Below, piece after piece: positions 1 through 64,000 of a DNA stretch of 64,000 bases. Each line of letters opens with the position of its first letter. Position 1 is the first letter of the stretch. Source of the stretch: Sminthopsis crassicaudata. Taxonomy: Eukaryota. Below the pieces are notes generated by a model. The model did not search any database, was not told the DNA's origin, and saw only the letters and a list, made by a program, of their open reading frames with translations. Made by a program: the position numbers and the translations under genes. The DNA is taken from positions 1,006,454-1,070,453 of the forward strand of contig NC_133619.1 of NCBI RefSeq assembly GCF_048593235.1. Direction: 5' to 3'.

Positions 1-129
1 CTTCTGCTCACCTGCGCAAGGTTTGCGAAGACACTTCGAGCCTCCTCTGGAGGACTCCGACCACCTTCCCCTCCCCCAAGCCGGAAGGCCTCCCCCCTCC
101 TAACTCCATGTCTCTGAATCCGCCTCCAG

Positions 130-1191
130 CTGCCCTTCGAGAAGGCCTGCAAGAACCAGTCGGCCTGTGTGGCCGACTTGGAGCTGACGGCGCGCCTGGC
201 CCCCGTAAGTTTGTCACCGGCGGAAGCGGCTCCTCCTAGTCCTTGACACGCGGAAACTCTTACGCCCACTGGGGTGCTCCCTGCCCTTTGCTCGAGCCCC
301 TCCGGCGACACAGAGCTCGCTACCTCTTCAGGCGACCTGAGGGCCAGGGAACTGTCCTGCGCTGGGCTAAAAGTGGGCTCCTTCTCCCCTTCCCCCAGTG
401 GCGCCAGCGCCACATGCAGACCCCCCTCCACTGGAGACCGCCCATCAGTCAACTGAAGGTGCTGCCCGGCCCGAGCCCCTCGCCTTTCCAGGAGGGCTCT
501 AACCCACCCCGTGACGCTGGGACTGGCCCTGCGACTGCCTGTCTCCCAGCTGTGCCCCTACTGTGCTCATCCCGCAGCGGTCAGGTCACTTGTCTCCCAG
601 TTACGCTGGGGGGAGGAGCCAGGGGCGCACAGTAGGTAGCCTAAAGACATGCTTGTCCCTGATTTATCCCAGGGGCGCACAGCAGGGGCCTCCCAAGCTC
701 TCCTCCTAGTCTTTCTTCCTGGGGATTGCACCAGAGCTGGCTCAGGACCACACAGCCTTCATCCCCCTCCCCTGCTCCAGACCCCATCGACAGCTTCCTG
801 TCCCCTCCCCCCCAACCTTCTATCCTGCTTGGAGCATCCCTCTGCTTCTCCAAATACCTGGCTTCCCTAGGATCCCGGCTTCTGCTGACTTCTTTCCACC
901 CAGTCTGCAGCAGCGGCCCCCAGCTTAAGCTGGCTGCCCTCCAACACTGTGTGGAGCCCAAAGCCCAAATCCGGCCCAGACACCTTGGTGACTTGTCACC
1001 GGAGCTAGAACAACATTCCCGGCATCCAGCCGGACTTCGGGTTCCCCCTCTGCACAGTGGGTTGGACCATGGGGCGTCCTTGCCATTCCCTAAAAGCAGC
1101 CCCTGGCTCCTCCCTCCTGTTGTTCCTACCCTCCCAGAATGCCATCCTCCCTCCCATCTATTAGAAACCTAGTGTTCCCTTTCCTCAAACT

Positions 1192-1280
<89 letters not shown>

Positions 1281-4200
1281 AAACTCGTTGGGGGGGGGGG
1301 GAGTTTGTTCTGGGTTCCCTTCCCTCCGTGCCTAGCAATTCCTCACATGCAGTGCAGGCTTCCTAAACGCTTCTTGGTCTGAGTTCATCATCTCGGGCCC
1401 TACAATTATTTCTGGAGGCAATTTAAGCGTGTCAGAGGCCTAGGATGCCCAAAGTACCCAGGGGATGGAGTGCGAGCCCTTCTCAGCAGTCTCTGGAGGT
1501 CAGCTGGTCAGGTCATGCAGGCCCCCTAGGGGGCAAAGGCCTTCATGTTCAAGTTCACAGAGCTGTGAACTCTCCAGCTTCGAGCTTGCATCCAACCAAA
1601 GATCCAGCTCCATCAGCCGGGCTCCTTTTTGTGTGGCGAGAGGAAGCCCGAGTTTACACAGGCTTAGGCCAGCAATCTGCCCGCGTCCTTTTTTTGTGAA
1701 AAGATGGCTAGATGTGGGCCAGACATAATTCCAGGAACGGGACCCAACAGTTTAGTCTGGGGGGCAGAGAGATCTGGGTTGGAGCTCTGCTGCCTATCAT
1801 TTTTATTACTGACTGGAGTCAATAAAAATTAAGCACCTCCTATGAATGGGACACTGTGCCAGTAGACAGTCCCTCCCCTCAAAGAGCTTACATTTTATTG
1901 GGAGAGGCAACACATAATCGAATAAACAAAATAAATGAACACCTTTCTAGGGCAAGGCACAAAAGCCTGCTGGGGAGGGGTGAATTCTAAGAGGGGGGAG
2001 GAGCAGGACATACAGGCCAGGCCACTTGGCGCAGCCTACACAGAGGCTTGAAGCCGGCCTGGCCAGATTACAGAGGGCCAGAAACAGCAGAATGGATCTA
2101 AGGCGAGAACAGGGAGCCACTGCTGTTGATTGAGAAAGCGCCCAGACTCTGGCTTGGTCACTGTTAGGAAGCCGGTGTGTAGTCCAGCGAGAAGTGACAG
2201 GAGCGGAAAGTAGAGACAGAAGCCAGAGTGTGACAGGTTAAGTGGCAGACAGACACAGAGCCGGAAGGGATTCAGGGACCCAAAGGATCGTGGCAGATCT
2301 CTCATCTCGGCCACATCCAGGCAGATGAAATTCGATAGGGCCCAGTGCAGCCTCCTCCCACTTGGATTAAAAAGCACTCCCCGGGTTATGACGTGAAGGA
2401 GGGGTGGCTGACAAAGCTCTCAAAGGGCGCCAACATGGTGCAGCAGCCAAGACTATGCGCCCGCTGCATGCATCCATCCAAACCTCTCGTGCAGGGAGAA
2501 CATAGTGGTGGGGGTCACTAAGGAAGTGACAATGAACATTCATCTCGCCAACGCCGGGGAAGACTCCTTTCTGACCAGAATGACTCTGCTGCACCCTCCA
2601 AACCTACAGCTGAAGAGGATCCAAAAGGTGAGCCACCACCCTTCCTCCCGGGGCAGGCTGCCAACTCTAATCAAAGCCCTTACCTCACTGCTGGCAATAC
2701 TTCACGAGGTTCTTAAAGGGAGGTTAGGGACCTACGAGAAAAGGAGCCAGCCCGGCTTCCTCCAGACCAGGGGAGGCTGCTAGCTCAGCCTGGAGACCCC
2801 GGGTTCCCGGTGGACTTTCTCTTCAATCCCCGATGCCGGGGTCACCTTCTGCGTTCACAGCCTTCCTCCCCCGCCGTAGAGTGCACAGATCCCACACCTG
2901 CTCCCCCTCTCTTGGCTATGAGCTGTAAGATCGGCCAGACCATATTCAAGACATCACACGTAAGTTCACCGCTGGAGGCCGGCTCCCGTGCCCGTGTTGG
3001 TCATTTCTGTCTTCACTATCTCAGTGTTGCCCAAGACCTGCTCAGAAACTAACCCCCAACCTCGGCCGCCCTAACCGCTTCTACCCCCTGGGCCAGGCAG
3101 GCCCTGCAGAGTTTCACCTTTTTCCCTGTGGGGCCAAATATTTCTGCTTGACTTAGGGTTAGGGTTTCCCGAGAAACGTTCGTGTGTTCTCTCCCTTAAA
3201 ACAGGTCAACTTTTCAATAACTTGGCAACTAGATGGAAAAATATTTCCCAGTGAAGCAGCAGAAATTACCATTAATGTCACCAAGTAAGTATTAAGTGGG
3301 CAGCTAGGTGGCGCAGTGGTTAGAGCCTGGGGTCAGGAGAAACCGAGTTCATACCCAACCTCAGACTGTTACTAGTTGGGTGACCCTGACCAGGGTTCTG
3401 TGTGCCTCAGTTTCCTTACCTGCAAAATGAGCTGGGGAAGGAAACGGCAGAACACTCCACTATCTTCACCAAGAAAACTCCAGATGGGGTCACAAAGAGT
3501 TGGTTTCACACTGAATTATGTCACGGGGCTTTCTTAGGGCCCTGTGAGCTAAATGAGAGCAAACTTTTGACCTCTGATGTCACAAGTTAGTTTTCCCTTT
3601 TCCTTAACTCAGGGGACTTGGGTCATAAACAGGCAGGCTACTGGGGCCCTTTCTCCCCATCCCCCTTAGGAAGCCCTATCCTTGGTACCTGCTCCTGAAG
3701 GTGGGTCTGCCTAAAGGAGAAGGAGGGAATCACTCAGCTGTCACTTAGCCCACATCCTCCCCTCGGCCTTTTTGGGAAGATCCCAGCAATCAGTTGGACA
3801 GGAGGAAGTCATGGCCAAGAAGCAAAAAGCCTACCCTTTTCTTCCTCAGTGCCAACGGTCAGCCCCCAGTGATCGAGAGACAGAAGCTTCAAGTCAAGTA
3901 CATCCTTGTGGTAGCTCTCGATAAGTAAGTGGGACGGTGACTCCCCTGGGGGCAATGGCAGAACAAGCTGAAGCTGCTACAATTGTGATTAAGTCTCCCC
4001 AAAGTGTTGATGTTCTAGCTGGTTTCTGAGACTCTAAGAAGTCTCTTCTGTTGTAGCCAACAGCTAATTGACAGTGTCACTCTATATCCACTTTGGAACC
4101 CTAGGCCCCATGTCCTGATCTGGGCTCCCCTCGCACCTTTCCTCTTTGAGGGTCCCTACACCCAATTCAGCTCTTTTTGTGCCTTCCCACCCACAGATCC

Positions 4201-7200
4201 CTCGTGATGTACGTAGATACCAGCCGAGGCCTTCCCGAGTACAAAGAATTCCAGTTTAACGTAGGTATCCCGGGATCGAATCTGCCTGCACCACGGTTAA
4301 ACACAAGGGACTGACGTTCTCTGTCCCGTTCCCTCTGTAGATCCATGGGGAAAATCCCTTTGGAGCCAAGTTTGTGTTTGAGGTCTGTGTTCCAGCCAAA
4401 ATGCAAAGCCACGAAATCATAACCCTGAAGAACATAACAGCCACACAGGTACCTGAAAACTATCGCCGTTCTGCACAGGGCACTCTCAAGTTGAGGCTTC
4501 CCTAAGGTAGGAAAGGGGCAAGACAGTCAGGAAAACCAAGGAAAAAGGAGGTAGAGGTTCAGGGAGGCCCAATTTCATTCCCTGCCCTGGAAAACACAGG
4601 TAATCCCTGCACGGTTTCCCTTCTTAAAAAAAAAAAAAAAAAGTTTAGACCTTTTCAGAGGGAGCTTCTTTTCCCCTTTGGGCTTCCCAGAGTGCTAGCA
4701 GTTCCCCTCCTCTCCTCCCCATCTCCTCCTCCCTCCTCCCAGCCTCTCCTCCCCAGTCCCAACCTCCATTTCCTGGCCCTACAGAACTCTCCTCCAGGTT
4801 CTTCCTCTTGCCCCTTGTCCTTCTACTGCATCTTTGCCCAGCTTGGAGACGGCTCCCAGCCCTCCCCACCTGCCTGTAGGCCCGGGCCCCCTTCTTTCCT
4901 CACCTCTCCCTCAAGTTAATCTGCTCCTCTGGGCTTAGCCCCTCGGAAAACCGCAAAAACCGAGACTGAGAACACAGGAAATATTCATTTATGGAATGGC
5001 TCCCTCAAAGACTTTAGAGTTTTCAGTTTGGGGCGAGCTGAAAACTGCACCTAGCAAGTGCCTTGCATAGACAAAGTTATACTCTGACAGTTTTCTGGCT
5101 CAGAAAGATCTCCCCGCGGGCCGGGGCCTGCGCCAGGGTCACCGGAACAGGCTGTGGCTCTGCAGCAGCTCGGTGGCCGAGCCGAAGGCCAGCACAGACT
5201 CATAGAAGGCCTGGATCTGCTGCCTCACCAGGCGCATGGGCCCCGTGCTGACCTTCTTCTTGAAGACCATCTCCTTTAGGACCTTGTCGGCCAGGTAGTG
5301 CAGCCAGAGCACGTTGCTGTAGGGGTGGTACTGGGCCCAGCGATTGCGAGTCCGCTTCTTCATGAGCCGGTACATTTCGAACTGGTAGTCCCCCTGGCCC
5401 TGGAAGAGCTCCCGCTCCTGGGAGAGGTCGCAGAACACCACCAGCCCGTCCTTCTCCAGGCGGGACAGCGTGTAGTCGATGATGTTGACGTGGATGCCGT
5501 GGGTGGCGATGGTGCCCGCCTGCCCGTTCAGCGTGTAGCCCAGCTGCTTGGCGCTGGTCCTCTTCACCAGGACGTTGCCCCAGTGCAGGTCCCGGTGCTC
5601 GAAGTGCAGCGCGGCCTCGGCCACGGCCAGCGCCGCCGTGACCTGGTGCAGCAGGCTCTTGGCGGCCGCCACGGAGGACAGCTGCTTCCTCATGTGCTCC
5701 AGGTCCACGCCTCCGAACTCAAACTCCAGCACCACGTACAGCTGCTCCGGGCCAAAATAGTCCGGCCTCTCGTTCTCGGAGCCCCTGCGGCTGCGGAAGG
5801 AGTCCCAGGCCTGGAGCAGCGCCTCGGGGTAGGGGCCCTGCACGCAGCGGGCCGAGTACAGCCCGATGAAGCCCTCGGTGCGGTTGGGGGCCTCTTCCGA
5901 CAGGAGGCTCAGCTCCTTGGAGATGATGATCTCGGGCAGGATCTCCCCGAAGGTTTTCTGCGGGCTTCCGTTCACGAGCTCCTCGCCCTCGATGGCGATG
6001 ACTTTCAAGGCCGTTTCGCGGTTCTCCACCACGGTGCGGAACACCTCCCCAAACACGCCCTCCCCAATCTTCTCGCAGTTTTTGATTCGGTCGGGAGACA
6101 GGTAGTGACCAAAGGCCAGCGGCCCTTCCTGCTGGCACTCGCGGTACACCTTCTCCGCGTCTGACAGCATCAACTCGGCCGCGGGCAGGGACTTGTTGGG
6201 GGTCAGCACGTACATGGAGGAGGTCTGCCACGGGGTGCCGCTGGGGGGTCCGAAGGAGTCTAGGAGCAGGGAGCCGCCCGGGGAGACCGGGGGCTGCAGC
6301 TCGGCCACCATCTTCTTCTTGTGAAAGGAGAGGGAGGCCCGCCTCTGGGCCCAGCCCCTCACGCCGTTAGCCCCGCTTCCGGGCCTGGCCTGGGAGGGCT
6401 GAGTCTTCTTCCAGCGGGCGCAGCTGAGGCCGCTGATGCACGCCTTCCGGGCCGTGCTCTGGGGGAGGGCGGGGGTGGCCAGGGCCGGCTTGGCCGCTTT
6501 CCGGGGGGCTCCCTTGCGGGCTCTCAGGCGGGGTCTCGAGCGGGGCTCCTTGGGGGGCTCCGGGATAGGGCTGAAAAGGGACCTGCTGGTGGCCATGCTG
6601 TCCCCAGGGGCGGGCTCAGGTTCTTCCAGGGGCCCGGGGCTCAGGTCGCAGGGGGGGCCCGGGCTCAGGTCGCAGGGGGGGGCCGGGCTCAGGTCGCAGG
6701 GGGGGCCCGGGCTCAGGTCGCAGGGGGGGGCCGGGCTCAGGTCGCAGGGGGGGCCCGGGCTCAGGTTGCCGACAGGACTGAGGCTGGCCAGGATGCTGTT
6801 GGACAGGCCGATGCGGCCCCCCGCGGGGGTACGGAGGCTGGGGGGTGGAGGCGGTTCCGAGGGCGGCCCCGGGGTGCTGCAGAGAGGGGGCCCGGGCCTC
6901 TGGCCCCGCGCCCGGAGCTTCCAGGACCGCTCGGTCACGTGGCGGTGCGGCCGGTTCTCCTTGGCCGCCTCCTCCTCGTCCTCCTCCTGGTCCGCCAGGT
7001 CCCCGCCAGGCACCTGCCGCCGCCCTGGGGTCGCGTCCACCGGCGCGGGGGGCCCATCTGCCCGCAGCCGCCGCCGCCGCCCCCGCGGAGCTGTCCCCGG
7101 GGAGCCGCAGGCGGGGCCCGGCTCGTAGTCGGGGTCAGAGTCCGGAGCCGAGGCGGGGCTGCCGCTGCCGAGCCCAATGCTGGGGCTGCCGGCGCTCAGG

Positions 7201-10200
7201 CCGCTGCTGCTGCTGGAGAAGAGGCGCCGGCGCTCGCGGGCCGGGGAGAACCAGGGCGCGGCCGCCACCCGGGCCCGCGCCCCGCGCCCGGCTCCCCGCC
7301 GCCGTCCGCCGCCCAGGCCGCCGTAGGTTCGGAGCAGCCGGGCCTGGGGCTGCGGGGCCCGCGACGGCGCCATGGAGCCCGCCCAACGTCCGGCGCGAGC
7401 CCAACGGCCGGAGCTGCCCCCGCGTGCGCATGCGCGCGCACGCGTGCGCTTATTCCTCGGCTTTGGGACTCCGAATCTCCCGCCCACGCGCAGGCGCTCC
7501 CCGCTCTCATTTGTGGGACGGGCTCTCCGCAGCCGAGAGCCTTAGATTGGCGGTTACGGACAGGAGGAGGACCCTCAGCTTCCCGCCCAGTCTGCCCAAT
7601 AGTCTCGCGCCTGATCCTGGCCCGCGCCCTCTAGGGGTGGAGCCAGGGGCCGAGTGGACCGAGGCGTCTTCTCCTTTCCCTCCTTCTAGTGCAGCCAGAA
7701 GCCAGGATGCAGGATCCGCCTCCCCGGAGGGCTTTCCGAGGCGCCGGTGAGTGTGGGCCCCCACCCCAGGGCTCCCCAGCCCAGACTTACAAAGCCCCGC
7801 CCAGGAGGCGTGGCCTCCACTCTAGGGAATCCCCGCCTAAAGGGATTCCCCAGCCCAGCCTTCCTGAGCCCCGCCTCGGAGGCGTTACCCCCGTCCAGAT
7901 TTCTCCTGGGGTCTCCCCCCGCCCCGGGGGCCTGACTGCGGTTCGGGGGGCATCCCCGGCCTCCTCGACCCGTCCTCCTCCCTGGCCAGGAGCTGCAGTG
8001 GCTCCAGCTGAGCTGCACGCTGTCCCAGGTGCCCTCCGCAGTGCGGCTGGGAGCGCAGCTGTCCCCAAAGGTAGGGCGAAGAAGGGGCGGGGGGGGGGAG
8101 GGGGAGCTGAGCGGGCCGGCCCCTCACCCGCCTGATCCCCCATCTCCCACGCAGCTGCCCAGGGCTCCATGGGTGCTGTGCATCCCTGCCGAGATCTCCT
8201 TCGACGGAGCCGTGTACGAAAACCGGGGGCCGGTGGGCTCCTTGAGCTCGGTAAGGGCCGCGGAGCTGGGGGCAGCTGCGGTTAGCCCCTCCTGGCTTTC
8301 CCCAGCTGGCAGCGCGGAGGGGCCGGCGGAGGGCCGCTTGGGGGGCGGGATCTGAGCTTTCCCGACTGCAGCCTCACTGCTCCGGCTCATCCCCTGAGCT
8401 GAGCCTCGGGCGGACAAAAGTGCCCCAGAAGATCGGGCTCTTTCCCCAGGGACGCCCTGCCCGGCGGTGCAAAGGAGAGAGCTTGGGCCGCCCAGGCACC
8501 TCCTCTCTCCCTTCTGGCCCGGAGGGGGAGGGGAAGGGGGCCGGCCATTGGAAGCCCTGTGGGCTCAGCCTAATCCCCCTTGGGGTGCTCTTCTTGGCTC
8601 CCTGAAAACGAAAGGGAAATAGGCTTGGAAAGGATCTGGCTGCTCTCCGGGGCCTGTCCGGCCCTGTGGCCAGCGGGGCTGCGGACGAGCTTGGCTCTGG
8701 ATGACAGAAGGCCCGGGTTAAATTCCATGGGTCACTGGGGCCAGACAGATATGCTTTTGATCTCTCAGAGGCTTCTGGGGGCGTCGGGTGGGGGTGGGAA
8801 AGCAAACAGTCCGGAAAGGCCCTGGACTGCCAGAGCTCTGGAGATGTTCTTGAGGTCTCTGTGAAAGGCACTTGGACCGCCCCGAACCTCCCGGGGTTTC
8901 TCAGCATCCTTTGGATGCAGAAGCCAAACAGAGTCCTTCAAGTTCCAGGAAGGCGGCCATGGCTGAACCCAACTGAGTTCAGGGCAGGCGGGGATGCCGC
9001 AGACCCGCCTGGACACGGGGCTCCATGGGCGGCTCGTTGCCTTTGAAGGCCGCAGCCTTGGGGTCTGTGAAGCAGCCACTTTTGGGCCGGGACGTGTGGT
9101 CGGGTAGAACGGGTGCTGGAGGAGCATTCGTTCACGGGTCTCCGACCCTGTTTTTTAAAGCCTGAATAGCCTGTGTTCATATAAAGGTTGCAAATGTTTC
9201 CTTTACAAATTTCATCTCATCGGATTCCCACAGCAGTCCCGGGAGGGATTGTCCCCATTTTACAGATTAGAAGACTGAGGCAAACAGGGTCAGTGATTTG
9301 TCCAGAGTGCCTCCAGTGTCTGAGGCTGTATTTGAACTGGGTTTTGCTGACGTCAGGGCTTGTGCTTTATCCCGTGCATTGCTCCCTGGCTGCCCCAGAT
9401 TCTCCAGAAGCGTGTGGGGACTTTGGCCTTGGGTTACCCAGCAGATGCTTTGCTCTTCTCGTGCCAGAATATCACTGTCCTGCTGGAGGACCACGGGGCC
9501 CACACCCTGCCCATCATCCTGGGGAGCAGCGCCGGGGGCATTTTCCTCCTGATTGGGATCATTGCCGTTCTCTGGAAGGTGAGTCCTGTTAGGAGGGTGC
9601 CATCACACCGGACTGTGGGTGTTTAGGCAGCTCTTCCTGTGAGGGACCAAAACGAGCAGGGTCCAGTCGTTAAAACTTTATTTAGCCCCTACTGCGTGCC
9701 AGGCACTGGCAAAGGGAGGCAAAGGACAGCCCTCCGGCCTCAGAGGGTCTTCTTTAGAGACACAGGTAACTTTGAGGGAGTAGAGGCGTGATGAGTCATT
9801 CTCATGTACCTGGAAATTTAAGCCAGTCACTTTCCTCTAAGAGGGTGGGCAGGATGGTGGCCCTGGGCGATCGGTCAGCCAGGTAGGCATAAAAGCCCAG
9901 AGAGAGGCATTTTCCTGATGGCAGATAAGACATCGTAGGTCTGCCTGGGAGCCAAGCCACAGTCTCTAAGGATGTTTGTGTGGGACAAATGTCATCTTAT
10001 GAGATCTTCACAAAAATCCAGGGAGGGAGAGGCTATTTTTATCCCCATTTTACAGATAAGGAGACTGAGGCAAACAGGTTCAGTGATTTGTCCCAAGTCC
10101 CACAGGTGGCAGATGTCTGAGGCCAGATTTGAACTCAGGCTTCCTGATGCCAGATCTTGTGCTTTATCCCCTGCATTGCCCCCCTGGCTGTTTCAGGGGA

Positions 10201-10538
10201 GTGTCTTAACAACCAGAAGTGAACATGGGAACCTAAAGAAAGAAACAGCATTCCCTGGCATCTGTAGGATGGGTGCAGGGAGCCTCACTGGGTGCTCAGG
10301 TGGGGCTGGCAAAGGGCCAAGATAGTGTTTTTCTCGTGAAGCCCCAAAGTTCTCTTCCCCAAATATCAGGATCCTTTTGGCTGATGGGTACTGAGATCTC
10401 TGACTGTACTTTCCCTCCCTTTTTTTGCGGTGGTGGTCATTGCAGTGTGGCTTTTTTAAGAGGAAATACCAGGCTATCACCTCAGAGAGCACAAGGAACT
10501 CCCAGGACCCGGGAAAGCTGATCCCAGCTGAAAACTAG
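130..10538 (+). CDS. ITGAE: Integrin alpha-E (CD103), 3' partial. Exons 130-204, 2495-2627, 2861-2959, 3205-3284, 3850-3924, 4197-4260, 4341-4448, 7690-7746, 7990-8070, 8155-8250, 9468-9578, 10446-10538
   Basis: All exons are AG/GT bounded. Peptides LPFEKACKNQSACVADL, IHGENPFGA, AEISFD, TM segment LPIILGSSAGGIFLLIGIIAVLWK and cytoplasmic CGFFKRKYQ (integrin-alpha GFFKR motif) match human ITGAE as recalled. Stop TAG at 10536-10538. There is one phase mismatch between 130-204 and 2495. Exon 7690-7746 was assigned mainly by length (57 nt), phase and position. Confidence 0.93.
1193..1277. repeat. (CA)n microsatellite, ~42 units
   Basis: Perfect CA run. Confidence 0.99.
1812..2030. mobile_element. 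Degenerate L2 LINE 3' fragment (bounds approximate)
   Basis: ATTAAGCACCTCCTATG...CTCAAAGAGCTTACATTTTATTGGG resembles the L2 3' end. Confidence 0.5.
3298..3520 (+). mobile_element. Marsupial CORE-SINE (Mar1/MIR-like)
   Basis: GGGCAGCTAGGTGGCGCAGTGG head, B-box-like GAGTTCA, core GCCTCAGTTTCC, tail CACTCCACTATCTTCACCAAGAAAAC. Confidence 0.8.
5139..7373 (-). CDS. HASPIN: Haspin histone H3-Thr3 kinase (GSG2), intronless, 744 aa, nested antisense in ITGAE intron 26
   Basis: Single ORF from ATG 7373 (tccATGG). N-terminal RLLRTYG, CSTP and ASLSFHKKK motifs. Kinase motifs KIGEGVFGEVF, HRDLHWGNVL and the haspin-specific DYT in place of DFG. C-terminus SLFR-stop. Confidence 0.98.
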   Translation of the reverse strand: MAPSRAPQPQARLLRTYGGLGGGRRRGAGRGARARVAAAPWFSPARERRRLFSSSSSGLSAGSPSIGLGSGSPASAPDSDPDYEPGPACGSPGTAPRGRRRRLRADGPPAPVDATPGRRQVPGGDLADQEEDEEEAAKENRPHRHVTERSWKLRARGQRPGPPLCSTPGPPSEPPPPPSLRTPAGGRIGLSNSILASLSPVGNLSPGPPCDLSPAPPCDLSPGPPCDLSPAPPCDLSPGPPCDLSPGPLEEPEPAPGDSMATSRSLFSPIPEPPKEPRSRPRLRARKGAPRKAAKPALATPALPQSTARKACISGLSCARWKKTQPSQARPGSGANGVRGWAQRRASLSFHKKKMVAELQPPVSPGGSLLLDSFGPPSGTPWQTSSMYVLTPNKSLPAAELMLSDAEKVYRECQQEGPLAFGHYLSPDRIKNCEKIGEGVFGEVFRTVVENRETALKVIAIEGEELVNGSPQKTFGEILPEIIISKELSLLSEEAPNRTEGFIGLYSARCVQGPYPEALLQAWDSFRSRRGSENERPDYFGPEQLYVVLEFEFGGVDLEHMRKQLSSVAAAKSLLHQVTAALAVAEAALHFEHRDLHWGNVLVKRTSAKQLGYTLNGQAGTIATHGIHVNIIDYTLSRLEKDGLVVFCDLSQERELFQGQGDYQFEMYRLMKKRTRNRWAQYHPYSNVLWLHYLADKVLKEMVFKKKVSTGPMRLVRQQIQAFYESVLAFGSATELLQSHSLFR
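6637..6766 (-). repeat. 24-bp coding tandem repeat in HASPIN (PPCDLSP[G/A] x ~5)
   Basis: Unit GGGCTCAGGTCGCAGGGGGGGCCC on +, five full copies plus a partial copy, frame preserved. Confidence 0.95.
7374..7700. promoter_or_regulatory. CpG-island bidirectional promoter for HASPIN and a possible internal ITGAE transcript
   Basis: CpG-dense. NRF1 palindrome TGCGCATGCGC 7425-7435, CCAAT boxes in both orientations (7546-7550, 7596-7600), GC boxes. Lies between the HASPIN ATG and ITGAE exon 27. Confidence 0.75.
9232..9385 (-). mobile_element. MIR/CORE-SINE fragment
   Basis: CCCATTTTACAGAT..GACTGAGGCAAACAGGG core in reverse orientation. Confidence 0.7.
10000..10190 (-). mobile_element. MIR/CORE-SINE fragment
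   Basis: CCCATTTTACAGATAAGGAGACTGAGGC...ATTTGAACTCAGG. Confidence 0.7.
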
Positions 10539-10699
10539 GGCCCTGCTCCTCAGGAAGCGGGGAAGTGGCTCGGCAGCCAGGCCTCATCAGTGTTGGATGT
10601 TGTCATTAAGATTTAACCTTCCTATAAAACCATGCTTCTCCTTTGACCTAGAAATACTACTGCTAGCTCTGTATCCCTAAAGAAGTTTTTTGTTTTTTT

Positions 10700-12620
10700 T
10701 TTAAAGGGAAAAAATTCTATATGTACAAAAACATTTATAGCATCTCTTTTCTGGTGGTAAAGAATTGGAAATTTAGGGGGCAGCTGGGTGGTGCAGTGAA
10801 GTCAGGAGGATCTGAGTTCAAAGCTGGCCTCAGACACTTCACACTTCCTAGCTGTGTGATCCTGGGCAAGTCACTTAACCCCAATTGCCTCAGCAAAAAA
10901 AAAAAAAAAAAAAAAAGGAAGTTCATCAGTTGTGGAATGGCTGAACAACTTATGATATGGGAGTATAATGGGATACTATTGTGCTAAAGAACTGATGAGC
11001 AGAATGATTTAAAAAACCTGACAAGACTCACATGGAGCAGGAAAACACTGCGCACAGCAACGGCAATGTTGTGCAGTGATCAGCTGTGATAGACTCAGTT
11101 CTTCTCAGTAATCCAAGAATTCAGAACTGTTCCAAAGCATTCATGAGGAAACCTGCCATCTGCCCCCAGAGAAAGAACTGATGTCATTTGAACACAGATC
11201 AAAGCAGACCTTTTAACCTTTCTTCCTTTTTTAAAATTTGTTTTTTATAACATGACTAATATGGAAATGTTTTGCATACCTATATATGTATAACCTATAT
11301 CACATTGCTTTCTTAGTGGGGAGGGGAGGGAAGGAGAGAGAGAATTTGGGATTCACAAATTTAAAAAGGATAAAAATTGGTTATGTGTAATTGAAGGAAA
11401 ATAAAATTTTAAATATTTTTTTAAAAAGATTTAACTTTCCATGAAATACTTGAGATTTAACTATAGGAACATGCTTACAAAATGCTTTTCACAAAAGACA
11501 CGCTTAAAACGTTGGGGACGTGTTCATTGGTCAGGGTAAGCAGAGCCAATATAATAAAAATGACAATTCTACCCAAATAAAATTACTTATTCAGTGCCAT
11601 ATCCACCAACCAAAACTTATTTTCTAGAATACATAAACTTCATCTAGAAAAAGAAAATATCTAATATATAAATATATAATTTAAGTTCACTTAAAGGTAC
11701 TTAGCTGTACCAAATCTCAAACTATACCATAAGGTAGTAATCATAAAAACCATCTGTTACTGGCTAAGGAATAGAGAGGTGAATCAGTGCGATAGTACAC
11801 AAGAGTCAGCAGTAAATGACGATGCTAAGCTACTTTTGATTAGCCCAAAGACCTCAGCTTTTCGGACAAGAATTCACTATTTGAGAAAAACTGCTGGGAA
11901 ATCTGGAGAGCAGAAACCAGGTAAAGATCAATACCTCACAATAGACACCAAAAGGTCAAAATGGGTGCATGATTTGGGCATGAAGGATGGCACCATAAGC
12001 ATCTTAGGGGTGCAAGAAATAGCATACCTGTCAGACTTATGCAAAAAAAGAAAAAAAATAGGATCAAAGAAGGGACAGAGAGCGTTACAAAATGTAAACT
12101 GGGTAATTTTGATCACATTAAAGCTCTTGTACCAAAAATATTGCAGCTAATAGGAAAGTATTTTTATAGCAAGTTTTCTCAAATATCTAGGAACTGAGTC
12201 AGATTTATAAAAGTACACGTATTCCCCAACTGCTAAATGGTCAAGGGATTCAGACAGTTTTTCAGACAAATCTAAGCTAGCTGTACTTATATGAAAAAAT
12301 GCTCTAAATCACTATTGATTAGAGAAATGCATGTGAAAGAAAACACCTCATTCCTTTCAAATGGACTAATGTGACAGAAAAGGGAAATGACAAATGCTAG
12401 AGGGGATGTGGAAAGCTGGGACACTAAGGCACTACTGCTGGAGTTGTGAACTGGTCCAACCATTCTGGAGAGCAACTTGGAACTATCCCCCAAAGTCTAG
12501 AAAACGCTGCATACCCTCTGATCCACCAATACCACTGCTAAGTTTGTCTCAAGGAAGAGGGAAGAAAAGAGAAAGGGAAAGAATTTAGAATTTTTTTTAA
12601 AAAGTTACATTTTTACATGT
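10700..12620 (+). mobile_element. Cluster of L1 fragments (3' end and decayed ORF2), bounds approximate
   Basis: AT-rich sequence. L1 3' motifs and ORF2-like remnant peptides (YLTIDTKRSKWVHDL). Confidence 0.75.
10776..10916 (+). mobile_element. Short marsupial SINE with poly-A tail inserted in L1
   Basis: GGGGGCAGCTGGGTGGTGCAGTG...GAGTTCAAA...GTCACTTAACCCCAATTGCCTCAGC followed by an A22 tail. Confidence 0.85.
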
Positions 12621-13939
12621 AATTAAGAAAAATATAAAAGAGAAAAAGAAAAAACAAATTAAAAAAAAAAAAAAAAGATGTAATGTTCCACAGGGATGTG
12701 CAGCCTGACATTTTCAAGGGCTAAAGTGATCTCCTGTTATTGCAAAGCGAATCGTGAAATGAGCCCCCTTGGGCAGCGAGGGGGACATTGCTGAGCAGAA
12801 CACTCCCAGACTGGGCCTCTCTGGCCGTGGTGACAAGGGCTCTGCCCCTAGGGTTTATGGGGCTGCGGGTGTGATTCCTAAATATGGAACTGTTGGAAAG
12901 ATCTTAGTGTCCTCTGGCCCTGGGCAGGGGATTGAGAGGTTTGAGGACTCCTGCCCAGCCTCCCTGCAGGGAAGGCCCAAACCTCCTCTTGCTGGAAGGC
13001 CAGAATGGTGTCCTAATGCTAGCACAGCCAGCCTGGCACTTAGGCTCAGGGAGAGGAGTTGGCCTAATCTTGGCTTTCAGGCTCCCCAAGCTCATGACAA
13101 CTTATTCTCCTTTAAATCCAGGAAGCTGTGCTCAGGGAGCCACTCGAGGCTCTTGGTCTTCTTGGGGGGTCATCAAAGTCCATATTGGGGAGTGGCTGGA
13201 TGGCCAGTGCCCAAAGAGAACCTCTCCTGCCCACTCACCTTCCTCCTCCAGGGCCCTGATGTCTCCCCTCTTCCGTGCGCCTAGTTAGCGTTCCCTCACT
13301 CGGTTTGCCCCCAGATCTCTGGCTCTGTTCTCAGCTCAGATGGCTGCTGGGTGATGGTGGGACGATGCTGCCCACTTGGGCCACGTGCCCTTCTATTTTG
13401 GGCATCAGCCTGCAGGCTCACAGGAGCCACAGCTCTAGCCACGGTCCTTTGATGGGGCATTTCCTGTCCCCCCCCCTTCCAGCCCACTTGTTCCTCTGTC
13501 CCTTGTCCTTGACACCTGCCTTATTCCTCCCCATGAATGTGCAGCTCAAGGGCAGGCTGGGTCGTCCTTCCCTCCAGAGCCATCTTAGGGAGGCTTGGGG
13601 CTCTTCACATCCGAAGGGCGGCCCCCTTGTCATGGGCAGTTTGCCTTTGGAGCCCCAGCCTCGGCCCTGCTGGCCCCGCAGCCCCTGGGGCAGCCTGCTG
13701 TGCTTCTCAGAAGTTGTATTTGTCCTTGTTCCCCAAGGGAACCACATCAGAGAGGTGACATGCCCGTGAATGGGATTGAAGCGAGGGAGGGCTGGGCCAG
13801 GCCCCCGGCCTCCCCTCCCCTCCCCTCCAGAGCCTGATAAATCAGATGACCAAAGACAGCCTGTTTGCAGGGAGGGACCTCGGCCTTTCGAAGCCAGGAT
13901 CTTTTAACTGGTCTCACTCACTTTGGCCGAGGCAACAGT

Positions 13940-14480
13940 TCAGTGAGTAAAGTTAAGTGAGAAATGAGGCAGACAGTAGGGCTCTTACTGGTTCTGTGTC
14001 CCAAGGAAACCATAAAGGAGGAGAAAGGATCCACAGGTGCAAAAACCCACAGGTGGCGTCAAAAGAATGGGAAAAGGAGCGGCTGCCCAACACTTGGGGG
14101 ATGGCTGAGCAAGCTGTGGTCCATGAAGGTCATGGGATGTTACTGTTCTATAGAAAATGAAGAACGAGCTGATTTTAGAAAGGCCTGGAGAGATTTACAT
14201 GAACTGATGCCGAGTGGAACAAGCAGAATCAGATCATTGTACACAGGACCAGCAAGAACGTGCGATGATCAACTGTGAACACTCGGTTCTTCTCAGCGAC
14301 TCTGTGATCCAAAGAATCCCCATAGACTTTGGACAGAAAATGCCGTCTGCAGCCAGAAAAAGAACTGAATGGAAATCGACACATGCTACGGTCACTTCTT
14401 TTTATCTCTTGCGTGGTTTTTCCCTTTTGCTCCAATTTTCTCTCCCAACATGATTCATAAAAATAAAATTTAAAAATGAG
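13940..14480 (+). mobile_element. L1 3' fragment
   Basis: GGAGAGATTTACATGAACTGATG..GTGGAACAAGCAGAATCAG and TATAGAAAATGA motifs shared with the other L1 copies in the window. Confidence 0.75.
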
Positions 14481-15547
14481 GTGAAGAACAACCTCCTTTA
14501 CCACATAGATAAATAAATAAAATAGGTCGGATTTTAGTTGCTACTTGAAGGAAGCCAGAGAAGCCAGGAGGAGCAGAGGAGGAGGAAGAGACTGGTGGCC
14601 AGGGCATGGGTGCAGAGGGGCAGAGAGCTTTGTGGCCTGGCAGCTGGTAGGAGAACAATGGTATTCCAGGATCCTCAGCCTGCACAATTTCCCAGGTCCC
14701 TGCCCAGTCGTTTCACTGAAGTTCCGCGAAGTATCGGGGAGCCCAGGCAAGGTTTCCCTGTCCAGTCTAGATTTCTCGCATGGGCCCACACTGCCCCCTG
14801 CCCACCATTCCTGGCCTGCCAGAGGCTTGTGGATCTCTGGGGGGAAAGCTGCCATGAACACGTCCCACCGGGGAGCCTTTTCAGCCAGGGGCCCGCCTCC
14901 TCCAAAATGTGTCCACGTACTAGAATGCTGGGCCAAAGCCTGGAACTTTTCTAAAAGAATTCCCAATGCAAACCCAGCATTATCGACTTATGTGTTCTTG
15001 GTAATTCTCTTTCGATTCTGGGTGCCAGACTAATCAGAGAGGCGAATAATATTCTGAAGGCACAAAGACATGTCTCCAGGAGAAAGCAAAAAGGGAAATC
15101 ATCTGCAGAACCCCAAGTGGATGCCCAGAGAACTCGTAATCAAGCACCGGCTTTAAAATACACACGGGGAAGCTAGAAACAGGGGCGAGGAACAAGATGG
15201 AGCCGGCCGGACACCGGCCATCATCCTGTATGATAATAGCACAGCGATGCTGCAACAGCAAAGAATGGGAGCCGGGCAGGGAGAGCCAAGGGTAAAAAAA
15301 TGAGCTTGGAGTTTTGTGTGGGAGGGTGTCTGAGGGGGTGCAAGTGTGACTACATGAGGGTGTGTGAGTGTGTGTGCGAGCATGCACACAGCTATTTATT
15401 TGGGAGGAAAGAGTGGCTCAAACCAGGGAAAGGACCCAGCTTGGGGTGGGGGGAGGTGACAATGAAACCGGACAAGGAGAAAGCAGGGCTGCTCGCTTCT
15501 CAGCCCAGGAAGGACCAAATGGGCTTGGCTGGTGGAGAGTTAGTACA

Positions 15548-15635
15548 CGGTCAGCCCGGACCTCGGAAGAGGGCTGCCTGCTCAGGGTGAGCGGTCAGCC
15601 CGGACCTCGGAAGAGGGCTGCCTGCTCAGGGTGAG
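15548..15635 (+). repeat. Exact 44-bp tandem duplication ending in a splice-donor motif
   Basis: CGGTCAGCCCGGACCTCGGAAGAGGGCTGCCTGCTCAGGGTGAG x2. Confidence 0.95.
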
Positions 15636-16680
15636 TCCACTCAAAAGCCGGCCTCCAGCACCCAAACCCCTGTGGGGGAGGGAGGGAAGAGACGCCACGG
15701 GACTAGGAGGAGGAAGACATCCGTTGTCCCCAAAGGGAAGCAAACCAAGTTGGCAAACTACTCGTCAGGGAGCGTGGCTTGGGTTCTGGCCACATTCTAG
15801 AGCACATCGTTAAATGGCTAATGACCCCCTGGAAAAGAAGGCTTCCATGACAGGCCCGGCAGGCTCCAGAACAGGTCAAGCTGGGCTGACATGCAAGTGT
15901 GGGCCACCGTGGCCAAGATGGCCAGCCTGTTTCCCAGAATGACGTGAGCTAACTCCAGGAGGAAACTGAGGGCTCAGGACTGGCCCACAGCTTGAGCCCA
16001 GAGTCATCATTCTCGGCTCCTTGAATGGAGATCTCCAGGAGGTTGGCCTGAGGGTCAGGATGGGACCCTCATGTTAGGATCCTCACTAGGTGCTAAGTCG
16101 GTACTTAACAATTCTCTAGCTCAGAGTTCACACCATTAGTTCAAACCTTTAAAGGAGTCTGTACCTTTAAAGGTGTTTGCTCATTGGTTCTGTAAGGAGT
16201 TCCCACAAGCCCATTCTCGGGGAGGATATAAGGAGCCAACATTGAGTCTGGAAGGAGTCTGGATTGGGTCAAGGAGAAGACTTCCCACACTCTTGGAGGC
16301 AGAGTCTGATTCCCACCCTCTAGGAGATTCAGAGTCAAGATTTCATTCCCACGTCTCCCTTCGTGCTGGCTGGAGGCTTTGGATCCAGAGGGAGCTGGAG
16401 ACTGAAGCTGGCTGGAGACGTTCTGACAGGAAAAGAGTCAGGATTTTGAAGGACACAGTAGAGGATCTGGACTTTAACTCCTGGCTGCCTTTTGGGGATT
16501 ACCGGTACTGAAACTAAAACTAAGGCTGTCTCCCCAGAAGCTCCCCAAGAGAACCACTGCAATCTAGAGAAAAGAGAGCCCTCACCCTCCGATCTTTCTC
16601 AGGCCCAGAGAGGGCACGGTGGCAGCAGGCTGGGACAGATGGCTAGCTGACACTGGATAATGTCAGGCTTCAAGACAGGA

Positions 16681-16787
16681 TGCCGTGCCGTGCCGTGCCG
16701 TGCTGTGCCGTGCCATGCTGTGCCGTGCCATGCTGTGCCGTGACCGTGCCGTGCCATGCCGTGCCGTGCCATGCTGTGCCGTGCCGT
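16681..16787. repeat. (TGCCG)n pentanucleotide microsatellite with CpG-decay variants
   Basis: About 21 units of TGCCG, TGCTG or TGCCA. Confidence 0.95.
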
Positions 16788-17837
16788 GGCTTCGGCTGAG
16801 CCCAAAAAGCGGCTGCTGAGGGCCAGTGGGACGCCACAGGCTCAGAGAGAGCTGGGGAGCTGAAGGGAGTCCAGAGCAGAGCGGGGCGGGGGCCTCCCCA
16901 AGGATCTCTTCCCCAGTGGGCCTGGGAATGACAAGCTCTCCAATCTTTGAGGGGCCGTCCCAGCAGAGGGGGGGGGTAGCTGTGTGCTGCCCGCACCCAG
17001 AGAGACAGAGCAGGGCTAGGAGCAGGCCCCCCCCCCCAAGCTCCTCCCCACTGCGTGGCTTTGGAGCGGGTCAGATGCCAAGCCTGAAAGGACAAAAGAG
17101 CAAAGAGAGAGGACCAGGGAGCTGGCAGGGGGCAAGCCCACAGCAGCTCCAGGAGCCGGGCCGTAAGCCAGCGCTAAGTCATCGAGGGCGCTGGCAAAGA
17201 GCGGGGAGAAAGCTGGGAACTGGGGAGGGAGCCGGAGCTCCCTTTGCTTCCCAGGAGCCTCAGAGGTGGGAGACAAAGGAGACCCCGGCTGAGTTAGTTT
17301 GGAGTGGAGGAAGCTGTGAGTGTCCGGCCCACGAGCCTGATCCCGCGGCCCCCGCGGCCCCCGTGGCCCCCGTGGCCCAGGTGTCCTCTGGCAGCCTGGG
17401 ATGACAAGGGAAGCCCACCGCCTCCTGCACGTGGGCTGTGGCCAGAGCTCCAGGCTAGGAGGGCCCCCACTTGAGCTGGGTCTCCGAAGCCTCCCCTCAG
17501 GGGAGCATCCGCTCCTCCTTCCTCCTCTCCTCCCCCTCTTCTTCGTCCCGACCTCCAGATGTCACCATGCCCTGTCCCCCACTCCTCCTCGCCCCTTCTC
17601 CCCCCTCCCTCCCCTCTGCGGGACAGGAGAAACCGAGGAATGAATGGGGGAGCAGAAGTGGGGGACAAAGCTCCGAGGGGGAAGCTGCCCCGCCCCGCCC
17701 GGCCCGAGCCTCCCCCCTCCGCGGCGGACTGGGGCGGGCACGAGGCCGAGCCCCGCCCCCTCCGGCGGCGCAGCGGGCGGCGAGGCGGGGGTCGGGGGTG
17801 GGGGTGAGCGCCTGCGGCGGCCGCCGGCCGGGGCGTC

Positions 17838-17966
17838 ATGGAACTGCAGGTCCCGGTGCCTCAGCATATTTGACTACAAGACGGAAAGTTCGTGATCGCC
17901 ACGAACAAGAAGGTGGGACTGCTCTACCGGCTCCTGCAGCTCGGCTGTGCTGGCCTACCTGCTGGG
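17838..17966 (+). pseudogene. P2RX5: Frameshifted P2RX5 exon 1 (possible unitary pseudogene or assembly errors)
   Basis: The ATG 17838 frame stops at 17871-17873 and the DYKTE frame stops at 17893-17895. Three single-base indels (~17855, ~17886, ~17944) are needed to join the ATG to the phase-2 donor at 17966. Confidence 0.5.
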
Positions 17967-20900
17967 GTGAGTGAGCCGCCCGCAGCATGGCCTGAGCTCT
18001 CTGCAGCCCTCGCGCTGGGGGGCCCCGACAGGGCTCTGGGCCCAGCCCCGCCCCCCCCCCCCGCCGCCCCCCAGCCTGCTGTCAGGGGCGTTGGGGCGCC
18101 TGGTAGCCGCGGCCGGCGGACCCACGGAGCCTCCGCCCCCTTCTCCGCAAAGCTTCCAGAGCCGGGCTAGCGGAGGACTGGGCGGGGGGCCCTCGGGCGC
18201 CAGCTCCCCCCTGGGCCAGAGGATGGCCGAGTCATCCCCCACCCAAGGGTATTTATAGCCAGGCCACTGGCTTCCAGGCCAGGATGATTGACAGAAATAG
18301 CCTGTGGCCTGAACTCCCTCGCCCTCCCCCCCCCAGCCAAGCGGGACAGCTGGGCCCAAGGGTCTCAGAGGTGGCCTTGGGATCCCACGGGCTCTCCTGG
18401 CCCCCTTCCCTTTCTCTGTCCCTCTTCCCTTCCCCTTCTTTCCTCCACTCTTTCCTTCCTCTGTCCCTTTCTTTCCTGTTTGTTCCCTCTCTCCTTGTCT
18501 CTCCCTTCCTCCTTTCCTATGTTCTCTCCGGCTCTTTAGGGGATGCTCGAACCCCAGGGCCAGATGTCTCTGGATCTTGGGAGAGAGAGAACAGAAGTCA
18601 GGTCCTGCTTCCACACGACAGTCCTTGAAGCCAGATGTCTGCCCCTCCCCCAGCCCAGCCCGGCTCCAGGCCCTTGATCCTCCCTCTTCCCTCCACCTGG
18701 TCCTTGTAGGGTGCTGTCCGGCCCCTTCCCCCCATCCTGGTCAGCATAGAATCAGAAGGAAACTTGGATTCCAAACTGTCTGCGGGAGGAAGGCCCTTTC
18801 TGGCTCATGACTCAGAGACAGGGAGCTCATCACCTGCCAGGGATGGCATCAGGGTTTCTCTCATATTGGGGGTAGAAAGAGTATGGAAGTGCAGGCGCTA
18901 GGGATGGAGGCAGAGCACAATGTGGGGGGGAGACAGATGTCATTGATGCTTTCCTAGGAAGGGTTCTGCAGAGCCTCTTGGGAGAACGGAGTGTGAGGGT
19001 GGGGAGTGACTGAGCAAATCGGCCCCTTTCATCTACATCCCCAGAGAAAATATTCTGCTTTCATTCCTCAGGCAGCTTGGAACAGGTGCCAATCTAGCAG
19101 TCATAGGCTTTAAACTAAGTACAGTCGGTCAACAAGCATTTATTCAGCACCTGCTGTGTGCCAGACACTGTGCTAAGTGCAGAAAAAGCCATTCAGCAAT
19201 GGAAGTGGGGCTTGCATATGCGGTCCCATCAGCTGAGGAGAGCTGAGGCGAGGAGAGAGCATTCCCACTGAGTCTCTGGTGAGAAATAGATTGGAAGGGG
19301 AGAGGGGAAAGGGGGAAAGGGAGAGGAAAGAAGAGGGCAGGAGAAGAGGAAGAGGAGGGGAGGGAAGGGGAGGGAGGAGAGGAAAAGGAGAAGACGAAGA
19401 AACAAAGGAAGAAGAAAAAAGAAGGAAGAAAGAAGAGGAGGAAGAAGAGGAGGAAGGGGGAAGAGAAGAGAGAAGAAGAGTGTAAGGAAGGGAGAGGAGA
19501 AGAGGAGAGAGGAGGTAGAAGTGTTCCCAGTGAGAGAAGCAGGTTGGAAAGGAGGAGAGGATCTATGATCTCCTCCCCTCCTGTACACCCAGATCCTGAT
19601 CCTTTCAGTCTCAGCTCCTGCCAGCTTCGTCACTGAGTGGATCCAAATCTCAAAGAAGCACTCCCAAGTCGCACCTCAGCCCAACTCTGCGCCCTCGTGC
19701 ATGAGGCTCTACAAGGAAGGAGTTTCCATAAAAAGACGTCTCAGGGAGGGAGGGGGTAGTGGACTAACAGCCAACAGCCAGTGTGGATCGGCAGAACCAC
19801 GTAAATATGCTCATGTTTGGTCTTCAAGGGCGGTCATTGACATTCCCATTGGACAGATCAGGAAGCTGAGGCCAACAGAGTTGGGACTGGCCCAGACAAG
19901 TGGCCAATAGGTGTCCGAAGCCCCTGACTCAGCCCAGACAGTGCCTCAAGCCCAGCATGACTCCACGGTGACAGAATAAAATGGGGCTCAGGTGCTTGGT
20001 TAGGCCCCAGGCCCTCTGTCCTGTGCTCTGGCTGATGCGCTTCAGGAGGGACTGCAGAGCTGCAGAGGGGTACCGGGGGCAGTCAGAAGGTGAAGACGGC
20101 CAGGGCAGGCAAGACCAGGGCCTCTTTCAAGAGCGTGAAGAGCTGCCAAACAGAGAGGGACCAGCAGAAAGGGCCGGAGGCTTCCAGACAATGCAGACAG
20201 ATGAGCCGGCCTCTCTGGGATCCCGGGACTTTGGTCCAGAGGCAGGCAGGATGCTGTGAGAAGTGGCCAGCCCTGCCCAGCAGCGTGGCCTTCAGACTCA
20301 GAGGAGCGCCAGCCTCATGGTCCCTTTTATGTTGTCCGTGGGAAGACTGAGCCCAAGGCTGGGTCACGAGGCCCCAGAGCATCAGGTATCCACTCCAAAC
20401 ATACCTGACTGAGGACTCGGGGCCAGCGCAGTCTGGGGCTGATGTTTGCCAAGGTCCTGGACAGGCCCCTCCCCCCCAGCCCACCCCACCACAGTGGAGT
20501 CACCTGGCGCCCCCACGTGGCCAGTGCCCCATCTCACAGCATCAAGCGTGGCCCTTAAGGATAGTAGGTGGCTCCAACGGATAAATGGTCAAAGGATATG
20601 AACAGACAATTTTCAGATGATGAAATTGAAACTATTTCCACTCATATGAAAGAGTGTTCCAAATCACTACTGATCACAGAAATGCAAATTAAGACCACTC
20701 TGAGATACCACTACACACCTGTCAGATTGGCTAAGATGACAGGAACAATAATGATGAATGTTGGAGGGGATGTGGGAAAACTGGGACACTGATGCATTGT
20801 GGGTGGAGTTGTGAAAGAATCCAGCCATTCTGGAGAGCAATGTGGGACTATGCCCAAAAAGTTATCAAACTGTGCATCCCCTTTGATCCAGCATTGCTGC

Positions 20901-23900
20901 TATTGGGCTTATATCCCAAAGAAATACTAAAGAAGGGAAAGGGGGGGCAGCCAGGTGGCGCAGTGGATAGAGCACCAGCCCTGAATTCAGGAGGACCCGA
21001 GTTCAAATCTGGTCTCAGACACTTAACACTTCCTAGCTGTGTGACCCTGGGCAAGTCACTTAACCCCAGCCTCAGAAAAAATAAAGAAAAAAAAAAAAAA
21101 AAGAAGGGAAAGGGACCTGTATGTGCCAAAATGTTTGTGGCAGCCCTCTTTGTAGTGGCTAGAAACTGGAAGTTGAATGGATGTCCATCAGTTGGAGAAT
21201 GGTTGGGTAAATTATGGCATATCAATGTTATGGAATATTATTGCTCTGTAAGAAATGACCAGCAGGATGAATTCAGAAAGGTTTAGAGAGACTGACATGA
21301 ACTGATGCTGAGTGAAATGAGCAGAACCAGAAGATCACTGTACACTTCAACAACAATGCTGTATGAGGATGGATTCTGATGGAAGTGGAGATCTTCAACA
21401 TAAAGAAGAGCCAACTCACTTCCAGTTGATCAATGATGGACAGAATCAGCTACACCCAAAGAAGGAACACTGGGAAGTGAATGTAAAATGTTTGCACTTT
21501 TGTCTTTCTACCCAGGTTACTTATACCTTTGGAATCCAATTCTTATCGTGCAACAAGAAATTTGGTTTAACACACATATATTGTATCTAGGATATACTGT
21601 AACATATTTAACATGTATGGGATTGCCTGTCATCTAGGGGAAGGAGTAGAGGAAGGGAGAGGAAAATTTGGAAAAGTGAATACAAGGGATAATGTTAAAA
21701 AAAATTACCCATGCATATGTATTGTCAAAAAAAATTATAATTATAAAATTAAACAAACAAACAAAAAAAAAGGATGGTAGGTGGACCCTCCCCCCATACA
21801 CAACTTTTATGTGTCAGGGAACTTTGGCTTATGTTTCTAGCAGCAGGGGGCGCTGTGTGCTTCCATCCTTCCATGCTCCTACAGAAGCCTCCTGGAGAAA
21901 GATTGCTCTGGACACAGTTGTGCGATTGGATCAGGAAGCCTGTGACTAGGGTTTGAGAGGATTGTTAAGGGCCAGGGGAAGGGGGAGGGATCAATGTATG
22001 GCCAGGAATAATGGGTTAGGGCTTGGTTAGAAAGGCTAACCCTAGGAATCAGTTTTGCTCTTTTTCCTTCCTTAGGGTTGGAAGACCTTTCTTTGTTAAA
22101 TCCCATGTTGTCCTGTTGCTCCTGCCTTGGGGGGGGGGGGGGGCGCAGAACGCCAGTCAAGATCCCTCCAGTGAGAATAGTGGGAGGGAGCTGGGATGGA
22201 AGCTTCCTGCAGAGGCCGGGATCCTCTGCCAAGCCTGGGATCAATGGTCTAATTGGTCTACCTTGGCCCCAGGTGACCACTGGGAGGCCTGGCCAGGCTG
22301 CGGCTGCTGCAAACCTCAAAGAAGACAATGTATCCAAGAGCTTGGGGAGGGGGGGGGGTCTCAGAGGAGACAGTTTCTCATTGTGGCTTTTGCTCCAATG
22401 TTAGTTATTGCTACAATGTTGCAACTATTGCTATAGTGTTTTAATTATTGCTACGGTGTTGCCAATGAGGCCAGGAAGTGTTCAGCCTTTCTCTGGGCCT
22501 GTTGCAGGTGGGTGTTCCTGGTGAAGAAAGGCTACCAGGCGGTGGACACGACCATCCAGAGCTCAGTGATCACCAAGGTCAAAGGCGTGGCCTTCACCAA
22601 CACGTCAGAGCTGAAGGAGCATCTCTGGGATGTGGCCGATTACGTCATCCCCTCCCAGGTCTCGGCCCATGGCCCCTCGCACCCAATTTTCCAGGACAGC
22701 AGTTGGTTTAAGAAACTGGGGAATGGAGTCAGAGGATCCCTTTGTGACCCTGGGCTCGATCTCACCCATCCTTTCCTAGATCCGGGACCCCAGGCTTCAG
22801 AGGGGACATGAGCACAGGGGTCCATTTAATGGAAGAATGACCAGCCTGTTGTGCTTGGCCCCAGAAGGCGGGGTAGCAGCATTTGGGGGTAGGGGGAGGA
22901 GGCTTTTGCCCCAGTGAGACATTTCCTAACATTTAGAGCTAGCCCTGGGCAGGAGGGGCTGTGGTTTCTCTCCAGTTTCAGGCAGGGCCTGGACTGTCCC
23001 CAATTAGGGCCATTTTCAAGTGGACTCATTCAGATCTGGGTTGATCTAGGTCCTCCTCCTCCGACCTCAGTCCTGCTGACCCTGAATCCAAGGGAAACAT
23101 CCTTTACCTGCTCTCCTGGACAGCCTCATTAAGCTCTCTGCTCCAATTGCTACCCCCTTGGTCTGTCTTAATAACAGCCTGGATTCTGAGGAATCCTGGG
23201 TCCTTAGCAAGTGCTAAGCTCCGGGCCGGGGAGGAGAGGCAGACAGAAGGGAGCCGGGGCCAAGCGGCTCCTCTCCCTTCTGTCTCCCCTCCCTCCTCTC
23301 TCCTTCCCTCTCTCCCCTTCCTCTCCCCCACCTCCTTCTCCCTCTCTCCCTCTCTCCTGCCTAGATTCAGGCAGTAGCAACTGTGCTGGGGGAGGCAGGG
23401 GGTGGGGGTGGGAACTAATATCAGCCCACAGATGTAGCGGCCGGGGGCTGCAGGCCAGGAACATGGAGAGAGAGACTGAGATGGACGACGTGGAGACTTT
23501 GGGCAGAAGAGGTCGTTTTTATGCTCCTTTGTCCATAGCCTTGGCACGTGGCCAGCCCCAGATTCAGACAGCCAGCAGAAAGGAAGGAAGCAGCCTCCGT
23601 GGGCTGTGAGATCTGGGGGGCCGGCCTGGGCCCACGGTGGATCACGCGGTCCTGTCCTTGGATTTTCAGGGAGAAAATGTTTTCTTCGTTGTCACCCACA
23701 TGATCGTGACTCCACATCAGCGGCAAACCACCTGTGCCGAGGTAAGGGGCCATGGGACACAGGAGGGACTGATTGGGAGCTGGAGGAGGAAGGGGCATGC
23801 ACTAAAAAATAATGTCCCACTCCTCCTGGGGCCCTTCTCAGCTGCCAGCAGCTTCCCTTCCCACCACCTTCCTATTATCCCTCCCCTCCCATCACCCCCT

Positions 23901-26900
23901 CGCACCATCCCGTCATCATCCCTTTCCAACATCCCTCCCATCACCCCCATCTGGCCCCAGAGCTTCTGCAAGCACGAGCCAGGCCCAGGCTCCTTCCTCA
24001 TGCCCATGTGCCGTGTCCAGGGTCCCTTTTGTAGGGTTAGGGCACCCATGGAGAGGAGGGGGGGAAGGGGCAGGATTAGGAATCGGGCTGTGGCCAGGGA
24101 GAACTTTTCTTTGTACCTCGGTCCATATTCTAGTCAGTGCGGTCAGCTGATTAAAGATCTCTGAGCTCCCAACTCTAGGTGTCGGGGAGAGGAATCCAGA
24201 GAAATGGGATTCTTCCAGTCTCTGCCCACCCCTCCCTCCTGCCCCGAGGGGTTTTCTTTCCCCCTTGCTCTGACTGTACCACTGTGAGGGGAGTCCCAGG
24301 CAGGACAAAAGCCGGCCCACCTGGTGGTCTCCACTCTGCCCAGCCTCGCCTCTGCTCTCCCTAGGCGGGCTGAGATGAGGCTTGAGGCTCCGAGAGAGCG
24401 GGGGCCATCCAGGCAGGCCGACTTCTCAGAGGCTTTTGCAGCGAATGACGGGGGAGGAGGGAGAGATCCAAGCTTCCCCAGGATGGCATGGGACCTGGCG
24501 AGAGCTCTTGGCAAGTGGGGGTGGGGATAACCCCCCCAGGGCCTAAGGGGCATGCTCAGAAAAGGAGGGAACAGACAGGTCCGTGCCCAAGGCCCGGGCC
24601 CAGATGCCAGCAGAGGCTAGACAGAAAAGAGGAGGAGAGAGGGGCTCTTTGGAACCGGGGCCCAGGCTCTGGACCCTGTCTGCGTGGAGCCCATGGGAAG
24701 GACGGAGCGTCCTGGAGGAAGGGGCATCTGGGAGAATCGGGCAGGTGACTGAGTGGCAGGAAAGCGTGGCCTGTGACTGAGGAATAGCTGCTGGGCCGGA
24801 GAAGCCGGGGCCCGGGGGCACAGACAACATCGGGCACGCGCATCGGCACCCTTCGGGAAGGGCCGTAAGGGTCACTTTGGAGTTTGTGGGCAGCGAGGAG
24901 CCCATTCTGGGCTGGATGGGCAGCCCGAGCCACATGGTAAGAAGCGGAATCCGCTGCTGGGGGGGCCGGGAGGCGAGGGCACTGCTGCCGGGGCTTTCCT
25001 TGGGCGAGCAAGAAGGGGGCAAGGATGCCTCCAACGCCCATGGAGGCACCCAGCAGGCACTGCTGGTTAGGGAGCAGTCACGCCAGACTCTTCCCAACCC
25101 CATTTGGGGTGGTCTTGGCAGAGAAACTGAAGGGCTTCGCCATGTCCTCCTGCTCATTTTACATATGAGGAAACTGAGGTAAACAGGATGAAGTGCCTTG
25201 TCCAGAGTCACATAGCCAGGGCCAGATCTGAACCCAGGTCTTCCTGATGCCAGGCCGGGCGCGCTCTGCATTAGGTGCCAGCCAGCGACCCTGGCACTGG
25301 ACTAGGCCCTTGATGATGATCCTCCCTTTGTCTCCCCCCACCACCTGGGAAGGAGGGTTCAGTGCCGGAAGCACTTGAAGCCGAGGCTGGGGGCTTCCTG
25401 ACTCCGGGACTGACGGGGGTCCCGTGGATGGTTTCTGGACTGAGGCATCCGCAGGAAGTCCCGGGGAGCACGGCTCTTGGGGCTCAGCCACAGCTGCCCT
25501 AAGGCCGGGGCCAAGGGGAGGGGGGAGTCTGCCCAGCGCCTCCCCCGGGGTCTGGGCCCGGCCGGCTGCTCACTGCCACTCTGGAAGGGAGGCGCTGCCC
25601 CTACCCCATTTCACAGTTGAGAAAACTGAGGCGGACAGAGATCGGCTGACTTGGCCAGGGTCTTCCTGAGCTGGAGCCTGCCATTCTAGGGGCTGTGCCA
25701 TCCCCAGTCATCTCTGTTCGGCAGAGCCCCCACATCCCTGGTGCCGGATGCTCCCAGGACGGCGACTGCCGCAAAGGAGAAGCTGCCGATACTGGAAACG
25801 GTGAGCCACAAAGAGGGACCATGGCGGGATGACGGGGGGCAGCTCCCGGACTGGGCTGGGGTGCCCTCCCCTCCCCCACAGCACCCATCTTCCCCCCTCC
25901 CCTCCTTGTCTAGGTGTGATGACTGGCAAGTGTCTGCTGGGGAGCGGCAATGGCAGTGGCACCTGTGAGATTTTTGCCTGGTGCCCCGTGGAGAAGCCAA
26001 CCAAGCCCACGTAAGTACGTGTATCTGGCTGGGGGGGGGGGGTCACAGAGCCCTGCCCAGCACCCTCAGGGGCCCCCCATGGGGAGAGATGCTAGAGTGA
26101 GCTTTTTGCCTGTAATCCCAGCCAACTCCGCCCCTCCAGCCCACAGCCCAGGAGCTGCTCCAGGCAGGCCCCCCTTGGTCTGGGGGCAGGGGGCCGGCAG
26201 CCGGCCTAAGCTTGACGCGAGGCTGGGAGGACAGGAAGAGGACCCCCGAAGCCACCCGGCCATGCAGGCTGTGGAGCCTCCTCCCCCTGCCAGCCCAGAG
26301 CGGCCCCAGCAAGCCCCAGGAGCTTGGCCCAGGGCCAGGATTCCGGAGGGGGCCTGGGGGGCCGCCCGGCGCTGACCCACCTGCTGGACCTGCAGGAAGC
26401 CCCTTCTGGGAAAGGCTGAAGACTTTACCGTCTACATAAAGAACAGCATCTGCTTCCCCAAGTTCAACTTCTCCAAGTAAGTGGGGGCTGGCTGCCCCGG
26501 CCCTGCTCGCTACTTCAGGAAAGAAGGGGGTGTCTGGGGGGGAGGCTCTGCCCTCCTGCTAGGGAGGGGCTGCGAAAGGCCTCTCCGAGCGGTGAGTGCC
26601 GTGGGGGAGCATCAGGGAGCGAGCCGGGGCCGCCATCAGTCCTGGCTCTTTGTGGGCCGTGACTGAGCCCGTGCCGCGTCCCGGCTGCCACCTTGGAGAC
26701 ATCACCGAGGTCACAGGCCGGGGGACGGTCCAGTTCCTTCACTTGCCAGATGGGGAGACTGAGGCTTCCCCAGGGCTGGGCTTGGGAAAGGGAGGGGGCG
26801 CCATTGGGGTAGGGAAGGTCTGCTGTGTCCGCAGGTTCCCCTGCGCTGTCCCCCTGGGGGCAGACCCTCCTCTCCTCACCTCCAGCCTGGCCCACTGCAG

Positions 26901-29236
26901 CAGCTGCTGGGGGAGGGGAGTGTCTGCCTCACGCTCACCCCAGTCCCCCCTCGGTGACCGTGGGGGACCTCGGGTGGCTCGTTCCCGTGCCCTGGCCCGG
27001 GTGGAGATGGCGGGCTGCTCTCCCTAGTTCTGGACCCTTCTTCTCTAAGGAAACTTAGGCTTGCGCAACCATCCATTTCCTGCCAGCCCCTCCCTTGTGC
27101 CAGGCGCTGTGCCAAGTGCTGAAGGCCCAAAAGAGCCAAGCCAGTCCCTGCCCTCAGGGAGCTCACAATGCGATGGGAGAGACCAACGGGGCCCAGCGCA
27201 GGATAACGGGGACCGGGACTAGATTCGGAAGGCTTTCTGTAGCAGGGAGAGTCTGGGGGGGGGGCTCCAAACTAGAGAGCAGGGGGAATGACCCGAGGGA
27301 ATGCCAGGGGCAGACACAGAGGGTCTCGGTAGAGGCCGGGCTCACTGCAGCAGCAGAGCACGCTTGTGTCCTGGGACCCCTGGCTCCTCCTCCCCCCAGC
27401 ATGGCTGGTCTCCCCCTTCCCTCCTGATCTCCCTACCACTCAGGCACCTGACCCCGGGGGTCTGGGATTTCCGGAGCCGCCGGCCATGGCGGGTATCACT
27501 AGCCAGCCCCCTGCTCCGTGCCGCCCGCAGACCCGACCGAGGCGCGCTCGGCCGAGCTAGCCAGGGGTAAGCGAACCGGCAGGCCTGCCGGGAACCCGGC
27601 GACCTTCTCCCCACAGGACCAACGTGTTGCACACCGAAAACCCGAACTTCCTCAAGTTCTGCCGCTTTGGTTCCAAGACACCTTACTGCCCAGTCTTCCG
27701 GCTGGGCACGATAGTCAGCTACACTGGCAATGACTTCCAGAAAATGGCCATGGAGGTAACAAGTGGCCGGGCCTTCCTCCAGCACCAGGGGCTCTGGCTC
27801 TGGGTCACCTGCACCCCTGGGAGCTGGGGCTGCGGGAGGGGGAGCTCCGGGGGGCGGGGAAGTCTCTGGGCCCAGGGCAGCCTTATCCCGGCCTACTTGT
27901 AGGAGACACCTGGCTGTACCGCACTGGGCCACACGTGCCCACCCGGCTGCTGCACACTTACATACACACACTCTCACACTCACATACACTCACTCACTCA
28001 CAGATGCACATCATGGACCCCATGCCTCTCTGCCCCTTGTTCTACCCGCCTACGCAGCTGAGCCTTGTCCAGCTGGCCACATGTTCCTCTGGGTCACACA
28101 TCTGTAACTATCTGGTAGCCGGGGGGCCGGGCAGTGCAGGGATGGCACATCAGTCTCCTCCCACCACCCCCGCGCCCACGACTTCTGCCTGTGTCTCTCA
28201 ATCTCTCAAGGGCGGGGTGATAGGGATCGAGATCGAGTGGAACTGCGACCTGGACCAGGCTCCCTCAGCCTGCAGACCCCATTACTCCTTCCGGCGGCTG
28301 GACAAGTTCACAGAGCCGTCTGCCACTGCGGGCTACAATTTCAGGTAAATGGGACTGCTTGGGGGGGGGGCAGGGCTCGGATGCCCTCTCTTGGTTAGAG
28401 GAAGGGCGTGTGCCAGGCAACCCCGGCACCCCCAGGGCACAGAAGCCCTCTTGTGGGGGCCCTGCAGCGGCGCCAGAAACCTGATCCTGGGGGGGGGGGG
28501 GGGGACAGAACCAGCGATTCCTCCCTTGCTCCCTGCTTTGTGGGACGGGGACTGGCAGCAGCACCTCCTCTTGTGGCAGATTCGCCAGGTACTACCACGA
28601 CGTCAACGGGGTGGAATTCCGCACGCTGATGAAGGTCTACGGGATTCGCTTTGATGTGCTGGTGAGCGGCAAGGTGTGTGGGAGCCGGGCCCCGATGGGG
28701 AAGGAAGAGGGGCCCAGCCGGGCCCCCCACTCCTCTGGACTCTCTCTTCCAGGCCGGGAAGTTCAACATCATCCCCCTGTTGGTCAACGTGGGCACGGCC
28801 TTGGCCCTCATGGGAGCAGTGAGTGGTCGGCCTGGGGAGGGGGCCGCTCGGAGGCTGGGGTGGGAGGCAGAGGGCAGAGCCAGGGAGGCTCCCCTTGCTG
28901 ACACCACTGTTTTTAGGGGGCTTTCTTCTGTGACTTTGTGCTCCTCTACTTGATCAAAAAAAGCCACTTCTACCGAGATAAAAAATACGAACAAATAAGG
29001 TGAGCTGCTGCTCTGCATTCAGTGCCAAGCCAGAGGCCAGAGGGAGGAGGCTCCCTGGGACCCGTTTGGGGAGGTGACTGTTCTGGGGCCCCTTGGTGAC
29101 AGCCCCTCTCCCTCTGCCCCATTTTCCCCACAGGATGAGCTCACAAAAGTTCCTGTCCAGGCACCTGGTAAATGGGGAGCAGGACTCGGGCCAAGCAGAT
29201 GGACAGGGGCCATTAGGGCCAGCGACTCATTCCTGA
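17838..29236 (+). CDS. P2RX5: P2X purinoceptor 5. Exons 17838-17966 (disrupted), 22508-22658, 23670-23741, 25725-25800, 25914-26010, 26396-26476, 27617-27755, 28211-28344, 28580-28673, 28753-28818, 28917-28999, 29134-29236
   Basis: Exons 2-12 are phase-continuous with canonical splice sites. They encode [83 protein letters not shown] and FFCDFVLLY. Exon 1 carries FDYKTE and [10 protein letters not shown] in different frames. The repaired product would be ~407 aa. Confidence 0.93.
19290..19560. repeat. Polypurine (GA-rich) low-complexity tract
   Basis: Almost pure G/A on + in P2RX5 intron 1. Confidence 0.9.
20572..21769 (+). mobile_element. 5'-truncated L1 with poly-A tail and 15-bp target-site duplication
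   Basis: ORF2 C-terminal remnant ([18 protein letters not shown]), 3'UTR and A-rich tail. Flanks AAGGATAGTAGGTGG (20557-20571) and AAGGATGGTAGGTGG (21770-21784). Confidence 0.92.
20944..21099 (+). mobile_element. SINE nested in the L1, with exact 15-bp TSD
   Basis: AAAGAAGGGAAAGGG at 20929-20943 and 21100-21114. tRNA-derived head and A tail. Confidence 0.92.
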
Positions 29237-30068
29237 GAGTGACCTGAGCAGCAGCCCTGCCACAGAGGAGCATGGGAAATTGGCTCTCATCCAGAGCTGG
29301 CCGGCTTTGACCAGTACAGGGCGCTCTGTGGGGTCTGCTGCCGCCAAATCTCGTTCTTGCTCTACAGAACCCCCTGGGGAGGCCGTTCCGGCTTTCTGTG
29401 AGCCCCTGGGCAGCTTGCTCCCCGTGCTCCTCCCCAGGGTCAGCCGCTCCACAAGCTCACCATGCTGTCAGACTGGTTGGTGCTGCGCCACCTTCCTTCG
29501 CCCGTTTTCAAGCCGGGCTGAGGGAGCCCAATGGCACGCTGGGAAGCAGGGACCCGGGGTGGGAGAAGCCGTGCACATAAGCTCTGCAGGTCAGAACCAG
29601 GGCCCCAGTCTTGCCTGGCTGGCTCTTGGGTATCTGGCAGTCAACCAAGTCTCTGGGGGTGCTCTAGGTAAAGTCTGCTGGAGAGGGGATTTGGGGAAGT
29701 TAGAAGCTTCTCTCTGCTCACCCCTAGACAATTCAGTTCAGCTGTGCCCTCGCTACCTGGGCTTCTGGGCCAGCATGCCGAAACTCCCACGCTCCCATGG
29801 GGCCTGGAAGCCAGGCTGGGCAGGCAGGGGTCCCACTCATCTGTGAGCAAGGTCTCTGATGACAGGCAGCCCTTGTGTCAAGGAAGAGCTGAGGGACCCT
29901 CCTACACCGAGAGGTGGGAAGGGAGAGATGGTGCGCTGGAAGGCATCTTGGAGGAGCACCTCTGAGCTCTGGGAGCACATGCACACACGCAGCCACGCCC
30001 CCCTTCTGCCCTCTGGGGACTCCACGCCACTTTTCTCAGCATCACGAACTTTTGTACTATTGCTGCTT

Positions 30069-30074
30069 AATAAA
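30069..30074 (+). terminator. Candidate P2RX5 polyadenylation signal AATAAA
   Basis: First AATAAA after the P2RX5 stop, about 830 nt downstream. Confidence 0.6.
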
Positions 30075-30895
30075 ACGCCTTGTAACCCACAAGAAACTGG
30101 GTTTGACCCCACTAGGACTCAGCCATCTCCCTTCCAAAGTCAGACCCTCGCAGCTCCCAGGCCCAAGGAGCTGACCTTTCTCACCCCTTCTCCAAGATCC
30201 TGGATGGCCTCTCACCTCCCCCCCCACAGCTTGCTGCCCCCCTCCACTCTGTCACTGAACGGGGCTAAGAATCGGGAAGGTCCCTCTTCCCTCCAACTGT
30301 GAGGTCGAGCTTCAGAGGGCTCAAGCCCCCTCGTTTTCAGGGCCCTTCCCGGGATGCGGGCCATGCCCAGGTCAGCAGAGGTTGGGCTTGGGTGCGGCCT
30401 TCTTCAGAAGGCGTCTGGGCTGCCCCTGAGGAGTCCGTTTCCACCCCCCCCTCCTGAGGTAGCCCCAGCTTTCATCACAGGGTGGGATGCGAGAGCTGGC
30501 GGGGCCCTAAGACCACTTTTCCTTCCGGCACAGCCCCTGGCTCAGTGATTGGGCAGATTCCTCAGCTCCCCCCAGGGGAAAGTACCACCAGAGACAGAGT
30601 CTGGGGCGGGGAGGGGTCACCAGACAGATGCTGGAAGTGGAGGATGGCGGGATGGCAAATGCTCAAGGCCCCCCCAGCCAGGGCGAGCACAGGCAGAGAA
30701 GCGTGATGGGGGAGGGAGGAACCAGCAGCCACACTCCTCTGTGGGAGGGAACCTCTGGTGGAGGAGAGGTTGGGGCCTGCTCCAAACTTCTACACCGAGA
30801 TGCTCAGAAGCTGGGGGCCCCGCTCCTCGCCTCCGGGGGAGCCCACCGCGGTTCGCGCTCGGCAGGACACGCCACACCCCACATTTCACATGTGA

Positions 30896-30901
30896 TTTAA
30901 T
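30896..30901 (-). terminator. Candidate EMC6 polyadenylation signal ATTAAA
   Basis: TTTAAT on + about 125 nt past the EMC6 stop, with a U-rich element upstream on the minus strand. Confidence 0.6.
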
Positions 30902-31026
30902 CTGCGCACTACCAGCAGAGATCTCTCTCCTGACATAAGTTACTAATAAAATTAACAGCACAAGCCGCCGACTCCACGGGAAAGCGAGGACTCCCCGCGG
31001 CCGCGAGTCCGTCCCCTCCCTTCCCC

Positions 31027-32991
<1,965 letters not shown>

Positions 32992-33296
32992 TCAGGGAGA
33001 GAGAACTTAGGGGGAAGGCTCCACGCGGCCCTTCTCCTCCTTCCAAGCACGGACCCCTCCCCCAGGACTCGCCGTTTTCGGAGGGAGAGCAGACGCTCGC
33101 GGCCCGCCCCACGTGTCAGGCCGGGGGCGGCGCAGCTCGGAGCCCCTGCCCGGAGAGGAGGCCCAGCGCGGGGGAAGGTGACCGAGCGCTCCGCAGCCTC
33201 ATCGGCTCCCGGAGAAAGAGGGAGGCCAGACTCCTGACCTCTAACCCCCCATGACCCTGGGGGGGAGGGAAGACTCCCGGGTCCCGCGGGTGTTAC

Positions 33297-33420
33297 CTGG
33301 TCCGGGAGGCGGCGGCGGCGGTGACAGCGACTGCGTCTTTTCCTCAGGCGGCCGAGGGGGACAGTGATCCCAGGGGCGCCATCTTGGCTTGAGGCTGCCG
33401 GGAAGAGAGAAGCGGGCGCA
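33297..33420 (-). other. EMC6: EMC6 non-coding exon 1 (5' end approximate)
   Basis: Donor CAG|GTAACA at 33297 on minus. YY1-type CAAGATGGCG 33377-33386. Inside a CpG island. Confidence 0.65.
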
Positions 33421-33636
33421 TGCGCAGGCTGGGACGCACCCTCCGCAGGAGACGCCTCCCATCCCGCCCGGCGTGCTGCGCGTGCTCCACGACGGGTCGC
33501 CGGGGGGCGGAGCCCGGGAGGGGCGGTGCCTTCGCTGACTGGCCGCCACAGTTATGCATGATTCATGAGGGGCGGGACCTCCCCAGCCCTTTTGTTCTAA
33601 GGGTGGGGGCCGGGTGGGGCCGGAGCTGCAGCCAAG
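33370..33636. promoter_or_regulatory. Bidirectional CpG-island promoter EMC6/TAX1BP3
   Basis: Head-to-head genes. NRF1 GCGCATGCGC 33416-33425, YY1 motif, GC boxes. Confidence 0.8.
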
Positions 33637-36600
33637 ATGTCCTACGTGCCCGGGCAGCCGGTCACCGCGGTGGTGGTGAGTGCGGGCGTCCGGGGTCCTC
33701 CGGTGAAGCGGGGCGCGGGGCGAGGAGGCGGAGACGGAGGGCGAGGCCGTGCGGGACGGCGCGCCCCCGAGCGCGGGCTAGGGGAGGGGCAGGCTCGTGC
33801 TCCAGGCGCGCGGAGGGGGGGCACCCGAGGGCACGCCCCTCTTCCTTGAAACTTACAAGACGGGGGGGGGGGGGGGGGGTGCGGCCTGCTGGGCCCGGGC
33901 GCGTCCTCCAGGAAGGGGTCCGCAAGCCCGGGCCCCCCATGACTCCCCGCAGGCAGGCCTGCTCTGCCCCATTTCCCGCTTGTGCATAAGCCAGCGAGAG
34001 GGGGAGGGGTGTGGGGGAGCCTCAGCCCCTCCTGAGGTCTGGGGGGGAGGGGGAGGAGGACTTGTCTCCGTGGCCCCAAGGCCGGTCAGAAGCGCCCCAT
34101 CCGGCCCAGGAGCCCCCCAGCTGCCCTTTGTGCCAGGAGCCTGGGGAGCCCTCGGGCTCCGGGAAAGCACCCACTGCGTGCCAGGCTCGGAGCAGGAGGG
34201 CTGGGAGCAGACGCAGACGGACAGGCGGGGGCGGGGGAGCCGAGGGAGGGACTCGGAGGGCAGTAGTAACACAGGACAGCTGACTTGCAGCTTCCGGAAG
34301 ACTGCGCCTGGAGGCTGGGCTCTGGCTGCTCCCCTCTCCCGGGACCCCCCACGGGGCCCCTCCCTGGGCTGCCCTGGTCTCTGCCTTCCTTGGGGGAGGG
34401 GCGGGCAGGCTGCCCTTTGGGGGCGGCCGCTGAGTCAGACGCCGGGAATGGCAGCTGATCTCGGGCTGAGTCACCGTTTCCTGGTTCCTGGATGACCTGT
34501 GGGCCCGCTCCCCCCTCCCGAGGCTCGGCCGGTCCGGGCCGGGAGAACAGTTATTAGGCACTGACTGGATACCAGGCCCCGGGCAGAGGCCTCACACCGG
34601 GCACTGCAGTCGGCGGGGGAGTGCAGGGGAGGGGCGTGGCCGGGTGGTGAGAGAGGGAGGAGGTGTGTGTTTGTGGGGCGCTCCCGGGACCCCGAGATTC
34701 CCCCCCCCCAGACACTCCCCAATGTGGCGTCGCTGCAGCCTGGCTTCCTGAAGAGAGCAGCGCTGTGTCCGTCCGTCCTGCTGCCTGTGCCAGGGCAGAT
34801 TTGGAAGCAGGTGTTGGCAGCGGTGGTGGCGGGCAGGCTTTCCCTCGGTCTCCCAGGGATGCGAGTGTGGAGAAGGGTTTTGGGGCACTTCCTGTGGGAC
34901 GTGGCGTCCCCTGCCCTGGTCAGCGGGAACCCACCCAGGCGCGGGTAGCACCCGCTCCTGGGGGCCCGGCTGCTCCAGCTGCTGTGGCCTCGGGCCCCTA
35001 CGCCAAGGGGAGCCAGGGGGCTCATCTCCCTTGGGGGTGGGTACCTTCTGGACCCTCTGTAAGGGAGACGCCTGGGCCGTCCCGGAAGCTGGCAGCGAAC
35101 GTGGGCCCGGAGCCGCTGTCTCCACTGAACGGGGTGGGCCCCGGCCCGTGACCGTTCTCTTTGGGATGCCCAAAGCCCTCGGATCTTTAGTGGGAAAGGG
35201 CGGCCTTGTGGGAGCCTGCCTGGGAGGCCATCATTTAGGGTTCATCTGTCTGCCTCAGTTTACTCGTCTGCAGTAGGGCATCTTCAGGTGCTGAGCCAGA
35301 GCCTGGCAGGAGCTTAAATCCTTCCTTCTCCCTCTCTCCCTCCCTTCAGGTTCTAAAAACCATCCCAGAGCTGGGGGAGCCGGGGCATTCTGGGAAACAG
35401 GGTCTTTCTGGCTTTTTTCCCAAGTGGAGAATAAGCCGAGACAAGGGGGAGGCAGCCTTACCTTTGGGGGTGGAGGAAGGGCATTCGTATGCCAAGAGAA
35501 GTGGGAGGCCAGAGTACGGAGCAGGCTGGGAGGGGCTCCTGCCAGGAAAGGCTCCTGGGACCCCCCCGGCCATCCCCCCCCCCCCCCCCCCCCCCCCGCC
35601 ACCACATGCCCTCACACTGGGAGAAGGACCATGAGATCAACTTCAGCTCTCAAGTCCAAGCAGGCGCTCTCCCTGGCTTGTGGGTTAGCTTTTTCCCCTG
35701 GGGGGGGGGAGGCCTGGGCAGTGCAGGGCCCCTCCCATCATTCCCACAGGGACTGGCTAATGGCTTTTCCCCCTTTTGTAACTAGCAAAGAGTTGAAATT
35801 CACAAACTGCGCCAAGGTGAAAATCTGATTCTTGGATTTAGCATTGGAGGGGGCATCGACCAAGACCCCGCCCAGAACCCCTTCTCCGAGGATAAGACGG
35901 ACAAGGTGAGGAGGCTGCTGATGGGGAGGATGGCCACTGGCGGGGAGGACGGCCGCTGGTGGGGAGGATGGCCACTGATGGGAGGATGGCCACTGATAGG
36001 GAAAGCAGCCACTGGCGGGGAGGATGGCCACTGATGGGAGGATGGCCACTGATAGGGAAAGCAGCCACTGGCGGGGAGGACGGCCGCTGGTGGGGAGGAT
36101 GGCCGCTGGTGGGGAGGATGGCCACTGATGGGAGGATGGCCACTGATAGGGAAAGCAGCCACTGGCGGGGAGGATGGCCGCTGGTGGGAGAGCTGCCTGT
36201 CCTTAGGGCCCCAGCCCTTACTCAAAGCCTCCATCCTGATCAGGCCTTAAATATGTTTGAGCTGCGTGGGGCGGGTGGGAGCGGGGAGAGCCTGCTCTGG
36301 GAGACCCTACGATGATGCTGACCTCCCCACAGGGCATTTACGTCACCAGAGTGTCGGAGGGGGGCCCTGCGGAGGTGGCGGGCCTCCAGATCGGAGACAA
36401 GATAATGCAGGTGAGGAGCCGAGGGAGAGGAGCGGGCCCCCAGAGTTCATCCCCGGACCCCTCCTCACCTTGGCTCAGTCCCCGGCTGAATGCGTCCGCC
36501 CAGCTTGGCCGGCAGCTGGCCTCTCGGTGTCTGACGCCGGATTTGAACTTGGGGCTTCCCGATCCCGGGCTGCCGTTCCGCGGGCGCAGTTCCGCGGGCT

Positions 36601-36972
36601 GCGCCTCGTGGGGAGGGAGTCACTCCCCGGATGCTTGCCTAACTCACTCCCCATGGGCCAGCCTGCTCAGACTGGAGCACCCCATGCAGTGGGTCCCCTC
36701 CAGCACCCCAAATGGGCTCCTTCCGCCCCCCCCCCCAGCTCCAGGGTGAGAGTCAGGTCAGGGGATGCCCTGGACCTGGAGGTCTGCAGGGTCCGAGGCC
36801 CAAGGCCCGAGGACGATGCAGACTGTGTCCGCAGGTCAACGGTTGGGACATGACGATGGTGACCCACGACCAAGCCAGGAAGAGACTCACCAAAAGGAAC
36901 GAGGAGGTGGTGCGGCTGCTGGTGACCCGGCAGGGCCTGCAGAAGGCCGTTCAGCAGTCCATGCTGGCCTAG
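33637..36972 (+). CDS. TAX1BP3: Tax1-binding protein 3 (TIP-1, single PDZ domain), 124 aa. Exons 33637-33675, 35786-35905, 36333-36410, 36835-36972
   Basis: MSYVPGQPVTAVV-QRVEIHKLRQGENLILGFSIGGGIDQDP...GIYVTRVSEGGPAE...VNGWDMTMVTHDQARKRL...QQSMLA-stop. All junctions are phase 0 with canonical sites. Confidence 0.98.
35918..36188. repeat. Compound 18-19-bp minisatellite in TAX1BP3 intron 2
   Basis: Monomers GCCACTGATGGGAGGATG, GCCACTGATAGGGAAAGCA and GCCACTGGCGGGGAGGATG repeated in varying order. Confidence 0.9.
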
Positions 36973-37583
36973 GCCCTCCCTCTGCCGGGAGAGCTGGGCG
37001 GGGGCCGGGGAGCCTGTGGCCCCATCATCACACAGTTAGCTTTCACATCTTGGCCAAAGAGAGTGGGGTGGGCAGTCGGCGGGGCCCCCTCGGGCAGCTG
37101 GGTGAGGTAAACGGAGGCCGAGCGGTGGGGCCGAGGGCCGGGCTCTCCGAGGCTTACGCCGGCCGCCCTTCACCTGTGGGCCTGTTCTCGGGTTGGGCCC
37201 GTTCTCGGGTTGGGCCCGTGCCTCAGCAGATGGGCTCTGCCCCATCAGAGTGCCTCTCCCCGAGCGCGTGCCCGCAGGCTCCGACCCTGAAGGCCGCAGC
37301 CGGACTTTCTCCAGTCCAGACACCAGAGCTGTGGGAGGGAGGGTCACAGCGCCGCCCCCTCTCCCAGAGCTCGGGAGTCCAGGGAACAACGCCCCGTCCT
37401 GCCAGCCTGTGAAGCTGCCCGGGGCACCCCTCCTGGTAACCCGGGCCCCTTTTCTATTTTTCCTAAAAGTTTTCTATGTAGCAGTTTCTATCTCATTTCA
37501 AAAGTGCTAACCCGGTTGGACTGGGTCTGGACAAGCCCAGGGCCCTATTTTTGTGACTGTTGTCGGCCCAGGGCCGGTTTCTC

Positions 37584-37589
37584 AATAAA
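37584..37589 (+). terminator. Candidate proximal TAX1BP3 polyA signal AATAAA
   Basis: AATAAA followed by GU/U-rich sequence, about 610 nt after the stop. Confidence 0.6.
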
Positions 37590-38035
37590 CAAAGCTGGAA
37601 TTGTGCTCTTGCCTCCTCGGTTCTTGGGGGAAATGGCTTCTTTCTTCTGGGGATTTGGGGTTATGGAATGCCTGGGGGGGTTTCCAGTCCAGTGATGTGT
37701 TTACAGCCTGGCTTTTCTGGTTCAGCTGGATGGTCACAATCTCCTTCCAGGCCCTGGAGCGGGATGGTCAGAATCTCCTTCCCAGGGCCAGGAACTGCCC
37801 TTCTTACCCACACTGGGAATCCTCCGCTCAGGCAGAGGCCACAGATCATGTGACAGAGCCCAGAGCTGAGGAGTGGAGTCTCAATATTTTCTTTTTGAAT
37901 GAAGAAGCAGGGATCTCTGGGGGTTTCCCCAGCCCGCCCTCAGGCTTTCTCCACCTGTTAAAGGGGTGGGGCGGGGGCCAGAGGGTCACTAAGGCTAATC
38001 AGAATGGCAAAAAGTGTGGAAAATTAACCATTAGT

Positions 38036-38041
38036 TTTAAT
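38036..38041 (-). terminator. Candidate CTNS polyA signal ATTAAA
   Basis: TTTAAT on +, about 1050 nt past the CTNS stop. Confidence 0.5.
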
Positions 38042-39085
38042 GGAAAGCTCTAGGTTTCTCACACTGATCTTTTAAAAATAAAATACACGGAAAGTAGACA
38101 AAAATCACGTCCACAGCCCACCACCATCATTGCAGAGCTTGCTGGAGCAGAAGCGGGGAGACGCCTGGGAGCGGCGAGGTAACAGCAGAGAACTGGGGTG
38201 CTGGGCGCCCCCCCCCAGTGGCTGCTGGAGGCCTGAGGCCCCCCCCATGAGCACCTGGACCAGGAATGAGGAGGGGCTGACTGCTCTCACAGGGTGTGTG
38301 CATCTGGGAGGATGGCTGAAGCCCATGGGCCCCTCCCCCCAAAACCCCCTGCTTGGGAAATCATGGGGGGAGGACGTTTTGCCATGTGGAGAGGGAGTGC
38401 TTATTCCCAAAGGCAGGGGATGGGGACAGCTCGAAGAGACGCGCCCCCCCAAATGGCGGCTCATGCTTGGGCCGGGCCCATGGGGTTAACAGCCAGGGTC
38501 CGGCTTAGGAAGGAGCCGGCCGGCCCAGCCCCCGGGCAGCGGAGGCTCTGGAGGAGGCCTTCCTAGCAGAAGCCCCCCCCCCCCGCTGGGACGCTTGGAC
38601 AGAGAGCAGCGACAGACAGCAGGCACCCTCCTCCCTCTGGCACGATGCTACTATGGATGCGCCTCTGAACCCGTGAAGGGCGGCGAGAGCCTTAAAAACA
38701 AAACAAAAAAGACGTTTCTCAACACCAGGGGGGGAGTGGAGACGCCCTCGGAGAAAGCAGCCTCTGTCCCGGGGACGCGGGTCCAGTTGCTGGGCCCGCT
38801 CTGGGGGCCGGGGAACCCAGGGCCCGGAGACAGACAGCAAGCCCATCGTCCCAGGCACACGAGTCTCTGGAGCCGGGAGCGGCGGGTTTGAACCTTGGCA
38901 GACAATTGGCTTATGAGCAGAGGGGGGGCCGGGGGGGCCCCGAGGGAACAAGTGAGCGAGGTGAGCGAGGAGCGCGGCAGGACTTCCGGCAGGGTTAGAA
39001 GATGAGGCTCACGCTCTCTGGACGCCAGAGCCACGACCGGCCGTGGCTTCTCGGCCTACAGGAGTGGTGGGGCTGTCCAACAGTG

Positions 39086-42000
39086 CTAGCTGAGCTGCTC
39101 GTACCCTGGCTTCTGTCTATACAAGCAGTAGTGCTGCACGATGAAAATGATGTCAAAGACGATGGAGAACATGCCGAGGCCGAACTTGGTGGGGTCTCCA
39201 AAGATCAGGGTCCACTCATCTGCAAAGACGCAAGACAAGACACATGAGCCTCAGAGCAGCCTTCCTCGGGATGGGCCTGGAGCTCCCCGGGACATGGATG
39301 TGGTCTAACCTGGGACTTGGATATGGTCTAATCTGGGCCATGGTCTAACCTGGGTCATGGGCTGGTCTGGGACAATGTTTAACCTAGGACATGATTTGGC
39401 CTGGGACACAGGCTAACCTAGAACATGGTCTAGCCCAGAACACAATCTGGCCCATGGGGTCCTTCCAGGCCTCACATAACATAGAATGAGCAGTTCATCT
39501 CATGTGGGCACAGGAGGCAGAGGATTCTGGGAGATGAGGGGTCACGGGGCATGAAGTGAGCCTCAAAAGAGCAGGGGGTGTTCGGGAGCCAAAAGCCGGG
39601 CCTCCTGTGCCAGGGTCTGCCAGTCCCCAGCAGAATTAGGACAGCAGAGACAAGGTTGCACCTGGGGTCCCAGATGGGATGTGAAGAGAGGAGGGGGCCC
39701 TAGAGCCCTAACAGCCACTAACAGCAGCTGCTCTAGGCCACGCCTTATGCCCAAGTCTCTGGATGCCTTTCTGGGTTCCTAAGCCTCCCTTGGGGCTGGG
39801 GGACAAGGGTTCTTTGCGGTAAGGGGGCGTCTCCGAGGGGGTTGCCGTTGACCCTGCGGTCCAAGGGGACCGGATGGTTGGAGGGAAAGGATTCCCCGAG
39901 ATGTGCCCGTCAAGTGTGTGACGAAGCCAGATGGGCCCTCATCACCGCTGGGGGCTGGACACTGGGGGGAAGGGCATGGGGGAGTGGGGCAGTCCCATGA
40001 TTCCCCAGGACAGGAGACTCCGGGCTGCCATCCCCAGTGCCCAGAGAGTCCCCCCTGTGAGGCGGGGGCGGGGGAGAGCCGGGCACAGGGCCCCGAGGAC
40101 TGCCTCGTCACACCGTGACTGTGCCGGCCCCAGGATCGTGCCCTCGTTTCTTCCGTGCGTTCTGTCCCAGGGGTTGGGGCCCCGCCCCTGGTGTCACTGT
40201 GCCCAGAGCGCTGGGCCCGAGTTCAGACACTTCCTACTGGCGAGTTCCTGAAATGCTTCCTTCCTCAGTCTCCTCGTCCGTAAAGCCGGGACGGAATACC
40301 AGCACCCGCTCCCAGGCCCGTCATTCTTGTTGCCTTCCCAAAGGCTGGTGGGGGTCCCTGGCAGCTCCAGGGGCACCAGGGCGTGAGTCCGAATCCCCCG
40401 CCTCTGCCACGGGCATCAGCCCCAGCTCAGGTACTTGGCGGAGTTCCTCGGCCCCTCAGCCCCACTCCAGGGAGAACAGGGGGCATTTGTGCCCAGGGCC
40501 CGGCACACAGGGAGGGCACGTGCCGCGTCCTCCACCTTCCCAGGGCCTTCTGCGATCCCGCGAGAAGGCCCCTTCCCCAGAGGCCGGGGCGCACCTCCGA
40601 GGCCACGTTTGTGTCGCTCCCTGCTGATGTGCAGCGGCCTTGGGGACAGGCGGGGGGCATGTGGATATACTGGAACTCAGAACTCATAAATAGTGAGACC
40701 GCCTTCACGTTTACCCACCTGAGCCCTGGTGCCCAGGGTGGGAGCGCGCGGGCCTCTGCCACTCACCGTTGTTGTATGACTGGAAGAACATCTGCAGGAG
40801 GCTGAAGAAGCCTCCCGTGAAGTCCAGGAGCACGTTGCCGATGCTCCAGCCCTCCGTGCTCTTCCGGCGGAAGTTCAGGCACGCCTGGGATGGACAGAGG
40901 GCATGGGGCGGGGGCTGAGACGGCCCCACAGCATCCAACCCCCACAGAGGGTCTTCACCGAGGCCGAGGGGCCTTTCGCTCCCCCCGGGGCCCATCCCCC
41001 GCCCCCGCCTTGGGACCGTCTCTACCTGCGGGAAGTATTTGATCAGGGTGATGGCGAGCTTGATGTAGGAGAAGCAGAAGAGGAACTGCAGCCAGGTGAT
41101 GGCCCCGCCGAGGGCCACACACATCATGACCAGGGCGAAGAGCCAGGACAGCACCAGGAAGGCCACCGAAGCCCTGGACACTCTCTGGTTGCCTCTCTGG
41201 AGGGAGGAAGGGGGCGCCGCTGAGCGGGGACGCCGCCGGGCCCCACAGGCTCAGAGCCAACAGACGGAGGGGCCCCGACGAAGGCCTGCCGGAAGGCCCT
41301 GGGGGGCCAAAGCCCATCCTTCCTCTAAGCCTTCTCCGCCCCAGAGGCCAAAGAGCTGGTGCTGCCAGGGGGGAGCTCCCTGCCACCCACCGGCTCCCCG
41401 AGGGAGGGTTTCGCCAGCCCGTCTGTGCCCACGGAGGGTCCTCTGCCCGCCTGGCGGCAATGCGGGACACCAGCCTCGGGCCATTCCGGGGACACCCACC
41501 TCGTACAGGAAACACTGCACGATGACCACCAGTGTGAGGGCCACTGCGTGGAGGCTGAAGAAGACGTCGTTGCTGTCCACGGGGTTAATGCCGGCGGGGT
41601 ATTGGTGAAGAAACTGCTCCTGAGGGGCCCAAGCAGAGTCACCGTGAGCTGGAGGGCCGTGTGGGCCGATGCTGGGGACTGGGGATGGGCAGGCCGGGGT
41701 CAGAGGGAATCCAGCCTCACCTTGATGTAGGGCACCCAAAAGAGACCGATGTTAAACACAGCGTACGCGATGAAGCCGGTGAGGTTGAGGGCGATGAAGT
41801 CAAAGCTGAGGCCGACCACGCTACGGGACAAGGAGCCCGGAGCCCGCTTTCAGAGCTCGGGGCCCGCCAGAGACACGTGGAGCGTCTCCCCCGGGGCTTC
41901 TGCTGGCCGCCCCTTCCTTAGAAGGCCCCCAGTGGGGACAGGCAAGCATGGGGAGACCGAACTCCGGATCAGAACCAGTGGTGGAACGGAGGTCAGACGC

Positions 42001-44134
42001 GGAAGGGGCCAAACTGTGCCGTGGGTGAGGGCGACCCGGTCACTGGTGAGAGGCAGCCCCTTCCCACTCCCGGAGGCCGGGGTCCTTCTCTGAGCCCCCC
42101 TGAGGTTCGGGGATCACTCCTGGCGACATGGCCGCAGGGGTGCGTGGGGGGGGACTGCGTGCACCCGGGGCCCAAAGGAGGGAGGGGGGGTGGAGCCCTG
42201 GCCCAGGCATGTCTGTCTGAGGAGCCCCACACTAAGGGCTCTCCCGCCCACATTCTCCCCGCCCTGCCTGCCCGGCTGAGGAGGACGGGGCCCGACCTCC
42301 AGCGGCCGCCGGCCTGGCCAGCAGAGCCAAGCTTCTGGGCGCCAGCAGGGAGAGTGGCCCCGACCGGCCCACGGGGGCTGCTGCCTCCCGGGCAGGGTCT
42401 CTGGGGGGAGGGGGCAGCTCTCCCCGGAGCCCCCGGACCTTTACCTTTTGCGTTTCCAGTTCTCAAACACCTGAGGGTAGAAGGAGACGGACCAGGCCAA
42501 GAAGTAGATCCAGCCGATGACCTGGTTGAGCCACTCCAGCGCTTGGCTGCGGAACACCAAGAAGTGGACCAGGGCGCTGCAAAGGGTAGGGGCGGGGTCA
42601 GGGCGGCTCCCCGGCGGCCAGGCTCCGCCCTCGCCGGCTAGGCTCCGCCCCACTCACCTGGTCTGGTTGGAGCCATTGAGGCGGAGAAGGAGAGTCACCT
42701 GGCCCACGTCCAGCCCCCTCACGGAAAAACACGTGGCTTTCTGCCCCTCCGGCACCGGGACCTGTGAGGGGGCACAGGGACCTGCCCATGCGGCCTCCGC
42801 CCGCCCCGTTCCCAGGGGACCCCCCCCAACGTCCGCGAGGCGCTTACTTCGTCAGGGAACTCGAGCACGCTTTTGTTCTGGTTCTTCGAAGCGTAGACGA
42901 CGTCCAAGGTCACGGCTGAGGGCACGTCCAGTGCAGCCCTGCGGAGAACCAGGACAGGGAGTCGGGGAGCGCCCTCCCCTGGGGGCGGAGGGTTCCAGGT
43001 GGTCTTTGGAGGGAAGGAAGGGGGAAGGGGGGGAGGGAGGGAAGGGGAGAGGAAGAGGAAGGTGAAAGGGGGAAAGCAGGGATGGGAGGGAAGGAGAGGA
43101 GGAGAGGGAGGAGGAAGGAAGAGGGGAGAGAAGAGGGAGGTAGAGAAGGGAAGAAAGGGAAAGCGGAGAGGGGAGGAAGAAAAGCGGGAAGGGAGGGGAA
43201 GGTGGGAGCAGGAGGGGAAGGATAGAGGAGAGGGAGGGAGGGGGAGAGAGGAGGGGAGGGAAGCTTAGGGTTGGCAAGGATGAAACCCCAAAGCCTTCAG
43301 CCAGGAGGCAAGCTCCCACCAGGGGGCGGGCTCTCCGAGGTGGGGGCGAGGCGGCAGACAGGTGGGGGGGAGGGGGCAGAAGGACCTCACCCGGCAGTCC
43401 TGGGGGCCCCGGCGCACTCACCCCAGGGTGAAGGTCACGTTTTTGCAGCTCCCGTTTTCCAGTTTCACCACGCGAGGGGCAGAGAGATTCCCAGAAGCAC
43501 CTGATGGCAGCAGATAAGCAGAGCTTCCTCTCAGAAGCCTGCCCACTCCTCAGGGGGCATGGGGGGGAGGGGAAGGGGGCCGGAGCAAGGCCAGCCGCCA
43601 GCTTCCCTCCTGGCCCCCAAGGGCCCAGGGGGGCATGGACCCTCCGCTCCGCTGCCCGGGGCCGTGACCATGTGATCAGCGGGGGGGGGGGGGGGGCTTC
43701 CCTAGCCCCCAGAGGCCAGACCAGGCGTCCCCCCCAGTCCCGCCCCCGGGCCCTGCTCGCCTCCGCCCCAACATTTTGGGGCGCTGCTGCTTCCACTCCC
43801 GGGGAGCGCCCCCTCTCTGGCTGGCTCCCCTGCCCGTTCTCTGGGTCAGGGCTCCCTGGGGGCGGCCCTGCCCTCCCTGCCAAGACCTTCATCAGCTCTG
43901 CAGCCTCCCCCCTTCCTCCACCGCCAGCCCTGGACATCCCGCAGCCTGGAGGTCCCTGGAGGGGGCGGGGCAGTGTGGAGGGCTCCGCCGGGCAGAGCCT
44001 CCTGGAGCCTGGCCTCGGGGATGCTGAGGGGCTCGGAGTGAGGGGTCCCCGCGGGCCTCCCCCCACTCACCGCACACTTCCCGCAGCTCCGACACCAGGA
44101 GGAGCCACCACCAGGACCACGACCACCTGGGCAT
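39086..44134 (-). CDS. CTNS: Cystinosin, lysosomal cystine/H+ symporter, 370 aa. Exons 44071-44134, 43422-43500, 42848-42938, 42658-42761, 42445-42576, 41721-41820, 41500-41619, 41026-41196, 40767-40884, 39086-39219
   Basis: Phase-continuous exons. N-glycosylated luminal N-terminus, two PQ motifs (SFYPQ, KYFPQA), [26 protein letters not shown], and the C-terminal lysosomal signal GYEQL. Confidence 0.97.
43013..43262. repeat. Polypurine low-complexity tract in CTNS intron
   Basis: G/A-only run on +. Confidence 0.9.
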
Positions 44135-44598
44135 GTTCGAGCCTTGGGGGGAGGGGGTTTAAGGAGTCAGGGGTGGGGGCTTTCAACAGATCCCCCTCCC
44201 CCACCCCAAGCTCCGAGACCTTCTCCCAGGCCTCTCCCAGAGCCCCCTCCCTCGTGCGGAGGGACCCCGTACAAGGCTGTCCCCCCAGACACACTCTTTC
44301 CTCACGAGGGGGCGTGTTTACACTTGAAATCCCCCTCCTCCTTCAGGGGCGCCCAGGACCGTAACCTCCAGCCGCTTCCCTGTGGGGGCGCCCAGAGCTG
44401 GTACCCCCAGACCCCGCTCCCGGCCTTAGGGCTCCAAGGGGAGCGGGCGGGATCGGGGCCGCCCGGCGGGGAGCGCACAGCGGGAGCCGGGCTCGCACGG
44501 ACGCCGGCCCGGCCTCCGCCCCCGCCAGGCTGGAGCTCCGGCGCCGGGACTCGCGGGGCCCCCCGGGAAGGGCGGGAGACGCTGCCCGGCTCACTCAC

Positions 44599-44850
44599 CG
44601 CCGGCGAGGAAGCAGGAGAGGAAGCGGGGCCGGGGCGGCGCAGGGAAGTGTTGCTCGGCCGCCCCGCGGCTACTTGGGGCCGCCCGGGTGTGGCGTCATG
44701 GCACGCCCCGAGACCGCCGACCAATAGGCGGAGAGAGCAGTTCGGCGCCCCGCCCCGCGCCGTCCCGCCCCCCAGGAGCGGTCTGCGCCTGCGTCCCTCG
44801 CCCTCCGGTCTGCGCCTGCGCTTGCGCGGGCTTATCCGCCGTTTGGAACC
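44599..44850. promoter_or_regulatory. Bidirectional promoter CTNS/SHPK, including CTNS non-coding exon 1 (donor at 44599)
   Basis: CpG island. ETS GGAAGTG, CRE-like TGGCGTCA 44691-44698, CCAAT 44721-44725, duplicated NRF1-like TGCGCCTGCG at 44784 and 44811. Minus-strand donor CG|GTGAGT. Confidence 0.8.
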
Positions 44851-47800
44851 ATGGCGGCTGCCGGCGGCGACGCCCCAGCTGGCTACGTGTTGGGCCTAGA
44901 CCTGGGCACCACGTCCGTGAAGGCGGTGCTACTGGAGGCCGGGCCGCATCCAGAGCCCCCGATGCCCGCGGCCAGCGCCAGCCAGGCCACGGGAGCCGAC
45001 GTGGTCCCGAGCGGGGGGGCCGGGCCCGAGGTGAGCACCTGCCCCTCCCCCTCGGCTCCTGGGCGGGGCCTGGGTGCCCTTTGGACCCCCCGGGGGGAGG
45101 AGCTGGGGGCGGGGCCTGGAAACCTGGGCTCCCTGGGGCTGGGGGCCTCCCTCTCTGGCCTCCCAATCCCGGCCCAGCCCGGGCTTCGAGGCTGATGGGC
45201 CGCGTCCTGGGGGTGGCGGGCAAAGGCCCAGGCCTGGTGCCTGGGCTGTCACTTCCCTCCCCCTCCGACCCAAGGGGAGGGCCAGCTCCAGCTTGTCTGC
45301 CGCTGCCCACCCCGGGGGCTTGTGGGAGACCCCCTCCGGAATGAGTCCGGGCCGCTGCTGCCGAGGGACCCTGGAGGGAGACCCCCCCCCAATCAGGCGC
45401 GAGCTCCGCCCCCAGCACGGCCTCTGACCAACCGCCCCAGAGCGAGGCTGAAGAGGTGTAGATTTTGGAGAACCCAGTGAGATGAGAGTCTTGGGGGTCA
45501 GGAAGTTAGACGCGGCCTAGGGGCAGGTTTGGCTCCCCTGCCCCTCCCCCCCATTTGGGGCAAGGGCAGGAGTTCTGGGGCCCCTTGGGATCCTCTTTGA
45601 AGGAACGAACAGCCCGGAAAGCCTGCACTGATGGAGGAGGTTTATTTGGGGACCAGAAGCATGAAGTCTGGTTAAAGAAACAGCTAAGGAGAGGGGGGCG
45701 CCAGAAGCAGGGGCCCAGCGGGCAGAGGCCCTTGGTGCCAGGCTGCCATGCTCAGGACCTCTGCCAAGACAGGGTTCTATTTGTTTTTGTTTTTATTAAT
45801 TTTATAATTATAATTATAACATTTTTTGACAGTACATGTGCCTGGGTGATTTTTTTTTTTTTACAACATTATCCCTTGTTCTCCCTCCTGTTCCCCTCCC
45901 CCAGAGGGAGTCCCATACATGTTACATGTGTTCCAGTATATCCTAGATGCGATATATCTGGGCAGAACCGAAGTTCTTGTTGCACAGGAAGGACCGGATT
46001 CAGAAGTAAAAATGACCTGGGAAGAAAAACCAAAGTGCAAACACTTTACACTCACTTCCCAGCGTTCCTTGTCTGGGTGTGGCTGCTTCTGCCCATCACT
46101 GATCTGACTTAGATCTTCTCTGTGTGGAAAACATCCACTTCCCTCAGCTCCCGGCCTGATACTGTATCCAGGCTGAAATGTACACAGATCTCCTGGGGCC
46201 AACGGTTTTAGCTCCTCCTCCTTTACCGGGAGAGGTTTGGCCCAAGGGCCGGGACAGAGTCCCAGGTTGGCTCAGGCCCCGGGGGCTGGGAGGGCTCCAT
46301 CTCCTGTGGGAATTCCAAGGGTGCTTTTTCCCTGGATTTGTGAATCAAAGGCCCAGGAGGGGCTGAGGACCCAGAAGGAATAAATGAATCTGAAAGGAAT
46401 CATTTGTGCTGCTAATTAAAGGGACCACTACTGGCTTCAAAGTCTCCTGGTCCTGGCCCCAGGGGAAGGGGCTTCCATCCCCCACTGGATGCTGCAGGGC
46501 CCTGATTGGGCTCAGGGGCTTTAAGCGGGGCTCCCCCCCCCCAGGAAGAGCAGATGCCCTTTGGGTGGACCCCGAGCCCCCGCTTGAGGAGCCACTGGGT
46601 CCCAAAGAACCAGAGGAGGCCACGGTCCCAGTTGGAGCACAACCCAGACGTGAGCAGAATCCATGCCAGGAAGAGGAGGAGCCGGATCAGGGGGCCTGGA
46701 GGAAGGAACGGGGCCCTGGGCACTGCCCACCCCAGGCTCGGTTCTCGGCTTTGTCCGCCACCAGCCTCTGGGGGTGTTACTGGCTTCCCTTCTGCTGCTG
46801 GGGCTTCTCCCCAGAGCATGCAGTAGGCACTTACTCTATGCACAGCTCTCCTTCACACACACTGGAAACAGGCTCAGGCGGAGTCCTGTTGGAGGCGAGA
46901 GCGGGGGTGCACACGTGGGGGGGTCCTCTGGGGCTCTGAGGACCCACGCTGAGCCCCTCGTGTCCCCAGGGCCGGGAGCAGGACGTGTGCAGGATCCTGG
47001 GGGCTCTGAACAAGTGTCTCGGGGCTCTGCCGGCGTGGCAGCTGCGGAGGGTCCGCTGCATCGGCGTGGCAGGACAGATGCATGGGGTTATGTTTTGGAA
47101 CTGCAGCCACGGTAACCAGCCACGAGCCCCACAGACAGGGTCCCCGTGTCAGGGAGGGGGCCACGGCTCAGGCTGGAGGTCCAGGTCCAGTTTCGGGGGC
47201 AGGGCTGCCCTGGTTCCCTCTTCTTCATCCCTCCCTGGGCCGAGGCCACAGCCCAGGAGCTCCAGTGTGGGGCCGGCGTCTCTGTGCATGGGGGGGCTTC
47301 CCTTCCTCTTGGTGTCACGCTTGGGCCGGAGGCCGTCCCCACTTTCCCCAAGCTCCCCGCCTTTTTCTGTTCCCTTGCTGCTGAGCCCAGCCTCTGGCCG
47401 CTTCAGGGCATCAAGCTCATGCTGTCCCCCACCTGCCCTGTCCCAGGTGCCCCCTTTTGGGGGTGGAGGAATTGGCTGAGACCCCCGCTCACACCTGAGG
47501 CCTGTCGTGGGGCCCCGGGAAGAGGGGTCGGGGAGGATGTGGCTCACGTGTCCGGGCCATGGCTCGTTTCAGCTTGCACTTGGGCGGAGAGGGGCCCCCA
47601 CAGCGTCTTTGAGCCGCAGCACGTCAGCCACCTGGTCACCTGGCAGGATGGGCGCTGCACCAGCGGCTTCCTGGCGTCCCTCCCGCGGCCCGAGTCCCAC
47701 CTGAGTGTGGCAACGGGATTCGGCTGCGCCACCATCTACTGGCTGTCGCGCCACAGGTGGGCCCTCGGCTCCTGGGGAGGGCCTCTTCTTGGGGGGCCAC

Positions 47801-50369
47801 ATCAGATGGGCTTTCCCAGGCCCTAGTGTCTGGTTTGGGGAGGACTTTGCTGCTTTCCTTTCACCTGCGGAGGAGCTGGGTCTGGCGGGAACTCAAGGCG
47901 GGAGGGCCTCTGTGTGCCCGGCCGTGCCTGGGGGAAGGCCCCAACCAGGGGGCATTAGCCCAGCTCTGACAAGGGGGCGTTAGCTCGGACACAATGGCCC
48001 TGCCACCCCTGGGGGAAGGCCCCGATCGCGGGCGCTCACTCCGGTTCAGAACTGAGGACGGCCAAACGGGTGACGGCAGTGTCTGCCCACAGCCCTGAGT
48101 TCCTGGTGCCATTCAGCGCGGCAGGCACCATCCAGGACTATGTGGTGGCCATGCTGTGCGGCCTGCAGAGACCCCTCATGTCCGAGCACAACGCCGCCAG
48201 CTGGGGATACTTCAACACCGAACGCCGAAGCTGGAACGCCCGCGTGTGAGTCTGCCTCCGAGGGTCCCGGACACCCCCTGCCCCCCACCCTGCCGGTGGT
48301 CCAGCCCAGACTGTGGGGGAGGGGCGGGCCCAGTTCTGTCCGCCGGCTTTAGGGAGGTCTGCTTTGCAGTTTGGAGGAGTCCGGCTTTCCCACCCACCTG
48401 CTCCCAGACGTGGCCGAGGCCGGCGCCATCGCGGGGACGACCACCCACGAGTGGTTTGGCGTCCCCCAAGGAACCAAGGTTGGCGTGGCCCTGGGGGACC
48501 TCCAGTGTTCCGTGTTCTCCTGCATGTCGCGGAGCACAGACGCAGGTGAGAGCGGGCGGCGTCTGCCCTTCAGCTGGACCGGGCCGGCCTTGTTCCTTCA
48601 GAACCAGGCAGTTCCAGGAAAAGGCCAGCGAGAGCCGCAGGGCGCCGCGATCACGTGAGCGTTGGAAGGGGCATGACCCGCCCCTCGCCAGCCTCACGGG
48701 GGAGCTGCGCTCACGGCTGGGCAGCTCGAGGGGATGCCTGGGAGCCCCGCCCTTGCCCTTGCCCCCCTGGCCACGGGGCCGGCCCTGACGCCCGCTTCTC
48801 TGGCTGCCCAGTCCTCAACGTCAGCACCTCCGTCCAGCTGGCGGCCTCCATGCCGCCCGGGTTTAAGCCTGCGGAACTCCCAGAGCCCTCGGCCCCAGTG
48901 GCTTACTTCCCCTACTTCGGCCGGACCTACTTGGGCGTCGCCGCGTCCCTCAACGGCGGCAACGTGCTGGCCACCTTCGTCACTATGCTGGCCCAGTGGA
49001 TGGCGGACCTGGGTGAGTCGACTCCAGGGCAGGCAATCGTGAAGGAAAGGGGGCCGCGGGGGCCGGCCTCACCCCTTTCCCAAGCGGCAGCGACAGGCAG
49101 TGGCCCAAGCCCCCGGCAGCCCCCTGGGTGCTTGTGGGAGTTGCTGGTCCCCGTGCCCGCTGCTGGTGCGCTCCAAGGCCTCTGCGGTGGGTGGTGCCCG
49201 TCCAATCTGACTGCCATTGCTGGAGCCCAGCTTGAGCTCCAGCCCCCCAGGACTTCCAGGAGAGACCCCAGAGGGGACATGGAGACACTGCTCCCACTTG
49301 GGTTTTGTTCGCAACGTCCCGCCCGTGGGCCCAACTTTGGTTCAAGGGTCTCAGGAAGCTGCGGAGCTAGTCAGTGCCGGACTGGGCCGGCCTCATTCCT
49401 TCCTTTAAACCTGCTTGGGGGCCCAGCCCCATGACGCCTGGAGATGGCTCCACTGGTTATCGGCCTGGGTGGGAGGGAGAAGCGGGCATCATGGGCAGGC
49501 CTGTGCCCGCAGGAGGTGCTGTGGGGGGGGGACTCCCTGGCACAGGGTGTGGTGCAGGGTGAGCCTTTCTCAGCACCAAATCCCCCCCTCCCTCCCCGGA
49601 CTGAGCAAAAGGCTCTGCGATTCCCTTGGCAGGAGCGGACGTCGCGGAGAGCCTGATCTATTCACAGATGATCCAGGCGGCCCTGGTCCAGAAGGACACC
49701 CAGCTCACCATCAGCCCAACGCTCCTGGGAGAGAGACACCTTCCAGACGCGCTGGCGTCCGTGGGCGGCATCTCCCCCTCCGCCCTGTCCCTCGGGCACG
49801 TGAGCAGGGCACTGTGCCGCGGCGTCGTCCGGAACGTCCACGCCATGCTCCCGTCTCAGCGGCTGAAGGAGTGGGGCGTCCAGAGGCTGGTGGGCAGCGG
49901 CAGCGCCCTGGCCAGGAATGAGGTGCTGAGGCAGGAGGTGGAGAGGGCCTTCCCCCTGCCCGTCTCGTACGGCCAGGACGTGGACGCCGCGGCCGGGGCC
50001 GCCCTGGTGATGCTGCGGGAGAGCGCGGGAGGGAGCCAGCTGGCGCGGCCCGCGGCCCCGCTCCTCCCAGTCGTTCGTGACGGTATTCCTGACCTCCGCA
50101 TCCGATTAAGTCCCAAAGGGGCCCCAGATGGCCTTGCAGTAGTAGTGGGGGAGAGGGAGACCCCGAGTTCTGCCTCCACAGCCAGTGTCAAAGGGCCACC
50201 CGGTCAGCCCGGCCGCTCCTTGGGAGCCCCGCTTTTTAGTAATTCCCTCGCAGGCGAGGAGAGGCTGGACACGGCTGTCACGGTTTCTTCCGTGATCTTG
50301 AGCTTCACCTTCCGTTTTGGAAAAGTCCCAGAGGGGGCCGCTGCCGGGTGTGGCACGCTCAGGGGGTGA
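44851..50369 (+). CDS. SHPK: Sedoheptulokinase (CARKL). Exons 44851-45030, 46970-47111, 47573-47756, 48093-48245, 48370-48545, 48812-49012, 49633-50369. 590 aa as read; homology ends near 50036
   Basis: FGGY-family motifs LGLDLGTTSVKA, GQMHGV, LVTWQDGRC, GDLQ, SLNGGNVLA, GSGSAL and DVDAAAGAALVML. Phase-continuous exons with canonical splice sites. Confidence 0.97.
45775..46180 (-). mobile_element. L1 3'-end fragment in SHPK intron 1
   Basis: Reverse complement of the 3' end of the 20572-21769 L1 (poly-T head, CATATATCT, CACTTCCCAG). Confidence 0.8.
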
Positions 50370-53300
50370 GGTGCACCTCAGGAACCCCTGAGTTTGAGCT
50401 GCTGACAGTAGAGCTGGCCCGGGTTCGGGAGGGAGGCTCGACCCCCTGTGGAAAAGTGAACCCGGGCTCCAAGCCCAGAAGACTCCTGCCGGGCCGGGCC
50501 CGAGCCACGTACCCCACGTGCAGCAGGCCCAGTGGGGTGACTGGCCACAGCTGTCAGCCCTGAGGTCCTCGGGGTTGGGGGTGTCCCCAGTGACCCCAGC
50601 CCCCGCATTCACTTGGCCCTTTTCGGGGATGGTCGTTCTCTGGCCAGGTGCCCCTGTGGACGCCCGCTGTTCTTCTTTGCAGACTGACCTGATGAAATCA
50701 ACCACAAAGATCCGAATCTTCGAATAACTTCAATCTTCAACTAGATTAATTTGGGGGTGGGCCGCCGGACGGCTGGTCCGCTGCAGGATGGCCTGAAGGC
50801 CACGAGCCTGGGCATCGGGCCGTGTGAGCAAGAGCTGGAGCGAGGGGGGCTCGGGGCCCAAGAGGAGACTTGGGGGGTCTGCTCAGTGTCGGCAGGACCT
50901 CGAAGCTGTGGAGGAGGGCCTGCTCCGGCTGGGCTGAGAGGGCGGCAGCGCGGCGGTCTGGACTCCCTCGCCCGCTGGCCGCTCCGGATCTGAGTCTTGG
51001 GGACCAATGCCTTGGGTGGGACGGAGCCATCTGAGGCTGAGGGTGGAAGCCAGCGGGCCCTGGGGGGGGGATGATAATTGTCAAGTGATGTTTGTGCTGA
51101 TTAAAGGGGCGAGGCTCCGGACACTCCCCAGGGGTGGCTTTCATTTCACGGTTTGCCATTGGGCGGCACTGGCCGCTCCTTCCCAGTAGGGCCCTCTTCC
51201 TGGCTCGAGGACCCCCCTCACTGAGCAGTGCCCATCCCCCATTGGAAGACCCCCGTATACCTCTCTGAGGAGGATCGCCAGGATGTGGGGAAACCGCTCC
51301 AAGCCCCTGAGGGCCGTGATCCCTCCTCCGGCCAGGGGTCCCAGGCACTTTTGTCTCCCCAAGTCTGCCTTTGAGAGTCCTTCAGGTCTTTGACAGCTGG
51401 GCCTGAGTCCCCCTCCCCCACCTCATGCAGTGCCCTCGGAGGGGTGCCTCTTGCTGCCCTGGGAGCCTCCAGGGCCTGGCCCACCCCGAGCTCTGAGCTC
51501 AGCCGTGTCCCAAACGCCAGCCCCCCCTCGGCTCGGCTTGGTGCCGGCCGCATTCCCTGCTCCTCACCATCGAGCTACGGAGCGGAGGGTTTGGGGGGGG
51601 CCGCTCCCTGGAAGCACCGGGGGGGCCTTCCCCCCGGCCCTCAGACCAGACCAGGCGCCCTTCCTTGTTCCCCGCCCCGGCTGCTGTAGGAAAAGCCCCC
51701 AGAACTTGGGGCCATTTCAAGAACTTTCCTGCCCTGGGCCCTGAGCACAGGGGCTGCTCTGGGGATGTCCAAGGTCCTGAAAACGCCAACTTGTGGATAA
51801 AATAGCAGCGCCCCCCCCCCATCCACTGGCCTGACTCCCCCCCCCCCCTCACGTCCTCGAGGATCCAGGGGAGGTTGCTCACGCTGACCCCACGGGCCTC
51901 ATCGTCCCTCACGCCCGGAGCCAGTTCCACTTCCTGCCTTTTGTGCCACTTGGGTTCTGCCTTAGAGGCTCCTTCAGGTGCCCTCACCCCAAGTGGTCAT
52001 ATATTTTGTGCCCCTCGAGGGCCAACTTCTGGAGTAGAGTTTGGGGGCATGGGGCTGAGGGCGAGGGGCCAGGTGGCCTCGGACGCTCACTAGCCCTGTG
52101 ACCCTGGGCCAGTCACTCGCCCTGCCTGCCTCAGTTTCCCCTTCTGTCCACTGAGCCACCCTCCCCCGTACTCAGCCAGGGAAACCCCAGAGTGGGAAGG
52201 GGGTGCCATGAGGAGCCTGGGCTGGACGAGGCGGCCGGGCCCCGGGGGGCTCCAAGGGCAGCTTCTGCCGCTGGGTCGGCGCTGCAGCCCGGAACCCTGT
52301 GGGTGGGCCAGGGAGTGGGGGCAGGAGGGGGCGGCTGCAGGGTCCTAACGAGTCCCCGGCCACTGGCCTCGCTCCCTCCATTAGGAGCCGGCTCCGCTCT
52401 CGGGCTGATCGGGCCAAAGGTGAGGGAGGCAGGGAAGCTCCTTGGGGGTTCAGGCGAATCGGGCAGATCAATTAAGACCATCCCTGGTCCCGAAAACATT
52501 TTCCCAGCCCCGGCCTCCCCCCCTCCCGTTCCTGGACTCCCCGCTCTGGCCCTGCCTGCCCGGGGGTGGGTTGGCCCCCAGAGAAAATCTGCTGTCCTGC
52601 CGGATCAGTTCTTGGGAAGACAGAGTGGAAGTCCCGGAACCGAGCGGACCTAGAGGCCGAAAGCCTCTTGTACTGTGTGGGCCGAGGCATTGAGGGCCCC
52701 CAGAGGGATGAAGGTCACAAAGGCCCTTGGGGAGGGAGTGGCCAGTATGGATGGAGATGGTGGGAAGAGCTGACCTCTGACCTCTGACCTGGGCTCCTGC
52801 TCGGCCCATCCCCACCTCCACGCAGCTGAGACCCAGTTGCCCCTTCCCCCATAATGTATTCCAGCACCTCCGGGGCAAAGAGTAGTTGTTTGTTAAGGCC
52901 CCCCCCCCCCACTATTCCAGGCTCTGCGCCTGGTGGGGGGGAGGGGGCCGAGGACAATCTGCAGGGAATGAGCCCCCCCCCCAGACTAGGAAGGAGAAGA
53001 GAGCAACAAAGCCGAGCTTGGCCTTCCAGCCAGTCAGGGGGAGGGGCCCCCTAGCTGCATTGGGAAGCCCTGGGGAGGAGGGGGGAGGGCATTGCAAGCC
53101 TAGGGGACGCAGCTGGAAAGGAACCAGGGAGGCCGGCTTGCTGACCAGTGTGGAAAGATGGGTTCCCATGGGAGCACTTGGAAGCTAAACTGAGGGTTTC
53201 TTGGGGCCCCTCGAAGGAGAGGGCGCCCCTGGTGGGGACCGAGGAGGGGCGGAGCAGCCCAGAAGTCACTGGAGGGGCCGGGGGTCGCCAAGGGAGCCGA

Positions 53301-54959
53301 GCAGGCTGGGCCAGAAGGGGGGAGCTAAGCCCAGGCCTCTGTGCTCCCCTTGTCCGCCCTCCCGGAGGGAGCTCAGGCCCCCGCTGGGCAGGTGCCGCCC
53401 CCCTCACCTGTGTTTGCCGAGGGCTGTTTATTCGAGGACCTCTCTCCCTAGGAGCCACTTCCTGCCCATTCTTGGCCGGGCCCCTAAGCCCCCAGTCCCA
53501 GGGACACACAATAGGGGCCGGATGGTTTTCTCAGGTGGGGACACATTTAGGCTCATTGTGAAGGGTTTCTGAGAGGGGGAGGGGAGTTGTAGCTCAGGCC
53601 AGACCCACCCGCCCTGGTGTTAACTGGGGCAGGAACCCCCCTTGTCTCCCCTCACAGTGGGACCAAGCCCGGGAGGGGTCACCTGTAAAAGCCTCCGTTT
53701 CCTCCTCTGTGCAAGGAGCGGGGAGAGGGTGCAGGGCCCGGGTGAGGAGCCAGCTTTACCAGCTTTTAGGCACGTCAGGGCCCGCCCTGCTGTAAATGCC
53801 AGGGAGCAGGCGGTCTGGAGCTGGGCTGGCCGCTGACACTCGTTCGCTCCTCTCCCTCCCTTCCCCTTCTCCAGTTCTCCTTTTCTTCCTGGTTTTCTCT
53901 CTGTCTCTCCCTCCCTCCTCTCACCTCCCCTATCTCTCTGTCTCTTATTCTTCCAGTCTCGGTGTCCCGGTGTGTGTCTGTCTCTCCCTCCCGCTCCCCC
54001 TCCTCCCTTCCCCATCCTCTCCCCTGCTGCTGTTGGGCCAGCTGCCCGAGCCTTCCTTAATCTCACTTTATAGGTACATTGGCTCTGCAGCGCCAGAATG
54101 TCTGGCCTCGAAAAGGCGCAGCCTGCAGGGTTCTCTTCTCTTTCCTTCTTTGAGAAGGAGGCATTTGCCCTTTCGGGCCTGTCCCTGGTCGGGTACAAGG
54201 GGTCCCGGTTTGGGAGACAGAAGGCCTGCTCCTGGTATTTTACCCCCCGGGGTAGTGGCTTTAGGCAAATCCTGTTTCCTCTTTGGGCCTCAGTTTCATC
54301 ATTTGTAAACAGGAATAAAAGCACCTACTTAAAACAAACAAAAGTCCTAGCTATATTTTTATGGTTTTTGTTGCTGTCACCATACTAAAAGTGGCTGGAT
54401 GGTTCAGTGGAGAGAGCCACTGGGCCTGGAGTCAGGAAGACCTGAGTTCAAATTTAGCCTCAGTCCCTGGTGTAAACTTTAGAGGGCATTTAGGATTAGG
54501 GCTAATTGAATTCCTGTTTACCTTAATCTGCTGGAGAAGGAGATGACCATCTCCTCCAGTATCTTTGCTATAAACTGCGTAACCCACAGGGTCACCTAGA
54601 CTCAGACACAACAGCAACAAGCGACACTCAAGTCCAAAGCTGCTAAGGGAGAGCTGCCTGCTCGCTGTGCACTAACTAGTGAGGTCACAAAAGCCCCCAC
54701 ATCCTGACTGCAGGTGGAGGTGAGGGAGACGAGACCCAAGCATCTGCAGGAAATGCAATTCAGCTCTAGGAAAGAAGCCCCAAGTCCTGAGTGAGCTGTA
54801 GGTTTGCTAGGGACTGGCATAGTCTAGGCTAGTGGCCAGCTGCGTGGGCACGAGCCAGAAGCACGGCCATGGGGAAACCCAAGGCTTTGGGATAGCACAG
54901 TGAGGGACAGCACGGTGAGGGCTCAGGAAGGGAAGGTGGCTAGGAAAGTAGGAGCCAAT

Positions 54960-55560
54960 CAGACCACGAAGGTCTTGAATCAGTCATTCTGTAAATAAAC
55001 ATTCATAAAGCACCCATGTTGTGTCAGGTACTGTGCCAAGTGCTGAAAGTTAGAGGCAAATGATTGTTCCTGCCCCCAAGGGACTGCAATACTAAACAGC
55101 AGGAAACAGCAGGAAAACAACTGTCTACTAGCAAGTCCTATATAGGAGAAGTGGAAAAACTGCACTGAGGGAAGGCACTAACGTTAAGAAAGGTTGGGAA
55201 AGCTTCTGTGGAAAGTGAGATGTAGTTGGGACTTAAAAGAAGTCAGAGAAGTCAGTAATGGGAGCAGAGTGTTCCAGTCCTTGGGTGAGCCAGGGGACAA
55301 TGTCCAGAGTGGAAAGACACCTTGTTGGCAGGACAGCCAGGAATCCGGGTTCACTGAAGGGAAGAGTACATGGAGGGAAGTGAAGTGTAAGAATCTGGAA
55401 AGGGAGGAGGGGGCAGGTTACGAAGATTTGTGTTTGATCCTGGAGGCCGCAGAGAGCCCCAGGAGTTTGAGTAAAGAGTGGTGTGGTCAGGCCTGCACTT
55501 TAGGAAAATTACTTTAGGGATTGAGCAGAGGATGGGCTGAAGTGAAGGGAGACTCGGGGC
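54960..55560. mobile_element. Decayed L2 fragment (bounds approximate)
   Basis: TAAAGCACCCATGTTGTGTCAGGTACTGTGCCAAGTGCTG and related L2-like motifs. Confidence 0.55.
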
Positions 55561-55659
55561 AGGTAGAGCCTCATCAGCTAGTGCAGTGGTCTTGGTGTGA
55601 AGCGAAAAAGATGGAGGCAGCGACAGAGGATAATGGGAGTTTGACCAGGGAGATGTTGC

Positions 55660-55808
55660 AATTGGCCAGAGGAGAAACTGATGAGGTGAAATCGACCAGA
55701 GAAGCTGCAGAGGTGAAAGTGGCCAGAGGAGATGCAGAAGTGAAATTGGCCAGAGATGATGCAGAGGTGAAATGGACCAGAGAAGCTGCAAAGGTGAAAT
55801 GGACCAAC
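55660..55808 (+). repeat. Degenerate 27-bp tandem repeat (~5-6 copies)
   Basis: Units like GAGGTGAAATGGACCAGAGAAGCTGCA, encoding EVKxxRxxA in one frame. Confidence 0.85.
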
Positions 55809-56029
55809 TGAAAGTTGGAATTGATTAGAGATGCTACAGAGGTCTTGGCACCACATTGAACTGAGGGTGAGAGACAGTAAAAAAAAAAATCCAGGGTGAC
55901 TCCTGGTTGTGAGCCCGGGAGACTGTGAGGGTGGAGGTACCCTGGACTGTAATAGGGAAGGTAAGAGGAGGGGAAGGTTTAGGTAGAAAAAATATGAGTT
56001 CTGTTTTGGACCTGCCTAGCTGGCAGGCA

Positions 56030-57185
56030 ATCCAGTATATGTTAAATACATTGAACTCCATGTTAGATCCAATCCATGTTTATACAATTATCTTGTTGCA
56101 CAAGAAAATTCAGATCAAGAAGGAAGAAAAACTGAGAAAAAAAAATGCAAACAAATAACAGAGAGTGAGAGTGCTGCTATATTGTGTTCCACACTCTGTT
56201 CCTATGATCCTCTCTCTGTGCAGATAGCTCTCTGCATCACTGCATAAGTGGAACTGCTTTGAATAATCTCAATGTTGAAGAGGACCTCGTCCATCAGAAC
56301 TGATCAACGTATAATCTTCTTGTTGCTGTGTACAACAATCTCCTGGTCCTGCTCATTTCACTCAGCATTAGTCCCTGTGAGTCTCCAGGCCTCTCTGAAA
56401 TCTCCTGCTGGTCATTTCTTACAATAATATTCCATCACATTCATATACCACAGTTTACCCAACCATTCTCTAACTGATGGGCAGCCACTCAGTTTCCAGT
56501 TCTTTGCCACAAACATTTTTGCACATTTAGGTCCTTTTCCCTCCTTTAAAGATCTCTGGGATATAAGTCCAGTAGAAACACTGCTGGATTTGGACATAGT
56601 TCCAAATTGCTCTCCAGAATGGTTGGATTCTTTCACAACTCCACCAACAATGCATCAGTGTCCCAGTTTTCCCACATCCCCTCCAACATTCATCATTATT
56701 TGTTCCTGTCATCTTAGCCAATCTGACAGGTGTGTAATGGTATCTCAGAGTTGTCTTAATTTCCATTTCTCTGATCAATAATGACTTGGATCATCTTTTC
56801 ATGTGGCTACAAATAGTTTTAATTTCTTCATCTGAAAATTATCTGTTCATTTCCTTTGACCATTTATCAATTAGAGAATGACTTGAACTATTATAAATTT
56901 GAGTCAATTCTCTACATATTTTGGAAATGAGGCCTTTATCAGATCCTTTGGATGTAAAAATGTTTTCCCAGTTTATTTCTTCCCTTCTAATCTTGTCTGT
57001 ATTAGCTTTGTTTGTACAAAAACCTTTTAACTTGATATAATAAAAATTATCTATTTTGTGATCAATGATAATCTCTAGTTCTTCTTTGGCCACAAATTCC
57101 TTCCTCCTCCGCGGGTCTGAGAGGTAGACTATCCTATGTTCTTCTAATTTGTTTACAGTATCATTCTTTATGTCTAGATCATGAC
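56030..57185 (-). mobile_element. L1 fragment (ORF2 C-terminus plus 3' end)
   Basis: Minus-strand remnants [18 protein letters not shown] and DKGLISKICRELTQIY. Confidence 0.9.

Positions 57186-64000: not shown

Follow-up and report, generated by a model that had tools for sequence, protein, structure and literature searches.

A 110-codon open reading frame extension of the sedoheptulokinase gene in Sminthopsis crassicaudata, probably a by-product of tail indels and GC enrichment

In a stretch of 64,000 nucleotides from the Sminthopsis crassicaudata contig NC_133619.1 (hereafter the window, whose numbering we use throughout), the reading frame of the sedoheptulokinase gene (SHPK/CARKL, FGGY carbohydrate kinase family) continues without a stop across 110 codons whose counterpart in another marsupial is 3'UTR. 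Our findings favor a model where this extension arose as a by-product of small indels in the C-terminal tail combined with GC enrichment of the locus, and does not represent a new domain; we assign this reading a probability of about 0.65. According to the model, the residues past the conserved ...AALVMLR would form a short tail free to vary between lineages, within which small indels would have shifted translation to a frame other than that of the other marsupial, while the locus turned very GC-rich and lost stop triplets, which are AT-rich. Through these two changes together, the new frame would have come to run open across 110 codons of the relative's 3'UTR, as far as the TGA at 50367.

The gene itself lies on the + strand, where local tblastn with the SHPK proteins of gecko, pig, and aardvark placed seven colinear exons; the orthologues are named sedoheptulokinase by NCBI and UniRef and carry PF00370. 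The exons match the pig (P0253) and aardvark (P0235) proteins in the same order at 61-81% identity, exon 1 more weakly, and each of the seven has GT-AG splice sites and is free of stops in its expected phase, with phases computed exon by exon. The FGGY_N profile (PF00370), also searched exon by exon, gave matches in separate exons to profile positions 1-18, 41-86, and 197-244 in the right order, at a sub-threshold 12-15 bits against a cut-off of 28.8. Together, the seven exons yield an ORF of 1773 nt (590 aa), compared with 476-480 aa in placental SHPK. Given the seven colinear exons, the canonical splice sites, and the 590-codon ORF, the gene looks functional, and its sequence identifies it as an apparently intact sedoheptulokinase. 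Intron 6 (49013-49632) spans about 620 nt, against about 170 nt (positions 31-200) in the contig of the other marsupial. The coding exons are as follows.

44851..45030, + strand: SHPK exon 1, from the ATG (tblastn with pig and aardvark; GT donor; no in-phase stops; sub-threshold FGGY_N 1-18)
46970..47111, + strand: SHPK exon 2 (tblastn; sub-threshold FGGY_N 41-86)
47573..47756, + strand: SHPK exon 3 (73-75% identity to placental SHPK; AG/GT sites; open in phase)
48093..48245, + strand: SHPK exon 4 (tblastn; frame kept only by the donor GTGAGT at 48246)
48370..48545, + strand: SHPK exon 5 (tblastn; sub-threshold FGGY_N 197-244)
48812..49012, + strand: SHPK exon 6 (81% identity to pig SHPK; AG/GT sites)
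49633..50018, + strand: last coding exon (exon 7), conserved part, ending ...AALVMLR (72-73% identity to placental SHPK, 77% to the marsupial protein P0268)

Frame 0 of the last exon is stop-free from 49626 up to the TGA at 50367-50369; programmed translational readthrough therefore does not apply, since no stop codon lies in frame between 49626 and 50367. The first-pass annotation of this DNA had reported 116 residues past AALVMLR, and so we find: CTG CGG (LR) ends at 50018, ESAGGS follows, and the CAG at 50037-50039, directly after Ser, begins 110 further codons. A stop at that CAG would indeed give a protein of 480 aa, as counted over the seven mapped exons, and the extension has the stated length of about 110 aa, with a peptide identical to the letters quoted at the time. 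The features of this end of the gene are these.

50019..50036, + strand: short lineage-variable tail ESAGGS ("ESA.G" common to the other marsupial, ESARGT)
50037..50366, + strand: 110-codon ORF extension (homologous to 3'UTR of the other marsupial; flat GC by codon position; no homologues found)
50367..50369, + strand: first in-frame TGA of the unspliced last exon (from the sequence)
51100..51105, + strand: first ATTAAA downstream of the ORF, candidate polyadenylation signal (from the sequence)

Pro, Gly, Ala, Ser, and Arg together make up 54% of the extension, and its last 30 residues are moderately hydrophobic. A hydrophobic stretch had been noticed before and is present, TAVTVSSVILSFTFRFGKV; its highest 19-residue Kyte-Doolittle mean, 1.16, lies under the usual transmembrane threshold of about 1.6, and we rejected a transmembrane reading of the stretch. 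If translated, the extension would give the enzyme a tail of low complexity in which Gly, Ala, Pro, Ser, and Leu abound; this tail would probably be disordered, with a moderately hydrophobic end.

Searches with the last exon support the first impression that the extension is like no known domain. When the 245-residue translation of the exon was searched with HMMER against 1.84 billion representative proteins, 413 matches came back, the best 150 of which all end at query residues 123-140, that is, at the conserved end or just beyond it. A word search with residues 110-245 of the same translation found no match, and the Pfam and PDB sequence searches of the last exon returned nothing, the conserved part included. 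None of the sequences submitted to exact-sequence look-ups (the ATG-started long ORF, a hypothetical short ORF ending at 50036, and two minus-strand ATG ORFs) is on record; for the long ORF this is uninformative, since the short ORF, the one that a TAG at 50037 would close, is equally absent. A metagenome scan for a third marsupial copy found none.

Compared across lineages, the SHPK C-terminal tail is clearly labile, and its length in S. crassicaudata is an outlier. After the conserved L-R/Q, sauropsids have 2 residues (...RK stop), placentals 8 (tamarin P0270, ...QKES stop), and the marsupial P0268 18, ESARGTADGHQRPCFS, against 116 in S. crassicaudata (ESAGGS + 110). If the count starts at the DAAxGAA motif, the median over 170 sequences is a tail of 7 residues, compared with 121 here, and the only longer tails among those 170 belong to ORF fragments and to one fusion model. 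P0268 was taken as coming from another marsupial because it is the closest sequence found, at 77% identity.

The origin of the extension emerges from the 2-kb Logan contig that encodes P0268 (L001), which runs from the end of exon 6 through intron 6 and exon 7 to 1.4 kb beyond. Positions 50037-50366 align to 604-1076 of that contig, nearly all of it (from 639) past its TAA at 636-638; the earlier claim that 3'UTR was recruited into the ORF thus holds, relative to the one other marsupial sequence compared. Identity is 63% between the extension and this 3'UTR and 58% in the UTR beyond the extension. Ten indels separate the two sequences within the extension (2, 1, 44, 4, 29, 20, 1, 11, 43, and 2 nt), not one of them a multiple of 3, and the homologous span of L001 contains 5-9 stops in each frame. 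The homology to UTR, the frame-breaking indels, and the stops together indicate that the extension is former UTR in which the frame has not been conserved. At its start lies the zone where the two reading frames part.

50034..50048, + strand: two-indel zone relative to L001, with +2 nt near 50035, immediately ahead of CAGCTG, and -1 nt near 50047, some 10 nt past it

The two indels amount to a net +1 that changes the reading frame, in a comparison of two sequences that gives relative differences only. The TAA of L001 aligns to the CAG at 50068-50070, out of frame in S. crassicaudata.

This alignment also bears on the mechanism first put forward, a single T>C change (TAG to CAG) at 50037 that would have abolished an ancestral stop in the S. 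crassicaudata lineage. In its favor, codon 50037 is preceded by Ser, as is the stop of the primate protein P0270, and an end at 50036 would give 480 aa, close to the placental range. The comparisons argue against it. The hexamer CAGCTG (50037-50042) is identical in L001, where it is read in another frame (ACA GCT), and the stop of L001 lies 18 codons past LQ, not 6. In two placental contigs (L002, cetartiodactyl-like, and L003, lagomorph-like; neither looks human), the TAG aligns without gaps to the GCG at 50043-50045, and the CAG at 50037 aligns to an AAG, two codons before their stop. The "Ser-stop" match to human is therefore a coincidence of residues, since the placental TAG falls on the ninth codon after LR and the CAG is the seventh. 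None of the sequences compared has a stop at position 50037. A classic stop-loss by point substitution was accordingly rejected, the CAG not occupying the ancestral stop position in the alignments with L001, L002, and L003, and we regard a single-base loss of this kind as extremely improbable.

Could the open frame instead result from a faulty assembly or consensus, or from a polymorphism, be it a miscalled base at 50037 or an indel error of 1-2 nt in the GC-rich 50020-50060? The stretch where the frames of S. crassicaudata and L001 part is indeed G/C-rich and of low complexity, and the other two frames close soon after the conserved end, with stops at 50078 or 50107 (18-28 residues past LR), where the real protein would then end; the want of an independent record for the long ORF points the same way, except that the short ORF is off record too. 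Sequencing runs speak against such an error. By 31-mer look-up, the stretch 49400-50900 is present in 20 runs from 9 studies; of the 155 31-mers sampled, a run from another sample and another study contains 0.99 and others contain 0.94-0.97, and an error would cost about 3 of these words. With shares of 0.94-0.99, an assembly error at 50030-50050 is unlikely, and we give the artifact explanation as a whole little credit.

The extension resembles UTR and not a coding exon, and has no coding signature. GC at codon positions 1/2/3 is 0.715/0.469/0.915 in the conserved part of exon 7, against 0.682/0.600/0.645 in the extension and 0.691/0.655/0.609 in the next 330 nt of UTR. Nor does purifying selection on the extension, a prospect raised at first pass, leave any sign: all 10 indels relative to L001 break the triplet register, and GC is flat by codon position. 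Such flatness would be expected of young coding sequence too, so function is not excluded by it.

The GC enrichment on which our model relies extends over both exon and UTR. GC is 0.70 in exon 7 and 0.64 in the UTR, versus 0.52 and 0.49, respectively, in L001, and the GC3 of exon 7 is 0.92 versus 0.57. With the two placentals (L002 and L003) as outgroups to polarize lineage-specific changes in exon 7, the S. crassicaudata lineage shows 13 weak-to-strong, no strong-to-weak, and 4 neutral changes, and the L001 lineage 25 strong-to-weak and no weak-to-strong. Across 49633-50740, GC has drifted in opposite directions in the two marsupial lineages. Among mismatches between the two marsupials, those with G/C in S. 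crassicaudata prevail 74 to 23 in the extension and 89 to 38 in the UTR. The enrichment may plausibly stem from GC-biased gene conversion, which would make the locus a candidate hotspot.

In first-order Markov simulations, the probability of a run open for at least 110 codons was 8.6% with the local UTR composition versus 0.34% with that of L001, and runs of at least this length without a stop number 244 in the whole 64-kb window. The openness of the extension is thus not clearly beyond chance. Elsewhere in the window, 31319-33254 (GC 0.72) contains overlapping stop-free runs of 481-563 codons on both strands, so that an open frame means little here; the region may also hold a real intronless gene. 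Runs of N occupy 59362-59721 (360 bases) and 61483-61517 (35 bases).

A chance of 8.6% is nevertheless low enough to keep selection for openness in play, either through a functional tail or through avoidance of nonsense-mediated decay (NMD) by way of a lineage-specific 3'UTR intron. The relevant feature, deduced from sequence motifs, is the following.

50366..50682, + strand: candidate terminal intron (donor GGG/GTGAGG, the slash marking the splice point; acceptor with a pyrimidine tract and CAG at 50680-50682)

The TGA that closes the extension overlaps the good donor motif, and the strong acceptor at 50682 lies in a block kept in L001. If the intron were used, the ORF would end GG/A CTG ACC TGA at 50690-50692, two residues longer. 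A stop at about 50040-50110 would lie some 260-330 nt upstream of the last junction and would thereby be exposed to NMD; a stop at 50367 without splicing, or at 50690 with it, would escape NMD. Word shares bear on this as well: five runs from four studies, of a type guessed to be RNA, contain 0.61-0.62 of the words, with a sampling error of about 0.04, and the expected share is 0.606 for RNA that lacks both intron 6 and 50366-50682, 0.84 if the last exon stays unspliced, and about 0.39 if the extension is spliced out. These shares hint at a mature RNA that includes the extension and at the existence of a terminal intron. Against selection for the frame, the donor is not conserved in L001, the run types are guesses with the error just given, and the tail shows neither a coding signature nor a homologue in the searches made. 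We therefore hold a selected open frame, whatever its cause, to be unlikely; the particular version driven by NMD, where the intron arose in the old 3'UTR and the frame was kept open as far as the junction so that the mRNA escapes decay, we hold to be decidedly unlikely.

The surroundings of the acceptor deserve a description of their own. The segment 50640-50745, aligned with 1480-1560 of L001, is the best-conserved 3' block between both marsupials and consists of a pyrimidine tract and CAG, followed by A(C/A)TGAC(C/T)TGATG...TCAACCA(C/T)AAAGAT. The block has the look of a conserved splice acceptor and the first part of an exon, possibly a 5' non-coding exon of the downstream gene, or else of a UTR regulatory element.

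Another alternative is that the extension goes untranslated in the main isoform, through a different splice or polyadenylation site right after the conserved end. Alternative SHPK C-termini do occur in automated annotations, as in turtle isoforms ending ...RRYKPIVKDCLI and in P0006, a SHPK-TRPV1 fusion model. The S. crassicaudata sequence offers little room for this, with no GT from 50019 to 50069 and no polyA signal before 51100, and no run shows the share of about 0.39 predicted for an extension spliced out. We thus rate it as very improbable. P0006 (531 aa), which would reflect either transcriptional read-through or the merging of two gene models in some non-mammalian vertebrate, has SHPK cut after ...YVMLKRS, a 14-residue linker, and then what reads as a TRPV ankyrin-repeat N-terminal region. 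Like the present case, it marks the 3' end of SHPK as a place where models or transcripts run into downstream sequence; unlike it, P0006 enters conserved coding sequence of a neighbor gene, whereas the extension matches nothing. Local tblastn with the TRPV-like part of P0006 found no TRPV-like exon at 50001-64000 (54271-54314 masked).

Lengthening by UTR-derived sequence is an ordinary kind of event; in SHPK none is known to have been described before. The closest parallel lies in human disease and cancer stop-loss variants, where the C-terminus is likewise lengthened by what is 3'UTR in relatives (PMC11502859, PMC12817085, PMC11817944). Those extensions too are unrelated to any domain and end in a fairly hydrophobic stretch. 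The S. crassicaudata case differs in being a fixed or assembled genome state, neither somatic nor Mendelian, and in its origin, which the alignments place in a frame change within an unconstrained tail and not in the substitution of a stop codon. Proteins with UTR-derived tails are reported to be cleared often, above all if the tail is hydrophobic (PMC10364623; PMC11502859; bioRxiv 10.1101/2022.07.20.500724). According to such accounts, products of readthrough are generally cleared by BAG6 and GCN1 quality control (PMC10364623; bioRxiv 10.1101/2022.07.20.500724), which would by analogy be the likely fate of the 110-residue tail. A tail fixed in the lineage must, however, be at least tolerated, unlike the products that the BAG6/GCN1 pathways clear. 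The tail is presumably translated, and the lengthening would probably be neutral or mildly harmful; by analogy with the stop-loss extensions, a loss of protein stability is more to be expected than a gain of function.

For annotation, these findings are a warning: of the 590 residues in the SHPK model, 110 probably have no function as protein. The case would become more interesting if the frame proved conserved in close relatives, or if the link between a 3'UTR intron and mRNA decay proved true; in the latter event, the coding sequence would have grown under the drive of mRNA surveillance and not of protein function. Overall, we suggest that SHPK of S. crassicaudata exemplifies how 3'UTR can become ORF when a locus grows richer in GC and indels arise in a C-terminal tail free of constraint. 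In the event of translation, the tail could reduce the amount of the enzyme that controls how sedoheptulose enters the non-oxidative pentose-phosphate pathway.
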